From: an uncultured Desulfurococcales archaeon
GTDB taxonomy: Archaea > Thermoproteota > Thermoprotei_A > EX4484-217-1
Assembly (NCBI GenBank): GCA_964526225.1
Contig: CAZGLL010000001.1
Coordinates: 58,903 to 122,902 of the forward strand
DNA: 64,000 nucleotides
Direction of reading: 5' to 3'
The notes beneath the pieces are model-generated. The model worked only from the letters and a program-made list of their open reading frames with translations. It had not been told where the DNA came from and ran no database searches. Made by a program: the position numbers and the translations under genes. Within the stretch, counting starts at the first letter, position 1. Each line of letters opens with the position of its first letter. Of the stretch, positions 1 to 64,000 are shown piece by piece.

Positions 1-349
1 TTTTCAATATCATCAATACGGGATCTTGAAATATCAACTATTATTAAGCATTCCGCTGTTTCTCCTCTCTTAACAGCTGCGCATCTATTAGTTACCATGT
101 CTATTCCTAAGTCCGCAAATTTAGTAGCTACCTTAGCCAACGCACCAGGTACATCCTTCAATTCTATTTTAAGCTCTAAGAGCTCAGCTGACGGTGGAAA
201 TATTGGTGTAAGAACAATCTCTCCGGACTCTGTGTCAGCTATTAAGAGTACATACATGCCCTCAAATAACCCTAGAGATTCTCTCATTATTAAAGGAATA
301 GTTATTCTCCCCTTACTATCTATTTTAGCTACTTCCGAAAGCTTCACCA
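1..349 (-). CDS. AbrB/SpoVT-like DNA-binding domain plus ACT domain protein; N-terminal part only, the gene continues past the window start
   Basis: My translation of the reverse strand from the ATG at 347-349 gives MVKLSEVAKIDSKGRITIPLIMRESLGLFEG (swapped-hairpin AbrB/MazE-type motif), followed by an ACT-like segment LELKIELKDVPGALAKVATKFADLGIDM. There is no stop before position 1. Confidence 0.5.
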
Positions 350-443
350 TAAAACACCTAACTCACTAAGCTTTATACCTTTGATCATAACACAGCCTTA
401 CCATTAACATTTGCTAAATAATTCAGTCTTACACTTCTAATTA

Positions 444-1343
444 CTAATTATTAGCAACGAATTTAATAACGTATTCGCCTAAACCCACACCTAACGACGA
501 CGCAATTACAGAACACTTAGCTTTAAGCATAAAGACTATGTTTTTTCTTAATTTAAAATCCTTTGAGCCTAAATACTCATAATGAGCCATACCCTTAGCT
601 ATAATTAAATCCGATGAAACTAGGATATTTAATAGTTCAGATTTTATTTCATCTAAGAAAATACTAGAAGCGTCAGTTCCCGTTTCAAGCAACATAACAT
701 TATCTCCGATATTTAAAAATCCTAATTTTAAGGCTTCATTGAAAGTGATATCGTTTTGAAAAGAACCTGACTTAGCTACAACATAAATCCTCATTTTACG
801 GTATTTTTTAGCAATAAATCTTATAAGTTCTCTATCGAAAACAACTTCACCTGCGTTGTCAAGTAAGTAAACTAGTGTTTTCGTTTTATCGAGATATTTA
901 AGGAGCTTCAATTCATCGTTTATTCTGAAAACGGCTTTCTCAAGTTCTTCTAAAATGTTTTCTGCACTAAATTCGTATCCTAACACACCAAAATCTATTG
1001 AATTACCTATGGTTGCGAGTTTTAAGAGGAAAGAGAAGTTGTTTAATTTTTCCTTATCTATGTCCCTTAATATTTTCTCAGCAACTTCATTAGCTATTTT
1101 CTTCTCATTAATGTAAGGGTCATTGTCTCCAACATATTCCTTTAATTTTCTAAAGGATCTCGTAGCAATTTCGGCTATGTTCATGTCATTTGAGGCATAG
1201 TTAGCTATGTCTATAGCCAGTTTGCTTATGAATTTTACTCTATTTCTACGATCGCTGATATATTTTGAAAGCTCCCTTGCCCTAACATGTAAAATACATG
1301 GAATACATTGAGCATCTATTAATACCATGTTTTTATCTCTCAT
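444..1343 (-). CDS. DUF89 family protein (ARMT1-like metal-dependent phosphatase / damage-control family)
   Basis: About 300 aa. N-terminal LIDAQCIPC Cys motif and overall length are typical of archaeal DUF89 proteins. Confidence 0.55.
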   Translation of the reverse strand: MRDKNMVLIDAQCIPCILHVRARELSKYISDRRNRVKFISKLAIDIANYASNDMNIAEIATRSFRKLKEYVGDNDPYINEKKIANEVAEKILRDIDKEKLNNFSFLLKLATIGNSIDFGVLGYEFSAENILEELEKAVFRINDELKLLKYLDKTKTLVYLLDNAGEVVFDRELIRFIAKKYRKMRIYVVAKSGSFQNDITFNEALKLGFLNIGDNVMLLETGTDASSIFLDEIKSELLNILVSSDLIIAKGMAHYEYLGSKDFKLRKNIVFMLKAKCSVIASSLGVGLGEYVIKFVANN

Positions 1344-1362
1344 TAACCTAATGCTGTTGATT

Positions 1363-1887
1363 TCAATGTTTACTTAGCAATCTAAGAAATTCTCTCATGA
1401 AAGCCGGTAGGTCTGGAGGAAGTCTTGAAGTAACAAGGTTACCATCAACAACCACCTCTTTGTCCTCATAGAGTCCTCCGGCAGCTACTACGTCATCCCT
1501 TATTCCAATGTACGAAGTAAGTCTTCTACCTTTGACAGCATTAGCTGAAATGAGTAGTTGTGGACCATGGCAAATTGCTGCTACGGGCTTGTTTTCTTTT
1601 AGGAAACTTTTTACTATTTCAACAACTTTAGGGATTATACGTATTTTTTCCGGCGCTCTTCCTCCTGGAATTATTAATCCGACGTATTCCTCAGGTTTTA
1701 CCTCGTCAAATGTTACATCAACCTTAATTTCGTATCCATGCTTACCTTTTATATAGCCTTTATCCTTAGATGCAATATGTACTTCATAACCTTCCTCTAT
1801 AAGCCTATAGTAAGGGTAAAGTAGTTCAATGTCCTCCACATCATTATATGTTAGTATTAGAACCTTGCTCTTAGACATCAAAACCAC
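1363..1887 (-). CDS. DJ-1/PfpI family intracellular protease/deglycase
   Basis: 174 aa. Nucleophile elbow AAICHGPQLL and IIPGGRAPE motif are characteristic of PfpI. Confidence 0.8.
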   Translation of the reverse strand: MVLMSKSKVLILTYNDVEDIELLYPYYRLIEEGYEVHIASKDKGYIKGKHGYEIKVDVTFDEVKPEEYVGLIIPGGRAPEKIRIIPKVVEIVKSFLKENKPVAAICHGPQLLISANAVKGRRLTSYIGIRDDVVAAGGLYEDKEVVVDGNLVTSRLPPDLPAFMREFLRLLSKH

Positions 1888-1913
1888 CCTAAGTTATTTA
1901 CTGATACTGTAGT

Positions 1914-1976
1914 TAATCAGTATTTAGCCTGTTCTTCATCCCCCATGGGTCATTTCGTGGTCCTTTCATCAGCTCT
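1914..1976 (-). ncRNA. Candidate C/D box sRNA
   Basis: Reverse strand reads CUGAUGA (C), AGGACCACGAAA (12 nt), UGAC (D'-like), CCAUGGG, GAUGAAGA (C'), ACAGGCUAAAUA (12 nt), CUGA (D). It lies between two same-strand genes. Confidence 0.5.
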
Positions 1977-2817
1977 TCTCTAGTTTTCTAACTATTTTCT
2001 CAGCTATTTTTAAAATTTCCTTAGCGCCTTCTTCATGAGAATATACTTTTACGTACGGTTCTCCTTTATCATTAGCTTCAGCTATTTTCGAGCTTATAGG
2101 TATTCGCCCTAGCAATTCCACGTTTAGGCTTTTAGCTAGGAATTCTCCACCGCCTTTACCAAAAATGTATTCTATATGACCACATTTCGGACATTTATAG
2201 TAACTCATATTCTCAATTATGCCTAGTACCGGTAAATTGAGTTTTTTTGCGAATCCAGCTGCTCTTCTAACATCAAGTAAAGATACTTCAGATGGAACCG
2301 TAACGAGAATTATTCCTGAAGGATTAGGCATTTCCTGAGCTACACTTAAAGGCTCGTCTCCGGTTCCTGGTGGTAAGTCTACGATAAGATAGTCGAGTTC
2401 TCCCCAGTTAACCTCTCCTAGAAGTTGTCTTATTGCTGATACCTTCAAAGGACCTCTCCATATAACCGGAGTTTCATCATCTGGAAGCATAAAGTCTAGC
2501 GAAACAACTTTAATACCATCCTCTGAAACAACAGGTTCTATACCGCGCGGACTTGCTAGTAATGAAGCACCTCTTAAACCTAGTATTTTAGGTATATCAG
2601 GTCCGTGGAAATCAGCATCAAGTATTCCCACTTTCTTACCCAACATTGCTAATGCTACTGCTAAATTTGCGGCAACAAAGCTTTTACCTACGCCGCCCTT
2701 ACCGCTTCCAATAAGTATCTTATGCCTTATCTTCTTGAATCTTCTAATGATTAATTCCTTCTGTTTTTCTATAAAACCAGGCATCCTAATGTTTCTCATT
2801 CTTTGAGAAAAAACCAT
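1969..2817 (-). CDS. Mrp/NBP35 (ApbC) family Fe-S cluster carrier ATPase
   Basis: Deviant Walker A GSGKGGVGKS, C-terminal CPKCG motif, about 280 aa. Confidence 0.85.
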   Translation of the reverse strand: MVFSQRMRNIRMPGFIEKQKELIIRRFKKIRHKILIGSGKGGVGKSFVAANLAVALAMLGKKVGILDADFHGPDIPKILGLRGASLLASPRGIEPVVSEDGIKVVSLDFMLPDDETPVIWRGPLKVSAIRQLLGEVNWGELDYLIVDLPPGTGDEPLSVAQEMPNPSGIILVTVPSEVSLLDVRRAAGFAKKLNLPVLGIIENMSYYKCPKCGHIEYIFGKGGGEFLAKSLNVELLGRIPISSKIAEANDKGEPYVKVYSHEEGAKEILKIAEKIVRKLEKS

Positions 2818-2858
2818 TTGGGATTCCTCTTAACATTCTTTAACAATGTTAAAAACAA

Positions 2859-4658
2859 CTAGTATATAAATGCTATGAGAAAAGAAACTAAAAAGGAAGA
2901 AATATGTAAAACAAAGAATAAAGGAACAATAAGTCTAAGATCTTCAGCTATATTTTCAAGAAAACGGAAACCTTGATAACCTAAGGTTTTTGTTAAAATA
3001 TCTATCCTCCGAAACACTATTTTAGATTCTGTAAGCGATGACAATGCTTTTTTAACAGCTGTTATTGTTGTTTTAATAATTTCATTTCTGCAGATGCTAG
3101 CACCAACGGGAACATAGGTCTTTCCTCCTAAAGAACCCGTTTTCTCATGATTATCTGTTGTAACTATTGTTGCAAACGCAATATTCTTATGTAACTTCTT
3201 AATTTCGCTTTCAACTTCATCTTTAAAGTCTTTAGTAGCATTGTTGCCGTCATACACTACTATAATTGAAAGCTTTCCATGGTGGTCGAAAACTATAGCG
3301 TTAACGATATTAGAGCATAAATCTATACAATCGTTTAGTCTGGGATCTTCGATTTCGCTTAAACCTATTTTAAGAATGTCCTTATTCTTCGTATCTTTCC
3401 TTTGTATATTAGAAACATTATCCTTAAATATCTTTATATACGATTTACATTCTTTCTCAATGTTTCTTTCAACCTCTGGTTTAGCATTATGCGCTTCGAT
3501 TACTAGTAAATCTTCAAAACCAGCTTTTTTAGCAATATTTTCTAAGACTTCATTTAGATGCGAAGGCAAATCATCTATTCCATTTGTTAAATTGTACAGT
3601 ACTACTAAAGGCACTTTATCTAGTTCTATGAAGTACATGCAGTATTGTTTATCGCATAGTTTTTCGAAACCATAGATTGTATCGATATCTAAGATTCTAC
3701 GATGATTTTCTCTTAAAGCGTTTCGAATTTGAGAAATTACGTATTTCAAATACTTCACTGATGGAATATCTTTCTCATGGGTTGTTGCAGCATGGAATAT
3801 TAGAACCGGAATATTACCATAGATTTCCTTGAGTACCTTACGAAGCTCCGAAATAACTTTAGAACTTCCAGTATCCCTGAAAGGCCCAGCATGTATTGAT
3901 GTTAATGCTATTATCCCCCTTACCTTATCATAAAAAACATCGTATATTATGAAGAGCTTTACCCAGACGCTATCATCATCAGAAATACTCTCCAATATTT
4001 TCTCGATAGGTTTACTGTCTTCAGCAAACCATAGCCGTAAAAAGGCGTTTGATAAAGCTAATGTTAACTTGCCTGTTTTAGAATATTTTCTCAGAAGTAC
4101 AAAGTATACCTCTCCAAAAGAAGCTGAAATAAAAGGTGTTAAAATAGTAAATGACATTGTCGCAAGGGAATGTTCAAACATAGGTAATACTAAAGCGTAA
4201 TATGTGATGGGAGGCAAGATAGACTCAAACATTGCTTTTACGAAATCACATTCTGGCCTCCTCAATACATAGTGTAGAAAAGCATAACCACCATAGGTAA
4301 TTAGATAAAGCTTTTTAAAAGTAAACATCATAACCACTAGCTCAAAAACAAACACATGTAACAAAATAAAAATCAACATTACCAAAACTCTTCTCACATA
4401 ATTTTTAAATCTGAGTACACTATTTCTTAGCAGAAAAGCTGTTATAGCATTCGAGATTATTATGGGTAGAATAACTGCTATTGAAAGGGTAGTTAGTGAG
4501 AAATACTGTGTTTTAGAGATAATAATCAATATTAAAATGAATAGGTAAAGTACAATCAATGTTGAGAGTTTAGGTGATGTGAAAACAAATCTCGAGTAGT
4601 ACTTAGCCACATATTTTTCCATGTCCATTTTATCTAAAATCCTCAAACATGTTTGCAA
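2859..4658 (-). CDS. Membrane protein with a C-terminal soluble domain (possibly the archaeal DUF2070 family)
   Basis: N-terminal approx. 200 aa are highly hydrophobic multi-TM, followed by a roughly 400-aa soluble region. The length (599 aa) fits DUF2070, but the family assignment is from memory only. Confidence 0.4.
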   Translation of the reverse strand: MQTCLRILDKMDMEKYVAKYYSRFVFTSPKLSTLIVLYLFILILIIISKTQYFSLTTLSIAVILPIIISNAITAFLLRNSVLRFKNYVRRVLVMLIFILLHVFVFELVVMMFTFKKLYLITYGGYAFLHYVLRRPECDFVKAMFESILPPITYYALVLPMFEHSLATMSFTILTPFISASFGEVYFVLLRKYSKTGKLTLALSNAFLRLWFAEDSKPIEKILESISDDDSVWVKLFIIYDVFYDKVRGIIALTSIHAGPFRDTGSSKVISELRKVLKEIYGNIPVLIFHAATTHEKDIPSVKYLKYVISQIRNALRENHRRILDIDTIYGFEKLCDKQYCMYFIELDKVPLVVLYNLTNGIDDLPSHLNEVLENIAKKAGFEDLLVIEAHNAKPEVERNIEKECKSYIKIFKDNVSNIQRKDTKNKDILKIGLSEIEDPRLNDCIDLCSNIVNAIVFDHHGKLSIIVVYDGNNATKDFKDEVESEIKKLHKNIAFATIVTTDNHEKTGSLGGKTYVPVGASICRNEIIKTTITAVKKALSSLTESKIVFRRIDILTKTLGYQGFRFLENIAEDLRLIVPLFFVLHISSFLVSFLIAFIY

Positions 4659-4719
4659 AGGAAATTGTTAACTAATTATTTGCTATTTATTCTTAATCAT
4701 TTGTAAAAACTTGAATTGT

Positions 4720-5451
4720 TTAAATTTTTAAGTTTTCAGGCAGTTGCACTATTGTTTGAACAGGTATGTTTACTTCCTTTTTCCAACTATTACCTATAGC
4801 TACTAAGACTACTGCACCACTAATTATTGCTTTAACTTTCTCTACAATTCTCACCATTGTTCTAAGTGTTTTTCCTGTCCTAATAATGTCATCTATTATG
4901 AGCACTTCATCTTTACGCTTGATCATCCTTTTTGGAACATAGAACGTTACAATGTCGGCAGAAGGTCCTATGTATGATCCTTCAATGTAATCTATTACAT
5001 CTATATGTCTCGACCTTCTAGCTATAACGAGAGGAACTTGAAATGTTAAGGATATTGCAGTAGCTAGCGGTATACCATTAACTGCAGGTGCTAATACTTT
5101 CGTTACCCTTTTACCAGCAAACATCATGTAAACGTGTTGCGCAATGTACTGTAACATGTACGGATCAGATAGTATTTGCGATAAGTCAACGAAGCCTTCC
5201 CCTGTTATTTCAAGCTTTTCTAGTATAAGCTTCCTAATATCGACCATTTTGTTTAATGCATTCCATATTCTTTCGGCTTGGTCATAACTCGGTATTATTG
5301 AGCCTTTAATATATCTACATAGCACAGTTTCTGGAACACCAGTTATGGATGACAATTCCTTATATGAGAACATTCTTTTAAGCAACTTTAACCTTTCAAT
5401 TACCATGAGGCGAAATCTTAGTGCTTCATACTTATCTGCCGAAAAGCTCAT
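4720..5451 (-). CDS. HTH domain fused to a phosphoribosyltransferase domain (PyrE-like / GfcR-like regulator, COG0856-type)
   Basis: N-terminal HTH (SSITGVPETVLCRYIKG). C-terminal PRPP-binding motif VLIIDDIIRTGKTL. Confidence 0.6.
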   Translation of the reverse strand: MSFSADKYEALRFRLMVIERLKLLKRMFSYKELSSITGVPETVLCRYIKGSIIPSYDQAERIWNALNKMVDIRKLILEKLEITGEGFVDLSQILSDPYMLQYIAQHVYMMFAGKRVTKVLAPAVNGIPLATAISLTFQVPLVIARRSRHIDVIDYIEGSYIGPSADIVTFYVPKRMIKRKDEVLIIDDIIRTGKTLRTMVRIVEKVKAIISGAVVLVAIGNSWKKEVNIPVQTIVQLPENLKI

Positions 5452-5519
5452 ACTCCTTCCCTTATCTCTTAAGCTTTTTCTAATAATTTTTCAACACAAG
5501 TTTAAAAATATTTTTTAAG

Positions 5520-5580
5520 ATATCAGTAATGCGGGAAAACCATCATTTAATATCAGGTCCGAGTGCCCTCATCACCATAT
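5520..5580 (-). ncRNA. Candidate C/D box sRNA
   Basis: Reverse strand reads GUGAUGA (C), GGGCACUCGGAC (12 nt), CUGA (D'), UAUUAA, AUGAUGG (C'), UUUUCCCGCAUUA, CUGA (D). Overlaps the last approx. 8 codons of the zinc-ribbon ORF. Confidence 0.6.
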
Positions 5581-5795
5581 AATTTCTTTTCTAAACCTAC
5601 CTCTTTAGCTTTATAGTACTTAGCAAGTAAATGAGCTTCATAAGAGCTTTTAGCATAAGCTAATGTTCTTAATTCTAAAACCTTTAGACGTCTACCACAA
5701 TACGGACAAAGCTTTGTTTTTTGATTAATCTTTACTATCAAAATATTTTTACAATGCGGACATTTAACTATTCTATATTCGTAAATTGTAGACAT
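5553..5795 (-). CDS. Small zinc-ribbon protein (DUF1922-like)
   Basis: 80 aa with CPHC...CPYCG double CxxC. The 3' end overlaps a C/D sRNA candidate. Confidence 0.5.
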   Translation of the reverse strand: MSTIYEYRIVKCPHCKNILIVKINQKTKLCPYCGRRLKVLELRTLAYAKSSYEAHLLAKYYKAKEVGLEKKLYGDEGTRT

Positions 5796-5906
5796 TTTTC
5801 ACAACCTTTTATAACTCGTACTTAATACATTTTAAACTATAGGGATGGATGAAGAGGGAATTAAGTGCTGAAAAGTTGATGACAAACCCACGCGTCGACA
5901 TCCCCA

Positions 5907-7373
5907 CTAAATTCTTAACTCCCCTTTTTTAACTTTCTCTAGCATTTCTAGGACTATTTTATGAGTTAGTTCAGGATCCGCTTTACCTCTAGTTTTACGC
6001 ATAACCTGTCCTATTAGATAATGTATTGCTCTTTTATTCACTAAAGCATCACAAACAGATTTCTTATGTTCTATGAAGACCTCTAAAACAATTTTCTTGA
6101 TTACCTCTTTATCTGAAATCTTCACGAGGTCCCGTTCTGAAATTATTTCATGTGGAGACTTCCCATTAATTATTATTTCAGGAAGAATGTTCTTCAAAAT
6201 TTTAATGCTTATTACTTTATCATCAAGAAGCTTGAGTAACTCAGCTATATGTTGAGGCTTAGCTTTAATACGGTCGGGTTCGAGTTCTTTCTCATGAACC
6301 CATCTTAGAAAGTCATTTATTAATATGTTTGCTAATTTCTTTGGCTTTCTGCTATAATGTTTTAATGCTTCTTCGAAGAAATCAGCTAGCCATTTACTTG
6401 TAACTAAAACCTGTGCTTCATACTCTGTAAGACCATAGTTCTCTATAAATCTTTTAGCTCTAGCATCAGGTAATTCAGGCATTGATTCACGTATTTTTTC
6501 AATATAATCTTTAGTTATCACTATAGGTGGTATATCTGCTTCAGGGAAGTATCTGTAATCTTGCTCCTCCTCTTTAACTCTAAGAGGAACTGTAACTTTT
6601 CTTAAATCATCCCAGTGTCTTGTTTCGCTTTTAACAATTACCCCTTTGGAAATGGCCTGTTTTTGCCTTACAATCTCATAAGCTAACGCCTTTTCAACAT
6701 CCTTCGGCGATCCAATATTCTTTATTTCAACCCTACTTCCACCCGCTACTGAAATGTTAGCATCAGCTCTCATGGAACCTTCTAATTCACAATTACATAC
6801 ACCTAAATGTTCGAGAATAGATCTAAGCTTATTAAGAAAAGCTCTAGCTTCAGCTGGTGAGGACATGTCAGGCTCTGTTACTATTTCGAGCAATGCTATT
6901 CCTGATCTATTGTAATCAACGAGAGTATATGGGCTAGTGATTATTGATCCTGTAGGATAAACTAGCTTGCCAGGATCTTCCTCAATATTTATCCTTCTAA
7001 TTCTAACGATTTTTTCCTTACCATTAACATTGATTTTTAAGAATCCACCTATAGCTATAGGAGCTCCACTAGCCCTATCGTACTGCGTTATTTGGAAGTT
7101 CTTAGGTAAATCGGGGTAAAAGTAGTGTTTCCTAAAGAAGATTATTTTCTCATTAATTTTAGAGTTTAAAGCCAAAGCCACCATTATAGCATAGTCTATT
7201 GCTTTCCTATTAACAACAGGTAATGCTCCGGGCAAACCTAAACATACTGGGCATACGTGTGTATTTGGCGGTTTACCTCGATAGTCTGATGGACAAGAGC
7301 AAAAGAGCTTTGTTTTTAAAGCTGTAAGTTGTACATGGACTTCAAGTCCTATTTTAACATTTCTTTCCTCCAT
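5907..7373 (-). CDS. gatB: Asp-tRNA(Asn)/Glu-tRNA(Gln) amidotransferase subunit B
   Basis: 488 aa. N-terminus GLEVHVQL...CSCPS is typical of GatB, and the gene is adjacent to gatA and gatC. Confidence 0.9.
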   Translation of the reverse strand: MEERNVKIGLEVHVQLTALKTKLFCSCPSDYRGKPPNTHVCPVCLGLPGALPVVNRKAIDYAIMVALALNSKINEKIIFFRKHYFYPDLPKNFQITQYDRASGAPIAIGGFLKINVNGKEKIVRIRRINIEEDPGKLVYPTGSIITSPYTLVDYNRSGIALLEIVTEPDMSSPAEARAFLNKLRSILEHLGVCNCELEGSMRADANISVAGGSRVEIKNIGSPKDVEKALAYEIVRQKQAISKGVIVKSETRHWDDLRKVTVPLRVKEEEQDYRYFPEADIPPIVITKDYIEKIRESMPELPDARAKRFIENYGLTEYEAQVLVTSKWLADFFEEALKHYSRKPKKLANILINDFLRWVHEKELEPDRIKAKPQHIAELLKLLDDKVISIKILKNILPEIIINGKSPHEIISERDLVKISDKEVIKKIVLEVFIEHKKSVCDALVNKRAIHYLIGQVMRKTRGKADPELTHKIVLEMLEKVKKGELRI

Positions 7374-7384
7374 TAGTACCTCAC

Positions 7385-8878
7385 CTAAACTTCGGCTATA
7401 AGATTCTTTAAGCCCGTGAGTTCTTCTATAAAAGCGGCCATTGCCAAAAGTAGGTCTTCCTTTAAATAATTGGCCATTAATTGAATACCTACAGGTAATT
7501 TTTCCTTAGCAAATCCAGCAGGTATCGAAATAGCTGGTATTCCTACAATGTTTGCCGTAACCGTCTCTATATCGCTCATATACATCGCTAAGGGGTCAGC
7601 TATTTTCTCACCTAATTTAAACGGCGGTGTAGGCATTGTTGGAGAAATAAGAATAGAGTATTTTTCAAATGCTTTTTTGAATTCCTTAATAATTAGTGTT
7701 CTAACCTTTAACGCTTTAAAGTAGTATTGGTCAAAGTATCCTGCACTTAACGTAAAAGTTCCCATTATTATTCTTCTTTTCACCTCCTTTCCAAAACCGT
7801 TACCCCTAGTTTCTGAAAAAACTTCATTCCAATCACCATGTACATTAGCTCTGAAACCATATCTTACACCATCATAGCGAGCTAGGTTAGAGCTTGCTTC
7901 CGACATTGCTATTATGTAATAGGTTGGAAGTGCATATTTAATTACAGGTATTGATATTTCATCAACAATAAATCCCTCGTCAACCAATTTGTTTACTACA
8001 TTTCCGACAATGGTTACTACTTCTCTGCTTACACCTTCTTCAAACATTTCCCTAACTACAGCGATCTTTACTCTTCTATGTAAATTGTTAAACTTAGAAA
8101 TAGACTCTAAATAATCTGGTCTCTTAACCTTAAGCGACGTTCCATCATATGGATCATACTTAGAAATAACATTTAAAAGTAAAGCAACATCTCTTACCGT
8201 CCTCCCCATAGGACCTATTTGCTCTAAACTATTAGCATAAGCTATTAGCCCATATCTACTTACTAATCCATAGGTAGGCTTTAAACCGACAGTTGCGGTA
8301 AAGCTTGCCGGAGCTCTAACAGAACCTCCAGTGTCTGAACCCAGTGCTAACGGAGCCTCACCTGAAGCTAAAGCCGCAGCACTACCTCCAGAGGACCCTC
8401 CTGGTACTCTTTCTAAATCCCAAGGGTTCCTTGTTGGGCCGAAAAAGCTTGTTTCAGTAGATGAGCCCATAGCAAATTCATCCATGTTTGTTTTGCCTAG
8501 AATTATTGCTCCTTCTTCTTTCAACAGCTTAACAACTGTTGCGTCATAGGGTGGTATGTAGTTGTACAGTATTTTAGAACCACACGTTGTCCTAAGATTT
8601 TTTGTTGAAATATTATCCTTAATAGCGATAGGTAATCCTAAGAGGCGCCCTCTAGCTTTTCCTTCCTTTAATAAGCGATCTTTAATTTTGGCTTCTTGTA
8701 AAAGCTCATCCTTACTTCTTAATGTTATGAAAGCATTGATCTTCTTTTCAACTCTCTCTACTCTCTCTAAGAAATCCTCAATAACATCTGTAATGCTTAA
8801 ATTACCTTCCCTAATATTGCGAATAATTTCTAATGCTTCAAGCCTATATGCTTTAACGCTCAAAGCTACATTCCTCAA
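7385..8878 (-). CDS. gatA: Asp-tRNA(Asn)/Glu-tRNA(Gln) amidotransferase subunit A (amidase signature family)
   Basis: Amidase signature GGSSGGSAAALA. 497 aa. Operon with gatC and gatB. Confidence 0.9.
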   Translation of the reverse strand: MRNVALSVKAYRLEALEIIRNIREGNLSITDVIEDFLERVERVEKKINAFITLRSKDELLQEAKIKDRLLKEGKARGRLLGLPIAIKDNISTKNLRTTCGSKILYNYIPPYDATVVKLLKEEGAIILGKTNMDEFAMGSSTETSFFGPTRNPWDLERVPGGSSGGSAAALASGEAPLALGSDTGGSVRAPASFTATVGLKPTYGLVSRYGLIAYANSLEQIGPMGRTVRDVALLLNVISKYDPYDGTSLKVKRPDYLESISKFNNLHRRVKIAVVREMFEEGVSREVVTIVGNVVNKLVDEGFIVDEISIPVIKYALPTYYIIAMSEASSNLARYDGVRYGFRANVHGDWNEVFSETRGNGFGKEVKRRIIMGTFTLSAGYFDQYYFKALKVRTLIIKEFKKAFEKYSILISPTMPTPPFKLGEKIADPLAMYMSDIETVTANIVGIPAISIPAGFAKEKLPVGIQLMANYLKEDLLLAMAAFIEELTGLKNLIAEV

Positions 8879-9183
8879 AGTATCTTTGGTGCTTTAAAGT
8901 AACCGTTTTCCTTTTCAGGAGCATTGTATAACACTTCAGCTTGAGGTAAAGGCTTTTGTGGCACATCATCCCTAAGAACATTTGTTAAAAGAGCAGTATG
9001 TGTTGTAGGTTCAATTCCTTCAACATTAACCTTATCTATTTCATCAAAAAATTCGAGAACCCTATTTAGATCTCTTAGAAACTCCTTTTTTTCATTCTCT
9101 GTAAGCTTAATCCTAGCAAGCCAAGCCAAATGATCTATAAGTTCCTCAGTAATCACTATTTTCCTTCGCATACATTTAAACAC
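8875..9183 (-). CDS. gatC: Asp/Glu-tRNA amidotransferase subunit C
   Basis: 102 aa, 4-bp overlap with gatA, position and size typical of gatC. Confidence 0.7.
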   Translation of the reverse strand: MFKCMRRKIVITEELIDHLAWLARIKLTENEKKEFLRDLNRVLEFFDEIDKVNVEGIEPTTHTALLTNVLRDDVPQKPLPQAEVLYNAPEKENGYFKAPKIL

Positions 9184-9584
9184 CTACTACTAAAGTACTA
9201 TACTTAATCATTCTCCTATCATAAACTACAACTATAAAACTTTATTTCAAACATGGCATTTTCTTATTCCAAACTATTCCAATGATTCACCAATTCATTG
9301 TAAATATTTTTCAAAATTTTCAAAAGCAACAATATTATTTCAGGAACCTTATAACTATGTAGCTTTCTTACTTCGTTTGTTAGTTTCTTTAATTTTTAGT
9401 TGCAATAGTCTTAACGATCAATATCATTTATCATGTTTCTTTAACTCTACCTTTCCACAAGCATATCGAAAAGTTATCGTCAATAATGTTCAACACGTAT
9501 TACAAGTTCCTTTTCACAATTCTTTCTAACTACATTTTAGAGAAGAGAACATGTTTAAAACTACCATGCACACATCATCATTAC

Positions 9585-10205
9585 TCATTTAAAACATAAA
9601 CCTCCATAATTTAACCATATTTCACCTGTTTCACCGAATTTAATGTGCAAAACACCAGTATCATATAGATAAGCTACGTAGTCTCTTACATCATTTACTC
9701 TTAGTTTATATTCCTTAGAAATCCTCATTAGAATTCCCGATGCAATAAGTGGTATCCACTGGGGGTCATATCCTATTTTATCACGTATGTGTTTAACGTA
9801 TTTTGCCGCTTCAAAACAAAGTCTCTTTATAAACGTTTCAGTTTCAATATTCACTACCAATTCGAACTTACACTTTAGTTTCTTAGAAAACTTTCTGAAA
9901 ATAGAGTATTCACAAAATACCCCGTTTTCGGACAATATGTATTCGAAACCGTCAAACATGAATTTAGGTGGTAGAAGTAGTTTTTCAACATAACTTCTAT
10001 TTTTATGTTCGAAAATAACTTTCATTCCAGAATATTTAACTAAAACTCCGTCTTTTATTTTTTGGGTAATCTTGTTAAGAACGTATTTTACGCTGATACC
10101 CTCTTTAGCCATTTTTTCGGAATATTTTTCTAAGGTCTCTAAGTATTTTCTTTCCTCCTCAATGACTTTATCTAGGCAATCAATTAGTTTTACAAGCAAA
10201 GTCAA
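9585..10205 (-). CDS. Hypothetical protein
   Basis: 206-aa ORF with no recognisable motif. Confidence 0.4.
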   Translation of the reverse strand: MTLLVKLIDCLDKVIEEERKYLETLEKYSEKMAKEGISVKYVLNKITQKIKDGVLVKYSGMKVIFEHKNRSYVEKLLLPPKFMFDGFEYILSENGVFCEYSIFRKFSKKLKCKFELVVNIETETFIKRLCFEAAKYVKHIRDKIGYDPQWIPLIASGILMRISKEYKLRVNDVRDYVAYLYDTGVLHIKFGETGEIWLNYGGLCFK

Positions 10206-10282
10206 TCACTAACTTAGTCTTATGAAAAGAGAAAGAATTTAAAGTTTCGTTGCGGAACAACAATAGGTAGGTAATTTAAGTT

Positions 10283-10744
10283 ATGATAAGAACAACAATA
10301 AAAGAGTTAAAAACTGCACTTAGCAAATATGTCAATAAAGATTATTACCTCTTATGGGCTTTTGAGGAAGGCAGAATTAAAGGGGCAAACTATATTGAGT
10401 TTTTCTTCTCAGTAAAACCTGTGGTTTCAATAGTCATTGAGCAAAACATTACTGAGTCCGAATCTATAGTTATTCATGGAATTAAAGTTTATGTGAGAAA
10501 AGATGATATTCTTGGTGAACATTTAAAATGGAATGATGTGGCGAAAGCTATTCGTGAGAAATTTCTAAACTACAAAAATACAGAAGTTTTTAGGGAAAGT
10601 GAGGACTACATATACATTATCTTAGGGTCTAAAAGCATAAATAATCTATATTCAACAATAGAGTACGTTAGGGATGTACTAGGAAAAATAGGTTTTAAAA
10701 TACCTAAGAAACTTATAGGTTACGATTACGCTGAGGCCGTATAG
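10283..10744 (+). CDS. Hypothetical protein, probably co-transcribed with the XPB helicase
   Basis: 153 aa, ends 5 bp before the XPB start. Confidence 0.4.
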   Translation: MIRTTIKELKTALSKYVNKDYYLLWAFEEGRIKGANYIEFFFSVKPVVSIVIEQNITESESIVIHGIKVYVRKDDILGEHLKWNDVAKAIREKFLNYKNTEVFRESEDYIYIILGSKSINNLYSTIEYVRDVLGKIGFKIPKKLIGYDYAEAV

Positions 10745-10748
10745 AGTA

Positions 10749-12374
10749 ATGGCAATACGCTTCTACGTTAAGAAATGGATTAGTGAAGACCTATTCAAGA
10801 AACTTATCTCTTTCTCAGACTATTTAGGCAGAGACCATAGTAAAGGATCTATTTTCTCAATAAACTTTTCTAAAATTAGCAAAAATAATCTTGATTTTTA
10901 CGATATTTTAGAAGTTCTTGAGGAAGTAGAAGCTAAAATAGAGAGAAAAGATTTAGAGGAGCTTAGAAGAAGGCTATTAGAGGAAAAGAGCGTTTACTTA
11001 GAATGGTTCGGTGACGATGTTATATTAAAAACGAAAAAATACTTAGGTAAAGATTATGAGCATTTAAGAAACTACATCACATATGATCGCTTAAGGAAAA
11101 TATTTGTGGTTAAGCCTTTACACTTTTTCGAACTAAAGAAAACCCTAATTTCGCTTGGATATAACGTTATTGACAAAACAGGATTATCAGATGAACTAAA
11201 ACTTCCATTTAAAATAACATTTAAAGGAGAATTAAGGGATTATCAGAAAGAGGCTCTTGAAAAATGGATTGAGAATGGTAAAAAAGGAATAATCGCTTTA
11301 CCTACCGGATCGGGAAAAACAGTTATTGCAATTGCTGCTTTAGCTGAACTTTCTGAAAGAACACTTATAGTAACATATACTAAAGAACAAATGTTTCAAT
11401 GGAAAGATTTGATTACAAAGTTCACTACAATAAGTCCAAACATGATAGGTCTATATTATGGTGAAGAAAAGAGAATATCCCCAATAACAATTTCAACATA
11501 TCAAACAGCATATAGGAAGGTAAAGATTCTCTCAAAATACTTCTCATTTCTAATAGTAGATGAATGCCATCATTTACCAGCCGAAAAATTTAAGCATATA
11601 GCATTAAACATGTTCTCCATTAAGAGAATGGGTCTTTCAGCAACGGTCATTAGAGAAGACGGTAAACATGAAGAACTATTTCCGCTAATGGGTGGGATAG
11701 CTTATTTCAAAACTCCTTCAGAGCTTTCAGTACAAGGCTATCTCGCACCCTACATAATATATCAAGTTGAAGTTGACTTAACCCCTAAGGAATTAAGAGA
11801 GTATTTTGAAACACTTAAGCTATATAGGGAGCTAAGTGGTGGTAGAAAATTCGAGGAACTTCTAGAATTAGCGAAGAAAGGTGATGAAAGAGCTCAAATG
11901 GCATTAAGAGCCCATAGTAAGTTAAGGCAGATCGTACATAAAGCTGAGGCTAAGAAGAAAGCTGTTAAAGAAATAGTTGAAAAAGAACTTAAGAGAGGAA
12001 GCAAAATAATAGTTTTTACACAATACGTTGATCAAGCTAAAGAATTAGGTGAAATTCTTAATGCACCAGTCCTTATAGGTGAAATGAAAACTAAAATTAG
12101 GCGGAAGATTCTTGAAGAGTTTAGAAACGGTAAAGAAAAAGTTCTTGTAGTGACAACTGTTGGTGATGAAGGACTTGATATACCTGATGCAAACGTGGGA
12201 ATAATAGTTACCGGAACTGGTTCTAGGAGGCAGTTTATACAGAGGTTAGGTAGACTCTTAAGACCTTCAAAAGGTAAGGAGGCGAGGCTTTATGAAATAA
12301 TTGTGAGAGGCACTTCTGAAGTATATCAGGCTAAGAGGAGAAAGAGCATTAATTTAAGCGACTTCCTATACTAG
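10749..12374 (+). CDS. xpb: XPB-type SF2 DNA repair helicase (Rad25/XPB homologue)
   Basis: Motif I GIIALPTGSGKT, DECHH box, and the XPB-specific RED motif (SATVIREDG). Has a roughly 170-aa N-terminal region before motif I. Confidence 0.8.
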   Translation: MAIRFYVKKWISEDLFKKLISFSDYLGRDHSKGSIFSINFSKISKNNLDFYDILEVLEEVEAKIERKDLEELRRRLLEEKSVYLEWFGDDVILKTKKYLGKDYEHLRNYITYDRLRKIFVVKPLHFFELKKTLISLGYNVIDKTGLSDELKLPFKITFKGELRDYQKEALEKWIENGKKGIIALPTGSGKTVIAIAALAELSERTLIVTYTKEQMFQWKDLITKFTTISPNMIGLYYGEEKRISPITISTYQTAYRKVKILSKYFSFLIVDECHHLPAEKFKHIALNMFSIKRMGLSATVIREDGKHEELFPLMGGIAYFKTPSELSVQGYLAPYIIYQVEVDLTPKELREYFETLKLYRELSGGRKFEELLELAKKGDERAQMALRAHSKLRQIVHKAEAKKKAVKEIVEKELKRGSKIIVFTQYVDQAKELGEILNAPVLIGEMKTKIRRKILEEFRNGKEKVLVVTTVGDEGLDIPDANVGIIVTGTGSRRQFIQRLGRLLRPSKGKEARLYEIIVRGTSEVYQAKRRKSINLSDFLY

Positions 12375-12925
12375 AATTTCTTTTCAGTAAGCATTTTCTG
12401 CGTTGAAAGTATGTAGCTAGGTTTGCATATTGTTATTGCTGAGTAGGATTTTCCAGCTACTTTAACAACTTTTATGTGAACTATTTTATCGGGGTTTGTT
12501 AGGTTCACTTTCCTATCAATGTTTTTAGCTATGTAATCTATTGATTCACGCGTTCTAGCTTCAATAGCTTTTCCCTCTTCAGTAAGCTTTAGCAAATGTC
12601 CTTCAAGCGTTATTCTAAATGTTTCATTTTCAGCTATTTTCTCCCTAGCTAGTTCCCAAACAAGCTTAGCAACATCTTCTAAGTACGGTGAGTAAACTAC
12701 GTCAACAGGTATTACGCGTAAAATATTTGTATGGTGAGGATCTATTTCCCTCCTTATAGCTTCAATTGCTGCATAAGGATTCATTCTCGTAGTTCTAACG
12801 AGAATCAATGATCTTTGCTTCCAAACAACATAAACTCCTCCAATGTATTGCACAAGTTCTTCAATTGCTGCTTCCTCTCTTAAAGCATAAGCTGAAACTA
12901 TGAGGTTAAATTTAGGCTCATTCAC
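12371..12925 (-). CDS. THUMP domain protein (putative tRNA-modification-associated RNA-binding protein)
   Basis: 184 aa. Overall resemblance to stand-alone archaeal THUMP proteins. Confidence 0.5.
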   Translation of the reverse strand: MNEPKFNLIVSAYALREEAAIEELVQYIGGVYVVWKQRSLILVRTTRMNPYAAIEAIRREIDPHHTNILRVIPVDVVYSPYLEDVAKLVWELAREKIAENETFRITLEGHLLKLTEEGKAIEARTRESIDYIAKNIDRKVNLTNPDKIVHIKVVKVAGKSYSAITICKPSYILSTQKMLTEKKF

Positions 12926-13027
12926 GTCTTAAACTACCTCGCTTAATAACATATTTGCTACGCTACTTAGTTTTTAGGAAAGAATATTTTAACCTATGCT
13001 TCCATTTAAGCACTTGAGAGGGTTCAA

Positions 13028-13273
13028 TTGTTGGCAAGGAAAGATTGTGAAATTTGTAAAAACCATAGAGCTAGATGGCTTGTAGAGATAAGGGATAATG
13101 TAAGCAGAAAAATATTCAGAGCCAAGGTATGTGGAATTTGTAAATGGAAACTGTGGCCAAGTCCTAGGAAAATTAAAGATAAGGAAGTAATTAAAGTAAT
13201 AGATAAAATTAGGGGTGCTAAGAAACCGCTACTCCAACCAAGAATTATTGGGAGAAGGAGAAAGCATCAGTGA
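13028..13273 (+). CDS. Small zinc-finger protein
   Basis: 81 aa with CEICK...CGICK motifs and a basic C-terminus. Confidence 0.35.
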   Translation: MLARKDCEICKNHRARWLVEIRDNVSRKIFRAKVCGICKWKLWPSPRKIKDKEVIKVIDKIRGAKKPLLQPRIIGRRRKHQ

Positions 13274-13325
13274 GGTCGGTGTTCCTCATTATTAGCGCTT
13301 CGGACCCGATGACTACATCATCTAC
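13265..13325 (-). ncRNA. Candidate C/D box sRNA
   Basis: Reverse strand reads AGAUGAUGU (C-like), AGUCAUCGGGUC (12 nt), CGAA, GCGCUAAU, AAUGAGGA (C'-like), ACACCGACCUCA (12 nt), CUGA (D). It sits between convergent stop codons. Confidence 0.4.
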
Positions 13326-13797
13326 GTTTTTCTTTAAAACTAACATAGATAAACCCTACGTTTCTTAAGAGTTTTTCAGCAATTTTAATCTTAGAGTTTT
13401 CATCAATTCTATAGTTGGTTTCAATAATAATCCCACCATCGCTTAAAAAGTGTAGAACAATGTCATCTTCAAAAATTCTACACTTTTCATCCACACTACT
13501 TACTATGTATTTTTTAAGCATTATGAAGAAGCGGCTAAGTGTTATAATGTTTAAAGCTAATAGCAAAGCTAAATTTCTAGGAGTAATATTAATTTCTACA
13601 CTACTACTCTTCACCTTTAAAATACCTAAGTTCTCGAGAAGCCTAGCATGTCTTTTCACCGTGTTTCTACCTATAAACATTCGATATGAGAGTTCATCTA
13701 AACTATTCACTCCTTTAACAATAAGTTCTAACATTTTTGCTCGTTGACTATTAATATATTTGAAAAATGAAGGGTCTATGTCGATCATTTCTAACAT
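13318..13797 (-). CDS. Putative winged-helix transcriptional regulator
   Basis: 159 aa. HTH-like segment LDELSYRMFIGRNTVKRHARLLENLGIL. Confidence 0.4.
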   Translation of the reverse strand: MLEMIDIDPSFFKYINSQRAKMLELIVKGVNSLDELSYRMFIGRNTVKRHARLLENLGILKVKSSSVEINITPRNLALLLALNIITLSRFFIMLKKYIVSSVDEKCRIFEDDIVLHFLSDGGIIIETNYRIDENSKIKIAEKLLRNVGFIYVSFKEKRR

Positions 13798-13879
13798 CTA
13801 ATTATCCCTTCTCCTCAATGTTTAATTGGTATTACCGATTATATTAACTTAACTTTATAATGTAATTTTAGGAAGTATT

Positions 13880-14674
13880 TTAAACGCTCACATTTACTTC
13901 ATGACTAAGCATATAGAGTGTAGAATTTAGAACTATTTTGAAGAAACTAGAAGAACTACTATTAAATACGTTGTTTAAGCATATTGTAGAATATTTTTCA
14001 GAAACTGTAACTAAAGGTATTTTTCCATAATCACTTAAAGCTATTATAAGTTCCTCCGCGAACATGTTTTCGAAGATCAGATATTTTTCTTTATGCTTAA
14101 CAAGTTCTCCAGATAAATCATGGGTTTTAGTACCGTAAACTATGGTATGCCAAGGTTTCAGAATTCTAATTTCCTTGATAGTTAATTCATATTCGGCAAT
14201 TTTTTCTTCTAATAATTTATCTTTAAAGAAAAGGTAGCTCAACTCATTATGGCATAAAATGAATGTTCTAGCATTATTACACGTTAGTTTAAAGCCGCTA
14301 CTTTTCAAAACATTAGAAATAGGTGTGTTTAAGTAATTTTTAACGCAAACTTCAGCATCAACTACTTTCCTTCCCTTAACCCATATTCTATCGAAGGTGT
14401 AATTTACTCTAGCTTTTCCTAGTAAACCATTTAGTACTTCTTCAAATTCCTTTTTATCATAAACTTTCACTATAAAAGTATTTATCCCAAACGTTCTAAC
14501 GTATGGTCTCACGTCACTTTTCGCTTCATAAACTCTTACGGTAAATGGTTTAAGGGAATAATAGACATCGAAACCCTCACGTATGAGGTTTACTACGGCA
14601 CTATATGTATCGCTAAGTGATTTCTGAAAATTACTTTCTGTCGGAATTATTATTGCAGCATAGCTTCCTAACAT
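13880..14674 (-). CDS. Hypothetical protein
   Basis: 264-aa ORF with no recognised motif. Confidence 0.4.
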   Translation of the reverse strand: MLGSYAAIIIPTESNFQKSLSDTYSAVVNLIREGFDVYYSLKPFTVRVYEAKSDVRPYVRTFGINTFIVKVYDKKEFEEVLNGLLGKARVNYTFDRIWVKGRKVVDAEVCVKNYLNTPISNVLKSSGFKLTCNNARTFILCHNELSYLFFKDKLLEEKIAEYELTIKEIRILKPWHTIVYGTKTHDLSGELVKHKEKYLIFENMFAEELIIALSDYGKIPLVTVSEKYSTICLNNVFNSSSSSFFKIVLNSTLYMLSHEVNVSV

Positions 14675-14751
14675 ACTCTCCTAACTCATAAACTATTTAT
14701 TGTAAATGTTTTTAAAATGTTAATTCTACACGTTTACTAGGTGTTTTCTAG

Positions 14752-15717
14752 ATGAGACTTGAAAAACCTATCATTCTAATTCACGGTGGAGCTGGTTCTT
14801 TTAAAAGACTAAGCAAACAGGATCTTGATAAATATAGAAAATGTTTAAGAAACGCTGCTATCAATGGGTATGAGGTTTTAGCTAATGGTTCAGCGTTAGA
14901 TGCTGTTACTGAGGCTGTTAAAACCATGGAGGATTGTGAAGTTATGAATGCTGGAGTTGGTTCAGTACTGAACTTACTAGGCGATATAGAAATGGATGCA
15001 GGAATCATGGATGGTAGCCTGTTTAGAGCTGCTGGAGTAGCATTAATTAGAAGAATAAGAAATCCCATTCTATTAGCCAGAGTAGTTCTCGAAAAAACTG
15101 ATCACGTACTATTAGCTGGCGAGTTCGCAGAAGAATTAGGGTTTAAGTATGGTTTAAAACCTCTAGATAAGATATATGTTGTAAGGAAGAAGGAAAAGCA
15201 TAGGAAGTTGTTTGAGGATTTCTTAAGCGGCAAAGGATTTAAGCACTTATCTAAAATACGTGAATTAATAAAAGACTTGAACATCATGTTTCATGATACT
15301 GTAGGTGCTGTAGCTCTAGATAAGGAGGGTAACTTAGCTTCAGCAACATCAACTGGAGGTTACTGGCTTAAACTGCCTGGAAGAATAGGTGACAGCCCAA
15401 TAGTCGGGGCAGGTTTTTACGCAAACAAATATGCAGCTGCATCAGCAACGGGCATAGGAGAATATATTTTAATGACAATGCTCTGTCTTAGAGCTGTAGA
15501 ATATGTAGAAAAAGGATTACACGCCGATGAAGCATCACAAAAAGCTATTGAGCATATAACTGAAATTTATGGTGAAAATACTGCAGGAATAATCGTTATC
15601 GACAATTTAGGCTACATTGGTGTCTCATTTAACACTGAAGGAATGGGTAGGGGAGTTATGGCAAGAAACTTAAGCTCCGTGAAAGTAGCTATTTATAGGA
15701 ATGAAGAACTTATATAG
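14752..15717 (+). CDS. Isoaspartyl peptidase / plant-type L-asparaginase (Ntn hydrolase)
   Basis: HGGAG N-terminus. Autoproteolytic site HDTVGAVALD with nucleophile Thr. GAGFYAN motif. Confidence 0.85.
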   Translation: MRLEKPIILIHGGAGSFKRLSKQDLDKYRKCLRNAAINGYEVLANGSALDAVTEAVKTMEDCEVMNAGVGSVLNLLGDIEMDAGIMDGSLFRAAGVALIRRIRNPILLARVVLEKTDHVLLAGEFAEELGFKYGLKPLDKIYVVRKKEKHRKLFEDFLSGKGFKHLSKIRELIKDLNIMFHDTVGAVALDKEGNLASATSTGGYWLKLPGRIGDSPIVGAGFYANKYAAASATGIGEYILMTMLCLRAVEYVEKGLHADEASQKAIEHITEIYGENTAGIIVIDNLGYIGVSFNTEGMGRGVMARNLSSVKVAIYRNEELI

Positions 15718-15744
15718 ACACCTTACGACATTCAATATTTGAAA

Positions 15745-15808
15745 GCAATGATGATGCTCGTAAGGGTAGAGCTAAAATAAGCAATGATAGACAACCGGGC
15801 TCTGAGCG
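15745..15808 (+). ncRNA. Candidate C/D box sRNA
   Basis: AAUGAUGA (C), UGCUCGUAAGGG (12 nt), UAGA (D'-like), GCUAAAAUAAGCA, AUGAUAGA (C'), CAACCGGGCU, CUGA (D). Confidence 0.45.
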
Positions 15809-15817
15809 TGATACCTG

Positions 15818-16192
15818 TTGAAACTCAACAAAAGGTTACTTTCAACATACCTTATAATATACAGCGTATTTAAAACAAAGGAGTTCAACTTAGGAGAAGC
15901 CTTAGAAGTTCTTAAACTTTATGAAACGAGAAAATCAGCAATAAACGACATCAAAAGATTATGTAAAATGGGTTTTCTAATTAAGAAAAACAATCTATCA
16001 TACGAAGCAAGAGAACCTTTCGAAGCACTAAGAAACTATTTAGCTGAGTATATAGCCAAGAGGTTTGAGAGAAGACTTAAATCACTAAACATCAGAGCGC
16101 AAGTGAATTTAAATTCTAAAATTATTGTTAAAGCTGAAATGAAAATCAAGATTCCTGAGAATCCCTTAGTAGCATTTCAAGAACTTCGTTAA
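15818..16192 (+). CDS. Hypothetical protein (start uncertain; initiates on TTG in the ORF track and overlaps a C/D sRNA candidate upstream)
   Basis: 124-aa ORF. The N-terminal 20 aa are low complexity. Confidence 0.3.
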   Translation: MKLNKRLLSTYLIIYSVFKTKEFNLGEALEVLKLYETRKSAINDIKRLCKMGFLIKKNNLSYEAREPFEALRNYLAEYIAKRFERRLKSLNIRAQVNLNSKIIVKAEMKIKIPENPLVAFQELR

Positions 16193-16487
16193 TGAGTTTT
16201 TCTCTTCTTCTACGCTCTTTCATACTATTCTTGCTTGAATAGTAACCTACGGTTACAAGTTTTGTTTCGCTTTTATCTATAAATTGCAATAACGAACTAT
16301 TTCTATCGCGAAGGTCCTTAGATGATTTACTTTTTACCGATGATTTACCAGTATGCTTTAGATAGTATTTACATGTCTTATAGTATTTAGAGCATCTTTC
16401 AAGATTAACTATAGAGTAAGCTATATGAGGAGAAACAATAATGCACTGACCATACTTGAAAAACGGGCAATGCTTTTTACTTACCAC
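16146..16487 (-). CDS. Hypothetical Cys-rich protein
   Basis: 113 aa with a CPFFKYGQC...C...C arrangement. Confidence 0.3.
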   Translation of the reverse strand: MVSKKHCPFFKYGQCIIVSPHIAYSIVNLERCSKYYKTCKYYLKHTGKSSVKSKSSKDLRDRNSSLLQFIDKSETKLVTVGYYSSKNSMKERRRREKLINEVLEMLLRDSQES

Positions 16488-16628
16488 AACTACTCACATA
16501 AGTGCTATAAGCTAAGGTTTTATTAAAGAAGTATTCGGTATATCGCTTCTTAGGTATTCCATATGAGCTTAGGATTTTAGGATAACTTTAAATTGTAGCT
16601 AACGATCAAGTAAGTTGGGTATGTCTAC

Positions 16629-16955
16629 ATGGAAGAAGAAAGAAAAAAGAAAATAGCAGTTTTCCATGGAGAAGCAAGGATAGGGCAAATTTACGGCAGT
16701 TTTACACAAATACAACTTAAGCCTGAAGATTTTTCAAGTCCTGTATCTCTACAAATGGCCCTTTCGAGGATATATGATGCATTAATAAAGTCCATAGAGT
16801 CCGGACCTAAAAAGAAGTTTGTTGCTGAAGTAAGGTTTAAGGATTCACTAGGGAATCCAGTATTTATAGCTATTGATTTAGGTGAAACATCACCCCCATT
16901 TAAAAGTGAAAATGTTAAAGCAAGAATACTCATTGAAATATATGAAGAAGAATGA
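16629..16955 (+). CDS. Hypothetical protein
   Basis: 108-aa ORF. Confidence 0.35.
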   Translation: MEEERKKKIAVFHGEARIGQIYGSFTQIQLKPEDFSSPVSLQMALSRIYDALIKSIESGPKKKFVAEVRFKDSLGNPVFIAIDLGETSPPFKSENVKARILIEIYEEE

Positions 16956-16957
16956 CT

Positions 16958-17248
16958 TTAAACTACCATTCTGGTTTCAAAATCGTCAAGAATAAGTAAA
17001 ATTAGTGCTCCAACATCTTTCATCGTCTCTACATCCTCTGTTTCGTATATGTTTCTTAGGAAATCACATAGATTTTCTTTAGAGTATTTTGAAGAAATAA
17101 TGTTCTCTATGGTTTTCAAGACCAGTTTATCATAGATCTTACTCAATAAAAATTCGGGTATTCCATCTAAACCTAACCTTTTAAGAATGTTAAATAAAAT
17201 GGTAGGGCAAGAATGAGAAAAACGCTGTAATTCCTTTTTTCCGCTCAA
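16958..17248 (-). CDS. Hypothetical protein
   Basis: 96-aa ORF downstream of Alba on the same strand. Confidence 0.3.
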   Translation of the reverse strand: MSGKKELQRFSHSCPTILFNILKRLGLDGIPEFLLSKIYDKLVLKTIENIISSKYSKENLCDFLRNIYETEDVETMKDVGALILLILDDFETRMVV

Positions 17249-17271
17249 TTTTTAGCTTCTTTAACTTAACT

Positions 17272-17598
17272 TTACTTCCTCACTATCGTTATTTCTATCG
17301 TTGAAACTCTCGATTGTCTACCGTCAGGATTCTGTATTGTTTGGCTACCAATCTTAATGTCCTTAATGTCTACTTGACCTGCTAAGAACCTGTTTCTTAC
17401 AATTTCCACTGTATCTACTGCCTTGCTGATGGCTCTTCCTCTAGCCTTAACTACTACCTCATCAACTCCTTGGTTTAATAGCGTCAATGTTGCTAGAACA
17501 TAGTTCATTACGGGCTTTTTACCTACTAAAACAACATTGCTTGGTGTTGGTTGTGCCGACATGCCTAAACCCCATGGTTTTTGTTCAACTATAGACAT
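17272..17598 (-). CDS. albA: Chromatin protein Alba (Sso10b-type DNA/RNA-binding protein)
   Basis: [20 protein letters not shown]...[19 protein letters not shown]...[12 protein letters not shown] matches Sulfolobus Alba almost residue for residue. The true start is probably the internal Met (MSAQPTPS, about 17562), not 17598. Confidence 0.9.
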
Positions 17599-17650
17599 TA
17601 GGCTAGGTACTTAGATATAAATTTTATTGTTTAAATGCAACATTAATTAC

Positions 17651-19156
17651 TTAACCATAAACACTTACATAGGATTCCATAGGTTTCTCTATAACATCAG
17701 GAATCCTATCTATAATGTCTGTTGCAAGAATTCTTTCACCATAAACCGTGTAGGCTAAGTCTCCTGCCAATCCATTAATGAATGCTCCAAGGTAGGCTGC
17801 TTTAAAGGGGCTAACACCTTTAGCTAATAATGCGCCTACAATTCCTGAGAGAGTATCTCCTGTTCCTCCAACGCTCATTCCGGGGTTTCCTGTTTTATTG
17901 TATATTAGCCTTTCCCCATCTGAAATAATGTCTACTGGGCCTTTTGATAGAATTACTGCCTTGTACTTCTTAGAAACTAAAGAGCATATATCTTCTCTAT
18001 TTTCTCTTACGTATTCAACATTGGTGTTACTAAGCCTAGCTAGTTCTGCCATATGAGGGGTAAAAACAGCCTTGCCATGAAACGTTAGATGTTCTTTAGC
18101 TAAAGCTTTTAAGCCATCAGCATCAACAACCACCGGTTTTTTAAGTTCTATGACGCTCTTTAGAAGCTCAATTATTGCCTCAAATGTTTCCTCCTGAACA
18201 CCTAATCCCGGACCTACAATTACTGCATCAACTTTTCTTAAAAACTCAACGATTTTGTTGACTACGTTTATTGTAAAATATTTACCCTCATACTTTATAG
18301 TTATTATGTTCGGACTATATGACGCTATCACGTAAGCTGTTTTTTCGGGAGCTACAACAAAAGCTAAATCAGAACCTGTTCTTAGAGCTGCTAGAGCCGC
18401 CATAGCTGGAGCTCCACTGTACGTTTCAGAACCTCCAATTACCGCAACTTTCCCTCCCATACCCTTATGTGCATCCTTAGGTTTTTTCGGAACTTCAAAC
18501 ATTACATTTCCTGGTCCCACGAAAATCGAAGCTTCAGGAGGAATACCTATCTTCGCAACAACAAGTTCTCCCACACACTCTTTAGCCTTTAAAAGCCCAG
18601 GTTTAATATCGTGGAAGGTTACAGTTAAATCAGCTTTAACAGCATTACCAGCAATCTCCCCAGTATCGGGATTAAGCCCTGAGGGTACGTCAATAGCTAC
18701 TTTTAATCCTTTACTTTCATTAATTATTTCTATAGCCGATTTAACAGGCTCTCTAAGAGGGGCCTTAATACCTACACCTAATACTGCATCAATTATTACA
18801 TCAGTATGTAATGGAGTTAGCGCATCTGGTGATAACTTAACTATTTCAACAGTTTTCTCCATTTTCTCTAAGATCTTAAGGTTTGCTTTCGCATCTTCAT
18901 TTCTAATAAGCAATTTATCGTAAAGGAGAAAAACTTTGACCTTAAAACCGTATTGCACTAAATGCCTTGCAGCAACAAATCCATCACCAGCATTTCCGCC
19001 CTTACCGGCGAAAACAACTACTTCAGCTGGAGGATTAACTCTATTAGCTATCTCCCTAGCTACTGATGCTCCCGCATTCTCCATTAAGAGTCTTGTAGAA
19101 ACACCATACGCTACCGAATTTTGCTCTAAAACTCTCATTTCGAGTGAAGTTATCAT
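17651..19156 (-). CDS. nnr: Bifunctional NAD(P)H-hydrate repair enzyme Nnr (YjeF-N epimerase plus YjeF-C ADP-dependent dehydratase)
   Basis: 501 aa. N-terminal VFAGKGGNAGDG and C-terminal GGTGDTLSG motifs. Confidence 0.85.
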   Translation of the reverse strand: MITSLEMRVLEQNSVAYGVSTRLLMENAGASVAREIANRVNPPAEVVVFAGKGGNAGDGFVAARHLVQYGFKVKVFLLYDKLLIRNEDAKANLKILEKMEKTVEIVKLSPDALTPLHTDVIIDAVLGVGIKAPLREPVKSAIEIINESKGLKVAIDVPSGLNPDTGEIAGNAVKADLTVTFHDIKPGLLKAKECVGELVVAKIGIPPEASIFVGPGNVMFEVPKKPKDAHKGMGGKVAVIGGSETYSGAPAMAALAALRTGSDLAFVVAPEKTAYVIASYSPNIITIKYEGKYFTINVVNKIVEFLRKVDAVIVGPGLGVQEETFEAIIELLKSVIELKKPVVVDADGLKALAKEHLTFHGKAVFTPHMAELARLSNTNVEYVRENREDICSLVSKKYKAVILSKGPVDIISDGERLIYNKTGNPGMSVGGTGDTLSGIVGALLAKGVSPFKAAYLGAFINGLAGDLAYTVYGERILATDIIDRIPDVIEKPMESYVSVYG

Positions 19157-19241
19157 AGCCTAAATTCCCCTAGAAAGTATTTCGCCGGTATTATTACCTC
19201 TCAAGTCTTATTTAAATAAACTCTCTTGAACGAAGTTTTAG

Positions 19242-22200
19242 GTGGCGATTTTGCCGTATGCTATAGTAGAAGGTGCATGTCCAAATTGTGGAGGGTTCAT
19301 TGACACAGAGCACTTAATAGAGGGCTTACCTTGTAGCTTATGCTTAAACGGATTAAACTTAAAAAACCAGAAATTATCGGAAAAGACAATTTACAATTAT
19401 CTTCTAAGTAGAAGGAAGCTTTATGGTTATAAGAAAATAGTTGAGCTACAGAAGGAACTTTATGAATTCGAAAGATTCTTTAAGAAAATTTCGAATAAGC
19501 CTCCATGGAGTGCTCAGAAAACATGGGCTAAAAGACTTCTTAAAGGTGAAAGCTTCGCTATAATAGCTCCAACAGGTGTAGGTAAAACAACATTTTCCAT
19601 AATCTACTCCATTTATCATGTAATTAAGGGGAAGGGTAGAACATACATTATTGTTCCTACAAAGAATCTTCAGGAGCAAATAACTAGTAAAGTATTGGAG
19701 TGTCTTTCTAAGCTGAAAGACCATAGTGTTAAAGTATGTTCTCCGGGAGTAATTAATGATGAATATTTAGAGTTAGGAAACTTCAACCTACTAATTACAA
19801 CATCAGCTTATCTCTCTAGAAACTTCAGTAAAATTTCTGCTTACAGATTCTCATTAGTTATAGTTGACGATGTTGATGCCTTGTTAAGGAATTCCAAGAA
19901 TATTGAAAGAATACTTATGTTAATAGGGTTTAGTAGAGAAATTTTAGAAGTAACGTACAAACTAATTGTAGCTAAAATAGATCTCTTTAAACTTGTAGCA
20001 TCAGGTGCTGATAGCGAAAAAATAGAGAAGATCAAAAATAAAATCGGAGAATATAGGAAGCTAATTGACGAATACATTAAGCAAACAAAGTTAGGCCAAA
20101 TACTTGTTTGTAGCGCTACGGGAAGAAATAAAGGTCTAAAAGCTAAAATGTTTAAGGAACTTCTAAATTTTGAAGCAGGAACGGTAATTGAATATATGAG
20201 AAACATTGTTGACACTTATGATGTTATGAACGAGAACTATGTTAGCCAAGTAATTTCGCTCATTAGAAAGCTTGGTAGTGGAGGATTAGTTTTTGTATCA
20301 CAAGATTTAGGAATAAAGAAGGCAAAGGCGTTAGTCAAGGAGTTAAAAAACCACGGAATTAAGGCGGAACTAGCAACGTCATCGAAACATAGGTATCTTC
20401 AAAAATTCGCTAAGGGAGAAATAGACATTCTAGTAGGTATAGCAAGCTATTATGGAGTAATTGTTAGAGGAATAGACTTACCCGAAAGAATAAGATATGC
20501 AGTATTCCTCGGTGTACCTAAGTTTCAAATAGAGCTAGAGAAGGGACTTAATAATCCAGTAAAAATACTCGCACTACTCACAGTACTTGAAGAGACGGTT
20601 GAAACAGAAGATGAATTAGCTTATTTAAAAAAGACAATAAATATCCTTTCAAAAATACTTGATAGAGTTAGCTTTAAAGAATTAAAGATTTTGAGAAAAG
20701 CATTAAGCGAAGAAATGGAGTTAGAAGGATTCTTAGGTAAACTGCAGAAACTATTACTTGATGCTAAACAGTACATTCTTAATAAAATTTCTGAGCCTAG
20801 AATTAAAGAGAAAATAAAGAATTCGGATTACATAATATTAAGAGAATTTAAAGGAAAAACGTACATTGTCACGCCAGACATAATGACCTATATTCAGGCA
20901 AGCGGACGTACTTCGAGAATGTTTGCAAACGGTATGACAAAAGGGTTAAGTATAATCCTAGTTGATGATGAAAAGGTTTTCGAAAGATTAACTAAACAGT
21001 TAAAATACTATGTCGAAAATTTCGAAATAAAACCGCTAAGCAGCATTAATTTGGACAAAGTTCTTGCGGAAATAGATAGGGATAGAGAAGTTGTAAGAGA
21101 AATACTTAGAGGCGAAGTGGAAACCTCATATCGAGACCCCATAATTCCAGCACTATTTATAGTTGAATCACCTACGAAAGCTAGAACCATAGCTTACTTC
21201 TTCGGTAAACCTTCGAAGAGGAGAATAAATGGCATAATAGCGTATGAGGTCTTGGTTGGAGATCCTAGATTAGGAACAAAAGATTATATGTTAACAATAG
21301 TTGCTACTAGAGGACACATTCTCGACTTAACAACATCACCTACTATGGGTTATTACGGAGTATTGGTAGATTCCAATAATGTTACCCCAATATACACCAC
21401 AATAAAGAAATGTAGAGGCTGTGGACATCAATTTACAGAACCCATAACCAGCTGTCCGAAATGCGGATCAACAAGAATATATGATTCAAAATCTGTAATT
21501 GAAGTTCTAAGAGCCTTAGCTCAAGAAGTAGAAACGGTTTTTATAGGAACAGATCCCGATAGTGAAGGTGAAAAAATAGCTTGGGATGTTTATGTCCTAT
21601 TAAGACCGTATATAAAGAGAATCTATAGGGTAGAATTCCATGAAATAACGAGAAATGCAATAATCAAAGCACTTGCATCACCGAGAAGGATTAAGGAGCC
21701 TCTTGTTGAGGCTCAGGTTGTTAGGCGTGTTGAGGATCGTTGGATTGGTTTTGAACTTTCGAGGAGGCTTTGGAGTGTTTTCGGAAAACACTGGCTATCA
21801 GCAGGAAGAGTACAAACACCAGTACTAGGATGGATAATAAAACAACACAAAAAATGGAAAAAATCACGTAGGCTCTTTGTTGAGTACATGTTGGAGAACG
21901 GATTAAAGCTAAGGTTCGATTATGACATACACTTCGATAAATCATTAATAAAAGAATATGTTAAAAACGGAGCTTTAGTTTTAATGAAGACGGAGTTTAT
22001 TGAGAAAATTAATCCGCCACCACCATACAATACCAACTCTCTACTTTCAGAATTAACTGGAAAGTTTAGATTAGACGCCAGATATGCCATGAAAATTTTG
22101 CAAGACCTCTTCGAATCAGGTCTCATAACCTACCATAGAACGGATAGCATACATGTATCATCTACGGGATTGGAAGTAGCAAAAGACTACATTAGCAATG

Positions 22201-22949
22201 TGCTGAAAGAACCTGAGCTTCTTAAGCTTAAAAGTTGGGGATCAGAGGGTACTCATGAATGTATAAGGCCGACAAGACCCTACAATGTAGAGACATTAAG
22301 GAAACTTCTAATAAACGGCACTTTAAAGTCGTTTGTAAATTTTGTTCACACACACTTCAAGGTTTACGATATGATATTTAGAAGATTCATAGCTAGTCAA
22401 ATGAAGCCTGCAACTATAGTTAAAACGAGACTTACAGTTAAGATAGGAGAATATGTTAAGACCTTTGAGTTCGTAAGCAAAATATTAGAGCCCGGGTTTA
22501 CTAAAGTTCTTCCAATTAACGTTATAAAACTAGACAATATCGAAAACGGATCTATTGTTAAAATAGTCGAGTATAGGGTCTGGAAGGGATCCCTTTATTC
22601 CCTATATAAGCAAGGAGATGTAATTAAACTAATGAAGGAGAAAAGTATTGGAAGACCTTCAACATACGCTAAAATACTATCTTCAATTCTAAATCACGGC
22701 TACGTTATTGAAAGTAAAAACAAGTATCTTGTTCCGACATCTTTAGGTATAAAAGTCTATGAGTACTTAACCACAAATTACGGCTTCTTAGTATCTGAAG
22801 AAACCACTAGAAAGCTGGAGAAGATAATGGACGAAATCGAGAAAGGTAAAGTGGAATATGTCGAAGTTTTAAGAGAGCTCTTTGAAATACTGAATAAAGC
22901 ATATATTGAAGAGGGAGGTGTAGAGAAAGCTAAAGCTATCGAAACATAA
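19242..22949 (+). CDS. rgy: Reverse gyrase (SF2 helicase-like domain fused to topoisomerase IA)
   Basis: 1235 aa. N-terminal zinc finger CPNCGG...CSLC. Walker A APTGVGKT. Topo IA domain with TOPRIM, a second zinc ribbon CRGCGH...CPKCG, and active-site Tyr region. Confidence 0.95.
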   Translation: MAILPYAIVEGACPNCGGFIDTEHLIEGLPCSLCLNGLNLKNQKLSEKTIYNYLLSRRKLYGYKKIVELQKELYEFERFFKKISNKPPWSAQKTWAKRLLKGESFAIIAPTGVGKTTFSIIYSIYHVIKGKGRTYIIVPTKNLQEQITSKVLECLSKLKDHSVKVCSPGVINDEYLELGNFNLLITTSAYLSRNFSKISAYRFSLVIVDDVDALLRNSKNIERILMLIGFSREILEVTYKLIVAKIDLFKLVASGADSEKIEKIKNKIGEYRKLIDEYIKQTKLGQILVCSATGRNKGLKAKMFKELLNFEAGTVIEYMRNIVDTYDVMNENYVSQVISLIRKLGSGGLVFVSQDLGIKKAKALVKELKNHGIKAELATSSKHRYLQKFAKGEIDILVGIASYYGVIVRGIDLPERIRYAVFLGVPKFQIELEKGLNNPVKILALLTVLEETVETEDELAYLKKTINILSKILDRVSFKELKILRKALSEEMELEGFLGKLQKLLLDAKQYILNKISEPRIKEKIKNSDYIILREFKGKTYIVTPDIMTYIQASGRTSRMFANGMTKGLSIILVDDEKVFERLTKQLKYYVENFEIKPLSSINLDKVLAEIDRDREVVREILRGEVETSYRDPIIPALFIVESPTKARTIAYFFGKPSKRRINGIIAYEVLVGDPRLGTKDYMLTIVATRGHILDLTTSPTMGYYGVLVDSNNVTPIYTTIKKCRGCGHQFTEPITSCPKCGSTRIYDSKSVIEVLRALAQEVETVFIGTDPDSEGEKIAWDVYVLLRPYIKRIYRVEFHEITRNAIIKALASPRRIKEPLVEAQVVRRVEDRWIGFELSRRLWSVFGKHWLSAGRVQTPVLGWIIKQHKKWKKSRRLFVEYMLENGLKLRFDYDIHFDKSLIKEYVKNGALVLMKTEFIEKINPPPPYNTNSLLSELTGKFRLDARYAMKILQDLFESGLITYHRTDSIHVSSTGLEVAKDYISNVLKEPELLKLKSWGSEGTHECIRPTRPYNVETLRKLLINGTLKSFVNFVHTHFKVYDMIFRRFIASQMKPATIVKTRLTVKIGEYVKTFEFVSKILEPGFTKVLPINVIKLDNIENGSIVKIVEYRVWKGSLYSLYKQGDVIKLMKEKSIGRPSTYAKILSSILNHGYVIESKNKYLVPTSLGIKVYEYLTTNYGFLVSEETTRKLEKIMDEIEKGKVEYVEVLRELFEILNKAYIEEGGVEKAKAIET

Positions 22950-22988
22950 ATACTTGTTTCACTAAATTCTGTACGTGAGGCATACTAA

Positions 22989-23534
22989 ATGACCTATAAT
23001 ATTAGCATAAGTGAGGAAACATACAAACTGCTCGAGCGCTATAGAAAAATTCTCGAAGACGTTTTACATAGGAGAGTAAGCTACGATGACGTTTTAAAAC
23101 TTATGTTAACAAATGAAATGCACTTAGCAATTTATTCAGCATTAGCTAAGAAAGTAAAAACTATTGAGCAAGAATTAAAATCAGCCGAACTAGCTATTAC
23201 TCCCGCACATAAGCATGAGGTAAAAGCTGACAAGTTCGTAGAGTTCATTAGAGATGTGGTAGTTTATCCTTTAGATAAAATACGTGCTCCTAAAGATAAA
23301 ATAAACAGATATGTAAACGAAGGGATATTCAAGATAATTTATGCTTCAGGTAAAGGTTACCTCGTATATAATCCTAAGCTTCAGGAGCTCTGGAAGAAAC
23401 TGCCTATACCTAAAGATAAAGTTAAGGAGCTAAGTAGGGAAGAACAGAAACTACTTGAAATACTTAAGAATGCTGGCTTGGTATATGAAGATGGAGTTGC
23501 CAAATCCTTGAAAAGAGTTATTGAGGAACTATGA
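22989..23534 (+). CDS. Hypothetical protein
   Basis: 181-aa ORF immediately downstream of rgy. Confidence 0.4.
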   Translation: MTYNISISEETYKLLERYRKILEDVLHRRVSYDDVLKLMLTNEMHLAIYSALAKKVKTIEQELKSAELAITPAHKHEVKADKFVEFIRDVVVYPLDKIRAPKDKINRYVNEGIFKIIYASGKGYLVYNPKLQELWKKLPIPKDKVKELSREEQKLLEILKNAGLVYEDGVAKSLKRVIEEL

Positions 23535-23536
23535 AT

Positions 23537-23603
23537 CAGCCGGGATACTTCATGTCATTGCTAATTAGATACTCCATGGATAGGGCGCTCATCATCTGAC
23601 TAC
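23537..23603 (-). ncRNA. Candidate C/D box sRNA
   Basis: Reverse strand reads C box GAUGAUGA, 12 nt, UGGA (D'-like), a degenerate C', 12 nt, D box CUGA. GC-rich island between two convergent ORFs. Confidence 0.4.
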
Positions 23604-23613
23604 TTATCTTACC

Positions 23614-24189
23614 TTAAGCTTTTAAAGAATTTCTGATAAGCCTTTCAGCCTCACTAAGAGCCTTTGATGCTTTTTCTATTCTCTCGTAAAATTCATTTCT
23701 ATCTTTAAACGTTACGTAAGCCAGAGTCTGTGTTAACATAGTATATGAGTAAACATTCTCACCTTTTTCGTCAATATACCTTAGATAAAGCAGTCCTTTT
23801 CTCCTACTTCTTCTTGGATAAATTTCTATCATCACATTATTATGCTTGGTCTTTACTAATCCTATAATTCTAATGTAAGAATTAGATGGAGCAATTAGCC
23901 ATAACTTAAATGGTTCTCTGACTTTGGCATAAAATTCCCTAAGTTTAGCTGCAGTATAACTATGACTTATAAGTGTCAATACCTGATATTGAGATGTCAA
24001 AGAATATTCTTCAAGAAACTCAGCAATGAAAGGGTAAAATTTGAGGGATAAAGCAAATTTCACTACTCGATTTTCTTCATTGGCCTCAATTATTGAAGCG
24101 TTATAGTCTTTAAGTTTCTTAATTGCTTTTACGAATAATTTATCGGGTTTAATTGATGCAATAACGCTTACCATTACTGTTTTTCTCAT
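23614..24189 (-). CDS. Hypothetical protein
   Basis: 191-aa ORF. Confidence 0.4.
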   Translation of the reverse strand: MRKTVMVSVIASIKPDKLFVKAIKKLKDYNASIIEANEENRVVKFALSLKFYPFIAEFLEEYSLTSQYQVLTLISHSYTAAKLREFYAKVREPFKLWLIAPSNSYIRIIGLVKTKHNNVMIEIYPRRSRRKGLLYLRYIDEKGENVYSYTMLTQTLAYVTFKDRNEFYERIEKASKALSEAERLIRNSLKA

Positions 24190-24267
24190 GTTCGGTCCTC
24201 CGACGGGGATAACATCCTCATCGTTTATCGGTAACCTACCTTTTCTTCATCGGAACATACGTGTTTC

Positions 24268-24328
24268 GCTAATCAGCCCTTCCACATGTCTTCATTAAAT
24301 TCCGATCCGGGTTCATTCATCATTTCTA
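24268..24328 (-). ncRNA. Candidate C/D box sRNA
   Basis: Reverse strand reads AAUGAUGA (C), AUGAACCCGGAU (12 nt), CGGA (D'), AUUUA, AUGAAGA (C'), CAUGUGGAAGGG (12 nt), CUGA (D). Canonical spacing. Confidence 0.5.
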
Positions 24329-24423
24329 CTAACATAAGTTCTCTTAGTTCTCTTATAAATATAGTTTTCACGTAAAGTTTTTAGGGAAATAAAGTAACTA
24401 TACCTTGTCTGAGGACGAAGAAT

Positions 24424-25164
24424 ATGAGATTTAGGTCTATTTTTCTACAGTACATAATGCCTCAAATGTTACTCTTAGGATTTGCATTCATGAATACATG
24501 GTTTCCAGGCTATACGTTTCTGTTCATAATAGTTTACATAATTGTTTTTGGAGCAATAATGTATGTAACAGGCAAGAAAACATTTAAGGGAAGAGCTAAG
24601 GATCTTGAGGAAATAAGAAAGGGAAATAGGCTATACAAAGCTAAAGCAGTAGAAGTTAGGCAACTTATGGGCAACGATCCACTCTTAGTTTCGGAAATGA
24701 AAGGGCAATTAATAACCACGTTTATGCCCTTCCTTTCACTACTTGTAATATGGTTCATGTTTAGTACTTTAAGAGACATATTAGTTAAAGGAGAGGCAGG
24801 CTCCCTCGAAATGTTCATAGGTTACGCTGTTCTTTACGAAACATTCTTTGCTGTATCATTAATTACAAGGCTATACCAGAAAATAATGGTTAGAAGAAGA
24901 GGATACTCCGCACTTATGGTGCTTAACGACTATGTAGTTACGGAAAAGGGAATATATTCCGAAAGAGGTGGAGGGATAACACTTAAATTCCCTATAAAAG
25001 CGAAACGGCTAGTCTGTAACGAAAAAAGGAACTTAATAGATATTGACGTTATCCAAGAAAACCCATTTGCAGGTAAAACAATTATGAGAGTAAGGCTTTA
25101 TAGTAAGAAAGTAAATGACCTATGTAATAAATTAAAGAGTAAGATAGTTGTTGAAGAAAGTTAG
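24424..25164 (+). CDS. Hypothetical membrane protein
   Basis: 246 aa with several hydrophobic segments. Confidence 0.4.
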   Translation: MRFRSIFLQYIMPQMLLLGFAFMNTWFPGYTFLFIIVYIIVFGAIMYVTGKKTFKGRAKDLEEIRKGNRLYKAKAVEVRQLMGNDPLLVSEMKGQLITTFMPFLSLLVIWFMFSTLRDILVKGEAGSLEMFIGYAVLYETFFAVSLITRLYQKIMVRRRGYSALMVLNDYVVTEKGIYSERGGGITLKFPIKAKRLVCNEKRNLIDIDVIQENPFAGKTIMRVRLYSKKVNDLCNKLKSKIVVEES

Positions 25165-28010
25165 CTCGAGTTTTTAAGCATCTGCATATATGTTACTCCA
25201 TTAAGGGCAATGTATGGTATTATATTTTTAGGCACATAGAAGTATCTTGGTGTTAAGGTTTTCAACATAGAATCTGACGGTATTACCTTTACTTCGTATG
25301 CTTCATTTACCGGTATTCTCTCAATAAATTTCTTAATGTTTGCTATTATTTCCTTGGGGGAGAAGTATAGTGTGAAATAGGATAAATCATCCATAGGCCT
25401 AATGTATAGCATGAATACTTCATCTATATTGTATGGTTCAAAAGACTGATTGTATTCAGGGGACTGATAGATTTTTTCAACATCTTTAACCAAAGCCCAT
25501 CTCCACTCCCCGATATCTACATCTATAAATTGAAATACCCTATCAACAACATCTGGCTTTCTTAATTCCTTAAGTTTATTCTCTATTGTCTTCGGTGGTA
25601 GTTCAAGTATTTCAGAGAGCTCGTCGACCGTTAACGCCATATTTTCTAATGTTTCAACTATTAATAAGGAAGCATCCTTTATCCAAGGTCTTATCGGTGG
25701 TAATTCTCTAATGTATTTGCCGAGGGGTGTTTCAACATTTCTGATATGAATGAACTCTATTTCACCATTATGTATTTTTTCGAGTAATTTTTTAGTACCC
25801 TCAACATCCATGTATTGTTGTTTAACTTGTCTCTTAGCTTCCTCTACAATTAGCGAATCTTCTTTAGGATCTACCCTACCTATTTTCCCAAAACTTACTT
25901 GTAATTCCTTAAGTACCGCATAGTATAGTGGCGATCTTTCTAAAGCTTTTTCAAGAAGCTCATCGACTTTCTCAGGAGGTATATTTAAAAGAACTTTTAC
26001 TGGATCAGCATTTCTCACCTTAACAGAGAATCCTAGATATGATGATTTAACGTACACATTCAACGTATATCTTGTTGAAATAAGATACATTATTATATGT
26101 GCTAAAGTTTCTGCAACATTTTGCCCCATCCAGAATAAAAATACTGTTTCATTACCATGTTTCTCAACTACCATAGTTTTATCATTCGGTAAAAGATTCT
26201 TTTTATTAGCGTACGATTTCGTAAAACTACTTAGAAATTTAAGGGCATTTTCATAAATTCTAACGTTCTTTGGCACGTTTACATTACCGTACGTAATAAT
26301 GTTTTCCAAAAGTCTCCCTACTTCTTTAGCTATCTTTACGGATCTCCTGGCTCCTTCACCCCTCCATATAGGTACCTCAGCTTCTTCCGTTGAGGCGGGG
26401 ATGACGGAAATTTTCATTCCAATATCGTCTATATCTACAATTTTCCAGTTACGTCCTGAAAGACGTACTATGTCTCCAACTCTTAAGTACCTATAAACGT
26501 ATTGTGAATCAACATCCCCAACTAATGAGTCACCATACTTTACTTGGAACGATGGTCTTTCACCAATTGTTGTAAAGAATTCAGTGAAGTTTCTAGCCCA
26601 CCAACGTTTATATGCTGTGTCGCTATCAAACCTCCATATTTTAAAGAATGTTGGACCTAACTTGTACTTTCCCTCATCAACTCTTGTTAATAATCCATTG
26701 TTTTCCATGTGCCTTAGTAAGTTTGTTAGTTCATTAAATTTAAGGCTTCTATAAGCATATGCTCCCTTAACTATTTCATAAATGGTTTTAGCGTTAACTT
26801 CTCCGTTCTGCAACACTATACCTAAAATTTCTCTAGCTAAAACATCAAGAGGTTTTTCAAGTATTTGTGGTTCTTCAAGTTCACCTTTTAATGCAAGTGA
26901 AACAGTAGCTAACGATTCTAAGACGTCAACCTCATTAATTCCTATAATTGTTCCTTTAGATACATCATAAAATCTATGACCGCTTCTCCCTATTCTTTGA
27001 AGTAGCGTTGTAACTGAACCCGGAGGTCTAAACTGTGTAACCTTCCTTATATCACCTATGTCTATACCGAGTTCAAGAGTTTTTGTGCAAACGACGCCCT
27101 TCAATTTGCCTTCTAAAAGGTCTTTTTCTACTGAAACCCTCATGTTCCTTGAAACTGATGAGTGATGCACTTGTATTTCCTTTAAACCTGATTTTTCAAG
27201 GTATTCATGTAGTCTTTCAGCTGTTGATCTGGAATTAACGAAAATAAGAGTTGGTGGTTCTATATGATCTATTATCGTCTTAGCTATTTTACTCCAAGGA
27301 TCATCCTCATTTCCTATTGGAACAGCATCTATTTCTATTATTGTCTCTTTACCTTTACCTATTTCTATTATTATGCTCTTCCTTTTTGAGGATCCAAATA
27401 GGAATTTAGCAACTTTTTCGGGATTACCTACTGTTGCTGAAAGCCCTATTCTTTGAAAGTCGAATCCTGTAAGTCTTTTCAGTCTTTCGAGAAGTAATAT
27501 AAGTTGTATTCCTCTCTTCGAAGATATTAGCTCATGAACTTCATCTATGATTACCCATTTAACATTCTTATAGTAGTTTCTAAACTTCTGAGCCCAATCA
27601 AGATCTATTTCCAGACTTTCAGGAGTTGTAACGATTACGTGAGGAGCTTTCCTAAGTCTTTTAGCCTTTTCAGAGGAAGGTACGTCACCATGCTTCCTAG
27701 CTACGGTGAAGCCTAGTTTAGACCCCCACCATTTAAGCCTACGGGTAATATCGTTTATCAAAGCTCTCAACGGTGTAATGTAAACAACAGCTACGGGCTT
27801 AGCTTTCTCCTTAATCATCATCTCAAATATAGGTAGAATAGCGGCTTCAGTTTTCCCGAAACCCGTTGGCGCTGTCAATAATACATTATAGCCTTCTTTA
27901 ATTTTAGGTATAGCTAACTTTTGGGGAATAGTTAGATCTTTCCAGCCCTTCTCCCTAAGTAAACTTATGATTTTAGGATCCATAATGCCGACAGCATCAT
28001 CATCTAACAT
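25161..28010 (-). CDS. Lhr-like large SF2 ATP-dependent helicase
   Basis: 949 aa. Walker A LLTAPTGFGKTEAA, DEVH box (IIDEVHEL), helicase C motifs. The long C-terminal extension is typical of Lhr-type helicases. Confidence 0.75.
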   Translation of the reverse strand: MLDDDAVGIMDPKIISLLREKGWKDLTIPQKLAIPKIKEGYNVLLTAPTGFGKTEAAILPIFEMMIKEKAKPVAVVYITPLRALINDITRRLKWWGSKLGFTVARKHGDVPSSEKAKRLRKAPHVIVTTPESLEIDLDWAQKFRNYYKNVKWVIIDEVHELISSKRGIQLILLLERLKRLTGFDFQRIGLSATVGNPEKVAKFLFGSSKRKSIIIEIGKGKETIIEIDAVPIGNEDDPWSKIAKTIIDHIEPPTLIFVNSRSTAERLHEYLEKSGLKEIQVHHSSVSRNMRVSVEKDLLEGKLKGVVCTKTLELGIDIGDIRKVTQFRPPGSVTTLLQRIGRSGHRFYDVSKGTIIGINEVDVLESLATVSLALKGELEEPQILEKPLDVLAREILGIVLQNGEVNAKTIYEIVKGAYAYRSLKFNELTNLLRHMENNGLLTRVDEGKYKLGPTFFKIWRFDSDTAYKRWWARNFTEFFTTIGERPSFQVKYGDSLVGDVDSQYVYRYLRVGDIVRLSGRNWKIVDIDDIGMKISVIPASTEEAEVPIWRGEGARRSVKIAKEVGRLLENIITYGNVNVPKNVRIYENALKFLSSFTKSYANKKNLLPNDKTMVVEKHGNETVFLFWMGQNVAETLAHIIMYLISTRYTLNVYVKSSYLGFSVKVRNADPVKVLLNIPPEKVDELLEKALERSPLYYAVLKELQVSFGKIGRVDPKEDSLIVEEAKRQVKQQYMDVEGTKKLLEKIHNGEIEFIHIRNVETPLGKYIRELPPIRPWIKDASLLIVETLENMALTVDELSEILELPPKTIENKLKELRKPDVVDRVFQFIDVDIGEWRWALVKDVEKIYQSPEYNQSFEPYNIDEVFMLYIRPMDDLSYFTLYFSPKEIIANIKKFIERIPVNEAYEVKVIPSDSMLKTLTPRYFYVPKNIIPYIALNGVTYMQMLKNSS

Positions 28011-28132
28011 TTTTCTTTCCTCAGTACGCTAGGTTTTTATACGGCGTCTTAGCATGGTTTTATAGCCTAAACGCATAAGGCACTGCAACTAAAAAACATT
28101 TTCGTATAACAGTCAAAATAGGGTGTTAATAA

Positions 28133-28372
28133 ATGTCGGTAAAGTATGAATGCATAGTCTGTGGCAAAAAGTTTCCAAAAGGGCAGGGAGTACTTATCAG
28201 CCTTTACAATGTTGAGCTAGCTTTCCACAGTAAATCATGTGCACTCAAATTTTTCAAAGCATTGTTTTCAAAAGTAGAGTATGATTTAATAAGAAACTAC
28301 ATTGAAGAAACAGTAAACGAATTTCGAGAGAAAATTGCTGAAGAGCGTAAGAGAAAAGCAAAGAAGATTTAG
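28133..28372 (+). CDS. TRASH / L24e-like zinc-ribbon domain protein with a basic C-terminal tail
   Basis: CIVCGKKFPKGQG...FHSKSC...F pattern resembles the L24e/TRASH fold. Stand-alone, not in a ribosomal cluster. Confidence 0.45.
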   Translation: MSVKYECIVCGKKFPKGQGVLISLYNVELAFHSKSCALKFFKALFSKVEYDLIRNYIEETVNEFREKIAEERKRKAKKI

Positions 28373-28378
28373 TGAACA

Positions 28379-29530
28379 TTAACTTACAGGTTCAAACACT
28401 ATTCCAAGCTTTTTAGCATAACTATACGCTTCAGAAAGCTCGTCATAACCAGGTCTCCTAATTATATCACGCCACTTTTCAGGTTCCCTTAAAACCTTAT
28501 ACTCCGGCCTATACTGTTCCATAATGTTAACTAAAACTTTCTCCTTAGGTAAATTCTCAGCTATCCATCTAAGTACAGGTTTTGTGCAACATTCAACATG
28601 ATTCGGAAGTACTAGATGTCTTATTATCATATCGCCATGTTCAACAGCCATTTTCAAGTTTCTAGTTACAACTTCAAAGTATCTCGGTACTCCGGAAAGT
28701 CTCAAAGCACATTTATCATTACCATACTTAAAATCTGGAAGCCATATATCTATTATGTCAACGAGTATTTTCATTGCTTCAACAGTTAAGTACATGTTAC
28801 TATTCCATAATTGGGGAACATTAACATCTAGAGACTTTAGCGATTCAACTATAGTATGAATATTAGGTGTCGGATCCCCGCCAACATGGTTTATGTTCCT
28901 TGCTCCTTTATTTCTTAATTCTTTCTGAATTGTGGCTAATGACTTTGCTGTTACTAAAATACCGTTGTAAATGTTTTCCTGGCTAATATCGAAGTTTTGG
29001 CAGAAAACACATCTAAAATTGCATGAACCATAAAATATTGTTCCACTAGGAACCAATGGTGCTTCCTCACCTAAATGATGAAACCATGAATGAACATAGG
29101 TTCTATAGTCTAGTTTGCAAAAGTGTCCTCTTTCTCCTCTTAACCTATTGACCTTACATTTCCTTTCACAGAAGATACATGACTTAAGCATTTCCTTAGC
29201 TAAAGCTATTTTCAGATCTAGAAAACTATGTTTAGGATTAGGAAGTTCTTCAACACTTAGTTTATCCATTGCAATTTCCTTAAAAATTATTCTGAACTCT
29301 TTAGCTATTTCGTCATGAAGACCCCATAATCCTTCATAGTCTAGTTTTGCAGGATTTTCGAAAACTTCAACATGTTTAACAATTATGAACTTAGCTGGCT
29401 TAATATCCTTCATGACACGATAGTACCACCACAATCTACGTTTAACATCCTCACTCTTCCATACAGCTAAAGCATCAGGCCTGTATAGGTACCAAGGTGT
29501 TAAGTCAAGAACCATAAGATTACATCCCAT
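28379..29530 (-). CDS. Radical SAM protein (PflA/NrdG-activase-like, CxFCQN type)
   Basis: GSCNFRCVFCQN Cx3Cx2C motif. 383 aa. Confidence 0.7.
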   Translation of the reverse strand: MGCNLMVLDLTPWYLYRPDALAVWKSEDVKRRLWWYYRVMKDIKPAKFIIVKHVEVFENPAKLDYEGLWGLHDEIAKEFRIIFKEIAMDKLSVEELPNPKHSFLDLKIALAKEMLKSCIFCERKCKVNRLRGERGHFCKLDYRTYVHSWFHHLGEEAPLVPSGTIFYGSCNFRCVFCQNFDISQENIYNGILVTAKSLATIQKELRNKGARNINHVGGDPTPNIHTIVESLKSLDVNVPQLWNSNMYLTVEAMKILVDIIDIWLPDFKYGNDKCALRLSGVPRYFEVVTRNLKMAVEHGDMIIRHLVLPNHVECCTKPVLRWIAENLPKEKVLVNIMEQYRPEYKVLREPEKWRDIIRRPGYDELSEAYSYAKKLGIVFEPVS

Positions 29531-29711
29531 ACTAACTTTGACTTCTATTCTCTAGATAAAGTAGTAAGGAGAAAAGTAATTTTAATTTCTAACTTATAAA
29601 ATATACCGAGCCCGATGAGGAATGCCTGGCATACAAAATGATCTTTTAATGATTTAAAGAGGCCGCGTCCGAGGGGTGAAAACAAAATAATAATGTTGGG
29701 GAGTAGTATTT

Positions 29712-30167
29712 TTGAAGAAAATAACTCATGAAATCTTCGGTGTAGGTGCATCACTTTTCATATTAATGCCTCCTATAACTATAGTGGGTTACATAATATT
29801 TTTCTCGGCAATGGGTAGTATAGTTCCGGATGTAGACTTTAAATTTAAGCATAGAGCATTTCTACATAACATTTTTTCCTTAATATTCATAGCCTTGATT
29901 TTACATTACATACTATTAAGCTTCCTTAACTTAGAGAAATACGCTCTTTTGTTCTCTACAAGTTTCGCTGTAGGATATTTCTCACATATCCTACTTGATT
30001 CATTAACTAAAGCTGGCGTAGCAATATTATGGCCCATTTCAAGTATTAGGTTAAGATTTCTTAGAGAAAGGTACGATAGCCCATACCTTAATGTTTTTGT
30101 ATCCGCATTAGGGATTATTCTTATGGGGCTTTATGTATATTACTTAACTATAGGAGGTAACATGTAG
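29712..30167 (+). CDS. Membrane-bound metal-dependent hydrolase (YdjM/DUF457-like)
   Basis: 151 aa, multi-TM, HILLDSLTKAG motif typical of YdjM-like proteins. Confidence 0.5.
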   Translation: MKKITHEIFGVGASLFILMPPITIVGYIIFFSAMGSIVPDVDFKFKHRAFLHNIFSLIFIALILHYILLSFLNLEKYALLFSTSFAVGYFSHILLDSLTKAGVAILWPISSIRLRFLRERYDSPYLNVFVSALGIILMGLYVYYLTIGGNM

Positions 30168-30169
30168 TC

Positions 30170-30496
30170 GTGGAGAAAACAATAATTCACTTATTTACTG
30201 CTGATAAGAAACAAATTGTTCGAGCACTAGAGATTATAGAAAGGAAGTTTGGTTCGCCTTTAAAGAAAAACATGTTGAGAAATACCGCTTTAATCATATA
30301 TAGTGGTAGTGTTGACATAGCTCCCCTCATAGAACTTGGTAGAAAAGGTATTGACATATTTACGCTAAGAATTTCTAATAGAGGTAAAATAACTGATGCT
30401 TCATTAATTATGGATAAGATTTATAGGGTGGATGAAAACGCTGTAAAAACTCTGATAAGAATTTATCCTTTACTTGCAAGTGAAGTGTACATGTAA
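30170..30496 (+). CDS. Hypothetical protein
   Basis: 108-aa ORF, 3 bp after the previous gene. Confidence 0.3.
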   Translation: MEKTIIHLFTADKKQIVRALEIIERKFGSPLKKNMLRNTALIIYSGSVDIAPLIELGRKGIDIFTLRISNRGKITDASLIMDKIYRVDENAVKTLIRIYPLLASEVYM

Positions 30497-30505
30497 CATT
30501 CTACC

Positions 30506-30901
30506 TCATAGTGAAAGTATTTCTTGAACAGGCTCTACAAAGCCTAGAGAAGCTAATGCATATACAAGAAATGTGTAGAAAACTGAAACAATGATATATT
30601 TGATAATGACCTTCTTTGAAGGGGAATTAAACGTACTACCTGTTATTGCCTTTTCCGCTCCAATATGCATTAGTATGAAACCTAAAACGTTTGTAAAATT
30701 ATAGTATATTATAAAGGCTATGGAGAATAGACTTTTGGAAATAAAAAACACTGTAATGCTGGCTAAAACATAAGATATCGGTATGTTTACGAAAACATCA
30801 TTCCACCATGAGAGAGGCGATAAGATATAGCCTATAAAAGCTATTATTCCTCCTTCAACCCTATCCTTAGTCTTGCTCTTGGACATCTCTGAAGCACTCA
30901 A
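30506..30901 (-). CDS. Hypothetical membrane protein
   Basis: 131 aa with 3-4 predicted TM segments. Confidence 0.35.
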   Translation of the reverse strand: MSASEMSKSKTKDRVEGGIIAFIGYILSPLSWWNDVFVNIPISYVLASITVFFISKSLFSIAFIIYYNFTNVLGFILMHIGAEKAITGSTFNSPSKKVIIKYIIVSVFYTFLVYALASLGFVEPVQEILSL

Positions 30902-30906
30902 AGAAG

Positions 30907-31701
30907 TTACTTTCTTCCTTCTAAGTATTCTTCTAACTTTCTTGCTTTTTCTTTTAAACCTTTAGCTAAATAGATTTCGTGAAGTCTCTTAGCTACATCG
31001 TCTCTATGCTCTATTTTAAAGGACTCTTCATAAGCTTCCAAAGCTTTATCAATATCACCCATTTTTTCAAAGGAATAGCCTATTTTAGCCCATAGACGAG
31101 CATTTTCCTTATTTAAAATGGTAGCCTGGGTATAGTAACTAAGAGCTTTCTGGAAATCTTCTCTTATGAAGTATAGGTCTCCAAGCCCTTCGAGAGCCCT
31201 ATGGTTTTCTCTATTTAAACTAATTGCTCGCAAATAGTAATTTTCCGCCTTCTTCCATAGATCGCGCCAAATGTTACCGTATTTTCTTTTATCTAAGCCC
31301 TCAACGATTTTCCTATAAGCATCACCTAATATTACGTATGTTTCATCATTTTCAAGACCCTTTATTGAAACCATAAGTCTTTCTATAGTTTCAGCGAGTA
31401 GTATTGGGTTAATTTTTTCTCTAAAAAATCCTGTTCTATCTTCAAACCAGGCTATAATTAATCCTTCGAGAATTTTTACTATATCCGGAGTAAACATGTA
31501 ATAGTATCTTGCTGAAAGTTCGTTTAGTCCTCCATAAATTTCGTTTAAAACTTCTGCTGCGAAAACCTTAATCCATGAGTAGTTTTTCTCCTCAATAATC
31601 TTATTTACTTGCGAAATAAACTCACCAACTTCATTAACGTCAATGTTCTTTTTCAAAACCTTAAGAACAACATCTATTGCATTATTGCTTTTCGTGCTCA
31701 T
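30907..31701 (-). CDS. Tetratricopeptide (TPR) repeat protein
   Basis: Repeated A..Y/W...G...KA..Y TPR-like units through the C-terminal half. Confidence 0.7.
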   Translation of the reverse strand: MSTKSNNAIDVVLKVLKKNIDVNEVGEFISQVNKIIEEKNYSWIKVFAAEVLNEIYGGLNELSARYYYMFTPDIVKILEGLIIAWFEDRTGFFREKINPILLAETIERLMVSIKGLENDETYVILGDAYRKIVEGLDKRKYGNIWRDLWKKAENYYLRAISLNRENHRALEGLGDLYFIREDFQKALSYYTQATILNKENARLWAKIGYSFEKMGDIDKALEAYEESFKIEHRDDVAKRLHEIYLAKGLKEKARKLEEYLEGRK

Positions 31702-31770
31702 CAGTTTGACCTCTAAATGATTCTTTCCTACGTTCTTTCCTAAGTTTAAACTATTGTATCTAACTTTCGT

Positions 31771-32564
31771 TCAAATGAGCCCGAGCAGTATGAATATGTA
31801 TACTTCAGCTAGTGCTAGAATTGTTGATAAAATAATTGATTTTGATGCTGTTTCAACATTAAACCCATAGACATAAGCCAATACAGCATTAGCTGTTGCT
31901 GGCGGCATTATTGATTCAAGCATTACTTGTTTAAAGATTAAGGTTTCCCCAACTAAAACTATACCAAGAGTAAAGTGCATAATAGGTGAAATAATGTGTC
32001 TCCAAAATATGATAAATAATATTGGAAATTCTACCAAGACCTTTAAGCTCTTAATAATGGGTAAGCCTAGACCGACGATTACAGCACTCAAGTAAACGCC
32101 TACTGTACTTAAAACATTTGGAATATCTCATAATACTGAAGGAGCTAGTTCATTAAGATTAAAGCGGCTAAACACTATTCCCACAATTCCGGCGTAAATG
32201 ATTATGTTTTTACCTATCTTCCTTAAGGATAAAGCCAGTATTTGTGCTTTCATCCATGAAAGAAAAGCATGGATGAAAGCACATCAGCTATCACATAATG
32301 TATTAGAATCATAGTATATGCATAAACAATTACTGGAACAATGTTTCTGTAAAGTGAAAAAGCAAGAGGTATAGGTAGGAAAGCACAATTCTGAAATATT
32401 ACCGATAAGACGGTAGAACCGATGAGACTTGTATCGTTTTTCACTATATGCTTATCAATGTAGATAGTTAAAAGCAGTGATAATGAAATGTACGCTATAA
32501 TTATTAGCTCTATGCTTACATGTTCAAGAGAAAACTTTGTTTTAGCAAGACTATTAAATATCAT
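31771..32564 (-). pseudogene. Disrupted AEC-family (auxin-efflux-carrier / malate-permease-like) transporter gene
   Basis: Two ORF fragments (32250..32564 N-terminal, 31771..32091 C-terminal) are both AEC-like membrane segments. My translation of the gap shows a frameshift at about 32250-32260 and an in-frame TGA at about 32126. The break coincides with a 15-bp perfect palindrome. Confidence 0.55.
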
Positions 32565-32710
32565 TATCGGAAGAAAAACTTGAACGCTATTTTGGAAAGC
32601 TTTGTACTTATTTTCTCCTTTAAACCTAGAAGGACAAGGACGTAACCTAAGATGGTAAGAAGAACTATTTTCAGTACATTCTCTAATATTATAATATCAC
32701 ATATACCTTA

Positions 32711-32773
32711 TGGATCAGGGGGCTCCTAAGTCTTCATCCCCTAATGGGTCGAGCCCGCCACAGTCATCACTTC
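32711..32773 (-). ncRNA. Candidate C/D box sRNA
   Basis: Reverse strand reads GUGAUGA (C), CUGUGGCGGGCU (12 nt), CGAC (D'-like), GAUGAAGA (C'-like), CUUAGGAGCCCC (12 nt), CUGA (D). GC-rich island. Confidence 0.45.
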
Positions 32774-32807
32774 TAAATTATAGTTATTTAATAGAGAATC
32801 TTTAAAC

Positions 32808-33452
32808 TTGACCCCTATAGAAAATGTATTAAGGAAGTGGGTGGTTTTGTCTTCAGATAAAGAATACTTAATGATAGAGGTTGAAGATAGTTTTCTAAAT
32901 GCCTTAAAAACTTTGGCTCAAATTACAGGTAAGAACGTAAATGAAATAGCAGGTGAGCTACTTTCACTAACTGAGCCTATACTTAGGAAAGCTATTGAAG
33001 ATAGGATAACAAGCTTTAATAGGTTAAGAGAGGAACTTCATAGAACATTTCTTGACTCATTGAACATTAGGGCTCTTGAAGAGGACATATTAGAAAGCAT
33101 CGGGGGTAATAAGTTTTTTATGTTAGAGGAAGTTGATGTGAACCTAGACGAAAATACGTTATTTCTTATGTTTCGAGAACTTGAATCATCTCCCTTCGGT
33201 ATTGGTGATTTATGGATTAAATTTAGTCTAGTACCTAGGAAATTGGGGTTTACGTTTTTCATGACAAAATACGTAAGGAGTAAACCAACAATTAAACCTC
33301 CATGTAAATTAGAATATAGCGTTAGAACTAAGGAACATTTAAACAAGCTTCTCGTAACGGTTGAATTTAATGTTAATAATTTAAAAGATAAATCAATAAT
33401 TAATGAAGCATTAAGTGTAATCGGGATGTTAAGGAAAAATTTGGAGAGTTAA
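32808..33452 (+). CDS. Hypothetical protein
   Basis: 214-aa ORF. Confidence 0.35.
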   Translation: MTPIENVLRKWVVLSSDKEYLMIEVEDSFLNALKTLAQITGKNVNEIAGELLSLTEPILRKAIEDRITSFNRLREELHRTFLDSLNIRALEEDILESIGGNKFFMLEEVDVNLDENTLFLMFRELESSPFGIGDLWIKFSLVPRKLGFTFFMTKYVRSKPTIKPPCKLEYSVRTKEHLNKLLVTVEFNVNNLKDKSIINEALSVIGMLRKNLES

Positions 33453-33454
33453 AA

Positions 33455-33716
33455 ATGAGTTTAAGCAATTTAGAGCTTGAAATTCTGAAGAAAGTAACTA
33501 AGGGTTCTTGGAATTTTCAAGGAATTTCGCAAGAACTAAATGTGCCTATTTCTCACGTGAAAGTAGTTGTCGAAAATCTTGTCAGAAAAGGTTATTTAAG
33601 AAAAATAGAATGTACAGAAACTGTTTGCACTAAATGTCCTTTAAGAAAGGCTTGTCCTTTCAGCTATGTTCCTTTGAATATAGTTACGTATGTGATAACT
33701 GAGAAAGGAATCAGTA

Positions 33717-33742
<26 letters not shown>
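33455..33742 (+). CDS. Small winged-helix protein with a C-terminal Cys cluster
   Basis: 95 aa. wHTH-like segment followed by CTETVCTKCPLRKACP. Confidence 0.4.
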
Positions 33743-34946
<1,204 letters not shown>

Positions 34947-35038
34947 AATCTAAGTCACCTTAAAGGTTTCCTCTATGTTTTTAAGAATAAACCTAGCATC
35001 TCTATAAACAGTTTCCCTCATACAAAGTTACGGGGAGC

Positions 35039-35464
35039 ATGATTATGAATATGAGAAAGTGTAGGAAATCATTAAAGGTAAAAAAGGAAATTCTATATGC
35101 CATATTATGTGAAGCGAAACGAAACTTAATTGAAATATGTGGTTTACTCTTTGGTACGATATCTAAAGGAAGTTTTAATGTTTTAAGCTATGCTTTAATA
35201 AGGAATGTTGAAAATTCCTCTGTAAGCTTCAAAATGGATCCTAGGGAGATGTTTAACGAAATAATCAAGCACAGAAATAAGTCTATGGACATTGTTGGTC
35301 TATTTCATTCACATATGACATCGGTAGCTCCTTCGTCAAAGGATCTTTATTACATGAGATTATGGAATGTCCCATGGCTTATAGTTGATAGGAATGGGAA
35401 CTTTTCAGCCTATCTAATAGAAAATGGTGAGCTATGTTTGGTTGAAACTATTGTTGTTGAGTAG
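35039..35464 (+). CDS. JAB1/MPN/Mov34 (JAMM) metalloprotease
   Basis: JAMM motif E...HSHMTSVAPSSKD. 141 aa. Confidence 0.75.
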   Translation: MIMNMRKCRKSLKVKKEILYAILCEAKRNLIEICGLLFGTISKGSFNVLSYALIRNVENSSVSFKMDPREMFNEIIKHRNKSMDIVGLFHSHMTSVAPSSKDLYYMRLWNVPWLIVDRNGNFSAYLIENGELCLVETIVVE

Positions 35465-36089
35465 TTTTAGGTCTAGGAACTCTTCTTCCATTACCTAAAA
35501 CCCAAAATTCTCCATCACTTCTTCTTTCAAGCTTCCATATAGGTGTTTCATGTTTAACCTTTTCAAGAACTTCTCTTGCAATATCAAATGCTGTTTTTCT
35601 ATCGATAGCTGAAACAAATATGTAAACTGTTGACTCCTTAGGTTTAAGCCTAGATACTTTATGGTATACTCTAACATCTATAACATTAGGTTTCCTAGAA
35701 TACTCCTCGGCTATTTCCTTAAGCTTAGCGTTAGCAAAAGGTTTATAGGCATCATATGATAACTCATAAACTTCAACGTTGCCTTCAACTAATCCTTTAA
35801 CGAAACCTATGAAAACAACAACAGCTCCGCTCCTGATAAATTCAGGGTTCTTCTTCATTTCCTCAATAATGCCATCGACACTAATATCTTCTTCAATTAT
35901 GAAGCCTTCAGGAAATCCTCCAGAAGCAGGAGGAAACAGAAACACTTCATCATTATTCTTAAGTTCCCTATTTTGATCAGCTGGTTCACCATTTACAAGA
36001 ACAATTATAGGTTCTTCAGGTTCTGTTTCATCAATGTAGTTTGCTATTTGAGGATACCTCTTTACCAGCGTTTCTATGAGATCTTTCAC
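35448..36089 (-). CDS. MoaD-MoaE fusion (molybdopterin synthase small and large subunits in one polypeptide)
   Basis: N-terminal beta-grasp ending in FPPASGG (MoaD-like Gly-Gly) is directly followed by a MoaE-like domain (VVVFIGFV...VYHKVSRL...ETPIWKLE). Confidence 0.7.
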   Translation of the reverse strand: MKDLIETLVKRYPQIANYIDETEPEEPIIVLVNGEPADQNRELKNNDEVFLFPPASGGFPEGFIIEEDISVDGIIEEMKKNPEFIRSGAVVVFIGFVKGLVEGNVEVYELSYDAYKPFANAKLKEIAEEYSRKPNVIDVRVYHKVSRLKPKESTVYIFVSAIDRKTAFDIAREVLEKVKHETPIWKLERRSDGEFWVLGNGRRVPRPKTTQQQ

Positions 36090-36184
36090 CTTAGCTCCTT
36101 CAGTAAGTTCGATAGATATTCTTTCTGAACCTACAATGTCTCTATATATGGCAAATAATCTAACATTAACTTTAATACTTATTC

Positions 36185-36400
36185 ACCTCTCGTACCGTAT
36201 CTAGAGGTCTGACCCTTATGGTGGGTCTTCATCCCTCATGGGCTTTCTCTACCCCCGCTTTTCGGAAGCCTGGCTTCACAGCCTTAGCCGCCCGCATCGC
36301 TCCACCAGACTCCCTTGAGCGAAGGTAGAGAGGTTTGGGGAGCTTCACCCTTATCTCTCGACTGGTCATCGCTCGTTCACTCCCCACATCCCACATCTCT
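36185..36400 (-). ncRNA. GC-rich, highly self-complementary non-coding element of unknown identity (candidate structured RNA)
   Basis: About 58% GC island in a roughly 35% GC genome, with no ORF of 60 aa or more in any frame. On the reverse strand there are multiple nested helices, including a GGCU-GUGA-AGCC GNRA hairpin, GACCC-N7-GGGUC, CGCUC-N13-GAGCG and GGGGAG...CUCCCC. The strand call rests on the GNRA loop. Confidence 0.4.
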
Positions 36401-36576
36401 TTCTAGCGTAAAACAAATATAAATTTTACGTAAATATATATAGTGGTGTACTGTTGTGGAGCAATATGTTTTCCACGCCAAGATAAGCAAATGTAGCGGG
36501 AGGAAGCTGTGTATCTATATTCCTAGGGAGATTGAAGATAGGTTAAAACATTTACATGGTCAAGAGGTGGTAGTAG

Positions 36577-37716
36577 TTGTCATTAAACCTGATGCCTAAG
36601 ATAATAGCAGATAAGGAAACACAAGAACAGTTCATGTACATAACAATTAATGGTAGACTAATACCAAAAAGTAATGAAAACTATATGAAATTATGTTTAC
36701 TAGCATACCGTTTCAAACAGGCAGTTAAGCATGGGATAAACCTTGTATTGAGTGATGTACCTCAAAAGCAAGCATACAAGGAATTAGCGAAAATACTACC
36801 AAGTAGCATCTATGGCGAAACGGCATATAAGTATGCAAAGTTATTAGTGGAAGGAGCAAGAGAACAAGTCAATAATGAAGTAATTGTTAATAGAATAAGC
36901 ACAAAGAGGAAATGGATAGCATCAAGAGGGGGAGTAACATGGAGAGGAAACCTAAACATAAAATTGATATCCACAGATAAGGTGCTAGTAAGATATTATG
37001 ATGGTGAGTGGTTAGAATTTAAGGTAAGGTTTGGAGAAAAGTATCTACCGTTAGTTAATGAGTTAATAGAACTCGCTAATCAGAAGAGAACAAGTTATGG
37101 TGCATCTATAAGCTTTAAGAACGGTAAACCATATATTCACGTAGAGCTTCCTTTATGGTTATACCTGAAACACCTTTTAGCACCTAAACCTAACGGTTAT
37201 GGATTGATAGCTGGATTTGATATTAATAGTGATAGGCTTAATGCAGTGATTATTGATAGAGAATGTGAGATTATTGCTTTAAGAACCTTCTGGTATAGTG
37301 AGGCAATATCTCATGGTTTTCCTAGGAATAAAGCTAAATGGATAAGACTTAACGCCTTAGCCAAAGCTTTGAAGTGGTGTAGAAGGATAGGAGTAGACTA
37401 CGTGGTGTTTGAGAACTTGACAAAAATAAAAACTAGGAGGTTTACAAGCATCCCAAATGCTAACCGTAAGATAGCTAAATTCCCTAAGAAACAGCTCCTT
37501 AAAAATAGTATTATTAAAGCACTTAAACTTAGATTCACAGTTATACTGGTAAATCCTAGGGGGACGAGCAGTAGTATAGCACATAAGCAGATTATGAGAG
37601 AAAAAGGATTAGACAAACATGCAACAAGCGCTTACATAATAGCTTATAGAGGATTAAAGACGCTTAAAGAACAAGAACCCTCAATAACCCCCTCAACAAC
37701 ATCCACCATAAACTAA
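36577..37716 (+). CDS. TnpB-like RuvC-fold nuclease (IS200/IS605 OrfB-like) lacking the zinc finger
   Basis: RuvC-I GFDINSDRLNAV, RuvC-II VVFENL, TnpB-like NPRGTSS segment with no CxxC...CxxC, RuvC-III-like DKHATSAYIIAYRGL. Starts on TTG in the ORF track. Confidence 0.65.
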   Translation: MSLNLMPKIIADKETQEQFMYITINGRLIPKSNENYMKLCLLAYRFKQAVKHGINLVLSDVPQKQAYKELAKILPSSIYGETAYKYAKLLVEGAREQVNNEVIVNRISTKRKWIASRGGVTWRGNLNIKLISTDKVLVRYYDGEWLEFKVRFGEKYLPLVNELIELANQKRTSYGASISFKNGKPYIHVELPLWLYLKHLLAPKPNGYGLIAGFDINSDRLNAVIIDRECEIIALRTFWYSEAISHGFPRNKAKWIRLNALAKALKWCRRIGVDYVVFENLTKIKTRRFTSIPNANRKIAKFPKKQLLKNSIIKALKLRFTVILVNPRGTSSSIAHKQIMREKGLDKHATSAYIIAYRGLKTLKEQEPSITPSTTSTIN

Positions 37717-37783
37717 TATTCAATACTAAGAATTCACACTTGTTCTAGAATATGTGTTGCTTTATATTTTGTCTATGTTTAAG

Positions 37784-39190
37784 CTAAACATCCATGTACA
37801 TATAGAATTCGGCGGGAGAAGGAATTGCTTCTATGAATTTTACTTCTCTCCTTTTTAATTCGATGTAATCATCTAAAGCCGCTTTGGGAAATATTGGGTG
37901 AAGATATTCTCTATCGGACTCAAGCTCATCAAGAGCTTCCCAGAGTGTTCGTGGAAGTTCTTTGATTCCTAACCTTTTTCTCTCTTCCTCGCTCATATGG
38001 TAAATGTTCTTATCAACGGGATCTTCGGGCTCTATTTTCTTCTTAATTCCATCAAGCCCTGCTGCGAGTATTGCAGCAAATGCTAAGTATGGGTTAGCTG
38101 ATGGATCAGGTGGTCTATACTCTATTCTTTTTTCACTCTTAACACCCCTATGGTAGGCAGGCACTCTTATTGCAGCGCTTCTATTACCTCTACTCCAAGC
38201 AAGATATACTGGAGCCTCATAGCCTGGGATAAGCCTCTTATAGCTATTAGTTGTTGGGGAAACTATTGCTGAGAGAGATCTTGCGTGTTCTATAAGTCCC
38301 CCTATGAAGTATCTACCTAGCTGGCTTAATTCCGCGTATTCATCGTTTTCATCATAAAAGAGGTTCCTACCGCTAGTATCCCAAAGGCTTACATGAACAT
38401 GCATTCCTGAACCATTATCCCCATAGATCGGCTTAGGCATAAATGAAGCATACATACCATATTTTGCAGCAACATTTTTTACAACATATTTTAGGGTTTG
38501 AACATTATCTGCAGTTCTAACTAAACCTCCATATTTGAAATCTATTTCGCATTGACCTGAAGAAGCAACTTCATGGTGATGTGCTTCTACTTCGACATTG
38601 AAGTATTTTGTTAAAATTACTGATGCTTCGCTTCTAATATTGTATACTATATCGTAGGGGTCTGGAGTGTAATATCCTTCCTTTACACGTATGAAAAGAG
38701 GGTTAACAGAAGTACTTCTTTCTTTAGAAACTATTGAAAGGGATTGTTTTACTCCCGGATTTTCAAAGTCTAGCTCTACTTTATCGAATATGAAGAATTC
38801 TACTTCAGACCCCCAAAGACTAATGTAACCTTGGTCTTTGGCGTATTTCTCGGCTTTTTCAGCTATATATCTTGGATCTTTTTCTAGCCTGCCCCTATTG
38901 AACCCCCAATAAACCTTACCTATGAATCTAGCCGTAGACTTTTTCCACGGTATTATTGCAAAAGTTTCTGGATCAGGCTTAAGAACTAAATCACTTTCAT
39001 CTATTGTTGAAAATCCCTTTATTGAGCTACCATCTAATTTACCAAAACCTTTTATCGTTATTTCATTTGAAAGCTTACTTGTTGGAAACGTTATAGAGTG
39101 GAGTTTACCAAGTAGCGAGGTGAAGTGGACTTCTATCCATTCTATGTTTTTCTCCTTTACCATCTCCACTATTTCGCTATGGTTCATCAT
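37784..39190 (-). CDS. glnA: Glutamine synthetase, type I
   Basis: 468 aa with GS beta-grasp and catalytic-domain motifs (MHVHVSLW, NSYKRL). Confidence 0.9.
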   Translation of the reverse strand: MMNHSEIVEMVKEKNIEWIEVHFTSLLGKLHSITFPTSKLSNEITIKGFGKLDGSSIKGFSTIDESDLVLKPDPETFAIIPWKKSTARFIGKVYWGFNRGRLEKDPRYIAEKAEKYAKDQGYISLWGSEVEFFIFDKVELDFENPGVKQSLSIVSKERSTSVNPLFIRVKEGYYTPDPYDIVYNIRSEASVILTKYFNVEVEAHHHEVASSGQCEIDFKYGGLVRTADNVQTLKYVVKNVAAKYGMYASFMPKPIYGDNGSGMHVHVSLWDTSGRNLFYDENDEYAELSQLGRYFIGGLIEHARSLSAIVSPTTNSYKRLIPGYEAPVYLAWSRGNRSAAIRVPAYHRGVKSEKRIEYRPPDPSANPYLAFAAILAAGLDGIKKKIEPEDPVDKNIYHMSEEERKRLGIKELPRTLWEALDELESDREYLHPIFPKAALDDYIELKRREVKFIEAIPSPAEFYMYMDV

Positions 39191-39347
39191 AGATCAACTT
39201 CACTCATATACAGAGAATCCGTAACACATGAACATTATATATAGTTTAGTACCATAGTGGCTGAACAATTATTAATTATATACTATGGTTAATTAAACAG
39301 GTAATTAAAGTATTAGGTTCTCAGAAAAAGGGTTCTTATAAAAAAGT

Positions 39348-39623
39348 TTAAGATTTAAACGCTTTTTCTAGAAGTTCGGCTACGTCATCTAATGTAAAGC
39401 CTAGTGCGGTTATTTTTTCAGAGTACTCTCTAAGAACACTTTTTGCTTCTTCCAGATTACATCCCTTGAGTTTGTTTTCTAATTCTTCAAGCGCTTCCTG
39501 AGGATATACGAAAAAGTCGCCGCTAATTATAATGTCATGGATTCTTTCATCATCAGTTATTTCTATATCTACTTTGACTGTTTTTCCACCTTTAATTTTC
39601 TTAAGAACACTAGTTTTCTTCAC
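39348..39623 (-). CDS. Lipoate-protein ligase accessory (C-terminal) domain protein, LplB-like
   Basis: 91 aa, 7 bp downstream of the LplA catalytic-domain gene. Split LplA/LplB arrangement as in Thermoplasma. Confidence 0.55.
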   Translation of the reverse strand: MKKTSVLKKIKGGKTVKVDIEITDDERIHDIIISGDFFVYPQEALEELENKLKGCNLEEAKSVLREYSEKITALGFTLDDVAELLEKAFKS

Positions 39624-39629
39624 TAGAAC

Positions 39630-40385
39630 TCACCTCTTAAATATCCACTCTTTTGACCTATATTTTTCAACAAGCTTCCTTGCTAATTCGATTTCTTTTT
39701 CTGTAAGTTCTCCCTTTTCGAATTCGACATTAAGTGCTTTGGAGAAACCCTCAATCAGCGCTTCAATAGTTTCTTCTTTAGTTACTGTTCTGCCTAATTC
39801 CCTTGAAAGAGTTGTTACCCTTTCAAGAATAGACTTAACCCCATGACTAATTAGTTTCTCTTTAGGCGCCTTAAGTGTCGAAGCTAAAGTGACTAAGTCT
39901 GTATTATACATTAGTGTTCCATGCTGTAAAAGCGCTGTTTTCTTTCGTGATTGAGCACTACCTGAAATCTTTTTACCATTAACGACAACATCGTTTATAG
40001 GAACGAATCGCGCTTTTAACCCGAACTTCTCTATAGCATAAACTAACCCTTTACATATTATCTCATAGCTTTTTAACACATCCGTAGCAACATCGCTTAT
40101 TGAAGCAACAATAGAATATGTTACTTCACCGTTTACATCGTGATATACTGATCCACCGCCAGTTATTCTTCTAGTAATCAATATTTTACGTTTATTAAGA
40201 AATTCTAAGTTTACTGCATCATTTACCCTTTGGAAATAACCTATGGTTACTGCGCTTGGATTAAACACGAATAATCTAAGAGTATTAGGGATTTCCCCTT
40301 TATCTTTAAGTATGAGCATTGCTTCATCAATAGCCATATTCCAGTATGCATCTCCTTCGTTAATAATTAATCTCCATTTCTCCAT
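39630..40385 (-). CDS. lplA: Lipoate-protein ligase A, catalytic domain
   Basis: RRITGGGSVYHD and the lysine-containing SAQSRKK motif of the BPL/LPL catalytic domain. 251 aa. Confidence 0.8.
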   Translation of the reverse strand: MEKWRLIINEGDAYWNMAIDEAMLILKDKGEIPNTLRLFVFNPSAVTIGYFQRVNDAVNLEFLNKRKILITRRITGGGSVYHDVNGEVTYSIVASISDVATDVLKSYEIICKGLVYAIEKFGLKARFVPINDVVVNGKKISGSAQSRKKTALLQHGTLMYNTDLVTLASTLKAPKEKLISHGVKSILERVTTLSRELGRTVTKEETIEALIEGFSKALNVEFEKGELTEKEIELARKLVEKYRSKEWIFKR

Positions 40386-40533
40386 GAAAATTACACCTAC
40401 TGCTTAACTTGTTAGCTCATAATGAATTATTACATAAATATTATTGCTTATAGTAAAATATTTATTTACATGTTTATAAAGAGCAAGTGCCCTTAAGAAG
40501 TTAGGTTAAATTTAGATAAAGGGTCCTACAGAG

Positions 40534-41517
40534 ATGTATGTTCGAGCTTCAATAGGTACATTGGCATCATTAGGGTTGTTAGATATTAAAATGCTCGAAA
40601 AACCATATACAGCTTATGTACTTCAGTATTCAGAAAACGGGTGTGAGGCCGAATGTCTTTTCTGTCCACAAAGCAGAATTAATTTCTCGAGAAAAGATTT
40701 TGTTTCAAGAGTTGTATGGCCGAGAATAGAATTAGAGAAACTGATTAAAGCAATTAAAAGGAAAAACGTTTTCGCAAGAATATGTGTTCAAAACGTTATT
40801 AAACCCTCTTTTGAGGACGAATTCCTAGAAATAATAAGGAATATCAGAAAGAGCAATATAAGAACATCCTTAAGCGCTTCTATAACGCCTGTCAGTAAAG
40901 AGTTTCTCATTAAGTTAAAAGAACTAGGAGTAGACTACTTAGGTGTAGGCTTAGACGCTGCATCACCAAGTGTTTTCAAGACCATTCGAAAGCCATTTAC
41001 ATGGGAAAGATATATGGAATTCATAAGGGATGGTATTGAAGTTTTCGGGTTAAGAAAGGTAGATGTTCACTTAATATTTGGTCTAGGTGAAAGCGAAAGA
41101 GAGTTCGTGGAAACAATGAAGAAGGTTCATGAGCTTGGAGCTGAAATAGCATTATTCGCTTATACGCCAGTTAAGGGAACAATGTTAAACATTAAGAAGC
41201 AACCATCATTAATTTCATGGAGAAAAATGCAATTAGCAAAATATCTTATTGAAAAAGGTAAAGAAGATGAAATATTTTATGTAAATGACAAAGTAGGCTT
41301 CAAAAAGAGCTTCTTAAAGGATGTAATAAGTAACTTGGAAAAATACGTTTCATTGTTTCTAACAACAGGTTGTCCTTCATGCAATAGACCATTCTACAAT
41401 GAGAGTCCAAAGGGACCATACTATAACTTCCCATCTATATCATTTGCTAAGGAAAGATTAGCTATCATTAGAAGAGATTTAGAGAAAATTCTTAATGAAT
41501 GTGATAAATATGAGTAA
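40534..41517 (+). CDS. Radical SAM protein, LipS1/LipS2-type archaeal lipoyl synthase component
   Basis: CEAECLFC Cx3Cx2C. Divergent from lplA, and overlaps a second radical SAM gene by 23 bp. Confidence 0.55.
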   Translation: MYVRASIGTLASLGLLDIKMLEKPYTAYVLQYSENGCEAECLFCPQSRINFSRKDFVSRVVWPRIELEKLIKAIKRKNVFARICVQNVIKPSFEDEFLEIIRNIRKSNIRTSLSASITPVSKEFLIKLKELGVDYLGVGLDAASPSVFKTIRKPFTWERYMEFIRDGIEVFGLRKVDVHLIFGLGESEREFVETMKKVHELGAEIALFAYTPVKGTMLNIKKQPSLISWRKMQLAKYLIEKGKEDEIFYVNDKVGFKKSFLKDVISNLEKYVSLFLTTGCPSCNRPFYNESPKGPYYNFPSISFAKERLAIIRRDLEKILNECDKYE

Positions 41518-42367
41518 TGTTAAAGCGTATATTCCTGGCAAAAAATTCCCAGACATAAGCATTACTGGCACATCATGCCCGCTTAATTGCGCATATTGTG
41601 AAGGATATTATCTTCATGGTATGGAGTTAGCACCTACCCCAAAGAAGCTATATGATACTGTAAAATACCTTGTAAAAAGGGGAGCTAAGGGCGTTTTGAT
41701 AAGTGGAGGTTTTGATTTACAAGGTAAGCTTCCTGTAGAACCCTTTCTTTCAACAATAAAGGATATTAAAAGAGATTTTGATATTATAATAAGCGTTCAT
41801 CAAGGTCTTGTAAGTAAAGACTTAGCAATAAAATTAAGAGAAGCGGGTGTTGATATAGTAGATTATGAAATGATTCTTGATCCATTTGTTATAAAGAACA
41901 TTAAAAATTTAAAGAATAAAGACCCCGAAGACTACATAAGGTCTTTTGAACTCCTAGATAAGTATGGTCCTCCCTATATTGCTCCTCACATACCGTTAGG
42001 ATTAAATTATGGGAAAATAGTTTATGAATACAAGGTTATTGATGCTTTAATGGATTTTAACCCATATATTCTAGTTTTCCTCATCTTCATACCTACAAGA
42101 GGAACAAAAATGGAAAATTCCTCTATTCCTGAAGCAAAAGATGTAGTCAAAATCATTGCGTATGCGAGGAAAAAGTTTAATGGTATATTAGCTCTAGGAT
42201 GTATGAGGCCTTGGAAAACAAAGTATCTGGTAGATCCCTATCTAATAGAAAAACAGCTTGTTGATAGAATAACTAATCCTCCCAAGTCTATAATTAAGAA
42301 GTATGGTCTTAGAGTAATTGAGGCTTGCTGTTCTGTTCCTAAGGAATTACTTTATAAATTCATTTAA
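41495..42367 (+). CDS. Radical SAM protein, LipS1/LipS2-type archaeal lipoyl synthase component
   Basis: CPLNCAYCEG Cx3Cx2C. Tandem with the preceding radical SAM gene. Confidence 0.55.
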   Translation: MNVINMSNVKAYIPGKKFPDISITGTSCPLNCAYCEGYYLHGMELAPTPKKLYDTVKYLVKRGAKGVLISGGFDLQGKLPVEPFLSTIKDIKRDFDIIISVHQGLVSKDLAIKLREAGVDIVDYEMILDPFVIKNIKNLKNKDPEDYIRSFELLDKYGPPYIAPHIPLGLNYGKIVYEYKVIDALMDFNPYILVFLIFIPTRGTKMENSSIPEAKDVVKIIAYARKKFNGILALGCMRPWKTKYLVDPYLIEKQLVDRITNPPKSIIKKYGLRVIEACCSVPKELLYKFI

Positions 42368-42563
42368 TTTTGTACTGATCTACTACTTCGTTTAACCTTA
42401 TCCTTTCGACTAATTCTTTAGCTTTCTTAATAGCATCTTCGCTATTCTCCGCAGAAACATTGAGAACAATATTTGTTCCTTTAATTCTTACTCTAAATCT
42501 CTTTTCACCAAGTAGCTCATATTCCTCTATAACCTCAAGATCCAATTTTTTCATCATGAACAC
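42360..42563 (-). CDS. Hypothetical small protein
   Basis: 67-aa ORF. Confidence 0.3.
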   Translation of the reverse strand: MFMMKKLDLEVIEEYELLGEKRFRVRIKGTNIVLNVSAENSEDAIKKAKELVERIRLNEVVDQYKIK

Positions 42564-44041
42564 CCTAATTCCCTATATAGTTTTTTGACTATAAAAGGGT
42601 ATAAAGGCGATATAGGTGCTAAAACCCTTATATAACCTCTGTTTACAGTATTGCATATATTGTGTAAACTTCCCTCGTTTTCTAAATAACCTTTAGCTAA
42701 ACTTTTAGCAGCTATGAAGCTTTCATCAAATTTAAATTTAAGATAGACCGTTGTAAATGCAATGTACTCTGCAATATCCCATGATGGAGGAATTTTTTGC
42801 GAAGCTTGCTCTAAATCTATAGGAACTATAGCTCCATGTTTGTTAAGTATAAAGTTTGAAGGTCTTGTATCACCGATTGATAATCCTAATTTATGTATGT
42901 CTGCTAGAAGACCGCCTAGGCGGTAACATGCATTTTTGAAGTCTTTACTATGTAGAACTTCTACTAAATTACTGCCTTCAATGTATTCCCTAATAACATA
43001 TTTTTTATGCCAATCGATTCCGAGAACCATAGGTACCCTTAATCCTGACTTTCTTAATAACGTAATGGCGTTCACCTCACGTAATAACCTTTCACTAGCA
43101 GATAACGCAAAATCAACTGTTCCAATAGTCCATAATCCTATAGGTAACCATTTCAACGATTTCCAGTCCCTATATTTTTTTACAACAACTAACATCTTTC
43201 TTCCGTGGAATTCTGCTTCACCTAGAAATGTGTAGTTGATGGTGCTTCCTAAAGATTTAACGTAGGAAATGTTTTCGAAACCTTTATGAAATGACATTAT
43301 TTTATTGTCGATTTCAATATAAAGTTCGGAATATGGCGATGGAGCTACTATTTTCGGCAGAAACCCTCTAATTTCTGGGATAATAATCGCTAAAGGTATT
43401 ATGTTTCTTACCTTTAATGAATATTCCATATACGGAACTATTATTTCGCGAATGAATCTTTCAGTAATGAGCAAAGGCGTTTTTCTAGCTTTTTCCAAAA
43501 AGCTTTCACATATTTTAAAAAAACCAGAATTACTTGCTGAGCAAAGAATCTCCTGCTTTTCAAGATATTTTAAATAGCTTAAAAACTTCACTAAAAAAAT
43601 GTCTTTCATTCTCTCAATATTCATTAGAGAACATACATTTATAGGGTCTAAGTATCCTACAAGAGACCTATATGATGCTAATAAGTCATAAAATAAGAAC
43701 GTTGGGGTGAAGTATATTTTAGTTGCGAACTCTGGCCCTACTTCGCTAATAAGTCTTTTAAGGGTTAATGTAACGAAGTTCCTTAATGCTGCATACTCAA
43801 TACTCTTGGCTTTAGTTAGGTTCCCTACTACTTGATTTGAGAGGAGCGTTCTTAATAGTAAGAAACCTCCTAGAATTCCATACTTTACATCATACCTTAA
43901 AATGTTCTCACTAACAACTATTCTGATAATAAGCTTTCTTTGAGACTTCTTATAAGTTATTTTAGGGAAAAATGTTTTTTCATCAACTACAATTACTTCT
44001 TCAAAATACTTTGTCTTCCCAATATTGCAGCTTATTTTCAT
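42554..44041 (-). CDS. Protein with a C-terminal Bud32/RIO-like atypical Ser/Thr protein kinase domain
   Basis: LVVVKKY (VAIK-like Lys), catalytic loop HKLGLSIGDTRPSNFIL, IDLEQA in the DFG position. N-terminal approx. 270 aa are unassigned. Confidence 0.5.
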   Translation of the reverse strand: MKISCNIGKTKYFEEVIVVDEKTFFPKITYKKSQRKLIIRIVVSENILRYDVKYGILGGFLLLRTLLSNQVVGNLTKAKSIEYAALRNFVTLTLKRLISEVGPEFATKIYFTPTFLFYDLLASYRSLVGYLDPINVCSLMNIERMKDIFLVKFLSYLKYLEKQEILCSASNSGFFKICESFLEKARKTPLLITERFIREIIVPYMEYSLKVRNIIPLAIIIPEIRGFLPKIVAPSPYSELYIEIDNKIMSFHKGFENISYVKSLGSTINYTFLGEAEFHGRKMLVVVKKYRDWKSLKWLPIGLWTIGTVDFALSASERLLREVNAITLLRKSGLRVPMVLGIDWHKKYVIREYIEGSNLVEVLHSKDFKNACYRLGGLLADIHKLGLSIGDTRPSNFILNKHGAIVPIDLEQASQKIPPSWDIAEYIAFTTVYLKFKFDESFIAAKSLAKGYLENEGSLHNICNTVNRGYIRVLAPISPLYPFIVKKLYRELGCS

Positions 44042-44052
44042 TTTAAAAACGT

Positions 44053-44110
44053 AGCTCAGTTAAACCCCACCGTCATCAGCATTCAGTGATCGAGGACTTC
44101 TTCATCGCCT
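44053..44110 (-). ncRNA. Candidate C/D box sRNA
   Basis: Reverse strand reads GAUGAAGA (C), AGUCCUCGAUCA (12 nt), CUGA (D'), AUG, CUGAUGA (C'), CGGUGGGGUUUAA, CUGA (D). Confidence 0.5.
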
Positions 44111-44120
44111 CCTTACTTAA

Positions 44121-44846
44121 CTATTCTACTTTAATTAATTCTTTAAGAGTTTCCTTTGCCTTCTCCCTATCTATTTCCTTAACCCTATTTTCACTTAGCG
44201 CCTTAATTAGCTCTTCTTTAACGCTCTTAGCTATTTCTAATGGGTCTGGACTATATTTTAACTTCATAAGATAGCGGAAAGCCCTACCTTCCGGTGTAAC
44301 TATTACTGCTAATGCTTCTCCTTCCTCGTTTCGGAATAAAACCCTTACAGCACCTATTGTCGCATATGTTTCCTCCTTAGGCGCCTTAACTACATAAACG
44401 TCCTCTAAACCCTCCTTTACCGTACCTAAATATTCTACTTCAATTTCCACAGGCAAAGCTGGTCTAGCCATTATTTCTTCTCTTTTCTCAAGAACCTTAG
44501 GTAGGAGCTCCTTAATTTTAGTAGATGTTTCCTCCACAGGCTTATAATGTTGTACTTCGAGAGTATTCCATTTCCACTTTATCTTACCATTCTCAATTTC
44601 ATACTCAATAGTTATACGTACAACATCGCCCTTCTCAACACCTACCTCTCTAAACAACTCAAATAGTAAAGCGTTAAGTTCGCCTGTAGCCCGAGCTACT
44701 TCCTTATTATCGATTTTTCCTTTAAGCGTAGCAAACATAACCCTTCTAAGTTTGTTAGCATATGCACCTGCTATTATTAAGCCTGAGGAAACTCTTGCCA
44801 AACTTAAACCCCTCCGTATCAGAATATTATCTTCCTTCCTAATCAA
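44121..44846 (-). CDS. Hypothetical protein
   Basis: 241-aa charged ORF. Confidence 0.4.
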   Translation of the reverse strand: MIRKEDNILIRRGLSLARVSSGLIIAGAYANKLRRVMFATLKGKIDNKEVARATGELNALLFELFREVGVEKGDVVRITIEYEIENGKIKWKWNTLEVQHYKPVEETSTKIKELLPKVLEKREEIMARPALPVEIEVEYLGTVKEGLEDVYVVKAPKEETYATIGAVRVLFRNEEGEALAVIVTPEGRAFRYLMKLKYSPDPLEIAKSVKEELIKALSENRVKEIDREKAKETLKELIKVE

Positions 44847-44908
44847 AATTATTCATTAAAGTTTAAAACTGCCTTCTACGGAGCTTTAGTAAAAGGGCTA
44901 TATGGGGT

Positions 44909-45139
44909 GTGCTAAATACAATGGAGTTGAAAAACAAGCGTATTCTTTCAGAGGAAGAAAAAGCAATAATTGAGGTTATTAAGGAACGTGGTGAACTAAC
45001 TTTTGAAGAACTAAAGAACCATGTTAAAATAGATAAACCTAGGTTAAGAGTGATTATTGCGGAAATGTTACGTAAAGGCTTACTAGTTAAGGTACCGAAT
45101 TTTGAAAGAGGAAAATTTGTTTATAGAGTGTCAAAATAG
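44909..45139 (+). CDS. Small winged-helix DNA-binding protein
   Basis: 76 aa. wHTH-like core ELTFEELKNHVKIDKPRLRVIIAEMLRKGLL. Confidence 0.4.
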   Translation: MLNTMELKNKRILSEEEKAIIEVIKERGELTFEELKNHVKIDKPRLRVIIAEMLRKGLLVKVPNFERGKFVYRVSK

Positions 45140-45149
45140 GGTGATGAAT

Positions 45150-46265
45150 CTAATTCCTACTAAGTGCCTCGTGTATTATATCTTTCGCTTTGCTAAGGTT
45201 CTTTTTCCTCTTTTCCTGGTGCATAATAAGCCATTTAACAAATAGATCCGCTACCTCTCTCTTACATTCTCCACAGAGTCTTAATCCATGCTTGCATTCC
45301 TCATAAACTCTCCTTACCCTAGATTCATCATCGATGTGGTACATGGCTAATTGATATATTGCACATTTTTCAGGATTACCACCAAGTTTCCTTTGCAGCT
45401 CCGCTGTTTCCCTACCACCAGTATACGCGTTCATGAGCTTTTTCCATACTTCTGAAGGAGCGTCTTTAAGTGTAATGTAGCTCATGGGGTCTCTTTTACT
45501 CATCTTAAATCCTGGCCCCTTAAGACTCCACTGGAGTTTATGATATACTGCTGCTGGTGGAATAAATCCAAACTTTTTAGCGTATTTTCTAGCTAAGTCA
45601 CGTGTCAATCTAATGTGTGGATCTTGATCAGCACCTACCGGAACAACTGTTGGCTTAGGGCCTCCAAAGTCCGGATGCTGAGGTAATAGTATATCGCCTA
45701 CCTGAACCATGGCTGTCATGTACATTCCTAAATGTTTTTCGCCATATATGGCTTCTAAGAGATTATAGGTTATTCCTCTAGCAAAGAAGTATCCATACCG
45801 CATTACTCGAGGTTCTCTTGATTGCAAATAAATATAGGTTCTTTTAAGATCTATCCCTAAAGCTATTAAATCTGCAACATTTTCAATAGCATAATTTACT
45901 GATTCTTCAAAAGGTATTCCGTTATCCTCCCATGCTTCTATGTCTGCTATTGCGTAAAATACTTTAGCTTTAGGGGAGAGTTTTTGGAGATATATTATTT
46001 GTTCAGCTGTCATTTTACTTCCTAAGTGAAATATTCCTGAAGGCTTTATTCCGGACATTACAGCGTACTCTTCATTATTCTTAATTGCCCTGATTATTAT
46101 CTGAAAGTCCCTATGTCCGAAAACTATTTTCCTAGCAAAGTATCTATTAAGGAATGGTAGTTCTTTAAGTAGATCCTCCGTTAAAGGCTCTATGCCGAAA
46201 ACTTCAATAAGTTTTCCATAATCTTCAACATCGACAACAGACCATGGATCGAACTTCTTCACCAT
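45150..46265 (-). CDS. trpS: Tryptophanyl-tRNA synthetase (class I)
   Basis: HIGH-region variant (SGIKPSGIFHLGS), KMSKS variant (FKMSKRD), GADQDPHIRLTRD typical of archaeal/eukaryal TrpRS. 371 aa. Confidence 0.8.
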   Translation of the reverse strand: MVKKFDPWSVVDVEDYGKLIEVFGIEPLTEDLLKELPFLNRYFARKIVFGHRDFQIIIRAIKNNEEYAVMSGIKPSGIFHLGSKMTAEQIIYLQKLSPKAKVFYAIADIEAWEDNGIPFEESVNYAIENVADLIALGIDLKRTYIYLQSREPRVMRYGYFFARGITYNLLEAIYGEKHLGMYMTAMVQVGDILLPQHPDFGGPKPTVVPVGADQDPHIRLTRDLARKYAKKFGFIPPAAVYHKLQWSLKGPGFKMSKRDPMSYITLKDAPSEVWKKLMNAYTGGRETAELQRKLGGNPEKCAIYQLAMYHIDDESRVRRVYEECKHGLRLCGECKREVADLFVKWLIMHQEKRKKNLSKAKDIIHEALSRN

Positions 46266-46279
46266 TATTAACCTTACCC

Positions 46280-46774
46280 CTAGGAAATATCCTTTATAGC
46301 TTTCACTAATTTATTATATGTTTCTTCAAGGGCTTGAGGTATAACCTTAACATCACCTAAAACGGGCATGAAATTTGTATCACCTAACCATCTAGGTACA
46401 ATATGTATGTGAACATGGTCTTCAATACCAGCACCAGCAACACTTCCTAAATTTATTCCTATGTTGAAACCATGTGGGCTAAATACCTTCTTAAGTAGCT
46501 TAACAGATAAAACAGTGAGCTCCATGAGATCATAAAGCTCATCTTTAGTAAGTTCTTCAAGTGCTCCTATATGGCGGTAAGTAGCAACCATCAAATGTCC
46601 GGGATTGTATGGATACAGATTCATGAGAATAAAAGCGTTCTTACCCCTATATATAACGTAATTTTCTTTATCCTTACCTGATTTTGCTGCAGTGCAGATG
46701 AAGCACCCCTTAGGCTTAGGAGCTTCAATATATCTTATTCTCCATGGTGCCCAAAGCACTTTCACATTTACCAC
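46280..46774 (-). CDS. HIT family (histidine triad) nucleotide hydrolase
   Basis: HVHIHIVPR histidine triad. 164 aa. Confidence 0.8.
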   Translation of the reverse strand: MVNVKVLWAPWRIRYIEAPKPKGCFICTAAKSGKDKENYVIYRGKNAFILMNLYPYNPGHLMVATYRHIGALEELTKDELYDLMELTVLSVKLLKKVFSPHGFNIGINLGSVAGAGIEDHVHIHIVPRWLGDTNFMPVLGDVKVIPQALEETYNKLVKAIKDIS

Positions 46775-46791
46775 CTAATTGCATTATAGGT

Positions 46792-47592
46792 TTAACACGC
46801 TGGAACTTTTAAAATATACGTAAACAATAAACATAAAATGACATCACCAAAGATTAACGATACTACATACCCGAAAGTTATGAAAACTAGTAATGGTATA
46901 CCTTGTGTTACCCAAATAACATCGCCATAACTAAGCAAGCCCCTTTCTACAAGTTTCCTAAGCTCATCCTGATGTTCATAATGTTCTTCTTCAATAGAAA
47001 ATGACAACCTATATGTTGTCTCGAGTTTTCCGTTTTGAGCTACTCTATAAATAATCAATGGATAGGTGAATTTCATTCCTAAATACTTTTCTATGGTTAC
47101 AGGGAATCCTAAAAACATGTAAGCTATTTTATACCTTTTAGGAATTCTAAGCTTAAACACTAAACCTAGATGAGATAGATTTCTTGCAATATTCATTAGA
47201 GGAATGATTAATGAAGAAATTAGCGAATTAACTAAAACAGTCAATATAAACGGTAGTGGCGGTTTTAGCCCGAATAAGGGTTTAAAAGGGTGCCATGGAT
47301 GCATAATAGCTAATGTAATTAGGGCGAATAAATCTGCTCCACCGAATAAATCTAAATAGTATGCTAAGCCACCTATACTTAAAGCAAAAAGTGCTGAAGC
47401 AGCCAACTTTAATATATCGTTTAGGGACATATTGAAAACTACGAATTCAGCTAAAGTTAACGTCACAGCCATGCTTCCAAAGACAAACCAAACTTTAAGA
47501 TCGACCTCTCTATACTTTATATCAAGTGCTGAAGTGTATAGTAGGAAAATTAGTGAGGTAATTACCTTTAATTCCTCTATTACATTGTACAC
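46792..47592 (-). CDS. A24-family aspartic peptidase (prepilin/preflagellin peptidase-like) membrane protein
   Basis: Multi-TM, conserved LDIKYREVD and GGADLFAL Asp motifs. Confidence 0.5.
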   Translation of the reverse strand: MYNVIEELKVITSLIFLLYTSALDIKYREVDLKVWFVFGSMAVTLTLAEFVVFNMSLNDILKLAASALFALSIGGLAYYLDLFGGADLFALITLAIMHPWHPFKPLFGLKPPLPFILTVLVNSLISSLIIPLMNIARNLSHLGLVFKLRIPKRYKIAYMFLGFPVTIEKYLGMKFTYPLIIYRVAQNGKLETTYRLSFSIEEEHYEHQDELRKLVERGLLSYGDVIWVTQGIPLLVFITFGYVVSLIFGDVILCLLFTYILKVPAC

Positions 47593-47603
47593 CTATCTTA
47601 ACC

Positions 47604-48545
47604 CTAAGGTAGAACTTCATTTATAGCCTTTAAAATTGTTTCTTTCTTCCTATAGATGCCAAAGTTTTTAGCTAAAAACTTATCAAACCATCCATAGTTT
47701 AGTGAACCACCTGCTGCATAAGGATGACCTCCGCCATTAAGTTTTTCAGCTATGGGTACGAGATTTACGCTTTCATTTCCTCTTCTCAAGCTAACCTTAC
47801 CTTCTGGAGATAAGACGACTATTATGTCATAGCCTTTTTTAGCAAGGATATCCGCTATTTCTCCTGCGGGAATATTTCCTTTAACAAGTGCTACCTTAAA
47901 CCCTTTAATTCTATATGATTCTAGTGTCTTCAGACATTCTCTTAGCATTTTCTTTTCTTTAGAAATAACTTCTCTAAATTTCTTTTCAAGATCATTATTC
48001 CAAAATATTCCTTTAGACAGCATTTCCACAAGGTTTTCTAATGATGTACCTTTATAGCTTATTACCTTTGATAATTTCTTGGAGATTTCGTTAGAGAAAA
48101 TCCAAAAATCAGCGTCACGTGCTAAGAAAGCAATCTTAGCCGCTATTGCATCGTTTGGGAGTAGTCTTCTTTGAACCAATTCTGCTCCACAAAACCTTTC
48201 GTTAACTATGAGTTCATCAATAAGCTTTTCAATTTTAACTTTGGCTTCATGATTCCATAAATGATGGTCAAACCATCTTATTTTAACTTGGTGGTTGTCT
48301 TTTATATCCTTTAATATCCTACTTACGTCACCTAGTAAGTGTTTATTCAAGCCTAAATCGGAAATGATTATTTCTGATACGTTGGTTTTGATAGGTAAGT
48401 TTTCAAGAGTAATGTGAAGCATTTGAGGTTCTGAGAAATAAACTTTAAAATCGCAGCCAATTTTATTAGCATACCTTAACACTATTGCTGCTGAAGCTAT
48501 ACCGTCTAAATCTTTCCCGTGTGTTAAACTGACTACTACCGCCAA
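47604..48545 (-). CDS. DHH family phosphoesterase (NrnA-like)
   Basis: DLDG and FDHH motifs. C-terminal GGGH (DHHA1-like). Confidence 0.75.
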   Translation of the reverse strand: MAVVVSLTHGKDLDGIASAAIVLRYANKIGCDFKVYFSEPQMLHITLENLPIKTNVSEIIISDLGLNKHLLGDVSRILKDIKDNHQVKIRWFDHHLWNHEAKVKIEKLIDELIVNERFCGAELVQRRLLPNDAIAAKIAFLARDADFWIFSNEISKKLSKVISYKGTSLENLVEMLSKGIFWNNDLEKKFREVISKEKKMLRECLKTLESYRIKGFKVALVKGNIPAGEIADILAKKGYDIIVVLSPEGKVSLRRGNESVNLVPIAEKLNGGGHPYAAGGSLNYGWFDKFLAKNFGIYRKKETILKAINEVLP

Positions 48546-48565
48546 GCTTTAATCACTCTTTAACC

Positions 48566-48859
48566 TTAACCCAGCATTTCTATTTCTAATTCATCACCTA
48601 CTATATAAACCTTAGTAGACGAAACTGAAACCTCCTTAATAATTGTCCCCTTAATTAGGGCTTTTTTAAATTTTGATTCAACCTTTCTTTTTTCAAGCAA
48701 AGACCTTAGCGCTAGTCTTAAGGCCTCACTTTTTGAAATTCCATGAACTGTACAGTAGTTTTCGAGAACCATTGCTTCACGGTCTGAAAGCATCACAGAG
48801 ACCATTTTCCCCATGCTTCCACCAGCGTACACATGAATAATATTGTTGTAGAAGTACAT
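48566..48859 (-). CDS. Hypothetical small protein
   Basis: 97-aa ORF. The real start may be an internal Met. Confidence 0.3.
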   Translation of the reverse strand: MYFYNNIIHVYAGGSMGKMVSVMLSDREAMVLENYCTVHGISKSEALRLALRSLLEKRKVESKFKKALIKGTIIKEVSVSSTKVYIVGDELEIEMLG

Positions 48860-49060
48860 TTCTTCATGAGATAAAATCTAAATACAAACAAATATATAAA
48901 TTAATGCATCATTGTTCAAGAATGTTCAAGAAGATATTGAACAAAATAAGCGTTTAGCAAATATAGCGCTGTAATACGCTTACGTATAATGTAGGCTTAA
49001 TTAAATTTCTGTTCAAATATGCATCCATTATATCTACTAAATAACGCTAAAACTTGGTTA

Positions 49061-50017
49061 TTACTCTGAGGGATCCCTTATACCTTCTTCAGTAATTACG
49101 AAAACAGCTTCGCCTTCAGGTAGATGAGGCGCATCAACTACTCTTGCTATTCGTCTATTGCCTCTACTCTTTCTTAGTTGAACTCTTACTCCAGGAGCAT
49201 GGTATAGTACATGGCCTCCTACAGCTTGTGTTGGATCACCGTAGAAAACGTCGGGTCTTGCCATTACTTGGTTTGTTACAACAACTGCAACATTATATAT
49301 CTCTGCTAGTCTCATAAGCTGATGGAGATGTCTGTTTAGCTTTTGCTGTCTTTGTGCTAAATGTTCTCTACCAATGTATTCAGCTCTAAAGTGCCCTGTT
49401 ACGGAGTCTACAACAACAAGCTTAATGTTCTCTTTAGGTACTAAATCAAATAGTTCATCCACTACGGCCATTTGGTGATCACTATTTACAGCTCTAACGT
49501 AGTAAATGTTCGCCATTACTTCGTCAGGGTTTAAACCCAGAGCCCTAGCCATAGATTCTATTCTTTCCCATCTAAATGTTCCCTCAGTATCAATGTATAC
49601 TGCTTTACCTCCTAAGCCACCCTTTTCCGGAGGTAATTGGACATTAACTGAAAGCTGAAGACAAATCTGAGTCTTCCCAGTACCATATTCGCCAAAGAAT
49701 TCCGATATAGTTTTAGTTTCTACACCTCCACCAAGAAGTGCATCTAAGTTTTTACTTCCAGTGGTTATCTTTTTAACGACCGCTCTTTCCTTCTTTAATT
49801 CTAAAGCTGTCTTAATTCTAATATCTAATGCTTCACGTGCTGCCTTAATTATTCTCTGAGCTGTAGCTAAAGGTATACCTACAGCAGTGCTTAACTCTTG
49901 AGGGGTAGCTACAGCTATTGCTTCGAGAGTACCATAACCTGCCTCTATAAGCTTAGAAGCTGTACTTTTACCTACACCTGGTAATTCAGAAATATTCCTT
50001 ATTTTTTTACTCACCAC
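49061..50017 (-). CDS. radA: DNA repair and recombination protein RadA
   Basis: Near-identical over long stretches to Sulfolobus RadA (GEYGTGKTQ Walker A, HhH N-terminal domain). GTG start. Confidence 0.95.
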
Positions 50018-50020
50018 TCA

Positions 50021-50182
50021 CCCCTCATAGAAATGACTTACTTTTTAGCACTTAAATTCTTTATTCCTCTATGAGGGGTTGGGAGTATTTAAACTTCGTT
50101 CTAGTAGAGCAAACCGAAACTATTGTTAAGAATCACTCATGAAATCTTTAATGGTATTCTGCGATACCTAGAATTAGTTTCG
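50021..50182. promoter_or_regulatory. Divergent promoter region of radA and the 50196 ORF containing two inverted repeats
   Basis: CCCCTCATAG (50021-50030) pairs with CTATGAGGGG (50069-50078). CAAACCGAAACTA (50111-50123) pairs with TAGTTTCGGTTTC (50170-50182), with flanking CTAG extensions. Confidence 0.4.
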
Positions 50183-50195
50183 GTTTCAACTAGAA

Positions 50196-50576
50196 GTGGA
50201 TAGTTTTATATTTTCGAATCCCATATCATACTTACGAAATATTAACGAAGCGCATGGAGGTGTAACTAAAATGTCATCAAAGATAGAAGATATGTTAGAA
50301 AAATACGCAAAAGCACCGAAGGAGGTAAAGAAGGATCCGAAAACAGCTTGGGTAGAAAGAATGATGAGATCAGCAAGAAAATACTATAAACGATGCCCCT
50401 ACTTTGACCATAAAACTAAGATATGCTTTATTACCTTAGGCGAGAAATGTACCCGTGAAGGCAAGTTCGACGGTTGCCCGATATTCTTAGACTTCCTAAG
50501 GAAGAAATATGATGAGTATACCTCTAAAGGGATACCTTTGCCAACAGACTTCCTAGATATAAGCGTTTCATTCTAG
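50196..50576 (+). CDS. Hypothetical Cys-containing protein
   Basis: 126-aa ORF with a CPYF...C..C...C pattern. The true start may be the internal Met (MSSKIEDML). Confidence 0.3.
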   Translation: MDSFIFSNPISYLRNINEAHGGVTKMSSKIEDMLEKYAKAPKEVKKDPKTAWVERMMRSARKYYKRCPYFDHKTKICFITLGEKCTREGKFDGCPIFLDFLRKKYDEYTSKGIPLPTDFLDISVSF

Positions 50577-50599
50577 AGAAATAGGTGGTTTAGTTAACC

Positions 50600-51019
50600 A
50601 TGGGTGTATCCGTTACTGTTAGATTTACTTCAATTTTTGCGGAAAAAGTAAGTGAAATAATACCACAACCTCTGCAATACCATACCCAGCTTACTTTACC
50701 TAGCGGAGATGTTGAAAAATCTGAAAGTAAGCTTAAAGTCCCATTCGTTTTCAATATGACGACAACTCCATTAATAGCCACAATAACGTTAAAAGGCTAC
50801 GTACTTGTAACAGGCTCGAACAATGAAATAAATGACGTATATGACGCAATAAGCAAGAAAAGACCTCCTCAAAGCATCTTCCTTACAACACTACATTATA
50901 CGCTAACTGAAGCTATAATAATGTCTAGAGAAATAGGCATTCCACCACCAATACCTATACCGCATCCTTCAAAAGGTAGCCATTATCAACATAGAAGCTT
51001 AACCCATGAAACAATATAG
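50600..51019 (+). CDS. Hypothetical protein
   Basis: 139-aa ORF with a Pro-rich C-terminus. Confidence 0.3.
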   Translation: MGVSVTVRFTSIFAEKVSEIIPQPLQYHTQLTLPSGDVEKSESKLKVPFVFNMTTTPLIATITLKGYVLVTGSNNEINDVYDAISKKRPPQSIFLTTLHYTLTEAIIMSREIGIPPPIPIPHPSKGSHYQHRSLTHETI

Positions 51020-51090
51020 TTTCATCTATAACCCAAAACATATAAATACCCGCGCGGTACATCAACACATAAAAACAAAAACTTCACGGT

Positions 51091-51375
51091 TTGATTGTTT
51101 TGAGAAAAAAGAATAGGAGAATAAGTCCATACAAAACCACCTATAACTTTAGCATATACCCTAAAATAAGAGCCTCTTCGGACGATTGGTTAAGAAAAGG
51201 CGCAGAAATAACTGTTACAATAAAAGATGTTGATGATAAAGGCAATGGAGTAGCCCATGTTCATGGAGTAAAAATCATTGTACCTAAAACATCAATTGGA
51301 GACAAAGTAAAGGTTGTTGTGGAAAAGGTAAGAGGAGACATAGGCTACGCTAGAGTAATAGAATGGCTTAGCTAA
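51091..51375 (+). CDS. TRAM domain protein
   Basis: C-terminal approx. 60 aa (EITVTIKDVDDKGNGVAHVHGVKIIVPKTSIGDKVKVVVEKVRGDIGYARVIE) is a typical TRAM beta-barrel. The start is uncertain. Confidence 0.5.
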   Translation: MIVLRKKNRRISPYKTTYNFSIYPKIRASSDDWLRKGAEITVTIKDVDDKGNGVAHVHGVKIIVPKTSIGDKVKVVVEKVRGDIGYARVIEWLS

Positions 51376-51376
51376 A

Positions 51377-52066
51377 ATGAGAAGAGGCTCTATAGAAGTA
51401 GTTTCATTCGACTTCGACGGAACATTAGTTAACACTTCAACAGCCATGGAAGAAGCTACGACAATACTAATTAGAAACATATCCTTAATTTCAGGGATTA
51501 ACTATAGCCAACTTTACAGATCCTACACTTCAATTTCGGAGGAACTTTCGAAAAAAGGAAATTATAGTAGACACGTGTGGATTAAGGAGACACTTAAACA
51601 TTTTAACGTAATAGTAAGAAATAGTGAAATAACAAGGTTCGTAAAGGAATATTGGGAGTACATTACTGAGAATTCTTCCCCATATGATGAAGTAATGGAA
51701 GTTTTAGCATACTTAAAAAAGAAGGGGTACGCTATAGCTATTTTAACAAATACCGATGGATTATATGGTGTTAAAATGAAGAGAATTCTAAAAATTTTTC
51801 CCAAGAATCTTTTCGACTATATAGTTATAGCGGGTGAAGATACATCTAAACCCAAACCTCATGTCGAAGCCTTTTATAAGTTGACGAGAGAAGCAAACGT
51901 TTATCCGGAAAAAGTAATCCATGTAGGTGATGATTACTTAGCAGACATTGTAGGATGTTTCAAAGCAGGATTAAAATGTGTACTTGTGGATAGAGAGGAT
52001 AAGATTCGGTCTTTCAAAAACACGGTTATTATTGGGGATTTGAAGAAGTTGTTAAAGTTCCTATAA
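51377..52066 (+). CDS. HAD superfamily hydrolase
   Basis: Motif I FDFDGTL. LTNTD and GDD motifs. Confidence 0.75.
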   Translation: MRRGSIEVVSFDFDGTLVNTSTAMEEATTILIRNISLISGINYSQLYRSYTSISEELSKKGNYSRHVWIKETLKHFNVIVRNSEITRFVKEYWEYITENSSPYDEVMEVLAYLKKKGYAIAILTNTDGLYGVKMKRILKIFPKNLFDYIVIAGEDTSKPKPHVEAFYKLTREANVYPEKVIHVGDDYLADIVGCFKAGLKCVLVDREDKIRSFKNTVIIGDLKKLLKFL

Positions 52067-52079
52067 GTATCGTTTTATC

Positions 52080-52322
52080 CTATTTACTTACCTCCTTAAC
52101 TACAACCATGGTTACAGTTGATTTAACGGGCTTAATCTTTCTAATCTTATTGAAAACTATTGATCTAATATCATCTAAGCTTTCGCCCTCTATTAAAGCA
52201 ACTACATCATATATTCCGTAAACTAAGTATGCTGACTTAACCTCAGGATACCTATTTAGTTCCGTTAGAACATCTTCCTCTGTTCCAGCTTCAGTACTGA
52301 TTAGAACAATACCCTTAACCAT
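52080..52322 (-). CDS. Stand-alone Lrp/AsnC-type RAM (ligand-binding) domain protein
   Basis: 80 aa. ...VKSAYLVYGIYDVVALIE... is typical of the AsnC C-terminal domain. Confidence 0.55.
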   Translation of the reverse strand: MVKGIVLISTEAGTEEDVLTELNRYPEVKSAYLVYGIYDVVALIEGESLDDIRSIVFNKIRKIKPVKSTVTMVVVKEVSK

Positions 52323-52469
52323 TGATTAATCCCCAGAATATATAGGATTGGTATTGTAGTTAAACTTAACTTATTTAAAGACGTTTAAAATAGCTTTGAT
52401 AAAAACGTAAAGGTTTAAGTATTTTGATATCTTACAGCATATTTGACTTAAAACACTGGTGAAAAATTT

Positions 52470-54314
52470 ATGAGAATACTTGCAGTACATGCCGAGAGGT
52501 TTTCATTTGAAGTTAAGCAGAAAGCCGTAGATAAAGCTGAAAAAGTACCTAATGAAAAAAGAAAATATTCTACTAAAAATGTGCTAGTTGTTTTCACAAC
52601 AGTTGAGGAGGGCGATGATAAAAATGTTGAAGCTCTTACTGAAAATGCGGCCAAAGAAATAGCCGAAATAGTCGACAAGGTGAAAGCTAGCGAAGTAGTT
52701 GTTTATCCGTACGCACATTTGTCGAAGAATTTAGCGCCACCTAATGTTGCAATTAGCGTTTTAAAGGAATTAGAAGGAAGACTCAGGAAGAAAGGGTTAA
52801 AAGTTTTTAGAACACCTTTCGGATGGTATAAAGCATTCGAAATTAAATGTTTAGGTCACCCATTATCTGAGCTTTCAAGAGAAATAAAACCAGAAAAGCC
52901 TGCCGAAGAGGTAAAGGAGGAACATGAATATGCGATATTAACACCTGATGGCAAACTTTACTCTCCTGAAGAATATGTTTTCGAGGATGAAAACTTCAAA
53001 ATACTTGTTGAAAAAGAGGCTTTAAAGAAAGAACTTCCTGGAGGAAAACCGAAAATCCCGGAATACTGTGCTAAATTCGCTATAGAATGGGAGCCTTATT
53101 CAGACCATGGACATATGAGATTTGGGCCTGAAGGAGCATTAATAATGGACTTATTAGCTGAATACTCGTGGCAAGTTGTTAGAAGCCTAGGCATACCGGT
53201 GTTCTACGTTAAAGGAACAAACATGTTTAATCTGAAAATAGATGCTGTAATGGAGCATGCTAAACTATTCGGATCAAGACTTTACAGCTTAAAAGTAGAC
53301 AATAACCAGTTAATATTAAGGTTTGCTGCATGCCATCAACAATTCGCAATGCTTAAAGACTGGATAATAAGCTACAAGAACCTACCTTTTGGAATGTTTG
53401 AGGTCGCAGATAGCTACAGACTTGAACAACCAGGGGAAATAACATTATGCTTTAGACTAAGGAAGTTCGTAATGCCAGACCTACACATAATAACCAAGGA
53501 CCTTGAGGAAGCTAAGAAAATAACGTTTCTCGTACAGGAGAAAATATTTGAGGAAATAAGGAAAATAGGTAGAGAATACTATGCAATCTACAATACTACG
53601 AAGAGTTTTCTGAAAGAACACTGGGATTATGTTCTGGAACTTGTTAGAAGAGAAGGAAAACCTGTTCTCCTAGTATTTTATCCTGAAGGAAAATACTATT
53701 GGGTGATAAATGTAGAATACATTATAATAGACCATTTAAAGAGACCTAGGGAAATAGGAACATTCCAAATAGATATAGGGAATGCTAAACGCTTCAACAT
53801 AACGTACCGCGACGAGAAAGGGGAAATAAGATACCCTATGATAATACATACTGCAATAATAGGCTCTCTCGAAAGATATCTTTACGCAATATTCGATACC
53901 GCAGCTAAAGCAAGTGAAGAAGGTAAGAAACCTAGATTGCCAACATGGCTATCTCCCGTCCAAGTGAGGGTAATTCCGGTAAGTAAAGAATTCCTCAATA
54001 AAGCTATTGAAATAGCTAAGAAGATTGAGGAATCGCAAATACGTGTAGATGTAGATGATAGAGATGAAACATTAGGGAGAAAAATAAGAGAAGCTGAAAA
54101 GAACTGGATACCTTACATAGTTGTAGTAGGTAAGAAGGAAGCAGAATCTAACATACTAACTGTAAGGATTAGAGGTGAAGAAAAGGAGAACATTAAGGAA
54201 TTAACGCTTGAGGAACTAGTAAGAATAATTAAGAATGAAACAAAGGGTTACCCATGGAAACCTTTAACTATGCCGATGTTATTAAGTCAAAGACCTATAT
54301 ATAAGAGAGAGTGA
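52470..54314 (+). CDS. thrS: Threonyl-tRNA synthetase (class II) with an archaeal-type N-terminal editing domain
   Basis: Class II motifs (YRLEQPGE...RLRKF; GSLERYLYAI). Anticodon-binding C-terminal domain. N-terminal approx. 140-aa archaeal editing-like domain. 614 aa. Confidence 0.85.
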   Translation: MRILAVHAERFSFEVKQKAVDKAEKVPNEKRKYSTKNVLVVFTTVEEGDDKNVEALTENAAKEIAEIVDKVKASEVVVYPYAHLSKNLAPPNVAISVLKELEGRLRKKGLKVFRTPFGWYKAFEIKCLGHPLSELSREIKPEKPAEEVKEEHEYAILTPDGKLYSPEEYVFEDENFKILVEKEALKKELPGGKPKIPEYCAKFAIEWEPYSDHGHMRFGPEGALIMDLLAEYSWQVVRSLGIPVFYVKGTNMFNLKIDAVMEHAKLFGSRLYSLKVDNNQLILRFAACHQQFAMLKDWIISYKNLPFGMFEVADSYRLEQPGEITLCFRLRKFVMPDLHIITKDLEEAKKITFLVQEKIFEEIRKIGREYYAIYNTTKSFLKEHWDYVLELVRREGKPVLLVFYPEGKYYWVINVEYIIIDHLKRPREIGTFQIDIGNAKRFNITYRDEKGEIRYPMIIHTAIIGSLERYLYAIFDTAAKASEEGKKPRLPTWLSPVQVRVIPVSKEFLNKAIEIAKKIEESQIRVDVDDRDETLGRKIREAEKNWIPYIVVVGKKEAESNILTVRIRGEEKENIKELTLEELVRIIKNETKGYPWKPLTMPMLLSQRPIYKRE

Positions 54315-54327
54315 AATAGTTTAAAAC

Positions 54328-54385
54328 GTTAGTGATGAAGCTGTCGCTACTGAAAGAAAATGATGTAATGAACCTCCGCTGAAGC
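54328..54385 (+). ncRNA. Candidate C/D box sRNA
   Basis: GUGAUGA (C), AGCUGUCGCUA, CUGA (D'), AAGAAA, AUGAUGU (C'), AAUGAACCUCCG (12 nt), CUGA (D). Immediately after the thrS stop. Confidence 0.55.
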
Positions 54386-54414
54386 TTTTAGGTAATTAAT
54401 CATAAGGTGTTTTC

Positions 54415-55458
54415 TTGCACAAAATTACACAATCTTACATTCTTAAGGTGCTTAAAGAAGTTAGGGTTAAAAGCAAAATAGCCTCCAAACAATTACCTAA
54501 AATCGAAGACGTAGTTTATGATGACAATAATAATATCCTTTATATCATTGTTAGTGATAGACCTGATAGGAGCGCATTAATAGGGTATGGAGGTTTAATA
54601 ATTAAGGAAATAGGGAGAAAAATAAACGTTAATGAAATATCAGTTATTGCAAAAACAGATCTTCTCGTTAAAAGGAAGCGTATTAGCGAATCTATTATGA
54701 AAGCTAAAGCTATTATGAGAAGGAGGAACATTCCGCAAGACATTAAAGAATTTCTTGAAATACTCATAGAACAACTTAAGCTGGAGAAGAAATTTCCTCC
54801 GAGAACAGTAATTAGAGAAGAAAAGGCAAAGAACATAAAAATTTTAGTTGCTTACTCTGGGGGAGTTGATAGTACTGCAACTCTTGTTTTGCTCAAGAAC
54901 ATGGGCTTTAATGTTAAAGCGGTAACTGTAGATCCGGGACCTTTCATTTTACCTAATTGGGTTAGGGATAATATTGCAAAGGCTGTTAAGTTGCTATCTG
55001 TTGAACATGAGTTTATAAAGCCTATAGTTGATTTTCATGAAATAATAGAATATGCTAAAGAAGGAACCCATACGCCTTGTAGCCTATGTTACCCTGCGCT
55101 TGTAAATAGCATTTTTACGTATGCCGTAGAAAACATGTTTAGTATTGTTGCATTCGGAAACTTAATATCTACATCGAAATATTCACTAGATTTCCCCTTG
55201 AGAGAAAAGTTTTTGCTTAGAATAAACTTGCCTGGAGCATTTGCTCTCACAAAGCATGATACTAAACTGTTATCTAAAGGAATTGTTAATTGGAAGCCTT
55301 TGTATGGCTGTCCGCTACTTAGAAATTCTATGAAGAACCATAGATGGATGAGATATATAGCTATTGAAAGAATTCTTAGAGAAGTACGAGCGGGAATTTT
55401 AGAACCCATGGATGGGCTAAGATATATCAAGTCAATTTTAAAACTAGTAGGGAAATGA
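54415..55458 (+). CDS. PP-loop (N-type ATP pyrophosphatase) family protein with an N-terminal KH-like domain
   Basis: KH-like GxxG (IGYGGLIIKEIGRK). PP-loop SGGVDS. C-terminal Cys pairs (CSLC; CP). Confidence 0.5.
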   Translation: MHKITQSYILKVLKEVRVKSKIASKQLPKIEDVVYDDNNNILYIIVSDRPDRSALIGYGGLIIKEIGRKINVNEISVIAKTDLLVKRKRISESIMKAKAIMRRRNIPQDIKEFLEILIEQLKLEKKFPPRTVIREEKAKNIKILVAYSGGVDSTATLVLLKNMGFNVKAVTVDPGPFILPNWVRDNIAKAVKLLSVEHEFIKPIVDFHEIIEYAKEGTHTPCSLCYPALVNSIFTYAVENMFSIVAFGNLISTSKYSLDFPLREKFLLRINLPGAFALTKHDTKLLSKGIVNWKPLYGCPLLRNSMKNHRWMRYIAIERILREVRAGILEPMDGLRYIKSILKLVGK

Positions 55459-55472
55459 GAAGTTAAATGAAA

Positions 55473-56915
55473 CTATTTTAACGCTAAAACTACATCATAG
55501 CCTTTTTTCGTTAACTTATAAAGCTTCTTTTTACCAACCTTTCTACTTTCAACAAGACCTGCTCTTTCTAATTCCTCTAGGTGCTGATAGATTGCTTGTA
55601 CGGAAACTGAGAGACCTAGAGTCTTCCATATTTTGTAACCATGTAGTTCTCCATGCTCCCTTAAAACATTCAGTATTAGTGCTTTAGTGCTTAAACCCGC
55701 TAATCGTGAACTATATTTCCTTCTTGAAGGCTCCTTGCTGTACGTTAAAGGAGCCTTAAGCCCGGTAGCGGGGGCTAGAACAACTACGTTTTCGGACTTA
55801 GAGATATTCTCGGTTTTTCTAACGAAAACTGCCAAGCCAGCGAATGCTGCTGCCCCGGCTGGTTCTATAAATAAACCTTCGGATTTAGCAACAATACTTA
55901 CATAGTTTAATGCTGACGTGTATGTTACCCTTACACCGTATGTGTTAGTATAATTTAGATACTGTAAAACATATTTGAGAAGAGGAGTTTTGCACACATC
56001 AAGCCCTGGAATGTGTTTCTTAACAATCGATGCTTCCTTCTCACATATTACATTGTCTTGCTTTAAGGAATCAACTATTGGTGAACATACGTTTGATTGA
56101 ACAACTAATATTTTAGGCCTTCTTTTTAAAACACCTAAATTCACTAGCTCATCGAATCCGATAAGTGTTGAAAGTAACGTTAAACCCGAGCCCGCTGGCA
56201 TTACGAGCCAATCTATTCTATTAAGTTGCATTACAAGTTCGTAAGCTATTGTCTTCAATCCCTCTATTGATAACGTGTTTTCCTCAGCTGTAGCTTCATA
56301 AACGCCTTCGCTTAAAACCAACTCTTTAGCCTTAACTATGGCTTCGTCAATGATTTTGCCATACTCATATATTTCAGCACCAAATGCTTCCATTTGAAGT
56401 ATTTTTCCGTAATCCGCATTTGACGGAACTACTGCAACACATTTCAGCCCAGCTTTTGCCGAGTAAGCCGATAATGACGCTCCTAGGTTTCCATCAGTTG
56501 CACAAACAAGCTTCTTTGCTCCAACGTGTTTCGCATGCGAAACTATGAGAGTAGCAACGCGGTCTCTGAAACTACCTGTAGGGTTTCTCGTTTCATCCTT
56601 AATAAAAACATTTTCAAGCTTTATTAACGAAGCATAATTCTTAGCTTCAATAAGTGGTGTAAATCCCTCATCTAGTGAAACAATATTTTCGCTAGGTATT
56701 TCAGGTAGGTAATTAGAGAACCTCCAGATACCTAGTTGCTTCGTAAGTTTAAACTCCTTTTGCCTAGGAATTTCTGCTCTCACAAGGCTACCACAGTATG
56801 TGCATCTAATGCTTGGTTTTACAAAAGCCCTACCGCATTTTGTACAGTAGAATTTTACGTTATTCTTTCTCTTTAATGAAGTCTTCAAAACTAATCTCCT
56901 TCCCTCTCTTAACAA
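55473..56915 (-). CDS. Threonine-synthase-like PLP enzyme with N-terminal zinc ribbon and C-terminal PadR-type winged-helix domain
   Basis: CTKCG...CTYCG ribbon. PLP-Lys motif PTGSFRDR. C-terminal approx. 80 aa (LILNVLREHGELHGYKIWKTL...LEELERAGLVESRKV) is PadR-like. The start is uncertain because of a 56-bp overlap with the next gene. Confidence 0.55.
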   Translation of the reverse strand: MLREGRRLVLKTSLKRKNNVKFYCTKCGRAFVKPSIRCTYCGSLVRAEIPRQKEFKLTKQLGIWRFSNYLPEIPSENIVSLDEGFTPLIEAKNYASLIKLENVFIKDETRNPTGSFRDRVATLIVSHAKHVGAKKLVCATDGNLGASLSAYSAKAGLKCVAVVPSNADYGKILQMEAFGAEIYEYGKIIDEAIVKAKELVLSEGVYEATAEENTLSIEGLKTIAYELVMQLNRIDWLVMPAGSGLTLLSTLIGFDELVNLGVLKRRPKILVVQSNVCSPIVDSLKQDNVICEKEASIVKKHIPGLDVCKTPLLKYVLQYLNYTNTYGVRVTYTSALNYVSIVAKSEGLFIEPAGAAAFAGLAVFVRKTENISKSENVVVLAPATGLKAPLTYSKEPSRRKYSSRLAGLSTKALILNVLREHGELHGYKIWKTLGLSVSVQAIYQHLEELERAGLVESRKVGKKKLYKLTKKGYDVVLALK

Positions 56916-57255
56916 TCTTTATCTTTAAAGGAAGTCTCACATTAAGGCCTAGTGCTAAAAATAGCTGATAAAGTTCATAAGCGTCAATTGATTTAACATT
57001 GTTTTCAACTACATATTTTGCTAAAGCCTCTATTACCTTATCGATTACCTGCGGAAATTGCTCTTCAGCCGCTTTTAGAACTTCTACTGCTTTTTCATCG
57101 CTTAAAACCGAAAGCACTATTTGTCTAGGATCTTTCTTCTCTTCTTCTCTAGGCTTTCCCTTAGAGAGCATTTTCTTTTGAAGCCTAAGCAGTTTTAACC
57201 TTATCTCCGGCGGTAAATCTTCAAACGTCATTTGAGACCCTCCCGGGATTCTCAT
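56860..57255 (-). CDS. PDCD5/TFAR19-like dsDNA-binding protein
   Basis: 131 aa with ...EDLPPEIRLKLLRLQKKML... and a charged helical core. Confidence 0.45.
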   Translation of the reverse strand: MRIPGGSQMTFEDLPPEIRLKLLRLQKKMLSKGKPREEEKKDPRQIVLSVLSDEKAVEVLKAAEEQFPQVIDKVIEALAKYVVENNVKSIDAYELYQLFLALGLNVRLPLKIKIVKRGKEISFEDFIKEKE

Positions 57256-57319
57256 TTATTCTCATACTCTACTAAATACCTAACCGTTTTATAATGTAAT
57301 GTATTAATCCTAAATATAG

Positions 57320-57661
57320 GTGTTGCCAGTGGTTTTGGGTGCCATAGCGTATGTTATGAATTTAGATGATTTCGCGAAGATAACAAAAGGTGCTCAAAGG
57401 TTCTTCTGTATAAGAACGAAGGAAATGGTGAGAGAAGTAGGTTTACACCTAATATGCACCGCTAAGATCGACGATACCATATATGTTTACGAAGAACTCG
57501 ACATTGTAGATAATCCCAAGGAGTATGAGGAACGTATTAAGTACTTTAAGAAAAAGGTCAAAGAGAAAATGCCCGATGCCGTAATGGGCTTCGTTGCTTT
57601 CGATGTTAGACAGCTTCAAGAAGCACTGAGTTTTGGAGAAAGCGTAGCGAGCCCCTTCTAA
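57320..57661 (+). CDS. Hypothetical protein
   Basis: 113-aa ORF. Confidence 0.3.
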   Translation: MLPVVLGAIAYVMNLDDFAKITKGAQRFFCIRTKEMVREVGLHLICTAKIDDTIYVYEELDIVDNPKEYEERIKYFKKKVKEKMPDAVMGFVAFDVRQLQEALSFGESVASPF

Positions 57662-57683
57662 CAGTATTGAGGTAAGGTAGGAC

Positions 57684-58691
57684 ATGGTTGAAGTTACCGT
57701 TTCAGCTCCAGGGAAGGTAACTCTCTTTGGTGAACACGCAATAGTTTACGGTGAACCAGCAATAGTTACAGCTATTTCTAGAAGGCTATACGTTAAAGCT
57801 AAACCTAGAAACGATAAGAACCTTAAGATTTCAGCCATGGACCTAAAGATTCCTGGGGTAATTCTTACTTTTGTAAGCGACACAGAAGAGCTAATATTAG
57901 AAACGGATTATGGAAGAGTTGTTTCAGCAGTAAGCTATGTTAAAAAAGCCATCGAACTAACTGCAAACTACATCGGAGAATTTAGAGGGGTAGATATTGA
58001 AGTTCGCTCATCAATGCCCGTAGGTGCAGGCTTAGGCACAAGCGCTGCTGTTGCTGTAGCAACGGTAGCTGCATACGCTTACGCACTAGGTCATGAGCTT
58101 TCTAAGAAGGAAATAGCTAGGCTCGGACATAAAACAGAACTGGAGGTTCAAGGTGCTGCTAGCCCTATGGACACGTCTATAGCAACCTATGGCGGAACAA
58201 TATATATTAAGCCGGAAAAATCGGAGCCTATAATTGAGCATTTAAACCTTACTGAAGAATACCCTTTAGTAATAGGTTATGTTGAAAGGAAAAGTACAAC
58301 AAAGGAGTTAGTAGCCAAAGTTAGAAAGCTAAAGGAGAAAAAGCCGGAAATAATAATGCCAATAATAAAGCTCATAGGGGTATTAACAGAGAATGCTAAA
58401 AAAGCTCTCAAAAGCGGAGACGTTGTTGAACTAGGTGAGCTAATGAATATAAACCATGGACTTCTAGATGCTCTTGGTGTTTCAACAAAAGAACTTAACG
58501 ATTTAGTTTATGCAGCAAGACAAGCAGGAGCATTGGGTTCAAAACTTACTGGAGCTGGAGGAGGTGGTTGCATGATAGCTTTAGCTCCAGGAAGAGTCGC
58601 CGAAGTAAGTACAGCTATAGACATTTTAGGAGGCCAGCCTATGGATGCCCGAATGTCTGCCAAAGGGTTAACCGTTGAGGTAAAGAAATAA
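57684..58691 (+). CDS. mvk: Mevalonate kinase (GHMP kinase family)
   Basis: N-terminal SAPGKVTLFGEH. GHMP motif PVGAGLGTSAA. 335 aa. Confidence 0.85.
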   Translation: MVEVTVSAPGKVTLFGEHAIVYGEPAIVTAISRRLYVKAKPRNDKNLKISAMDLKIPGVILTFVSDTEELILETDYGRVVSAVSYVKKAIELTANYIGEFRGVDIEVRSSMPVGAGLGTSAAVAVATVAAYAYALGHELSKKEIARLGHKTELEVQGAASPMDTSIATYGGTIYIKPEKSEPIIEHLNLTEEYPLVIGYVERKSTTKELVAKVRKLKEKKPEIIMPIIKLIGVLTENAKKALKSGDVVELGELMNINHGLLDALGVSTKELNDLVYAARQAGALGSKLTGAGGGGCMIALAPGRVAEVSTAIDILGGQPMDARMSAKGLTVEVKK

Positions 58692-58740
58692 TATGTAGAA
58701 TGAATAGAAAATAATCACAGACGAAGTTAAGATCCGATGG

Positions 58741-60135
58741 ATGAAAGTTTTGATATCCAAAGAGAAAATCAAGAAAAAAATGAAGAAAGAACTACTACTG
58801 CTTATCCTAGCTATTTTACTCTTAATTGCAACAAGTTGGATAGCCTGGAACTACTATGATATAAGTGTGTTTCTCGAATGGGCTAAGATAGCAGAAAGTA
58901 AGAACGTACTAAGAATATATAGTGATGCAAGAAAAGCGGGGTATATGCCCTTAGCACCAATAGTTTTTGTAGCAACCTACATTATAGCAAAGGGGATTTT
59001 TGAAGTACTCGTACAAATAGCAACTATTGTAGGAGCGTATTATTTAGATTTTATGAAATTATTTATGAGAATACCTCTTCTATTAACAATAGTTGCTACA
59101 GGGTTTCTACTATACAAGAAGGAGGGATGGAAAGTAGCTAAATGGTGGTTCTTTGGTATACCAGTGTGGATAGTGTATTTAGCCTACCAATTTGATCCGC
59201 TCATGGTATTCTTCATGGTCTGGGGAGCTTACCTTTTTGTAGAGAAGAAATATCGTGCTTCCGGATTTCTGTGGGGAATTGGTACAGCCTTAAAATTTGT
59301 ACCAATACTGTTTGTTCCATTAGCATTTAAAGTAATCCATAATAGGAGTACGTTCTTAAAATTTCTCTTATCATTTTCTATACCTGTCGTAGTAATATCC
59401 TTACCTTTCCTTCTATTTAACCCCGTCCTCATGGTTAAAAAGGTTCTTGAATTTCATGCTTCAAGATATCCGCAAATGCTTTCAATATTTAATGTTCCCA
59501 TGCTTTTAACGAACCATAAGTTTATGTTCTCAGATATCTTAAGTTGGATTTGGATACCTACATTTCTGATAGCATACGTCATGATACTAATTTCGATTAA
59601 GGTGTATGAAGGAGATAAGGATTCTCTCTTCGTTGCGTTTGCATTAATAACATTAGCGTTCATAATATTCAATAAAGTGCAGAATCCGCAGTACATACTC
59701 TGGTCTTATCCGTTTCTAGTATATACGCTTAATAAAATAGGTGGTAGAAGGCTAAAGTACGCTTTACTAATAGCTACTCTCTTAGGCTCAGTAATCTTCC
59801 CACTACTATACTATGTTCCTCCAGCTGTTTTAAATGAGCCTATTTTAATAGAAGAAGATATGAAGCTCTATAGTGCAAGAGATTTACTTATCAAATCCTT
59901 TGAGGGATCAGGTAAATTCATTATAGAAAAGTTTCTCGATTTAATGCACAAATATCTCTTAAACCTAAATATGCTTCTATATAACAATTTTAACATTTTA
60001 GGCGCCTTAGCAGTCTCGATATATAATATTTTACTATTACTGGTTTTCTCCAACTTAGTCAAGTTTAGATGTAATCTAAGCATTATCATAATTTTATTGA
60101 GGAAATTTGGAAAAAACTATGACTTGAGGTATTAA
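58741..60135 (+). CDS. Polytopic membrane protein, possibly a GT-C-fold glycosyltransferase (DUF2029-like)
   Basis: 464 aa, 10 or more predicted TM helices. Confidence 0.35.
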   Translation: MKVLISKEKIKKKMKKELLLLILAILLLIATSWIAWNYYDISVFLEWAKIAESKNVLRIYSDARKAGYMPLAPIVFVATYIIAKGIFEVLVQIATIVGAYYLDFMKLFMRIPLLLTIVATGFLLYKKEGWKVAKWWFFGIPVWIVYLAYQFDPLMVFFMVWGAYLFVEKKYRASGFLWGIGTALKFVPILFVPLAFKVIHNRSTFLKFLLSFSIPVVVISLPFLLFNPVLMVKKVLEFHASRYPQMLSIFNVPMLLTNHKFMFSDILSWIWIPTFLIAYVMILISIKVYEGDKDSLFVAFALITLAFIIFNKVQNPQYILWSYPFLVYTLNKIGGRRLKYALLIATLLGSVIFPLLYYVPPAVLNEPILIEEDMKLYSARDLLIKSFEGSGKFIIEKFLDLMHKYLLNLNMLLYNNFNILGALAVSIYNILLLLVFSNLVKFRCNLSIIIILLRKFGKNYDLRY

Positions 60136-60142
60136 ATTAGAA

Positions 60143-61975
60143 ATGTGCGGTATTGTTGGTTTAACATGCTTACCTGGAAAAATAGTTAATCCCGCTAGAG
60201 CGGTTAGGAAAAGCCTTGAGAAGTTAGAGTATAGGGGATATGATAGTGTAGGGATAGCTGTAATATTTAATGGAAAAATAATTATAAAGAAAGGGAAGGG
60301 GAAGATACATGAAGTACATTTAAAACTTAACTTCGACGGAACACCTGGTAGCACTGTTATAGGACATACTCGTTGGGCAACTCATGGCGCACCAAGCGAT
60401 GTAAACGCCCATCCTCATAGTGATTGTTTAGGCGCTATAGCCGTTGTTCATAATGGAATAATTAAGAACTTTGATGAACTCAGAAGAGAACTAATAATGA
60501 AAGGACATGTATTTCATAGTGATACAGATACAGAAGTTGTTTCACATCTTGTTGAAGACTATATTAGGAAAGGTTTAAAACCATATGATGCATTTAAGGA
60601 AGCTATTAAGAAAATTAAAGGTAGTTATGCTATAGCATTAATAATGACATATGAACCAAACAAAATATTTTTTGCTAAAAAAGATTCTCCACTCATTATA
60701 GGTTTAGGTGAAGGATTCAATTTCTTAGCAAGCGATATACCTGCATTTCTTGAATATACCCGTAAAATCATTGTTTTAAGAGATAACGAGGTAGGTTATA
60801 TAACCCCAACAAACATAATCATAGAGGACATGGTGACAGGAGAAAAAGTAAATGTTCGAACAAGAGTAAGAACTGTGAATTGGACCCCAGAAATGGCAGC
60901 TAAGGCAGGTTATCCACACTTCATGCTTAAGGAAATTCATGAACAACCCAGAGCACTTAATGAAACACTTTTAGGATTAGGTATGGAAGTTGATAAGGCA
61001 GCAGAACTCATTTTAAAAGCTGATAGAGTATTTATTGCCGCTGCTGGGACAAGCTATCATGCTGGACTTGTTTTCGAATATTATCTTGCTAAAATACCCG
61101 GTATAATGTCACATGCATTCATATCCAGCGAATATTCCAAATACTCTAAGATTGCTAATTCAAATGACCTACTAGTAGCCATATCGCAAAGCGGTGAAAC
61201 CATAGACACGCTTATGGCTTTAAGACTTTTCAAGGAAAACGGAGCAAAAGTAATTTCTATCTCTAACGTAATAGATAGCGCTATCCCGAGAGAAAGTGAT
61301 TTAACAGTGTACACCAGAGCTGGACCCGAAATAGGTGTTGCAGCAACTAAAACATTTACAACACAAGTTCTAGTAGAACTCGTATTAGCTTTAAAAGTAG
61401 CTGAACTTAAAGGCGATTTGTTACCCTCAGAATATTCTGAAGAAATAGCTAAACTAAGCAAAATACCTAAGACAGTTGAAGAAATAATCTTGAAAAATGA
61501 AGCATTAACCTTACAATTAGCCGATACTTTAAGCTACAAAAATAACATCTATTACCTTGGAAGAGGATTAGGCGTACCTATAGCTAAGGAGGGCGCTTTA
61601 AAACTTAAAGAAATAGCTTATATTCATGCAGAAGCATATCCTGCAGGAGAAAGTAAACATGGTCCTATAGCTCTAGTTGAAAAGGGCTTTCCCGTACTAT
61701 TCGTTGTTCTAGATGACGAAAATAAGGAGAGCATAGTGGGGAACATTATGGAAATGAAAGCACGTGACGCATATACCATAGGGCTATTGACTTATGGGAA
61801 CGATGAAATTGCGGAAAAACTTGATTTCGCATTTACGCTTCCGCAACAAGAATATTTAGTTGCCCCAATAACTTATATGCCAGTTTTACAGTTAATTGCG
61901 TATTATACAGCTGTGAAAAGAGGGTATGATCCTGATAAACCGAGAAACTTAGCTAAAACAGTTACAGTAGAATAG
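60143..61975 (+). CDS. glmS: Glutamine--fructose-6-phosphate aminotransferase (isomerising)
   Basis: N-terminal MCGIVG nucleophile, two SIS domains, C-terminal ...KTVTVE. 610 aa. Confidence 0.95.
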   Translation: MCGIVGLTCLPGKIVNPARAVRKSLEKLEYRGYDSVGIAVIFNGKIIIKKGKGKIHEVHLKLNFDGTPGSTVIGHTRWATHGAPSDVNAHPHSDCLGAIAVVHNGIIKNFDELRRELIMKGHVFHSDTDTEVVSHLVEDYIRKGLKPYDAFKEAIKKIKGSYAIALIMTYEPNKIFFAKKDSPLIIGLGEGFNFLASDIPAFLEYTRKIIVLRDNEVGYITPTNIIIEDMVTGEKVNVRTRVRTVNWTPEMAAKAGYPHFMLKEIHEQPRALNETLLGLGMEVDKAAELILKADRVFIAAAGTSYHAGLVFEYYLAKIPGIMSHAFISSEYSKYSKIANSNDLLVAISQSGETIDTLMALRLFKENGAKVISISNVIDSAIPRESDLTVYTRAGPEIGVAATKTFTTQVLVELVLALKVAELKGDLLPSEYSEEIAKLSKIPKTVEEIILKNEALTLQLADTLSYKNNIYYLGRGLGVPIAKEGALKLKEIAYIHAEAYPAGESKHGPIALVEKGFPVLFVVLDDENKESIVGNIMEMKARDAYTIGLLTYGNDEIAEKLDFAFTLPQQEYLVAPITYMPVLQLIAYYTAVKRGYDPDKPRNLAKTVTVE

Positions 61976-61996
61976 TTAAGTTTAGGGTGTGTTAAG

Positions 61997-63226
61997 TTGT
62001 CCTTACATTCAAGAATAAAGGCTATAGTTTTAGCGGGAGGTAGAGGGGAAAGACTGCAACCATTAACCACACATACACCTAAGCCCTTAATAAGGATCGT
62101 TGGTAAAGCACTCATAGACTATGTTTTAGAAGGTTTAACAACATTACCTTTGGAAGAAGTTATCGTAGTTGTTTCTGATAAGAGGGTAAGCAGGTACGTT
62201 ATTGAAAAATGGGGTTCGAAATTTCTCCTTACAATAGCTTATCAGAGAAAGCCAGGAATAGAAGGAGCAATATTGGTGGCAAAAGAGTTCTTAGGCAGAA
62301 ATGAAAGTTTCGTTTTAGCATACGGGGACATTATAGTTGATAGAGAAGCATATCTAAGAACCTATGAAACGTATCTAAGCAAAGGCCTCGATGGGGTGAT
62401 AATGCTATCTCCTAAAATAGATGTAGAATCCTACGGTATAGCTTACGTTAGTGAAGAAAAAGTATCGAAAGTTGAAGAAAAACCTTTACCGCAACGTGCT
62501 AGGAGTACGTTAGCTATTGCTGGCGTTTTTGTATTACCCTACACTGTTTTCGAATACTTAGAGGAAAACCTAAGCTTTACTGAAGCATTAAATAAGTTAG
62601 CGATGACGAAAACGCTTACTTATTACATATGGAGTAAGTGGTGGGTTGACATAGGGTACCCCTGGGACATTCTAGAAGCAAATAAAAATATACTTTCAGA
62701 GTTTAAAGGATCGTATATTAGCGATAAAGCTCATGTTTCATCTAAAGCTATAGTTGAAGGGAAAGTTTACATAGATAATGGAGCCGAGATCGATCATAAT
62801 GCAATAATTAAAGGACCTGTGTATATAGGTAAAAATAGTTTCATAGGAGCAGGAGCTTTTGTAAGAAAATACGCTTCAATAGAAGAAGAAGTTATTGTGG
62901 GAGCCTATTCTGAAGTTAAAAACTCCTCAATACAGCCCAATGTAACGATAAGCTCCTTCAGCTTTATAGGGGATTCAATAATTGGTTCAAATACAACAAT
63001 AGGCCCTAGAACAATAACGTTAAACATTGTTCCTTCGGGAGTTAAGGTTAGTAGACTTCATCCATTGAAAGTAAAGGATAAGGTTGTATCGAAACTTGGA
63101 GCAATAATAGGCTGTAATTGCTATATAGGAGCTAGTAGCGTACTTTATGCTGGAAGTGTTGTTGAAAGTGATACTAAGTTGAAGCCTTTCTCAGTAGTTG
63201 AAACGAATCTTTCAAAATACGCTTAA
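61997..63226 (+). CDS. Bifunctional sugar-1-phosphate nucleotidyltransferase / acetyltransferase (GlmU-like, ST0452-type)
   Basis: N-terminal LAGGRGERLQPLT nucleotidyltransferase motif. C-terminal left-handed beta-helix hexapeptide repeats. Immediately downstream of glmS. Confidence 0.8.
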   Translation: MSLHSRIKAIVLAGGRGERLQPLTTHTPKPLIRIVGKALIDYVLEGLTTLPLEEVIVVVSDKRVSRYVIEKWGSKFLLTIAYQRKPGIEGAILVAKEFLGRNESFVLAYGDIIVDREAYLRTYETYLSKGLDGVIMLSPKIDVESYGIAYVSEEKVSKVEEKPLPQRARSTLAIAGVFVLPYTVFEYLEENLSFTEALNKLAMTKTLTYYIWSKWWVDIGYPWDILEANKNILSEFKGSYISDKAHVSSKAIVEGKVYIDNGAEIDHNAIIKGPVYIGKNSFIGAGAFVRKYASIEEEVIVGAYSEVKNSSIQPNVTISSFSFIGDSIIGSNTTIGPRTITLNIVPSGVKVSRLHPLKVKDKVVSKLGAIIGCNCYIGASSVLYAGSVVESDTKLKPFSVVETNLSKYA

Positions 63227-63957
63227 ACAAGCCTATACTCTATTCCCCTATGAAGATAAGCTAATCCTTCATCAACAAGAGCTCTTAAAAGCAATTTTTC
63301 CTTCTCATTTAGCTCTCTTACTTGCTCCTTAGGTATAGGAAATTTCTTCTTAAATTCCTCGTAAAATTCTCTATAAACAACAAGGGATGAAATAACGATT
63401 ACGGTGCCTGATCTAACATATTCCTCAATTGACTTTAAAGCTAAATTTCTAGCAATACTAATATCAATAACTTTTTCTCTTTTTAGCTCTGAAATAAGCC
63501 TATCTTCTAAAACACTCTTCTCCTTCCATTTAACATGGAATGTTTTTATTGCTCCATAAAGTTCATTAACTTTTTTCTTTAATGCCTCCAGTTCTTTTTG
63601 TAGTGTGTTTACTCTTTCAGTTACCGATTTAACGTCCTTATCCAGTCTATGATGTTCTGCTAATAGGGTGTTGAGTATTTCTTCAAGACTCTTTAAATTT
63701 CTTAGAACCTCCATTAGTTTATCGCTAGGAGCGGAAACATGTTTTCCCTTAAGTTCCTCTTCATACAACGTAAATGGCTCTTTTAGTGATGATACAGCAT
63801 AGCCAAAACCTGTCTTAATAATTACTCCCTTATCTCTTAACCTGTAAAGTGCCGATTGAACTCTACCATAACTAACGCCTAGTGCTTCAGCTATTTCTTT
63901 AGCATTTGCTCCCGGATTTTCTTTTAGGAATGCTAATATTTTCTTTTCCAAACTCAT
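63223..63957 (-). CDS. Winged-helix protein with a central coiled coil
   Basis: N-terminal wHTH (ILAFLKENPGANAKEIAEALGVSYGRVQSALYRLRDKGVI) and a heptad-rich middle region. 244 aa. Confidence 0.4.
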   Translation of the reverse strand: MSLEKKILAFLKENPGANAKEIAEALGVSYGRVQSALYRLRDKGVIIKTGFGYAVSSLKEPFTLYEEELKGKHVSAPSDKLMEVLRNLKSLEEILNTLLAEHHRLDKDVKSVTERVNTLQKELEALKKKVNELYGAIKTFHVKWKEKSVLEDRLISELKREKVIDISIARNLALKSIEEYVRSGTVIVISSLVVYREFYEEFKKKFPIPKEQVRELNEKEKLLLRALVDEGLAYLHRGIEYRLV

Positions 63958-64000
63958 AACCTAATACCAAGTGGTAAATATACGACTATGTCTTAGAAAA

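Follow-up and report, generated by a model that had tools for sequence, protein, structure and literature searches.

A probable dual-guide box C/D sRNA gene overlapping the 3′ end of a zinc-ribbon ORF in an uncultured Desulfurococcales archaeon

Positions 5578-5520 on the minus strand of the window, i.e. the whole 64-kb stretch of DNA from an uncultured Desulfurococcales archaeon that we analyzed (GC content about 35%), very probably encode a dual-guide archaeal box C/D sRNA with two targets in 16S rRNA. The sRNA was previously unannotated. It adds a well-supported box C/D sRNA to an uncultivated Desulfurococcales/Ignisphaera-like lineage, and two specific 2′-O-methylations are predicted in the 5′ domain of 16S rRNA. 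The sRNA leaves the present view of C/D sRNA biology unchanged.

The coordinates of all features are collected in Table 1. The predicted mature RNA is about 55-59 nt long with approximate ends, and it measures 53 nt from the C to the D box. The C and D boxes match the archaeal RUGAUGA and CUGA motifs, and D′ and C′ boxes with a 6-nt linker, as are looked for in a k-loop, are present as well. Both spacers (12 and 13 nt) and the 53-nt length fall within the range of archaeal C/D sRNAs (10-13 nt and ~50-60 nt, respectively). Two small deviations were noted: the C′ box ends in GG instead of the consensus GA, and the D spacer comprises 13 nt instead of the canonical 12. The initial annotation had placed the four boxes and the two guides on the minus strand, and we find all of them where it put them. 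Its description of both D boxes as perfect and of the C box as canonical was correct, with C′ AUGAUGG slightly off consensus, and the D′ box indeed supplies the stop of the 80-aa zinc-ribbon ORF (TGA 5555-5553 within CTGA).

Table 1. Coordinates of the sRNA, its elements and the neighboring genes in the window. L numbers are orthologous loci described in the text.
Feature	Position	Strand	Remarks
Box C/D sRNA gene	5520..5578	minus	Probable; full box set, sub-threshold end-to-end Rfam alignments, ortholog conservation
C box GUGAUGA (DNA GTGATGA)	5575-5569	minus	No change in any ortholog, L016 and L133 included
D′ guide GGGCACUCGGAC (DNA GGGCACTCGGAC), 12 nt	5568-5557	minus	Also ORF codons G77-T80
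D′ box CUGA	5556-5553	minus	UUGA in L133 (stop kept), CCGA in free-standing L016
D′-C′ linker UAUUAA, 6 nt	5552-5547	minus	5-10 nt and variable in sequence among orthologs
C′ box AUGAUGG, near-consensus	5546-5540	minus	AUGAUAU in L010, AUGAUGU in L133, UGAGGA in L016
D guide UUUUCCCGCAUUA (DNA TTTTCCCGCATTA), 13 nt	5539-5527	minus	Core the same in all orthologs
D box CUGA	5526-5523	minus	Invariant in all orthologs
15-nt block TACTATAAAGCTAAA, candidate embedded sRNA promoter	5618-5604	minus	Codons 60-64
T5 run, candidate shared archaeal terminator	5504..5508	minus	15-19 nt past the D box; kept in close orthologs
80-aa zinc-ribbon ORF (DUF5817/DUF1922)	5795..5553	minus	Pfam-type matches, 16-homolog alignment
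HTH and phosphoribosyltransferase-domain gene	4720..5451	minus	Downstream; synteny with the sRNA shared by L016

The sRNA is flanked on the minus strand by AUG before the C box and UAU after the D box, which together give a terminal stem of ~3 bp (G.U, U-A and A-U). The stem is extended to 5 bp (AUAUG/CAUAU) in L007, L075 and L011. Terminal stems of archaeal sRNAs are often short or absent. The predicted fold of the sRNA alone is unremarkable (z=-1.26), which suits a protein-scaffolded guide RNA and speaks against a hairpin element. We therefore rejected a reading of the locus as a structured RNA or a terminator. The calls of archaeal TATA and oligo-T elements were made by manual reading of the sequence.

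The frequency of such an architecture was assessed with a regular expression (RTGATGA, 10-13 nt, CTGA, 2-9 nt, NTGATGN, 10-13 nt, CTGA). It matched at two sites in the 64-kb window, 5575-5523 on the minus strand and 54332-54382 on the plus strand, and at none in each of 300 first-order Markov shuffles of the window; the architecture is thus far beyond chance. Rfam searched at gathering thresholds returned no match anywhere in the 64-kb window, not even a tRNA. In E-value mode the sRNA matched RF01304 sR5 best (27.4 bits, E=2e-4), followed by snoPyro_CD and sR35, and the relevant matches were end-to-end alignments to archaeal C/D families. The sRNA aligns over the full sR5 model with all four boxes in register, but the guide consensus of that family (GCGCCAUCGAAA and ACGGAUGCCUGA) is unlike the guides in the window, so the targets differ. 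Since the score lies below the gathering score of 40 and the guides are different, membership in sR5 was rejected.

The second perfect C/D architecture, at 54332-54382 (+), reads GTGATGA, AGCTGTCGCTA, CTGA, AAGAAA, ATGATGT, AATGAACCTCCG, CTGA. It is intergenic, 18 nt past the stop of the ORF 52470..54314, and TATATATAAG is found 36-27 nt upstream of it, within the terminal part of that ORF. Scored on the rRNA of a related Ignisphaera MAG (L060), this second architecture gives weaker matches, at best 8 bp in 16S rRNA (nt ~954) and 9 bp in 23S rRNA (nt ~1033). Canonical C and D boxes, together with two internal-box mismatches, are present at two looser C/D-like sites, 24273-24323 (-) and 1917-1972 (-); for neither was a convincing rRNA complement detected on L060.

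To identify the targets of the guides, pairing was scored against the complete 16S and 23S rRNA of L060, which comes from a related MAG and not from the organism of the window. The best site of the D guide is AAUGCGGGAAA in 16S rRNA (L060 nt 377-387), with 11 contiguous Watson-Crick pairs and guide position 5 opposite G380 of L060 (about E. coli G376). None of 400 shuffled guides reached an 11-pair match. The D′ guide pairs best with CCGAGUGCCC in 16S rRNA (L060 nt 404-413) through 10 contiguous Watson-Crick pairs, with position 5 opposite G406 of L060 (about E. coli G402); 2.25% of shuffles reached 10 pairs, a modest significance when taken alone. Positions 1-2 of the D′ guide and positions 1 and 13 of the D guide are unpaired on the 16S rRNA of related MAGs. 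Both guides thus form at least 8-9 bp with position 5 in the duplex on this related-MAG 16S. A distance of 26 nt separates the two sites, which belong to the 5′ domain. One short region of the 16S alignment published by Dennis et al. (2015; PMC4644070 Additional file 4) includes the complements of both guides, with the D-guide target AAUGCGGGAAA at E. coli ~373-383 and the D′-guide target CCGAGUGCC at ~400-408; the E. coli numbering of the predicted methylated residues was taken from this alignment.

We then scanned GTDB species genomes for AATGCGGGAAA-N13-21-CCGAGTGCC and obtained at least 120 loci, with a spacing of exactly 16 nt in 112 among the matches listed. Five of them (L030, L047, L060, L107 and L084) are 16S rRNA genes according to Rfam or blastn, and the other listed loci contain the same conserved 16S text. 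Ignisphaera, Desulfurococcaceae, Sulfolobales and other archaea are represented among the listed target loci. L107, a second Ignisphaera MAG, shares the target text of L060, and its flanks have a GC content of 35% like the window. Among the matches listed, no 16S match shares an assembly with an sRNA match (L016, L075, L093). A metagenome scan with both full target sequences returned no rRNA and instead the sRNA orthologs L010-L012, as the sRNA gene, read in reverse complement, fits the pattern too.

Nine archaeal 16S genes (L021, L049, L061, L063, L072, L079, L084, L117 and L132) carry an insertion directly 5′ of AAUGCGGGAAA, at the equivalent of L060 nt ~376/377. The insertion is about 30-45 nt long, and about 250 nt in L021. 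In genes with the insertion AATGCGGG is preceded by agcgg and in the others by ccgc. The insertion point resembles a recurrent intron site, and the D-guide duplex would start at the first nucleotide of the exon downstream of the insertion. A rather unlikely side possibility is an interaction of the duplex with pre-rRNA splicing in intron-bearing relatives.

Orthologous loci were found in metagenomes and MAGs of uncultured Desulfurococcales archaea. In the close orthologs (L001-L012, L075 and L093; ORF at least 82% identical) the four boxes are kept, with C′ AUGAUAU in L010 as the sole exception. Their guides differ at three positions only, D′ 12 (G/A), D′ 1 (C/U) and D 13 (U/C/A), each of which either borders a predicted duplex or falls outside it. 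Across all orthologs the core of the D guide is identical and only position 13 varies. The internal boxes D′ and C′ are more variable among orthologs than C and D. Such variability of internal boxes is typical for C/D sRNAs.

Two more distant loci are particularly informative. L016, a Desulfurococcales MAG, has a copy that reads GUGAUGA, GGGCACUCGGAA, CCGA, a linker, UGAGGA, AUUUCCCGCAUUA, CUGA and lies just upstream of the orthologous HTH-PRTase gene; the DUF1922 ORF is absent upstream of this copy. The guides are thus maintained where they are not protein-coding. A TATA-like element, TTTTTATC, is located about 30 nt upstream of this copy and starts 34 nt ahead of its C box. In L133-L135 the DUF1922 protein is only 47% identical to that of the window and still ends in LYSGDEGTRA, and the neighborhood differs, with a rhomboid gene upstream and a convergent HAD hydrolase gene downstream. 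The DNA of these loci corresponds to GUGAUGA, GGGUACUCGGGC, UUGA, GCUCAACGCU, AUGAUGU, AUUUCCCGCAUUA, CUGA, and the stop codon is again in the D′ box. In the L133 D′ guide, an A-to-G change at position 2 creates an additional pair with the target C, and a C-to-U change at position 9 gives a G.U pair. Judged from the sequences, these changes leave the predicted D′ duplex and methylated nucleotide preserved. Fixed boxes and duplex core, combined with changes that keep the predicted pairing, are the conservation pattern of an RNA gene.

At this position an intact sRNA is absent from two DUF1922 lineages, P0005 (L136-138) and P0006 (L139-140). In the latter, a stretch 3′ of the DUF1922 homolog (L139 2729-2775 and L140 2735-2781, plus strand) reads atcTGA, TAGGCT, TGATGC, TGATTTTCCATAGAA. 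The homolog is 43% identical and has the same GatB...PRTase synteny. The stretch has neither a C box nor a D box and may perhaps be a decayed D′/C′/D-guide half of the sRNA. In the P0004 lineage, precomputed Pfam matches assign intein and LAGLIDADG domains to an adjacent helicase gene (DEAD/ResIII/ERCC3_RAD25_C; L133 1-458, minus strand).

The ORF that overlaps the sRNA is a genuine gene. It contains a CxxC...CxxC pattern and matches DUF5817 with 34.1 bits (cutoff 31) and DUF1922 with 29.4 bits (cutoff 30). An exhaustive phmmer search gave 89 relatives, mostly proteins of 60-85 aa, and the four cysteines are invariant in 16 aligned homologs. Its genomic context is GatA, GatB, DUF1922, HTH-PRTase, DUF2070 and ParA-like. 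On the same strand as the sRNA, the stop codon of the ORF sits within the D′ box, and the last seven codons and the stop fall inside the RNA. The C box and the D′ guide encode the end of the protein, G-D-E-G-T-R-T. Both domain matches cover only residues 7-55, and the sequence past about residue 70 is not conserved. The tail GDEGTRT is thus outside the conserved domain and therefore able to tolerate the sequence requirements of the RNA. For annotation this means that a C-terminal "GDEGTR" tail would be dictated by the RNA and not by protein function.

Third codon positions among seven distinct close orthologs are variable in 44 of codons 1-56 and in 6 of the 24 codons 57-80 (Fisher p=1e-5). 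Synonymous sites are frozen from about codon 60, i.e. over the last ~21 codons, beginning ~40 nt upstream of the C box, so that in the ORF tail the requirements of the RNA visibly outweigh synonymous drift. The initial annotation had proposed that the sRNA 5′ half and the ORF 3′ end share sequence, and this is supported by the targets, the orthologs and the synonymous freeze. The checks that it suggested gave neighboring 16S rRNA matches for the two guides and an overlap that is present in related genomes down to an ORF of 47% identity. Protein-coding constraint alone, which it had named as the observation that would speak against an sRNA, is contradicted, as boxes and guides are non-coding in L016 and the synonymous freeze is limited to the RNA region.

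The frozen zone extends further upstream than the RNA itself should reach. It includes the sequence TATAAAG (5615-5609, codons 61-63), which begins 40 nt ahead of the C box. The 15-nt block TACTATAAAGCTAAA is identical between the window and L133, the ORFs of which are otherwise 37-60% identical at the nucleotide level, and TATAAAG is disrupted in both sRNA-less DUF1922 lineages (P0005 and P0006). Going by these four lineages and the spacing of the motif, TATAAAG is possibly an embedded TATA-box promoter of the sRNA. The data agree equally well with co-transcription of sRNA and ORF and subsequent trimming, which is the commoner route reported for archaeal C/D sRNAs (PMC7994747). A further-reaching proposal, which we regard as rather unlikely, is that the last ~65 nt of the ORF would hold three superimposed codes, the protein, the TACTATAAAGCTAAA TATA promoter and the C box/D′ guide/D′ box, co-inherited since before the divergence to 47% identity. 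If this were true, the TACTATAAAGCTAAA promoter would drive the sRNA independently of the mRNA. The ORF tail can serve as a test case for embedded archaeal promoters.

The sRNA would most likely be trimmed from a longer transcript to its protein-protected core, the precursor being either the ORF mRNA or a transcript begun at TATAAAG in codons 61-63. By the established mechanism of archaeal C/D sRNPs, L7Ae would bind the C/D k-turn and the C′/D′ k-loop, and Nop5 and fibrillarin would assemble. Once each guide had paired with the nascent 16S rRNA, the target of 2′-O-methylation by fibrillarin would be the nucleotide that faces the fifth base of the guide, counted upstream from D′ or D. For the D′ guide the predicted residue is the G of CCCCG*AGUGCC (about E. 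coli G402), for the D guide that of CAAUG*CGGGAAA (about E. coli G376); in each sequence it is marked by the asterisk that follows it. The closeness of the two targets would also suit the rRNA-folding chaperone role proposed for dual guides (PMC6009581, PMC7994747).

We considered whether the RNA might be only half functional, such that the D guide methylates and the D′ guide is an orphan, held in place by the coding of the ORF tail and matching 16S rRNA by coincidence. In Pyrobaculum, 61% of the guides in sense overlap with an ORF 3′ end have no predicted target (PMC6009581), and the function of an overlapped guide can thus not be assumed. The D′ match alone is equalled by 2.25% of shuffled guides, and positions 1-2 are unpaired on the 16S genes of related MAGs. 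Coding of the tail, however, does not account for a D′ guide that is kept in L016, where it is non-coding, and the tail is outside the conserved domain and unconserved in most homologs. A fortuitous match is at odds with the changes in L133, which keep or extend pairing to the same site, with a distance of 26 nt from the D site, which is a typical dual-guide layout, and with the same guide core being directed to the same site by M. kandleri sR19 and sR20. We therefore consider the half-functional RNA improbable.

A cis-acting role is suggested by the position of the k-turn-forming boxes on the ORF stop codon: an L7Ae-binding k-turn at the 3′ end of the DUF1922 mRNA could control translation termination or mRNA stability, with a guide function that is secondary or absent. 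L7Ae binding to archaeal mRNAs has been proposed as a regulatory mechanism (PMC5539422), and Lui et al. raised regulatory L7Ae binding for overlapping sRNAs (PMC6009581). Yet a cis element needs no two guides with adjacent 16S complements, paired at position 5 and conserved across lineages, and the element persists without the ORF in L016. As the main function it is highly improbable; a regulatory side effect of the sRNA k-turn on the DUF1922 mRNA is possible. The absence of Rfam matches at gathering thresholds and the frequency of UGA-containing motifs near stop codons would fit a third reading, in which box-like motifs arose by chance in AT-rich coding or UTR sequence, or form a terminator hairpin, and there is no RNA gene at all. 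This reading has next to no probability: the architecture occurs in 0/300 shuffles and is kept both where the protein is only 47% identical and where the sequence is non-coding, both guides match 16S rRNA, and the unremarkable fold argues against a hairpin. Chance occurrence of the box motifs is effectively refuted, and a dual-guide box C/D sRNA is by far the preferred explanation of the locus.

Some known sRNAs are predicted to act on the same part of 16S rRNA. Methanopyrus kandleri sR19 and sR20 (PMC4644070 Additional file 1) contain GGGCACTCGGGG and CCGGCACTCGGG beside a D-type box and share the guide core GGCACUCGG, aimed at the same 16S segment CCCCGAGUGCC; the labels K19 and K20 stand over the CCCCGAGUGCC block in the 16S alignment (PMC4644070). 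M. kandleri belongs to another phylum, however, and the partner guide and the remaining RNA are unrelated, which indicates a conserved site targeted by both rather than a demonstrated homology. Ignicoccus hospitalis sR39 is also a predicted dual guide for this stretch of the 16S 5′ domain, and I39 labels stand over both blocks (PMC4644070), but its guides (TGGGTAACCCCG... and GGAATTTTCGT) pair with neighboring and not with the same nucleotides. As its targets are adjacent nucleotides, sR39 was rejected as a homolog. The D guide (CCCGCAUU/CCCGCATT) was not found in the sRNA tables of Dennis 2015 (PMC4644070).

Sense overlap with a stop codon in a box is a documented and common archaeal arrangement. 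In about 25% of archaeal C/D sRNA genes, one of the four boxes contains the stop codon of an ORF whose 3′ end the gene overlaps (Tripp et al. 2017, as cited in PMC7994747), and the category of sense overlap with ORF 3′ ends also occurs in Pyrobaculum, where targets are retained for 7/18 of the overlapped sense guides (Lui et al. 2018, PMC6009581). The sRNA in the window belongs to this category. It shares with it the sense overlap, the UGA stop in a box, a flexible C-terminal tail that accommodates the guide, an independent promoter being unnecessary, and a dual guide whose two rRNA targets are separated by less than 100 nt. Among the reported cases the stop lies in the C box in almost half, whereas here it lies in the D′ box, so that the C box and the D′ guide are coding over their full length. 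An overlapped guide with a good target, as seen here, is the minority outcome in Pyrobaculum (7/18, PMC6009581). The sRNA is thus a clean example of an ORF-overlapped guide that is predicted to remain functional and, unlike in the known cases of the category, its overlap is retained down to 47% protein identity, having outlived deep divergence of the protein.

Follow-up and report, generated by a model that had tools for sequence, protein, structure and literature searches.

A JAMM1-type metalloprotease gene convergent with a moaD-moaE fusion gene in an uncultured Desulfurococcales archaeon: a probable new case of a known maturation system

Within the 64,000-nucleotide (nt) stretch of archaeal DNA analyzed here (hereafter, the window), two genes converge: a plus-strand gene for a JAMM/MPN+ metalloprotease of the archaeal JAMM1 type (positions 35039 to 35464) and a minus-strand moaD-moaE fusion gene (35448 to 36176). 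The longest reading frame of the JAMM gene encodes 141 amino acids (aa), with candidate ATG starts at 35039, 35045, or 35051, and gene callers predict lengths of 137 to 139 aa for its relatives. The product matches the Pfam families Prok-JAB (E = 2.8e-12; 47 bits, cutoff 25) and JAB (E = 5.2e-08; 33.1 bits, cutoff 22.5), and its zinc-binding motif, read from the sequence as HSHMTSVAPSSKD (35306 to 35344), contains H90, H92, S99, and D102. Alignment with relatives places the upstream catalytic glutamate of the JAMM motif at Glu32 (codon 35132 to 35134), in an E-I-C-G segment that aligns with the EVCG segment of Pyrococcus furiosus JAMM1 (PfJAMM1); E32, H90, H92, S99, and D102 are invariant in the alignment with 10 relatives. 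The spacer of the motif (H-x-H-x6-S-x2-D) is one residue shorter than that of PfJAMM1 (the general motif being E...H-x-H-x7-S-x2-D), a minor variant that is common to the whole JAMM clade. PfJAMM1 (PDB 5LD9/5LDA), which has reportedly been studied with SAMP2, is the closest solved homolog: the two proteins align nearly end to end (residues 12 to 136 onto 4 to 126, ~40% identity, E = 1.5e-21), are of similar size, and have the same catalytic residues. The NCBIfam desampylase equivalog model NF041370 gives the window protein 37.1 bits (E = 2.6e-09), below its cutoff of 130; as judged by this model, the protein is related to HvJAMM1 of Haloferax volcanii yet is no equivalog of it.

On the minus strand, the Pfam domains ThiS (41 bits) and MoaE (88.6 bits, E = 4e-25) lie in a single frame. 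ORF callers begin this gene too short, at an internal GTG (36089), upstream of which the frame remains open and encodes the first strands of the MoaD domain (IKVNVRLFAIYRDIVGSERISIELTEGAK) back to an ATT codon at 36176 to 36174, for a total of 242 codons plus a stop codon. Only with this N-terminal extension does the archaeal MoaD model TIGR01687 (moaD_arch; 74.2 bits, cutoff 49.5) match over positions 1 to 88 of 88, and residues 2 to 27 appear as confident beta-grasp strands in the AlphaFold model of the fusion. The ATT start is kept in four related loci (L001, L008, L009, and L010; loci are denoted by L numbers throughout), and its conservation there is matched by that of a Shine-Dalgarno-like GGTGA motif, which lies 6 nt upstream of the ATT in the window (36183 to 36187, minus strand) and at a spacing of 6 to 7 nt across all five loci. 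Because the true start is an ATT, the fusion has been called at 213, 204, or 152 aa within the clade, such that the MoaD half is missing or shortened in databases. Literature searches on AUU initiation in archaea and on SSO2105 yielded nothing useful.

The MoaD/SAMP1-like beta-grasp domain (residues 1 to 87; 35916 to 36176, minus strand), recognized by Pfam ThiS and TIGR01687, ends in ...FPPASGG. Foldseek aligned it with H. volcanii SAMP1 (4HRO and 3PO0) and with MoaD (6JBZ_B and 1FM0_D) at target-normalized TM-scores of 0.80 to 0.88, and it matches P. furiosus MoaD (1VJK) at E = 1.4e-12. The terminal di-glycine of this domain, Gly86-Gly87 (GGA GGA, 35916 to 35921), is internal to the fusion, and cleavage is predicted to occur after Gly87. 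A junction of the form PP[AVLIFPS][SA]GG is present in 34 of the 43 fused homologs, across the Thermoproteota; in the structural model of the window protein, residues 86 to 90, at the SGGFP junction, have a pLDDT of <50, which we read as predicted flexibility. The MoaE catalytic-subunit domain (residues 88 to 242 plus the stop codon; 35448 to 35915, minus strand; Pfam MoaE) starts with FPEGFIIEED, ~4 residues past the Gly-Gly, and provides the best PDB sequence match of the fusion (the MoaE domain of Mycobacterium tuberculosis MoaX, 9JBD; E = 2.8e-17) as well as Foldseek matches to 2QIE and 1FM0_E with TM-scores of ~0.8. The lysines of “VKHE” and “WKLE,” which we take to be the equivalents of the Escherichia coli MoaE active-site residues K119 and K126, are invariant in 21 homologs, and both align with the K-x6-WK segment of Staphylococcus aureus MoaE and M. 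tuberculosis MoaX. The first-pass annotation of this DNA had described a 141-aa JAMM protease with exactly this motif, a MoaD-MoaE polypeptide with an internal Gly-Gly (...FPPASGG-FPEG...), and a 17-bp overlap of the two genes on opposite strands, all of which hold; its placement of the 5′ end of the fusion at the GTG (36089), on the other hand, was wrong and cut off 87 nt.

The overlap of the two 3′ ends (35448 to 35464, from the ORF coordinates) also measures 17 bp in L001 but shrinks to 11 bp in L008 and is absent from L004; convergent overlaps are frequent in compact archaeal genomes, and the overlap itself has no significance by any measure taken here. Since the JAMM and moaD-moaE genes converge, they form no operon and have no common promoter. 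The convergent pair is kept down to ~40% identity in the JAMM protein and ~50% in the fusion, and persists while the adjoining thrC drops out or breaks up and the opposite flank takes in an IS element. It is kept within one clade only, and because that clade also retains the order of glnA, lplA, and radical-SAM and TPR genes, the adjacency may be inherited synteny.

Among 43 fused loci from species-representative genomes, only 2 have a JAMM gene of this type within 6 kb and 1 more has a weak JAB-like ORF, making 3 of 43 fused versus 0 of 37 unfused loci with a JAMM nearby, counts that are too low and too dependent on phylogeny to be given weight. Conversely, no gene for MoaD, MoaE, or an E1 lies near any of 70 other JAMM relatives. 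An iteratively built profile of the clade's JAMM proteins detected no further JAMM in 80 MoaE-containing loci, and a motif search of the loci added only L013, from an unrelated Desulfurococcales genome, in which a JAB-like ORF, a MoaD-MoaE fusion, and a ThiF gene are consecutive on one strand (the JAB-like ORF being weak, with a Pfam E value of 4.9e-4, below the cutoff, and an hhalign probability of 36%). Pyrobaculum ORFs that converge with fusions (L023 and L027) were considered as JAMM candidates and rejected: they gave weak profile matches only, with no Pfam match and an hhalign probability of 0.4%.

Neither a phmmer search of the 64-kb window with an approximate E. coli MoeB probe (E values up to 10) nor a search for Rossmann motifs detected an E1-like gene in it, whereas the same MoeB probe matched ThiF-type ORFs in L013, L019, L034, L052, and L055, that of L013 being confirmed by Pfam ThiF (E = 1.1e-69). 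(The Pfam summary of 71 window ORFs covers the top 25 families and, alone, cannot exclude ThiF.) For the SAMP/urmylation-type ubiquitin-like system that the first-pass annotation offered as a second possibility, and that these data neither favor nor oppose, the MoaD domain scores 57.1 bits against the NCBIfam SAMP1 model NF041918, slightly short of its cutoff of 60, and the window contains no stand-alone ORF of at least 60 aa that ends in GG. Small ORFs with RRGG or RHGG at their C termini, located immediately upstream of distant JAMM genes (L100, L101, and L126), were considered as ubiquitin-like (Ubl) tails and dropped as probably spurious because they are arginine rich and of low complexity.

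Upstream of the fusion gene lies an IS-like insertion of ~1.5 kb (36206 to 37743) with TCTAGA on either side (36200 to 36205 and 37744 to 37749), which is missing from the same site in L001, L008, L009, and L094. It carries a TnpB-like ORF (36577 to 37716, plus strand) and a conserved structured RNA (36200 to 36392, minus strand). Neither the whole window scanned against Rfam at gathering thresholds nor positions 36080 to 37800 scanned at E values up to 10 yielded a credible family for the GC-rich block, and no tRNA genes were found. On the far side of the insertion is a TATA-like element (AAAATATAAAGC; 37759 to 37770, minus strand), which, from the position of the motif in relatives, is the putative ancestral promoter of moaD-moaE: in the insertion-free loci L001 and L094 it lies ~45 nt upstream of the ATT, whereas here it is 1.5 kb away. 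The IS-borne RNA gene faces outward, has a TATA-like motif of its own, and reads toward moaD-moaE, with no T-run seen between the two; its promoter could replace the one that was lost. We regard the insertion as context, outside the JAMM/MoaDE system.

Several characterized systems bear on how the two products may interact. The fusion resembles M. tuberculosis MoaX (Rv3323c), likewise a MoaD-MoaE fusion and molybdopterin (MPT) synthase, and we know of no protease identified so far as acting on MoaX. According to a later article, MoaX must be cut to work as MPT synthase (Narrandes 2015, in PMC8832034), and the same article reports that in Deinococcus radiodurans the protease DR0402 (DRJAMM) cleaves a natural MoaD-MoaE fusion, DR2607, activating MPT synthase, and that cPMP accumulates in a DR0402 mutant (Yang 2018, in PMC8832034). 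The D. radiodurans system is like the present one in combining a natural fusion that has an internal MoaD C-terminal Gly with a small stand-alone JAMM/MPN+ protease, but it is bacterial, its genes are probably not neighbors (their locus tags are far apart), whereas the archaeal genes converge and overlap, and cleavage in the archaeon is only predicted. From H. volcanii, HvJAMM1 cuts a linear SAMP1-MoaE fusion exactly after the C-terminal Gly, cleavage is abolished when the GG is deleted, and DMSO respiration with this fusion occurs only when jamm1 is present; the enzyme combines deconjugation with cleavage of the linear fusion (PMC4443979). Here, the likeness is that of an archaeal JAMM1-type enzyme and of a MoaD fold close to SAMP1 (4HRO, TM-score 0.85); the difference is that samp1 and moaE are separate genes in Haloferax, that the fusion was engineered, and that the natural substrate is the isopeptide-linked SAMP1-MoaE conjugate. 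PfJAMM1 and HvJAMM1 have also been described as cleaving SAMP1/2 (PMC8832034).

For the Crenarchaeota, a published table (Cao 2015, S1 Table; PMC4443979) already catalogs Ubl-MoaE fusions (from Pyrobaculum, Sulfolobus, Ignisphaera, Acidilobus, and others), each entered together with a JAMM protein from that genome, and a 2024 paper (Fusion/fission families in Archaea; PMC11237513) reports the fusion family from 18 of 35 Thermoproteales and from 5 of 30 Desulfurococcales. These published lists record co-occurrence within genomes, whereas the window presents adjacency of the genes; our literature search found no biochemical test of any crenarchaeal fusion/JAMM pair. A further archaeal JAMM enzyme, Rpn11 of Caldiarchaeum subterraneum, both matures a ubiquitin precursor and deconjugates and reportedly belongs to a system with a full ubiquitin operon (PMC6043591), of which there is none in the window.

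On these grounds, we consider it likely that the JAMM protein processes the fusion after its Gly-Gly and thereby activates the synthase. [quoted passage not shown] The JAMM1-type zinc metalloprotease of 137 to 141 aa most likely recognizes the beta-grasp domain together with the extended ...PPASGG tail and would hydrolyze the peptide bond after Gly87, releasing mature MoaD and MoaE, which would then assemble into an active (MoaD-MoaE)2 synthase. If the organism conjugates MoaD/SAMP-type modifiers, the same protease could also strip them from lysines, as do HvJAMM1 and PfJAMM1. We infer, then, that the precursor is cut, that the cut falls at this site and is necessary, and that this particular JAMM protein makes it. 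The proposal that the JAMM protein is a candidate processing enzyme for the fusion had been made in the first-pass annotation and is supported by the JAMM1 homology, by the intact junction that is modeled as flexible, and by published precedent. The idea is right but not new, because such processing has been published for DR0402/DR2607 and for HvJAMM1, and crenarchaeal fusions and JAMM proteins had already been listed together.

Three other explanations were weighed against maturation of the fusion by its neighbor. The JAMM protein might be a general isopeptidase (a desampylase or deurmylase) or have another housekeeping role, its position next to moaD-moaE being inherited and some other protease maturing the fusion. 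Convergent genes that are not cotranscribed, the wider synteny kept across the same clade, the predominance of fused loci without a nearby JAMM gene and of JAMM relatives without a nearby moaD-moaE, and the SAMP1/2 cleavage described for PfJAMM1 and HvJAMM1 (PMC8832034) would all be expected of such a protein. However, the two roles are not exclusive, as HvJAMM1 performs both (PMC4443979), and nearly all crenarchaeal genomes in the published tables appear with both a JAMM protein and a Ubl-MoaE fusion. For such fusions, moreover, no other candidate protease is known, and the pair stays intact beside a decaying thrC. We judge this alternative to be unlikely, though not negligible. It is also conceivable that the partner of the JAMM protein is the divergently transcribed pyridoxal phosphate (PLP) enzyme on its other side (33717 to 34946, minus strand), in the manner of Mec+/CysO/CysM or HcyD/HcyS/MetY, where amino-acid synthesis draws on a sulfur-carrier protein trimmed by a JAMM protease. 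Clusters of JAMM, ThiS/MoaD, and PLP-enzyme genes are known in bacteria, a gap of 92 bp separates the JAMM gene here from a PALP-family gene upstream of it on the opposite strand, and the PALP/JAMM arrangement recurs in L001, L008, and L094 to L098. This PLP enzyme nevertheless passes the threonine synthase equivalog model TIGR00260 (293 bits, cutoff 167) and is not of the CysM/MetY type, the window offers no free-standing carrier (no small ORF ending in GG), and thrC is absent beside the pair in L004 to L007 and L103 to L104 and in pieces in L099, L102, and L108, where the pair persists. A functional link between thrC and the JAMM gene was rejected on the basis of the TIGR00260 identity and the dispensability of thrC next to the pair in relatives, and we regard this explanation as scarcely credible.

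The remaining explanation is that in this genome the fusion is a decaying or silent gene, leaving a pairing without current function. A full-length MoaD frame that lacks an ATG, GTG, or TTG start and a 1.5-kb insertion that parts the gene from the TATA-like element found ~45 nt upstream in relatives would both be consistent with decay, which we nonetheless hold to be very unlikely: the ATT and GGTGA are kept in five lineages at 67 to 100% identity, four of them without the insertion, and the 242-codon frame is intact. Over the 29 N-terminal codons, synonymous and nonsynonymous differences within the close group are roughly balanced (for example, 6 versus 3 between the window and L008; 2 versus 2 between the window and L001), but the synonymous share is greater than expected from random substitution, and the outward-facing IS-borne RNA gene could supply a promoter.

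Taking maturation by the JAMM protein as the preferred reading, one might go further and propose that MoaD-MoaE is controlled at three levels (a weak AUU start behind a strong GGTGA, obligatory cleavage by JAMM1, and overlapping convergent transcripts) and that the SAMP1-like MoaD also acts as a modifier that the same JAMM protein removes. We find this extended version distinctly improbable; if true, the locus would represent a minimal crenarchaeal module in which two genes suffice for ubiquitin-like maturation and deconjugation. As it stands, the locus is an ordinary new case of a known maturation system in an uncultured heat-loving archaeon, and the current picture of molybdenum-cofactor synthesis and ubiquitin-like systems is unchanged by it. 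What it adds is a natural archaeal case of a mechanism for which the only demonstrations so far come from an engineered Haloferax fusion and a bacterial one, and, with substrate and protease adjoining in a hyperthermophile, what would be a convenient thermostable pair for structural and biochemical study of how a JAMM enzyme recognizes a linear Ubl-protein junction.

The window (G+C content of ~35%) carries a + strand JAMM ORF (35039–35464, 141 aa) whose Pfam matches to Prok-JAB and JAB both exceed the thresholds. The encoded protein contains the zinc-binding motif HSHMTSVAPSSKD, with the upstream Glu lying within the segment EICG, and Glu32, His90, His92, Ser99, and Asp102 are invariant in an alignment of ten relatives with identities down to 39%. 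Among solved structures, the nearest is that of Pyrococcus furiosus JAMM1 (5LD9/5LDA; E = 1.5e-21, near-complete alignment coverage), from which the window protein differs by a His-x-His-to-Ser spacing one residue shorter. As the first-pass annotation had reported, this ORF converges with a − strand moaD–moaE fusion (3′ end at 35448), which it overlaps by 17 bp, and the MoaD sequence ...FPPASGG runs into MoaE within one polypeptide (ThiS and MoaE domains in a single frame; junction ...FPPASGG-FPEG...; Gly86-Gly87 codons at 35916–35921, − strand).

The upper bound of the interval initially assigned to the pair (35039–36089) does not hold as the 5′ end of the fusion. The GTG at 36089, chosen by the ORF tool and by public gene callers, would delete the first two beta-grasp strands. 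Upstream of it, the frame is open back to an ATT at 36176 and codes for IKVNVRLFAIYRDIVGSERISIELTEGAK. A GGTGA lies 6 to 7 nt before this ATT in the window (36174–36187, − strand) and in the homologous loci L001 (5914), L008 (5890), L009 (6004), and L010 (6007), five lineages with protein identities of 67 to 100%, and more distant homologues have ATG at the equivalent position. The internal GTG is not conserved (GTA in L008 and L009, ATA in L010). Across the 29 N-terminal codons, synonymous and nonsynonymous differences number 6 versus 3 (window/L008) and 2 versus 2 (window/L001), roughly balanced within a close group; the synonymous share exceeds that expected from random substitution. A match to TIGR01687 (moaD_arch) over its full length (74 bits; cut-off, 49.5) is obtained solely with the extended protein, and residues 2 to 9 and 21 to 27 are confident strands in the AlphaFold model of that protein. 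On these grounds, moaD–moaE appears to start at ATT 36176 and to occupy 35448–36176 (− strand, 242 codons), which accounts for the shortened fusions (213, 204, or 152 aa) in public gene calls from the window's clade. A literature search turned up no reports of archaeal initiation at AUU.

The AlphaFold model (mean pLDDT of 85) consists of a beta-grasp domain (residues 1 to 85), a junction with pLDDT below 50 (residues 86 to 90), and an alpha/beta MoaE domain (residues 92 to 236), with only about four residues separating the Gly-Gly from the first MoaE strand. In Foldseek searches, the N-terminal domain matches Haloferax volcanii SAMP1 (4HRO, 3PO0) and MoaD (6JBZ_B, 1FM0_D), and the C-terminal domain matches MoaE structures (2QIE, 1FM0_E, 9JBD) with target-normalised TM-scores of ~0.8. 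The best solved sequence match is the MoaE domain of Mycobacterium tuberculosis MoaX (9JBD, E = 2.8e-17), likewise a MoaD–MoaE fusion. Both lysines of the MoaE K-x6-WK segment are invariant among homologues.

Immediately upstream lies an IS-like insertion of 1.5 kb (36206–37743), flanked on both sides by TCTAGA (36200–36205 and 37744–37749) and absent from the same glnA/moaD–moaE spacer in four related loci (L001, L008, L009, and L094). Because it sits between a TATA-like element (37759–37770) and the moaD–moaE ribosome-binding site, the gene has probably been separated from its own promoter. Contigs carrying both proteins come from three assemblies. The insertion encodes a divergent TnpB-like protein (36577–37716, + strand, 379 aa) with weak NCBIfam matches and a precomputed Pfam assignment to PF27229 (SSO2105_N); its homologues in Thermoproteota and Sulfolobales exceed 200 in number, and no CxxC zinc-ribbon motif was seen in its 379 aa. 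On the opposite strand is a G+C-rich structured RNA of ~190 nt (36200–36392, −), which folds well on that strand only (z = −3.8 versus −0.5 on the + strand), has a conserved TATA-like motif ahead of it, and contains a long hairpin with compensatory changes. Among five sequences, seven base pairs of the RNA vary in a compensatory manner. A covariance model recovers it in the same divergent position beside homologous ORFs in L090, L174, L091, L175, L099, and L102, with weak matches in Saccharolobus islandicus (L089) and Acidianus hospitalis (L177); in all of these and in the window, protein and RNA are paired. The RNA has no Rfam match. It is transcribed away from the TnpB-like ORF, and its 3′ end falls at the element border, towards moaD–moaE and 24 nt from the ATT; in this arrangement it resembles an omega-RNA scaffold encoded on the strand opposite its nuclease gene.

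Uncultured Thermoprotei/Desulfurococcales genomes are the closest relatives of the window. Scanning species-representative genomes retrieved 80 loci, from Pyrobaculum, Thermoproteus, Ignisphaera, Desulfurococcaceae, Sulfolobales, Acidilobaceae, Thermofilaceae, and a few Gemmatimonadota. MoaD and MoaE are fused in one frame in 43 (34 of them with a PPxSGG junction), adjacent but separate in 33, and represented by moaE only in 4. Only L009 and L010, the closest two of the 80, have a window-type JAMM within 6 kb. In an unrelated Desulfurococcales locus (L013, 915–2824), a weak JAB-like ORF (HTHPLGNRPSLLD), a MoaD–MoaE fusion, and a ThiF-family E1 gene are consecutive on the same strand, a more operon-like form of the same functional set. 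No E1-like gene was picked up within the window by a MoeB probe that did detect ThiF-type ORFs at five other loci.

In the reverse direction, a scan that used the JAMM protein as query and included metagenomes yielded the convergent pair in ten loci (JAMM identity of at least ~41%) and no MoaD, MoaE, E1, or PLP neighbours at the other 70. Adjacency by itself carries little weight, because the clade in which the pair persists also shows synteny of glnA, lplA, radical-SAM, and TPR genes. JAMM might instead be a general deconjugating enzyme beside the fusion by accident. We consider this reading rather unlikely, and it is compatible with, rather than opposed to, JAMM maturing the fusion. The neighbouring thrC is absent in L004 to L007 and L103 to L104 and fragmented in L099, L102, and L108, all with JAMM and fusion intact, which slightly favours retention of the pair. 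In the last three, metagenome relatives, the threonine synthase gene is in three or four frame fragments (2677–3914, 2660–3905, and 389–1459, respectively) and could be a pseudogene, intein-split, or an assembly error. Elsewhere, window 31771–32564 (−) is occupied by a pair of short ORFs (106 and 104 aa) in place of the one 308-aa Mem_trans (auxin-efflux-type) gene of relatives such as L008, possibly a disrupted gene; downstream of the syntenic block, the radical-SAM gene contains an intein in L006 (10454–12714; Intein_splicing and LAGLIDADG matches), not in L004 or L005, and is similarly enlarged in L007 (10454–12196).

Placing JAMM in a thrC-linked sulfur-carrier pathway is scarcely credible, because the neighbouring PLP enzyme scores as a thrC equivalog (293 bits), a search within the window found no free carrier ORF, and the pair can do without thrC next to it. 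That the moaD–moaE locus is decaying seems very doubtful, given that the fusion frame is intact and that both the ATT and the ribosome-binding site are conserved. Released MoaD may act in SAMP-type conjugation; with the SAMP1 model, the MoaD domain reaches 57.1 bits (cut-off, 60).

[quoted passage not shown] Both in vitro and in vivo, HvJAMM1 cuts a linear SAMP1–MoaE fusion precisely after its SAMP1 C-terminal Gly, deletion of the GG prevents cleavage, and the fusion restores DMSO respiration only with jamm1 present (Cao et al. 2015, PMC4443979). The same study places natural archaeal Ubl–MoaE fusions in Crenarchaeota only, and its S1 table gives fusion and JAMM protein per genome, including Pyrobaculum, Sulfolobus, Ignisphaera, and Pyrolobus. 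As summarised in PMC8832034, Deinococcus DR0402 cuts the natural fusion DR2607, and the mutant accumulates cPMP (Yang et al. 2018); in a 2024 survey, the fusion is again recorded for Thermoproteales and Desulfurococcales, with a citation for the cleavage requirement (PMC11237513). The proposal of JAMM as candidate processing enzyme is therefore sound, its mechanism matching the HvJAMM1 and DR0402 precedents, and the window JAMM is probably the maturase of the window MoaD–MoaE fusion. Given these three sources, the cleavage after Gly-Gly put forward in the first-pass annotation is the published mechanism: it is already established elsewhere, and the window locus is a further member of a published system.

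Follow-up and report, generated by a model that had tools for sequence, protein, structure and literature searches.

The closest described systems to the locus analysed here are TnpB elements. Canonical TnpB elements (ISDra2; archaeal SisTnpB1) are compact (~1.5 kb), lack inverted repeats and insert beside a short specific motif. Their omega-RNA (reRNA) overlaps the 3′ end of tnpB, and its conserved scaffold ends at the element boundary, beyond which the transcript reads into the flank. One archaeal clade, RIIIr-4 or RHH/MazE-TnpB, with crenarchaeal members among others, is described in passages of Altae-Tran 2023 (PMC10691335) as zinc-finger-less, with an Asp-to-His change in RuvC-III and a small AbrB/MazE or RHH gene upstream. 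The same passages propose that the clade forms a toxin-antitoxin module, term it non-mobile, and suggest that its guide RNA lies in a long untranslated 3′ region.

We describe an element in a 64,000-nt stretch of DNA from an uncultured Desulfurococcales archaeon (the window). It resembles the canonical elements in size, in the absence of inverted repeats and in its insertion beside a short specific motif, and its protein shares their fold (Foldseek match to 8exa, E 2e-7). Here too the conserved RNA scaffold ends at the element boundary, with the transcript predicted to read into the flank. Unlike the canonical omega-RNA, however, the RNA is an upstream, divergent gene with a putative promoter of its own and ends in K-turn modules, while the protein has no C4 zinc finger and carries a RuvC-III His, a MazE-like gene precedes tnpB, and NCBIfam TnpB models score below their cut-offs. 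Judged by sequence and by the architecture given in those passages of PMC10691335, the protein and the small ORF almost certainly belong to RIIIr-4; their pairing is already published as RHH/MazE-TnpB and so is not new. The element nevertheless departs from RIIIr-4 as described there. In place of a long 3′ untranslated region it has 27 unstructured nucleotides, it has an upstream opposite-strand RNA that goes unmentioned in the PMC10691335 passages on the clade, and elements of its type, published as non-mobile, have an empty site and many insertion contexts. In the literature searched on SSO2105, RIIIr-4, TnpB with L7Ae or AbrB, Sso133 and ISC1316, the RNA is not described.

The features discussed below, in window positions, are as follows.

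36174-36176, minus strand: ATT start of moaDE, with its Shine-Dalgarno (SD) sequence GAGGTGA at 36183-36189
36174..36199, minus strand: host flank 3′ of the RNA, the moaD-moaE 5′ UTR; guide segment under the omega-RNA model
36200-37743: complete IS-like element of MazE-TnpB type, 1,544 bp, from the empty-site comparison
36200-36205: second TCTAGA, at the RNA end of the element
36200..36396, minus strand: structured non-coding RNA of ~195 nt, with a P1 hairpin, a long P2 hairpin and a 3′ K-turn hairpin
36204..36237, minus strand: 3′ K-turn module, box C and box D-like
36211-36227, minus strand: GACCC/GGGUC helix, the K-turn hairpin
36247..36330, minus strand: long P2 hairpin CUCUACCUUCGCUC ... 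AGCGGGGGUAGAG, with the CUCUACC/GGUAGAG helix
36272-36283, minus strand: apical GGCU-GUGA-AGCC GNRA hairpin of P2
36337..36385, minus strand: P1 hairpin GGGGAGU ... GCUCCCC, its internal loop carrying GAUGA / UGAA motifs
36407..36430: near-palindromic BRE-TATA-BRE box CGTAAAA-CAAATATAAA-TTTTACG, separating the RNA gene from the mazE-like/tnpB operon
36456..36599, plus strand: 47-aa MazE/AbrB-like small ORF, its end overlapping the tnpB-like start
36577..37716, plus strand: zinc-finger-less TnpB-like RuvC protein (Pfam PF27229 SSO2105_N)
37717..37743, plus strand: the 27 nt that follow the tnpB-like stop and close the insertion on the right, with little structure; junction after 37743
37744..37750: TTCTAGA target site, kept on the glnA side

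A discrete insertion between glnA and moaDE

In two close relatives (L097 and L100), whose MoaDE proteins are 91% and 81% identical to that of the window, glnA directly adjoins moaDE, the molybdopterin-synthase gene, with a single TTCTAGA between them. Where these loci have the single motif, the window has TTCTAGA followed by 1,544 bp ending in TCTAGA, and 36200-37743 is therefore inserted DNA of 1,544 bp, placed at a TTCTAGA site, without terminal inverted repeats in this comparison. Homology among W-clade copies is confined to 36198-37750, and TCTRGA occurs at the RNA end in all eight W-clade loci and at the other end in four of four. The distance from the stop codon to the end of homology is 24-34 nt in all clades. 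Exact-protein look-ups with the window MoaDE and GlnA returned the occupied site, or short contigs that end 25-47 nt into the element. L094 does not represent a variant element at this site: its DNA is 99.9% identical and differs in its start call.

The TCTAGA at both junctions represents either a 6-bp duplication or the target plus a similar element tip. A 6-bp duplication would suit a true target-site duplication; to our knowledge, IS200/IS605 elements make none, and the S-clade shows neither a duplication nor a target motif outside the element ends. With TCTAGA at both junctions, the occupied site also carries a TAM-like motif beside the putative target, unless the TAM includes a discriminating upstream T (TTCTAGA vs CTCTAGA). 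No tnpA adjoins the window copy, as the earlier note on this DNA had remarked, and none appears in the annotated neighbour lists of the loci inspected. The empty site and the many insertion contexts show that copies moved in the past.

The location of the RNA within inserted DNA bears directly on whether it could belong to the host, as a housekeeping species (RNase P, SRP) or as a moaD-moaE leader or riboswitch, for example one sensing Moco. The RNA is co-oriented with moaDE, its end lies 10 nt from the moaDE SD, and the MFE fold pairs the element tip with that SD. A host origin is nonetheless scarcely credible, for the RNA is missing in the relatives with 91% and 81% identical MoaDE (no RNA match in either empty-site locus), it recurs at more than 60 loci with unrelated flanks, and no Rfam match to RNase P, SRP or the Moco riboswitch (RF01055) was found even at E ≤ 10. 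A moaDE leader or Moco riboswitch is ruled out by the occurrence of the same RNA upstream of the TnpB-like gene elsewhere, together with the empty sites. The unrelated housekeeping RNA that had been offered earlier as one of three explanations falls likewise, given the Rfam null result, the lack of any tRNA or tmRNA in the window, and the absence of the RNA from the empty sites.

A structured RNA on the minus strand

The GC content of 36200-36396 is 56.9%, against 35.3% for the whole window; 100-nt windows across 36200-36399 reach 56-61%, and those on either side 26-42%. Both the GC-rich island and the reverse-strand structure proposed in the earlier note were thus borne out, the minus strand folding at -87.7 kcal/mol (z = -4.06, none of 200 shuffles as good) and the plus strand at -62.4 kcal/mol (z = -0.73, 48 of 200 as good). 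A covariance model matches 36203-36396 on the minus strand with 181.5 bits (E 7e-48). Among 13 homologues, 94.9% of cells are paired, compared with 36-55% when the partners are slid, and compensatory change is seen in 19 pairs against 1-4 in slid controls; none of 500 shuffles reached the observed values. The island is an RNA, encoded on the minus strand. It had been said to have no ORF in any frame: a 55-aa ATG ORF does run through it on the minus strand (36229..36396), but the claim holds to the extent that no frame is conserved across 15 RNA homologues, in which the longest stop-free stretches are 16-61 codons and no frame is open throughout. As this ORF is unconserved and has no Pfam match, a coding role for the island was rejected. 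The proposed Rfam search returned nothing at gathering score across the whole window, and only noise (E ≥ 1.1) in 36000-36700.

All of the helices named previously are present (GGCU-GUGA-AGCC, GACCC/GGGUC, GGGGAG/CUCCCC and CUCUACC/GGUAGAG). In P1, five of the six stem pairs have changed on both sides between the W and D clades, for example GGGGAG/CUCCCC vs GCUGGG/CCUGGC. In P2, helices 2-4 are 88-97% paired, with compensatory change in 12 pairs; one U-G pair never varies and two others are frequent, which means that the structure works on the minus strand only.

This strand-specificity is pertinent to the idea of a DNA-level feature, in which the region would be the subterminal hairpins of an IS200/IS605-type end, acted on by a Y1 transposase in trans, with transcription incidental. 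The GC-rich region does occupy the extreme end of a discrete insertion at a specific target motif, and near their tips S-clade copies carry perfect 15-nt palindromes (GTGACTATTAGTCAC), one or two each. The known end hairpins of IS200/IS605 elements are ~20 nt long, whereas the fold here has three domains and 190 nt. Its U-G pairs would be A-C mismatches on the opposite strand, a conserved BRE/TATA stands upstream at the right spacing, K-turns are motifs of RNA-protein complexes, homologues match an Rfam sRNA (Sso133), and no tnpA was seen beside any locus inspected; we accordingly regard this explanation as improbable. The related suggestion of a left end of a degenerate IS was right in placing the RNA at the edge of an element. 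The element is, however, intact and discrete, and the region has a BRE/TATA of its own, compensatory changes and one-strand G-U pairs.

The 3′ module consists, in order, of the C-stem strand GAGG, a GAU bulge, GA, the hairpin GACCC-ACCAUAA-GGGUC, GA, and the C-stem strand CCUC. A strict K-turn pattern was found in 53 of 66 distinct homologous RNAs, and seven of the 13 failures are truncated RNAs. The C-stem covaries (GAGU/ACUC in 14, GGGG/CCCC in 14, GGGU/ACCC in 12, GAGG/CCUC in 4 and GAGC/GCUC in 3). A terminal stem with RUGAUGA...CUGA-like tandem G-A pairs, covarying, is shared with the archaeal L7Ae-binding K-turn/box C/D RNPs, and by this likeness L7Ae would be predicted to bind the module. 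Unlike box C/D RNPs, the RNA has no methylation-guide spacers, and the module sits in a larger RNA. In the MFE fold of 36180-36410, the element tip pairs with AGAGGU of the moaDE SD through ACCUCU in the last hairpin.

These box motifs could also mark a hitch-hiking box C/D-type sRNA that guides 2′-O-methylation and does not serve TnpB. Consistent with this are box C (GUGAUGA or GGGAUGA), box D (CUGA, CCGA or CAGA), a 4-5 bp terminal stem, an internal C′/D′-like pair in many clades, and a sub-threshold Rfam sR43 match at 36206-36256 (10.8 bits vs a cut-off of 45). Such a role is very improbable, since a plain hairpin or a helix of 4 bp stands where the 10-12 nt guide spacers (C to D′ and C′ to D) would be, every Rfam C/D family stays below threshold, and the module makes up only the final fifth of a conserved RNA that is much larger.

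Almost all of ~60 distinct loci have a AAAAnTTTATAAA-type box ~25-30 nt before the RNA 5′ end. Its two arms switch together between clades (CGTAAA/TTTACG, GCATAAAA/TTTTATGC, AGTAAAG/CTTTACT and CGGAAA/TTTCCG), and the BRE-TATA-BRE box is a putative bidirectional promoter and operator.

The TnpB-like protein and its upstream ORF

The ORF at 36577..37716 contains GFDINS, VVFENL, NPRGTSS and GLDKHATSAYIIAYRGL, as reported earlier, and its stop lies 67 nt from that of glnA. Its true start is likely the ATG at 36592 (374 aa), which overlaps the stop of the small ORF as ATGCCTAA. At least 210 protein homologues were found, with PF27229 in all 120 among the matches listed. For the window ORF itself, our Pfam search gave no match and the source database gives PF27229 SSO2105_N only, while NCBIfam models scored below cut-off (guided_TnpB NF040570, 20.3 bits vs 100; TIGR01766, 26.2 vs 32; TIGR01765, 38.3 vs 47.25). 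Neither phmmer nor a profile search made a sequence-level link to solved TnpB/Cas12 structures; fold comparison alone succeeded. An AF2 model (pLDDT 88.4, pTM 0.81) matched Cas12k (7n3o, E 1.7e-9), Cas12f (8j12) and ISDra2 TnpB (8exa, E 2.2e-7) in a Foldseek search of the PDB, with TM ~0.45-0.56. In this model the protein keeps the whole TnpB/Cas12 WED/REC/RuvC fold, in agreement with the nuclease-fold call made from the sequence motifs.

The loss of the C4 zinc finger, which in TnpB lies between RuvC-II and RuvC-III, is likewise upheld: the window protein has three scattered Cys (residues 40, 230 and 268) and no CxxC, and no Cys column is conserved. Across 45 sequences, D215, E279, D346 and H348 do not vary. 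RuvC-III reads D346-[KR]-H348, in the window protein D346-K-H348, and by motif alignment to DRDxNAA and the description in passages of PMC10691335, the canonical RuvC-III Asp position would correspond to H348. The statement that all three catalytic acidic residues, the canonical D-E-D triad, are retained would thus give way to the Asp-to-His rearrangement that, in those passages, defines RIIIr-4. Read in this way, the substitution counts against taking the predicted nuclease activity as assured.

A conserved 47-aa ORF at 36456..36599 had been overlooked. It has 52 distinct versions of 47-64 aa, at the same position in other loci. Its MazE assignment stems from weak Pfam matches (MazE_antitoxin PF04014 in three of 18 members, best E 0.063) and from the architecture described in passages of PMC10691335.

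A mobile cassette of fixed arrangement

A scan of genome contigs with the single protein found six loci, and a metagenome scan with an alignment found 80. The cassette of a divergent RNA, a 47-54 aa MazE/AbrB-like ORF and a zinc-finger-less TnpB occurs at more than 60 loci, all with different flanks, in Sulfolobales, Desulfurococcales and relatives (Thermoprotei). The nearest genome loci are in Desulfurococcaceae/Desulfurococcales MAGs, and not in Sulfolobales as had been supposed. No relative was found in IMG/VR or in the GenBank phage records searched, and the only plasmid matches were at 24.5% identity, on three Bacillus plasmids.

Linkage was counted over the 62 loci in which at least 430 nt precede the TnpB N-terminus. 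An opposite-strand RNA is present in 60, beginning 160-205 nt (median 188) away from the start of tnpB, and the remaining two have a visibly homologous GC-rich element. The RNA travels with the ORF, as the earlier note had suggested checking, and the RNA subtype follows the protein clade. The linkage of RNA and tnpB is obligate and its position fixed; it could reflect co-inheritance in one mobile unit, without physical partnership. The RNA-side flank differs at every locus, even beside near-identical RNAs. Of the three explanations put forward earlier, an RNA partner of a domesticated, zinc-finger-less TnpB fits best, save for the word "domesticated", which is contradicted by the empty site and by at least 14-15 different insertion contexts within one subclade.

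Sso133 and the case for a non-guide RNA

We also detected the Rfam family Sso133 (RF02814, Sulfolobus sRNA133; gathering threshold 44 bits) in S-clade RNAs, which are homologous to the window RNA through the covariance model R1. The best match is 97.5 bits (L003), with 60-90 bits in L002, L073 (twice) and L065; in these Sulfolobales homologues the same-strand score of 97.5 bits compares with 29.6 bits on the other strand. The Sso133 model spans 73 nt (P1 3′ strand, linker and P2), or ~40% of the RNA, and lacks full P1 and the K-turn module. The window RNA has no Sso133 match (at gathering score or E ≤ 10), and is therefore a distant homologue and not a member by the Rfam rule. In the literature searched, no function is recorded for Sso133 and no link to TnpB was found. 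If the 73-nt Sso133 were the mature species, the 3′ module and the flank-derived tail would be absent from it.

The standing of this central 73 nt in Rfam as a stand-alone sRNA raises the possibility that the element encodes a non-guide RNA, an sRNA with a regulatory or structural part in the MazE-TnpB module. It might control or sequester the TnpB "toxin", act in trans as an sRNA (processed Sso133), or be a stable outward transcript that restores the expression of genes with disrupted promoters. The published hypothesis for the clade is, in the passages cited, a toxin-antitoxin system (PMC10691335). Solo RNA copies exist with a promoter and without mazE/tnpB (e.g. L073 598-784), and high-scoring RNAs persist beside early-stop tnpB frames at six loci (L007, L018, L019, L027, L041 and L053). 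Locally, the element stands between the moaDE TATA box (37759-37772) and the SD and start of moaDE; the RNA promoter now reads into moaDE, and moaD-moaE are probably transcribed from this outward promoter. Elsewhere the downstream flanks are unrelated genes in various orientations, and such promoter rescue therefore cannot be a general function. A non-guide RNA would also leave unexplained both a conserved structure that ends exactly at the element boundary and the retention of a full WED/REC/RuvC fold without another structured RNA. On this evidence we consider it unlikely, though deserving of attention.

A proposed guide-RNA model

We favour, with confidence that is about even, the reading that the RNA is the functional equivalent of a TnpB omega-RNA with inverted gene topology and a flank-derived guide. 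Conservation of the scaffold stops exactly at the insertion boundary at 36200 (set by the empty sites), which is also the predicted 3′ end of the RNA, and beyond it every locus differs. This pattern of scaffold stop and flank divergence is a criterion for the scaffold/guide boundary of omega-RNAs (PMC10278001). The canonical omega-RNA site is AT-rich and unstructured (37581-37750, plus strand: -16.2 kcal/mol, z -0.89, ~35% GC), which leaves the upstream RNA as the sole structured RNA in the 1.5-kb unit.

Under this model, two divergent units would be expressed from one BRE-TATA-BRE region, a translationally coupled mazE-like/tnpB operon rightward and a stand-alone ~195-nt RNA leftward. The TnpB-like protein would bind a scaffold made up of P1, P2 and the terminal K-turn module, and L7Ae would probably bind the K-turns as well. 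A transcript running across the element boundary would carry a 3′ tail copied from the host flank, proposed to act as guide. Read in the RNA sense, the layout would be that of a canonical IS200/IS605 element (TTCTAGA target motif, left end, cargo, right-end scaffold, flank as guide), with the protein genes alone inverted. The RNP may then recognise the empty site, that is, TTCTAGA as candidate TAM plus flank, as canonical TnpB does, and a MazE-like dimer on the palindromic box would probably keep both units repressed. Extended to the RIIIr-4 elements of Thermoprotei in general, the full proposal of a divergent stand-alone guide-RNA gene, co-regulated through a palindromic box, with a K-turn-stabilised scaffold, a flank-read guide and an Sso133 core, earns confidence slightly short of even.

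Other guide systems share part of this topology. In IscB/Cas9-type omega-RNAs and Cas12 tracrRNAs, the RNA is a separate unit encoded 5′ of the nuclease gene, as here, and some tracrRNAs are on the strand opposite the nuclease gene. The IscB omega-RNA differs in being co-oriented with its gene and carrying the guide at its 5′ end, whereas the variable segment of the window RNA is at the 3′ end only; tracrRNAs pair with CRISPR repeats, and the window locus has no array.

The RNA provides a concrete partner candidate for a large clade of zinc-finger-less TnpB proteins with a RuvC-III His, for which the guide location suggested in the passages of PMC10691335 would apparently be in the wrong place. 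If the model is correct, omega-RNA biogenesis can be independent of 3′-end processing of the tnpB mRNA, a separately promoted opposite-strand RNA being sufficient, and an IS can carry its omega-RNA apart from tnpB and in inverted orientation to it. This would bear on the origin of separate RNA genes of the tracrRNA/CRISPR type from transposon RNAs, and the K-turn modules suggest that host L7Ae has been recruited into an archaeal transposon RNP. The orphan family Sso133 gains a genomic context and a candidate function, and would be the core of a TnpB omega-RNA. The proteins are 350-380 aa long and come from organisms growing at 70-90 °C; with a defined ~190-nt RNA and a candidate TAM, they are candidate thermostable miniature editors.

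A structured RNA at the end of a discrete insertion

The region at 36200-36396 has a GC content of 56.9%, compared with 35.3% window-wide (56-61% in inner 100-nt windows). Its minus strand folds at -87.7 kcal/mol (z = -4.06, with none of 200 shuffles as good) and its plus strand at -62.4 kcal/mol (z = -0.73), and the convincing fold is confined to the minus strand. The structured, GC-rich island described in an earlier note made from the sequence alone is thus real, and all the helices named there were found. The statement that it contains no ORF holds only in part: a minus-strand ORF of 55 aa is present, but the island is non-coding because no reading frame is kept open among homologous copies of the RNA. 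An Rfam 15 scan of the window gave no match at the gathering score, and a scan of 36000-36700 returned noise only (E ≥ 1.1). No tRNA was found in the window, which holds one copy of the RNA.

BLASTN alignments between the window and other copies were limited to 36198-37750, with unrelated flanks, and the sequence past the RNA 3′ end differed in every locus, including those with near-identical RNAs. In two metagenomic relatives, L097 and L100, glnA is followed directly by moaDE, a MoaD-MoaE fusion gene (91 and 81% identity to that of the window, respectively). Their empty site reads ...GCAAAGTATAAAGCGAGACATA-TTCTAGA-TAGGTTATGAGGTGAATTAGC-ATT... on the minus strand (TTCTAGA followed by TACGGTACGAGAGGTG), and the occupied site in the window reads ...ACAAAATATAAAGCAACACATA-TTCTAGA-[ACAAGTG ... 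GGGTCAGACC-TCTAGA]-TACGGTACGAGAGGTGAATAAGT-ATT.... This comparison defines an insertion of 1,544 bp at TTCTAGA (36200..37743).

Features of the element and of the adjacent moaDE gene in the window
35448-36176, minus strand: MoaD-MoaE fusion gene; its start appears to be the non-canonical ATT at 36174-36176, which follows the Shine-Dalgarno sequence by 7 nt
36183-36189, minus strand: moaDE Shine-Dalgarno sequence GAGGTGA
36200-36396, minus strand: structured RNA
36204-36237, minus strand: 3′ module of the RNA
36407-36430: palindromic BRE-TATA-BRE box, a putative promoter
36456..36599, plus strand: MazE-like small ORF of 47 aa, its end overlapping the start of the TnpB-like gene
36577..37716, plus strand: TnpB-like gene, with a likely ATG start at 36592 within ATGCCTAA
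37759-37772, minus sense: moaDE TATA-like box ACAAAATATAAAGC

The RNA lies inside the insertion, at its extreme end, and reads outward. Its covariance model had no match in the empty-site loci, and this absence refutes a host origin, whether as a housekeeping RNA beside an inserted IS, as the earlier note had considered, or as a moaDE leader or riboswitch, an early idea of our own. The observation of that note is confirmed, and its interpretation is partly supported.

TCTAGA is found at both junctions of the insertion and could represent a true 6-bp target duplication, which would be atypical for IS200/IS605 elements. No tnpA was seen next to the window copy or in the annotated neighbour lists. 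Four short Logan contigs (L091, L092, L095, and L096), independent assemblies of the same population, are broken 25-47 nt inside either element end, which suggests a repeated or polymorphic element in these samples. Right-end sequences of the Sulfolobales clade (...GTTACGTAAAyGTGTTACAGAC; 82-92% identity) were also seen on their own, reversed and not near any cassette, at 1126-1162 (-) of L003, the Acidianus hospitalis W1 locus, and 4942-5006 (-) of locus L073. These may be solo ends or remnants.

The TnpB-like protein and its small ORF

The product of 36577..37716 had no match in a local Pfam copy and matched NCBIfam TnpB models, all below their cut-offs. A database search returned at least 210 homologues from Sulfolobales, Desulfurococcales, Acidilobus, Ignisphaera, and uncultured Thermoprotei; among those listed, all 120 carry PF27229 (‘SSO2105_N’). 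In an alignment of 45 homologues, D215 (GFDxNSDR), E279 (FE[ND]L), and D346 and H348 (GLD-[RK]-H-xASAY) are invariant, and no cysteine is conserved. A confident AlphaFold2 model (pLDDT 88.4, pTM 0.81) has Cas12k, Cas12f, and ISDra2 TnpB as its best PDB structural matches (E 1.7e-9 to 2e-7). Together, these matches and the lack of a conserved cysteine confirm that the protein has a TnpB/Cas12 fold and has lost the zinc finger, as had been proposed from the sequence. In the plasmid database, the sole relatives are ‘hypothetical proteins’ of three Bacillus paranthracis plasmids of ~300 kb each (CP113376.1, CP113366.1, and CP113386.1; 24.5% identity over 72% of the query), which may be bacterial members of the zinc-finger-less clade.

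The small ORF, which the earlier note had missed, has the same position at every locus examined, in 52 distinct versions (47-64 aa). Its matches to MazE_antitoxin (PF04014) are weak.

Altae-Tran et al. (2023; PMC10691335) describe RIIIr-4 as a major TnpB clade without the C4 zinc finger, in which the RuvC-III catalytic Asp is replaced by His. Among its members are the archaeal ‘RHH/MazE-TnpB’ loci, in which tnpB is preceded by a small gene of AbrB/MazE or RHH type. These loci are there called non-mobile and predicted to be active, a toxin-antitoxin system is proposed, and the guide RNA is suggested to lie in ‘a long untranslated 3′ region’. The window copy fits this description in its D-[KR]-H motif, missing zinc finger, small ORF, and taxonomy. 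By motif alignment, the claim of the earlier note that all three catalytic acidic residues are retained therefore appears positionally inaccurate. The pairing of TnpB-like protein and small ORF almost certainly belongs to this published clade.

The RNA belongs to the cassette

Upstream of the small ORF, at a constant distance, a GC-rich island recurs in unrelated neighbourhoods of Sulfolobus islandicus M.16.27 (CP001401, ~1.4426 Mb), four Desulfurococcales MAGs, and A. hospitalis W1. A covariance model built on seven copies of the RNA gave 70 matches in 89 sources. In 62 loci the TnpB N-terminus is present and the upstream DNA spans at least 430 nt. The model matches the opposite strand in 60 of them, with the RNA 5′ end 160-205 nt (median 188) from the tnpB start; in the other two the homology is plain to the eye, and both the promoter box and the GGGAUGAACUCGAUGAGC... 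start recur. The RNA subtype tracks the protein clade. The RNA goes with the cassette rather than with the host.

Extra RNA copies were observed near a complete cassette in L073 and L076. The 6-kb stretch of L073 holds three copies, including a solo full-length RNA with its promoter box and no adjoining mazE or tnpB (598-784, +) and one cut by the locus end (5922-6049, -). The copy at 273-448 (+) of L076 is without the central hairpin and looks degenerate. In six further loci (L007, L018, L019, L027, L041, and L053), the tnpB-like frame is interrupted early, with stops after 96-267 codons, next to RNAs scoring 32-222 bits (at least 115 in five of the six). The nucleases may be pseudogenised, or the breaks may be sequencing frameshifts; the RNA is kept in either case.

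RNA structure and putative promoter

Covariation was assessed on 13 RNAs, drawn from the clade of the window copy and from its sister clade. Of the cells in the 38 consensus pairs, 94.9% hold standard pairs; sliding the 3′ partners by 1-3 columns lowers this to 36-55%. Both sides change in 19 pairs, versus 1-4 in the slid controls, and none of 500 column shuffles reached the observed values. One U-G pair is invariant and two others are common, so the fold works on the minus strand only. That the island at the element's extremity instead acts as a transposon end at the DNA level, close to another suggestion of the earlier note, we regard as improbable.

Seven clade representatives folded at 70 °C share a broadly common plan of three domains, namely a P1 hairpin (missing in three), a long P2 hairpin, and a 3′ module with a closing stem of 4-5 bp. 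The 3′ module carries a K-turn signature (stem, 3-nt bulge, GA ... GA, stem) in 53 of 66 distinct RNAs, and seven of the 13 failures are truncated RNAs. The K-turn stem covaries, with five common pair combinations. The module reads as a box C (GUGAUGA) and a box D (CUGA, CCGA, or CAGA), and many clades add an internal C′/D′-like pair. These boxes would suit a hitch-hiking C/D-like sRNA, but guide spacers are absent; the RNA is therefore not a C/D sRNA, and we consider this origin very improbable.

Perfect palindromes of 15 nt, GUGAYUAWUAGUCAC, nearly identical to one another, occur in the 3′ module of Sulfolobales-clade RNAs (3627-3680 (-) in L002, the S. islandicus locus, and 3606-3680 (-) in L003). 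The RNA is otherwise conserved, but their number varies: S. islandicus has one, and A. hospitalis has two, like most of the metagenomic copies.

Some 25-30 nt upstream of the RNA is a AAAAnTTTATAAA box that hardly varies. The arms of the near-palindrome around it differ from clade to clade in a coordinated way. On the other side of the same box, the small ORF of Sulfolobales-clade copies has its start codon ~25 nt away. We interpret the near-palindrome with its box as a putative single bidirectional BRE-TATA-BRE promoter and a likely operator for the dimeric MazE-like protein.

Rfam family RF02814 (‘Sso133, Sulfolobus sRNA133’; 73 nt) matches the P1 3′ strand, linker, and P2 of Sulfolobales-clade RNAs on the same strand (97.5 bits on L003, versus 29.6 bits on the opposite strand), with further matches in L002, L073 (twice), and L065, and none in the window's clade and three other clades. 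Part of the RNA family had thus been catalogued as an orphan sRNA, which lends indirect support to expression of the Sulfolobales-clade RNAs. Our literature search found no paper linking Sso133 or the RNA to TnpB. As far as the literature found shows, the full RNA, its K-turn module, its obligate, divergent, and terminal arrangement within a mobile unit, and the putative shared palindromic promoter are new.

A candidate guide RNA

To our knowledge, all characterised TnpB-family proteins have an RNA from their own locus, with a scaffold that ends at the transposon boundary and a 3′ tail that serves as the guide. The scaffold end at the boundary is the criterion of Nety et al. (PMC10278001). In the window, the canonical ωRNA position (the last 135 nt of tnpB and the right end) consists of AT-rich sequence without structure (-16.2 kcal/mol, z = -0.89). 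The sole structured RNA in the element is the upstream one, and its conserved part ends exactly at the insertion boundary. Read in the RNA sense, the order of target TTCTAGA, element, scaffold, and flank has the canonical IS200/IS605 polarity; only the protein genes are inverted. For these reasons we favour, with evenly balanced confidence, a putative ωRNA equivalent of the TnpB-like protein, whose guide would be the host flank, here the moaDE 5′ UTR.

Against this reading stand the possible 6-bp target duplication, the tnpA that was not seen, and the Sso133 fragment, which is without the 3′ module. The occupied site would also place a TAM-like TCTAGA beside the putative target, unless the TAM includes the upstream T (TTCTAGA versus CTCTAGA). 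The main rival, to which we give clearly less credence, is an element-encoded regulatory or structural sRNA with no guide role.

Consequences for moaDE

The insertion splits the moaDE TATA box from the Shine-Dalgarno sequence and start codon, so transcription of moaDE now probably starts at the outward-facing RNA promoter of the element and reads through. In the MFE fold, the element tip ACCUCU can pair with the moaDE Shine-Dalgarno sequence AGAGGU. Gene callers truncate moaDE and start it at GTG 36089. The N-terminal part of MoaD that is then missing is supplied by an in-frame extension, IKVNVRLFAIYRDIVGSERISIELTEGAK, in which none of the codons ATG, GTG, and TTG occurs; the start appears to be ATT 36174-36176, and both L097 and L100 have ATT-AAA-GTT at this position. 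Convergent with the MoaD-MoaE gene, and overlapping its end, is a gene for a JAB/MPN (JAMM) domain protein (35039-35464, +). This arrangement is kept in both empty-site relatives, and the two products look like a SAMP/Urm1-type ubiquitin-like modifier pair.

Follow-up and report, generated by a model that had tools for sequence, protein, structure and literature searches.

Why would an archaeon that already carries a gene for threonine synthase (ThrC) keep a second ThrC-like gene, and why does the product of that gene end in a DNA-binding domain? This question is raised by a stretch of 64,000 nucleotides from an uncultured Desulfurococcales archaeon, referred to here as the window. The preliminary description of this DNA had identified a bona fide thrC in it, which is borne out by a TIGR00260 score far above the cut-off (see the table) and by the motifs NPTGSFKDR, ASTGN, NPWRLEGQKT, and GNAGN in its product. 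For the second gene, it had proposed either a metabolite-sensing transcription factor or an enzyme controlling the pathway to which it belongs.

The second gene occupies an uninterrupted open reading frame (55473..56915, minus strand), the longest version of which begins with TTG at 56915. The earlier remark that the true start needed checking proved justified. A Shine-Dalgarno-like GGAG precedes another TTG at 56888, and reading the sequence directly revealed no comparable element 5' of TTG 56915. Three homologues (P0001 to P0003) begin at the residue equivalent to the downstream TTG. The exact 471-aa product is called in public assemblies, on three contigs of which the longest measures 204 kb, and the 480-aa version is absent from the public collection. 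Based on these observations, the gene probably starts at TTG 56888 rather than at 56915, which reduces the overlap with the upstream gene from the 56 bp first reported to 29 bp. Homologues of the upstream product begin at MTFEDL, and the pair of genes recurs in 10 related loci. Its former assignment as PDCD5-like received no support from Pfam or PDB sequence searches. A ThrRS gene is located near the fusion gene, both in the window and in every locus of the window's clade.

Features of the fusion gene and its surroundings (positions in the window)
Feature	Position	Strand	Remarks
ThrC-like/PadR fusion CDS	55473..56888	-	Probable; start TTG 56888; 471 aa plus stop
Shine-Dalgarno-like GGAG	56896..56899	-	7 nt 5' of TTG 56888; read from sequence
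N-terminal 4-Cys zinc ribbon (C15, C18, C29, C32)	56793..56846	-	Alignment A1; weak zf-ChsH2 Pfam match; short strands in model
ThrC-fold (fold-type II, PALP) domain, catalytically disabled, proposed ligand sensor	55773..56681	-	Pfam PALP E 3e-65; Foldseek
Motif NPTGSFRDR	56559..56585	-	Arg108 codon AGA at 56565..56567, at Schiff-base lysine position
Glu202, at ThrC Ser155 position	56283..56285	-	Glu in 117/120 family members
Gly-rich loop GSGLT, at ThrC GNAGN position	56178..56192	-	Alignment columns; G233 and G235 invariant in A1
Flexible linker, residues 379-398	55695..55754	-	pLDDT <50 in full-length model
PadR-type wHTH, residues 401-471	55476..55688	-	Pfam PadR PF03551, 34.1 bits versus cut-off of 27
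Recognition helix with motif AIYQHL	~55563..55601	-	Inside wHTH
Upstream co-directional gene, function unassigned	56860..57231	-	123 aa from ATG 57231; longest ORF to 57255; overlap 56860..56888 (29 bp)
Gap between stops of fusion gene and convergent PP-loop ATPase gene	55459..55472	.	14 bp; ECF S-component gene at same spot in syntenic relative L094
Canonical threonine synthase, comparator outside the system	33717..34946	-	TIGR00260 293.2 bits versus cut-off of 167.1

The N-terminal zinc ribbon is kept, as had been noted before; in the family alignment (A1), C29 and C32 do not vary, and conservation of C15 and C18 reaches 90% or more. The central domain gave ThrC structures as its top Foldseek matches (2zsj, 6nmx, and 1uim; TM to target of approximately 0.8), and the fusion protein is about 30% identical to solved ThrCs. 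A linker that is predicted to be disordered connects it to the C-terminal domain. The presence there of a PadR-like winged helix (wHTH) of about 80 aa was supported by Pfam, AlphaFold, and Foldseek alike. The C-terminal 75 or so residues were modeled with the topology H-H-H-strand-strand-H at a pLDDT of around 90 to 96 (88.9 for the full model and 89.8 for the domain model), and their top structural matches were LmrR and the DNA-bound PadR of B. subtilis (5x11), with TM values from 0.77 to 0.89. The recognition-helix motif AIYQHL is invariant throughout the family; A432, Y434, Q435, H436, and L440 are invariant in A1. Since more than 100 homologues of 435 to 480 aa share the two-domain architecture, the possibility that the fusion is an artifact of a missed frameshift can be dismissed.

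The decisive difference from ThrC lies in the active site. Arg108 aligns with K61 of the Thermus enzyme (1uim) and with the corresponding lysine of Aquifex ThrC (2zsj). The preliminary description had considered the PLP-lysine motif to be kept, with Arg replacing a lysine-adjacent residue. In fact, Arg sits at the Schiff-base lysine itself, and the motif is therefore kept in form only. Among 120 fused homologues, all from Thermoproteota, this position is occupied by Arg in 106, Lys in 13, and Met in 1, so that lysine is absent from 107. The placement of the 13 Lys-bearing members in a neighbor-joining tree suggests reversion, which implies that the lysine need not be lost in every case. In Thermus ThrC, T88, S155, R160, and N188 hold the phosphate of O-phosphohomoserine, and T85 likewise has a functional role. 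The family displays N/D, L/M/H, E (117/120), V/S/A, and S/G at the positions of T85, T88, S155, R160, and N188, respectively, and the window protein has L, E, S, and S at the last four. The Gly-rich loop, at the place of the ThrC GNAGN loop that presumably binds the PLP phosphate, is retained in the scaffold together with the aromatic residue preceding the lysine position, as seen from the table of alignment columns. The window protein did not reach the cut-off of any ThrC equivalog model (135.8 versus 167.1 for TIGR00260 and 359.4 versus 421 for NF004170). Given the prevalence of Arg at the lysine position (106/120) and the replacement of the phosphate-binding residues, the family is, as judged from its sequences, a conserved pseudoenzyme-wHTH fusion rather than a further threonine synthase. 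The label "threonine synthase" is very likely a misnomer.

What such a protein might regulate is indicated by the loci of its relatives. Sufficient DNA 3' of the regulator gene was available for 64 loci. In 46 of them, a gene for an ECF S-component (PF07155) comes next in the same orientation, and in about 24 to 31 loci an AIR-synthase-like gene follows it. The arrangement of regulator and S-component was borne out by separate gene calls. The only solved relative of this S-component is HmpT (4hzu chain S; E value of 1e-12), which binds pyridoxamine (PMC4860826); PdxU and PdxU2/HmpT are members of PF07155 (PMC9997740). Four of the six conserved pocket residues of HmpT are kept (E41, Y120, N140, and Q143), and two deviate (H84 to K and Q87 to E).

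In these relatives, a near-invariant palindrome of 22 bp, TAGTATAGTTNNAACTATACTA, separates a TATA-like box from the S-component gene. Its half-sites can be written as TAGTATAGTT-NN-AACTATACTA, and the variant of Thermoprotei reads TAAAGTT-NN-AACTTTA. When the fetched loci were scanned with a 22-bp matrix, counting matches of at least 14 bits, all 70 matches were located directly 5' of the S-component gene or of pdxS. About 60 loci carry this candidate operator ahead of the S-component gene and one ahead of pdxS, where the copy is perfect (L091, a single contig). In two loci, L074 and L076, the palindrome remains with the S-component gene even though another gene parts it from the regulator. 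Alignment of 59 distinct sites revealed a BRE/TATA-like element directly 5' and a start codon 10 to 35 nt 3', with no conservation of the other flanks. No threonine-pathway gene in the fetched loci carries the candidate operator. In an Rfam scan covering the window and six loci, tRNAs were the only matches; neither a TPP riboswitch nor any other element was seen at the palindrome.

The candidate operator was found downstream of the regulator gene, ahead of the next gene. Exact inverted repeats and an EM palindrome search 5' of the regulator yielded only BRE/TATA-like signals and no convincing site. Several other candidates were rejected. The sequence CCTTTAAAGATAAAGG, 5' of the start in the window's clade, was dismissed since it is part of the upstream gene, where it encodes LPLKIK. 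The operator-core-like ATAGCTGTAACTAT at approximately 57762..57775 was taken to be a coincidence, as it scores low and codes for IVTAI within the mevalonate kinase gene. A core match at 31742, ahead of a TPR protein gene, scored poorly on the full matrix.

The window itself contains no operator. Its best match reached 10.7 bits, compared with 17 to 34 bits for true sites and up to 13.6 bits in shuffled windows, and counts of the operator core motif were those expected by chance. The suggested check of promoters for PadR-type sites yielded a candidate site at the neighboring gene of the relatives and none within the 64 kb. A tblastn search of the window detected no S-component, AIRS, or pdxS gene. 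The window's lineage has lost the adjacent S-component gene by deletion; relative L094, whose synteny is identical, has an S-component gene (tblastn E value of 3.5e-43) at the junction of the regulator and PP-loop genes. The function of the window copy consequently rests on homology. Its dN/dS was 0.10 relative to L001 (0.065 for PALP and 0.12 for the wHTH) and 0.076 relative to L006, and these comparison relatives likewise have no S-component gene. The fusion gene is under purifying selection in both domains, with a dN/dS of about 0.1. The window protein has retained every residue that is invariant in the family, and the gene is intact over a clade spanning 55 to 92% identity. Being still constrained, the protein presumably has its targets in other parts of the genome.

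The lost lysine, the DNA-binding domain, and the transporter gene that lies behind a palindrome in relatives together make a vitamin-sensing repressor the most likely reading. We consider it probable that the fusion is a ligand-sensing transcription factor that represses vitamin B6 uptake and synthesis. The ThrC-fold domain, devoid of both the Schiff-base lysine and the residues for the phosphate of phosphohomoserine, would serve as a sensor of small molecules. ThrC enzymes are dimers, and a dimer of the fusion would position two C-terminal wHTHs on a palindromic operator. The protein would bind the palindrome between the TATA-like box and the start of the S-component gene, the geometry by which an archaeal repressor prevents recruitment of the polymerase. 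The effector may be a form of vitamin B6, such as PLP or PMP, held noncovalently because the lysine is gone. Once the cofactor is plentiful, the protein would shut down B6 uptake and synthesis. Of the two proposals in the preliminary description, the metabolite-sensing transcription factor on a fold-type II scaffold is thus favored by the loss of the lysine, the genuine wHTH, the palindrome of the relatives, and the purifying selection acting on both domains. Its suggested ligands, threonine or phosphohomoserine, receive no support from the context of a PdxU2/HmpT-like transporter, pdxS, and pdxJ, which points to vitamin B6.

The same architecture and operator could also serve a different effector and regulon, namely those of another cofactor precursor, with HMP or HMP-P as the lead, or else of another PF07155 vitamin. 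We regard this as unlikely, although several observations speak for it. HMP resembles pyridoxamine, HmpT was first predicted to carry this thiamine pyrimidine (discussed in PMC4860826), and the S-component is unlike HmpT at H84 and Q87. Furthermore, the conserved downstream gene is AIR-synthase/ThiL/HypE-like, purF adjoins the system in two loci (L059 and L074), and a true ThiL is encoded nearby in L012. However, pdxS, which carries the perfect operator copy, is specific to PLP synthesis, pdxJ adjoins the system in L034 (a single contig), and the sensor is a PLP-binding fold with its Gly-rich loop and preceding aromatic residue kept. The Rfam scan, which included TPP riboswitches, argues in the same direction. 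Riboflavin S-components belong to PF07155 too, but no structure of a riboflavin or other S-component matched at an E value of 10 or less. Quite improbable, in our estimate, is control of DNA binding by threonine or O-phosphohomoserine, perhaps tied to the neighboring ThrRS. Such a role would suit the descent of the domain from ThrC and the presence of ThrRS throughout the window's clade, and covalently bound PLP could allow the 13 members with Lys to detect an amino acid through an external aldimine, as in GabR. Yet the ThrC substrate-phosphate positions are replaced, one of them by a now invariant Glu, the ThrRS neighborhood is limited to one syntenic clade and absent from Bathyarchaeia loci, and the operator precedes no gene of the threonine pathway.

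That the protein is a working PLP enzyme which also binds DNA, either a second threonine synthase or an autoregulating beta/gamma-replacement enzyme, we judge to be very unlikely. Relatives are named "threonine synthase" in databases, the NF004170 model with that label spans the entire fusion, and the pocket is highly conserved. Counting against this reading, which includes the self-regulating enzyme proposed earlier, are the replacement of the Schiff-base lysine (107/120) and of the substrate-phosphate residues, scores under all equivalog cut-offs, and the canonical ThrC already present in the genome. There is an equally slight chance that the gene is a functionless relic left in the window's lineage after loss of its target, or that the wHTH has a role other than in transcription. 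The missing S-component gene and the lack of an operator within 64 kb would agree with a relic; the low dN/dS in both domains, measured against relatives equally devoid of the S-component gene, the retention of every family-invariant residue, and the intact gene across the clade would not.

Among described regulators, the MocR/GabR proteins, and PdxR in particular, are the closest in design to the vitamin B6-sensing repressor proposed here, as they join an enzyme-like PLP-binding domain to a winged helix. The PdxR regulon includes pdxST, pdxK, and the transporter gene pdxU (PMC5320631), a gene set resembling the PdxU2-like S-component and pdxS linked to the candidate operator. In MocR proteins, however, an N-terminal GntR wHTH is followed by a fold-type I aminotransferase domain with its lysine kept, whereas the fusion has a fold-type II ThrC sensor with Arg for lysine and a C-terminal PadR-type wHTH. 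No GntR or aminotransferase family occurred among its Pfam and NCBIfam matches, and Archaea reportedly have no MocR proteins (PMC5320631). The fusion is an analogue, and not a homologue, of MocR/PdxR. With ThrC (TIGR00260) and NF004170/PRK05638, it shares the fold and the N-terminal zinc ribbon found in archaeal ThrC, and the NF004170 profile extends over the full length of the fusion, wHTH included; the fusion differs by its missing catalytic and substrate-phosphate residues, sub-cut-off scores, and extra DNA-binding domain. Its wHTH and C-terminal helix resemble those of PadR/LmrR at no more than 33% identity to operator-bound PadR, and relatives carry a palindromic candidate operator. A classical PadR protein is small, carries its wHTH at the N terminus, and dimerizes via a C-terminal helix or domain. 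In the fusion, the wHTH follows an enzyme-derived domain of about 380 aa, which presumably provides the dimer, and only a single helix follows the wing. The archaeal regulators ThiR and RbkR obey the same design logic, in that a domain derived from an enzyme of the pathway, or from one close to it, is combined with a wHTH to control genes of vitamin synthesis and uptake. They employ ThiN-like and riboflavin kinase-like folds and respond to other vitamins, and neither is built on a PLP-enzyme scaffold.

A single-protein search of genome contigs returned only one close relative and bacterial ThrCs, and in the literature on ThrC-PadR fusions and fold-type II regulators we found no published description. 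It is possible, and we propose it tentatively, that the family represents an undescribed archaeal class of vitamin B6-responsive repressors, a counterpart of PdxR that arose from a fold-type II PLP enzyme. The Lys-to-Arg exchange would make ligand binding reversible, and the regulon would reveal a PdxU2-like importer and an AIR-synthase-like candidate for a noncanonical B6 kinase.

Hundreds of archaeal entries named "threonine synthase" or "PLP-dependent enzyme" have no catalytic lysine, and metabolic reconstructions of Bathyarchaeia and Thermoprotei are probably in error where they count such proteins as ThrC. Should the model be correct, the family would provide, to our knowledge, the first vitamin B6 regulator in Archaea. 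Both B6 transporters and alternative kinases are recognized as gaps in knowledge (PMC5320631, PMC9997740); if true, the regulon would suggest candidates for two absent parts of B6 salvage in Archaea, an importer and a kinase. The model is testable with a defined 22-bp candidate operator and few candidate ligands. In evolutionary terms, the family would provide a clean case of a cofactor site turned into a ligand sensor by losing its covalent anchor, for which the clade that apparently returned to lysine offers a natural comparison.

The product of the uninterrupted fusion ORF contains a PALP domain (Pfam; E, 3e-65) and a C-terminal PadR domain, which scored 34.1 bits against a cutoff of 27. 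A full-length AlphaFold model (66 input sequences; mean pLDDT, 88.9) consisted of a zinc ribbon, a ThrC-like core, a disordered linker (residues 379 to 398), and a helix-helix-helix-wing-helix domain. In Foldseek searches, the whole model retrieved threonine synthases, and the C-terminal domain, modeled separately (pLDDT, 89.8), retrieved LmrR and operator-bound Bacillus subtilis PadR with TM values of 0.77 to 0.89. Both the PadR-like winged helix (wHTH) and the zinc ribbon claimed in the preliminary description were thereby borne out. The recognition helix of the wHTH, AIYQHL, does not vary within the family. The separate thrC also held up, passing TIGR00260 with 293 bits, whereas the fusion did not (135.8 versus 167.1). 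Among the best 120 homologues, lengths ranged from 380 to 493 aa (the majority from 435 to 480), and nearly all contained both Pfam domains, which excludes a frameshift artifact as the origin of the fusion. The start codon had been doubted with reason: TTG 56888 is probably used rather than 56915, because it is preceded by GGAG at a distance of 7 nt, the equivalent residue is the first one in the closest homologues, and public gene calls contain the exact 471-aa product but not the 480-aa version. With this start, the overlap with the upstream gene would be 29 bp, not 56 bp as first stated.

Coordinates of the fusion gene, its neighbors, and selected genes in relatives
Feature	Sequence	Position	Strand	Remark
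Fusion ORF	window	55473..56915	-	
Fusion gene	window	55473..56888	-	probable extent, 471 aa
Small upstream gene	window	56860..57255	-	probable start ATG 57231, 123 aa
Divergent intergenic region	window	57256..57319		between small gene and 113-aa gene
113-aa gene	window	57320..57661		
PP-loop ATPase gene	window	54415..55458	+	convergent, 347 aa
thrC	window	33717..34946	-	
AIR-synthase-family gene	L010	8225..9232		directly after S-component gene
AIR-synthase-family gene	L097	7240..8256		directly after S-component gene
pdxJ	L034	2423..2878	-	convergent with adjoining regulator
PurF-like gene	L059	3891..5399		judged by eye
PurF-like gene	L074	8145..9626		judged by eye

The top NCBIfam match of the fusion was NF004170/PRK05638, "threonine synthase" (359 bits, below the cutoff of 421), which aligned over profile positions 3 to 438 of 442, wHTH included; the true ThrC of the window matched positions 2 to 358 only. 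Because the profile spans the PadR domain, this "equivalog" model is, judged by its extent, a description of the fusion family, and it probably spreads the wrong product name. Members are deposited as "threonine synthase" or "pyridoxal-phosphate dependent enzyme," and all named ones belong to Thermoproteota (Thermoprotei, Desulfurococcales-like, and Bathyarchaeia).

The arginine of NPTGSFRDR, described earlier as adjacent to the PLP lysine, in fact occupies the Schiff-base position itself in alignments with Aquifex (2zsj) and Thermus (1uim) ThrC (K61 in Thermus, counted along the chain). This column holds Arg in 106 of 120 fused homologues, Lys in 13, and Met in 1 (P0085). Further Thermus ThrC residues are replaced in the corresponding alignment columns: T85 by N/D, T88 by L/M/H, S155 by E (117/120), R160 by V/S/A, and N188 by S/G. 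We take the last four to be the residues holding the phosphate of O-phosphohomoserine. Retained are the Phe/Tyr preceding the lysine position, the subsequent D-R, N87, and the glycine-rich loop (GSGG/LT where ThrC has GNAGN). This pattern of replacement and retention marks the family as a conserved predicted pseudoenzyme with a well-preserved pocket. The 13 Lys-bearing proteins (P0039, P0049, P0050, P0060, P0061, P0067, P0075, P0076, P0089, P0090, P0097, P0100, and P0102) form a single clade nested among Arg-bearing ones in a neighbor-joining tree, which suggests a reversion.

One hundred loci were gathered, ORFs were called, and neighbors were clustered. In 46 of the 64 loci with 800 bp or more of downstream sequence, the gene that follows on the same strand encodes an ECF S-component of approximately 250 aa (PF07155; E, 3.7e-32). 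This arrangement is common to Arg and Lys variants and was independently seen in precomputed gene calls with Pfam labels; two loci contain a complete ECF module (S, A, and T components). The only match of the S-component among solved structures was 4hzu chain S (E, 1e-12), which is HmpT of the L. brevis ECF transporter, for which pyridoxamine binding has been shown (PMC4860826). Four of six conserved HmpT pocket residues are retained (E41, Y120, N140, and Q143), with H84 changed to Lys and Q87 to Glu. The B6 transporters in PF07155/COG4720 are PdxU and PdxU2/HmpT (PMC9997740). In about 24 to 31 loci, the S-component gene is followed, apparently in one operon, by an AIR-synthase/HypE/ThiL-like gene, the product of which had HypE and ThiL as top matches, missed all cutoffs, and could be a noncanonical kinase for the imported vitamin. 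Pfam assigned a 52-aa fragment encoded in the short contig L091 to PdxS (1.6e-15) and a gene product of the metagenomic contig L034 to PdxJ (5.9e-55); Archaea have been reported with the PdxS/PdxT route only (PMC9997740). The PurF-like amidophosphoribosyltransferase genes of L059 and L074 adjoin the regulator or S-component gene.

A perfect 22-bp palindrome, TAGTATAGTTACAACTATACTA, lies between the regulator gene and pdxS in L091, and about 65 loci have it, with few changes, directly 3' of the regulator gene. A matrix of 42 distinct sites, applied to all fetched loci at a threshold of 14 bits, yielded 70 matches of at least that score, all just upstream of the S-component gene or pdxS. In loci L074 and L076, where another gene splits regulator and S-component gene, the palindrome remains with the latter, ruling out a terminator of the regulator gene. 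No Rfam family matched the region. Across 59 distinct aligned sites, the 5' arm directly adjoins a BRE/TATA-like element (gAAAAgC followed by TTAAAA or TAATA), 10 to 35 nt separate the 3' arm from the start codon, and the remaining flanking bases are not conserved. Variants in more divergent Thermoprotei loci keep the core unchanged (TATATAAAGTTTTAACTTTTTGA in L011 and TATTAAAGAAAAAACTTTAATA in L094). For an archaeal repressor, the classic layout is a palindrome placed after the TATA box and before the transcription start, beside the gene for a two-fold-symmetric wHTH protein. The Lys clade is represented by loci L028 to L030, L037, L043, L053, L072, L081, and L088; several of these carry two tandem copies of a variant, TATTATAGTTATAACTATAATA, together with a shorter S-component (about 165 to 171 aa) and, farther downstream, a gene for a RIO-type kinase.

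The clade of the window (window, L001, L006 to L009, and L012 to L015) lacks the S-component gene; its regulator has the overlapping 123-aa gene 5' and faces the PP-loop ATPase gene and ThrRS. Locus L094 has the same gene order (GlmS, GT87, mevalonate kinase, small gene, regulator, PP-loop gene, ThrRS, and AsnC) but an S-component gene where the window has only 14 bp between regulator and PP-loop gene. From this synteny, the transporter gene is judged lost in the window lineage. No S-component, AIRS, or PdxS homologue and no operator was found in the 64-kb window; the best site scored 10.7 bits (true sites, 17 to 34; shuffled windows, up to 13.6), and core motif counts were at chance level. 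The regulator is nevertheless predicted to be functional, as dN/dS was 0.10 against L001 (0.065 for the ThrC-like domain and 0.12 for the wHTH) and 0.076 against L006, and every family-invariant residue is retained. Its targets therefore presumably lie elsewhere in the genome.

The small gene, previously called PDCD5-like, had no significant match in Pfam, NCBIfam, or PDB sequences (best, Pox_VLTF3; E, 0.003). Its start was assigned from homologues, which open with MTFEDL, and it accompanies the regulator in 10 of 10 clade loci and in L094. The divergent intergenic region, CACCTATATTTAGG...ATTATAAAACGGTTAGGTAT, hardly differs in relatives with no more than 55% regulator identity; it contains a CCTA-N4-TAGG repeat and a pair of TATA-like boxes. 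The matches of the PP-loop ATPase, to the tRNA thiolation enzymes MnmA, TtuA, and LarE, were all weak (E, about 1e-6 to 1e-7), and its N-terminal extension of ~135 aa matched no family. In L012, the PP-loop gene is replaced by a MoaD/SAMP-like one.

The best-supported model for the fusion family is a ligand-sensing repressor with the disabled ThrC domain as its sensor; in the family at large, its target would be a PdxU2-like importer, joined in at least one case by PLP synthase. This agrees with the metabolite-sensing factor proposed in the preliminary description. Its other proposal, an enzyme regulating its own pathway, is unlikely, as is sensing of threonine or phosphohomoserine, since the relevant ThrC residues are replaced. 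Most simply, the ligand would be a noncovalently held B6 vitamer, in view of the scaffold, the kinship of the transporter to HmpT, and the single-contig links to pdxS and pdxJ. The main alternative is HMP or thiamine as effector, for which the history of HmpT, the AIR-synthase-like neighbor, and purF in two loci speak.

For a B6-responsive repressor, the functionally closest system would be bacterial PdxR of the MocR family, whose regulon comprises pdxST, pdxK, and pdxU; the MocR family reportedly does not occur in Archaea (PMC5320631). The two systems are not homologous, as PdxR/MocR proteins are fold-type I with an N-terminal GntR wHTH, whereas the fused family is fold-type II with a C-terminal PadR wHTH and, unlike them, lacks the lysine. 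Literature searches returned nothing on a ThrC-PadR or fold-type II regulator fusion, and a survey of archaeal fusion proteins mentioned cysH-thrC as the only thrC fusion. The sequence family is modeled in NCBIfam, but under the name threonine synthase; we rate it a probable enzyme-derived, cofactor-sensing regulator.
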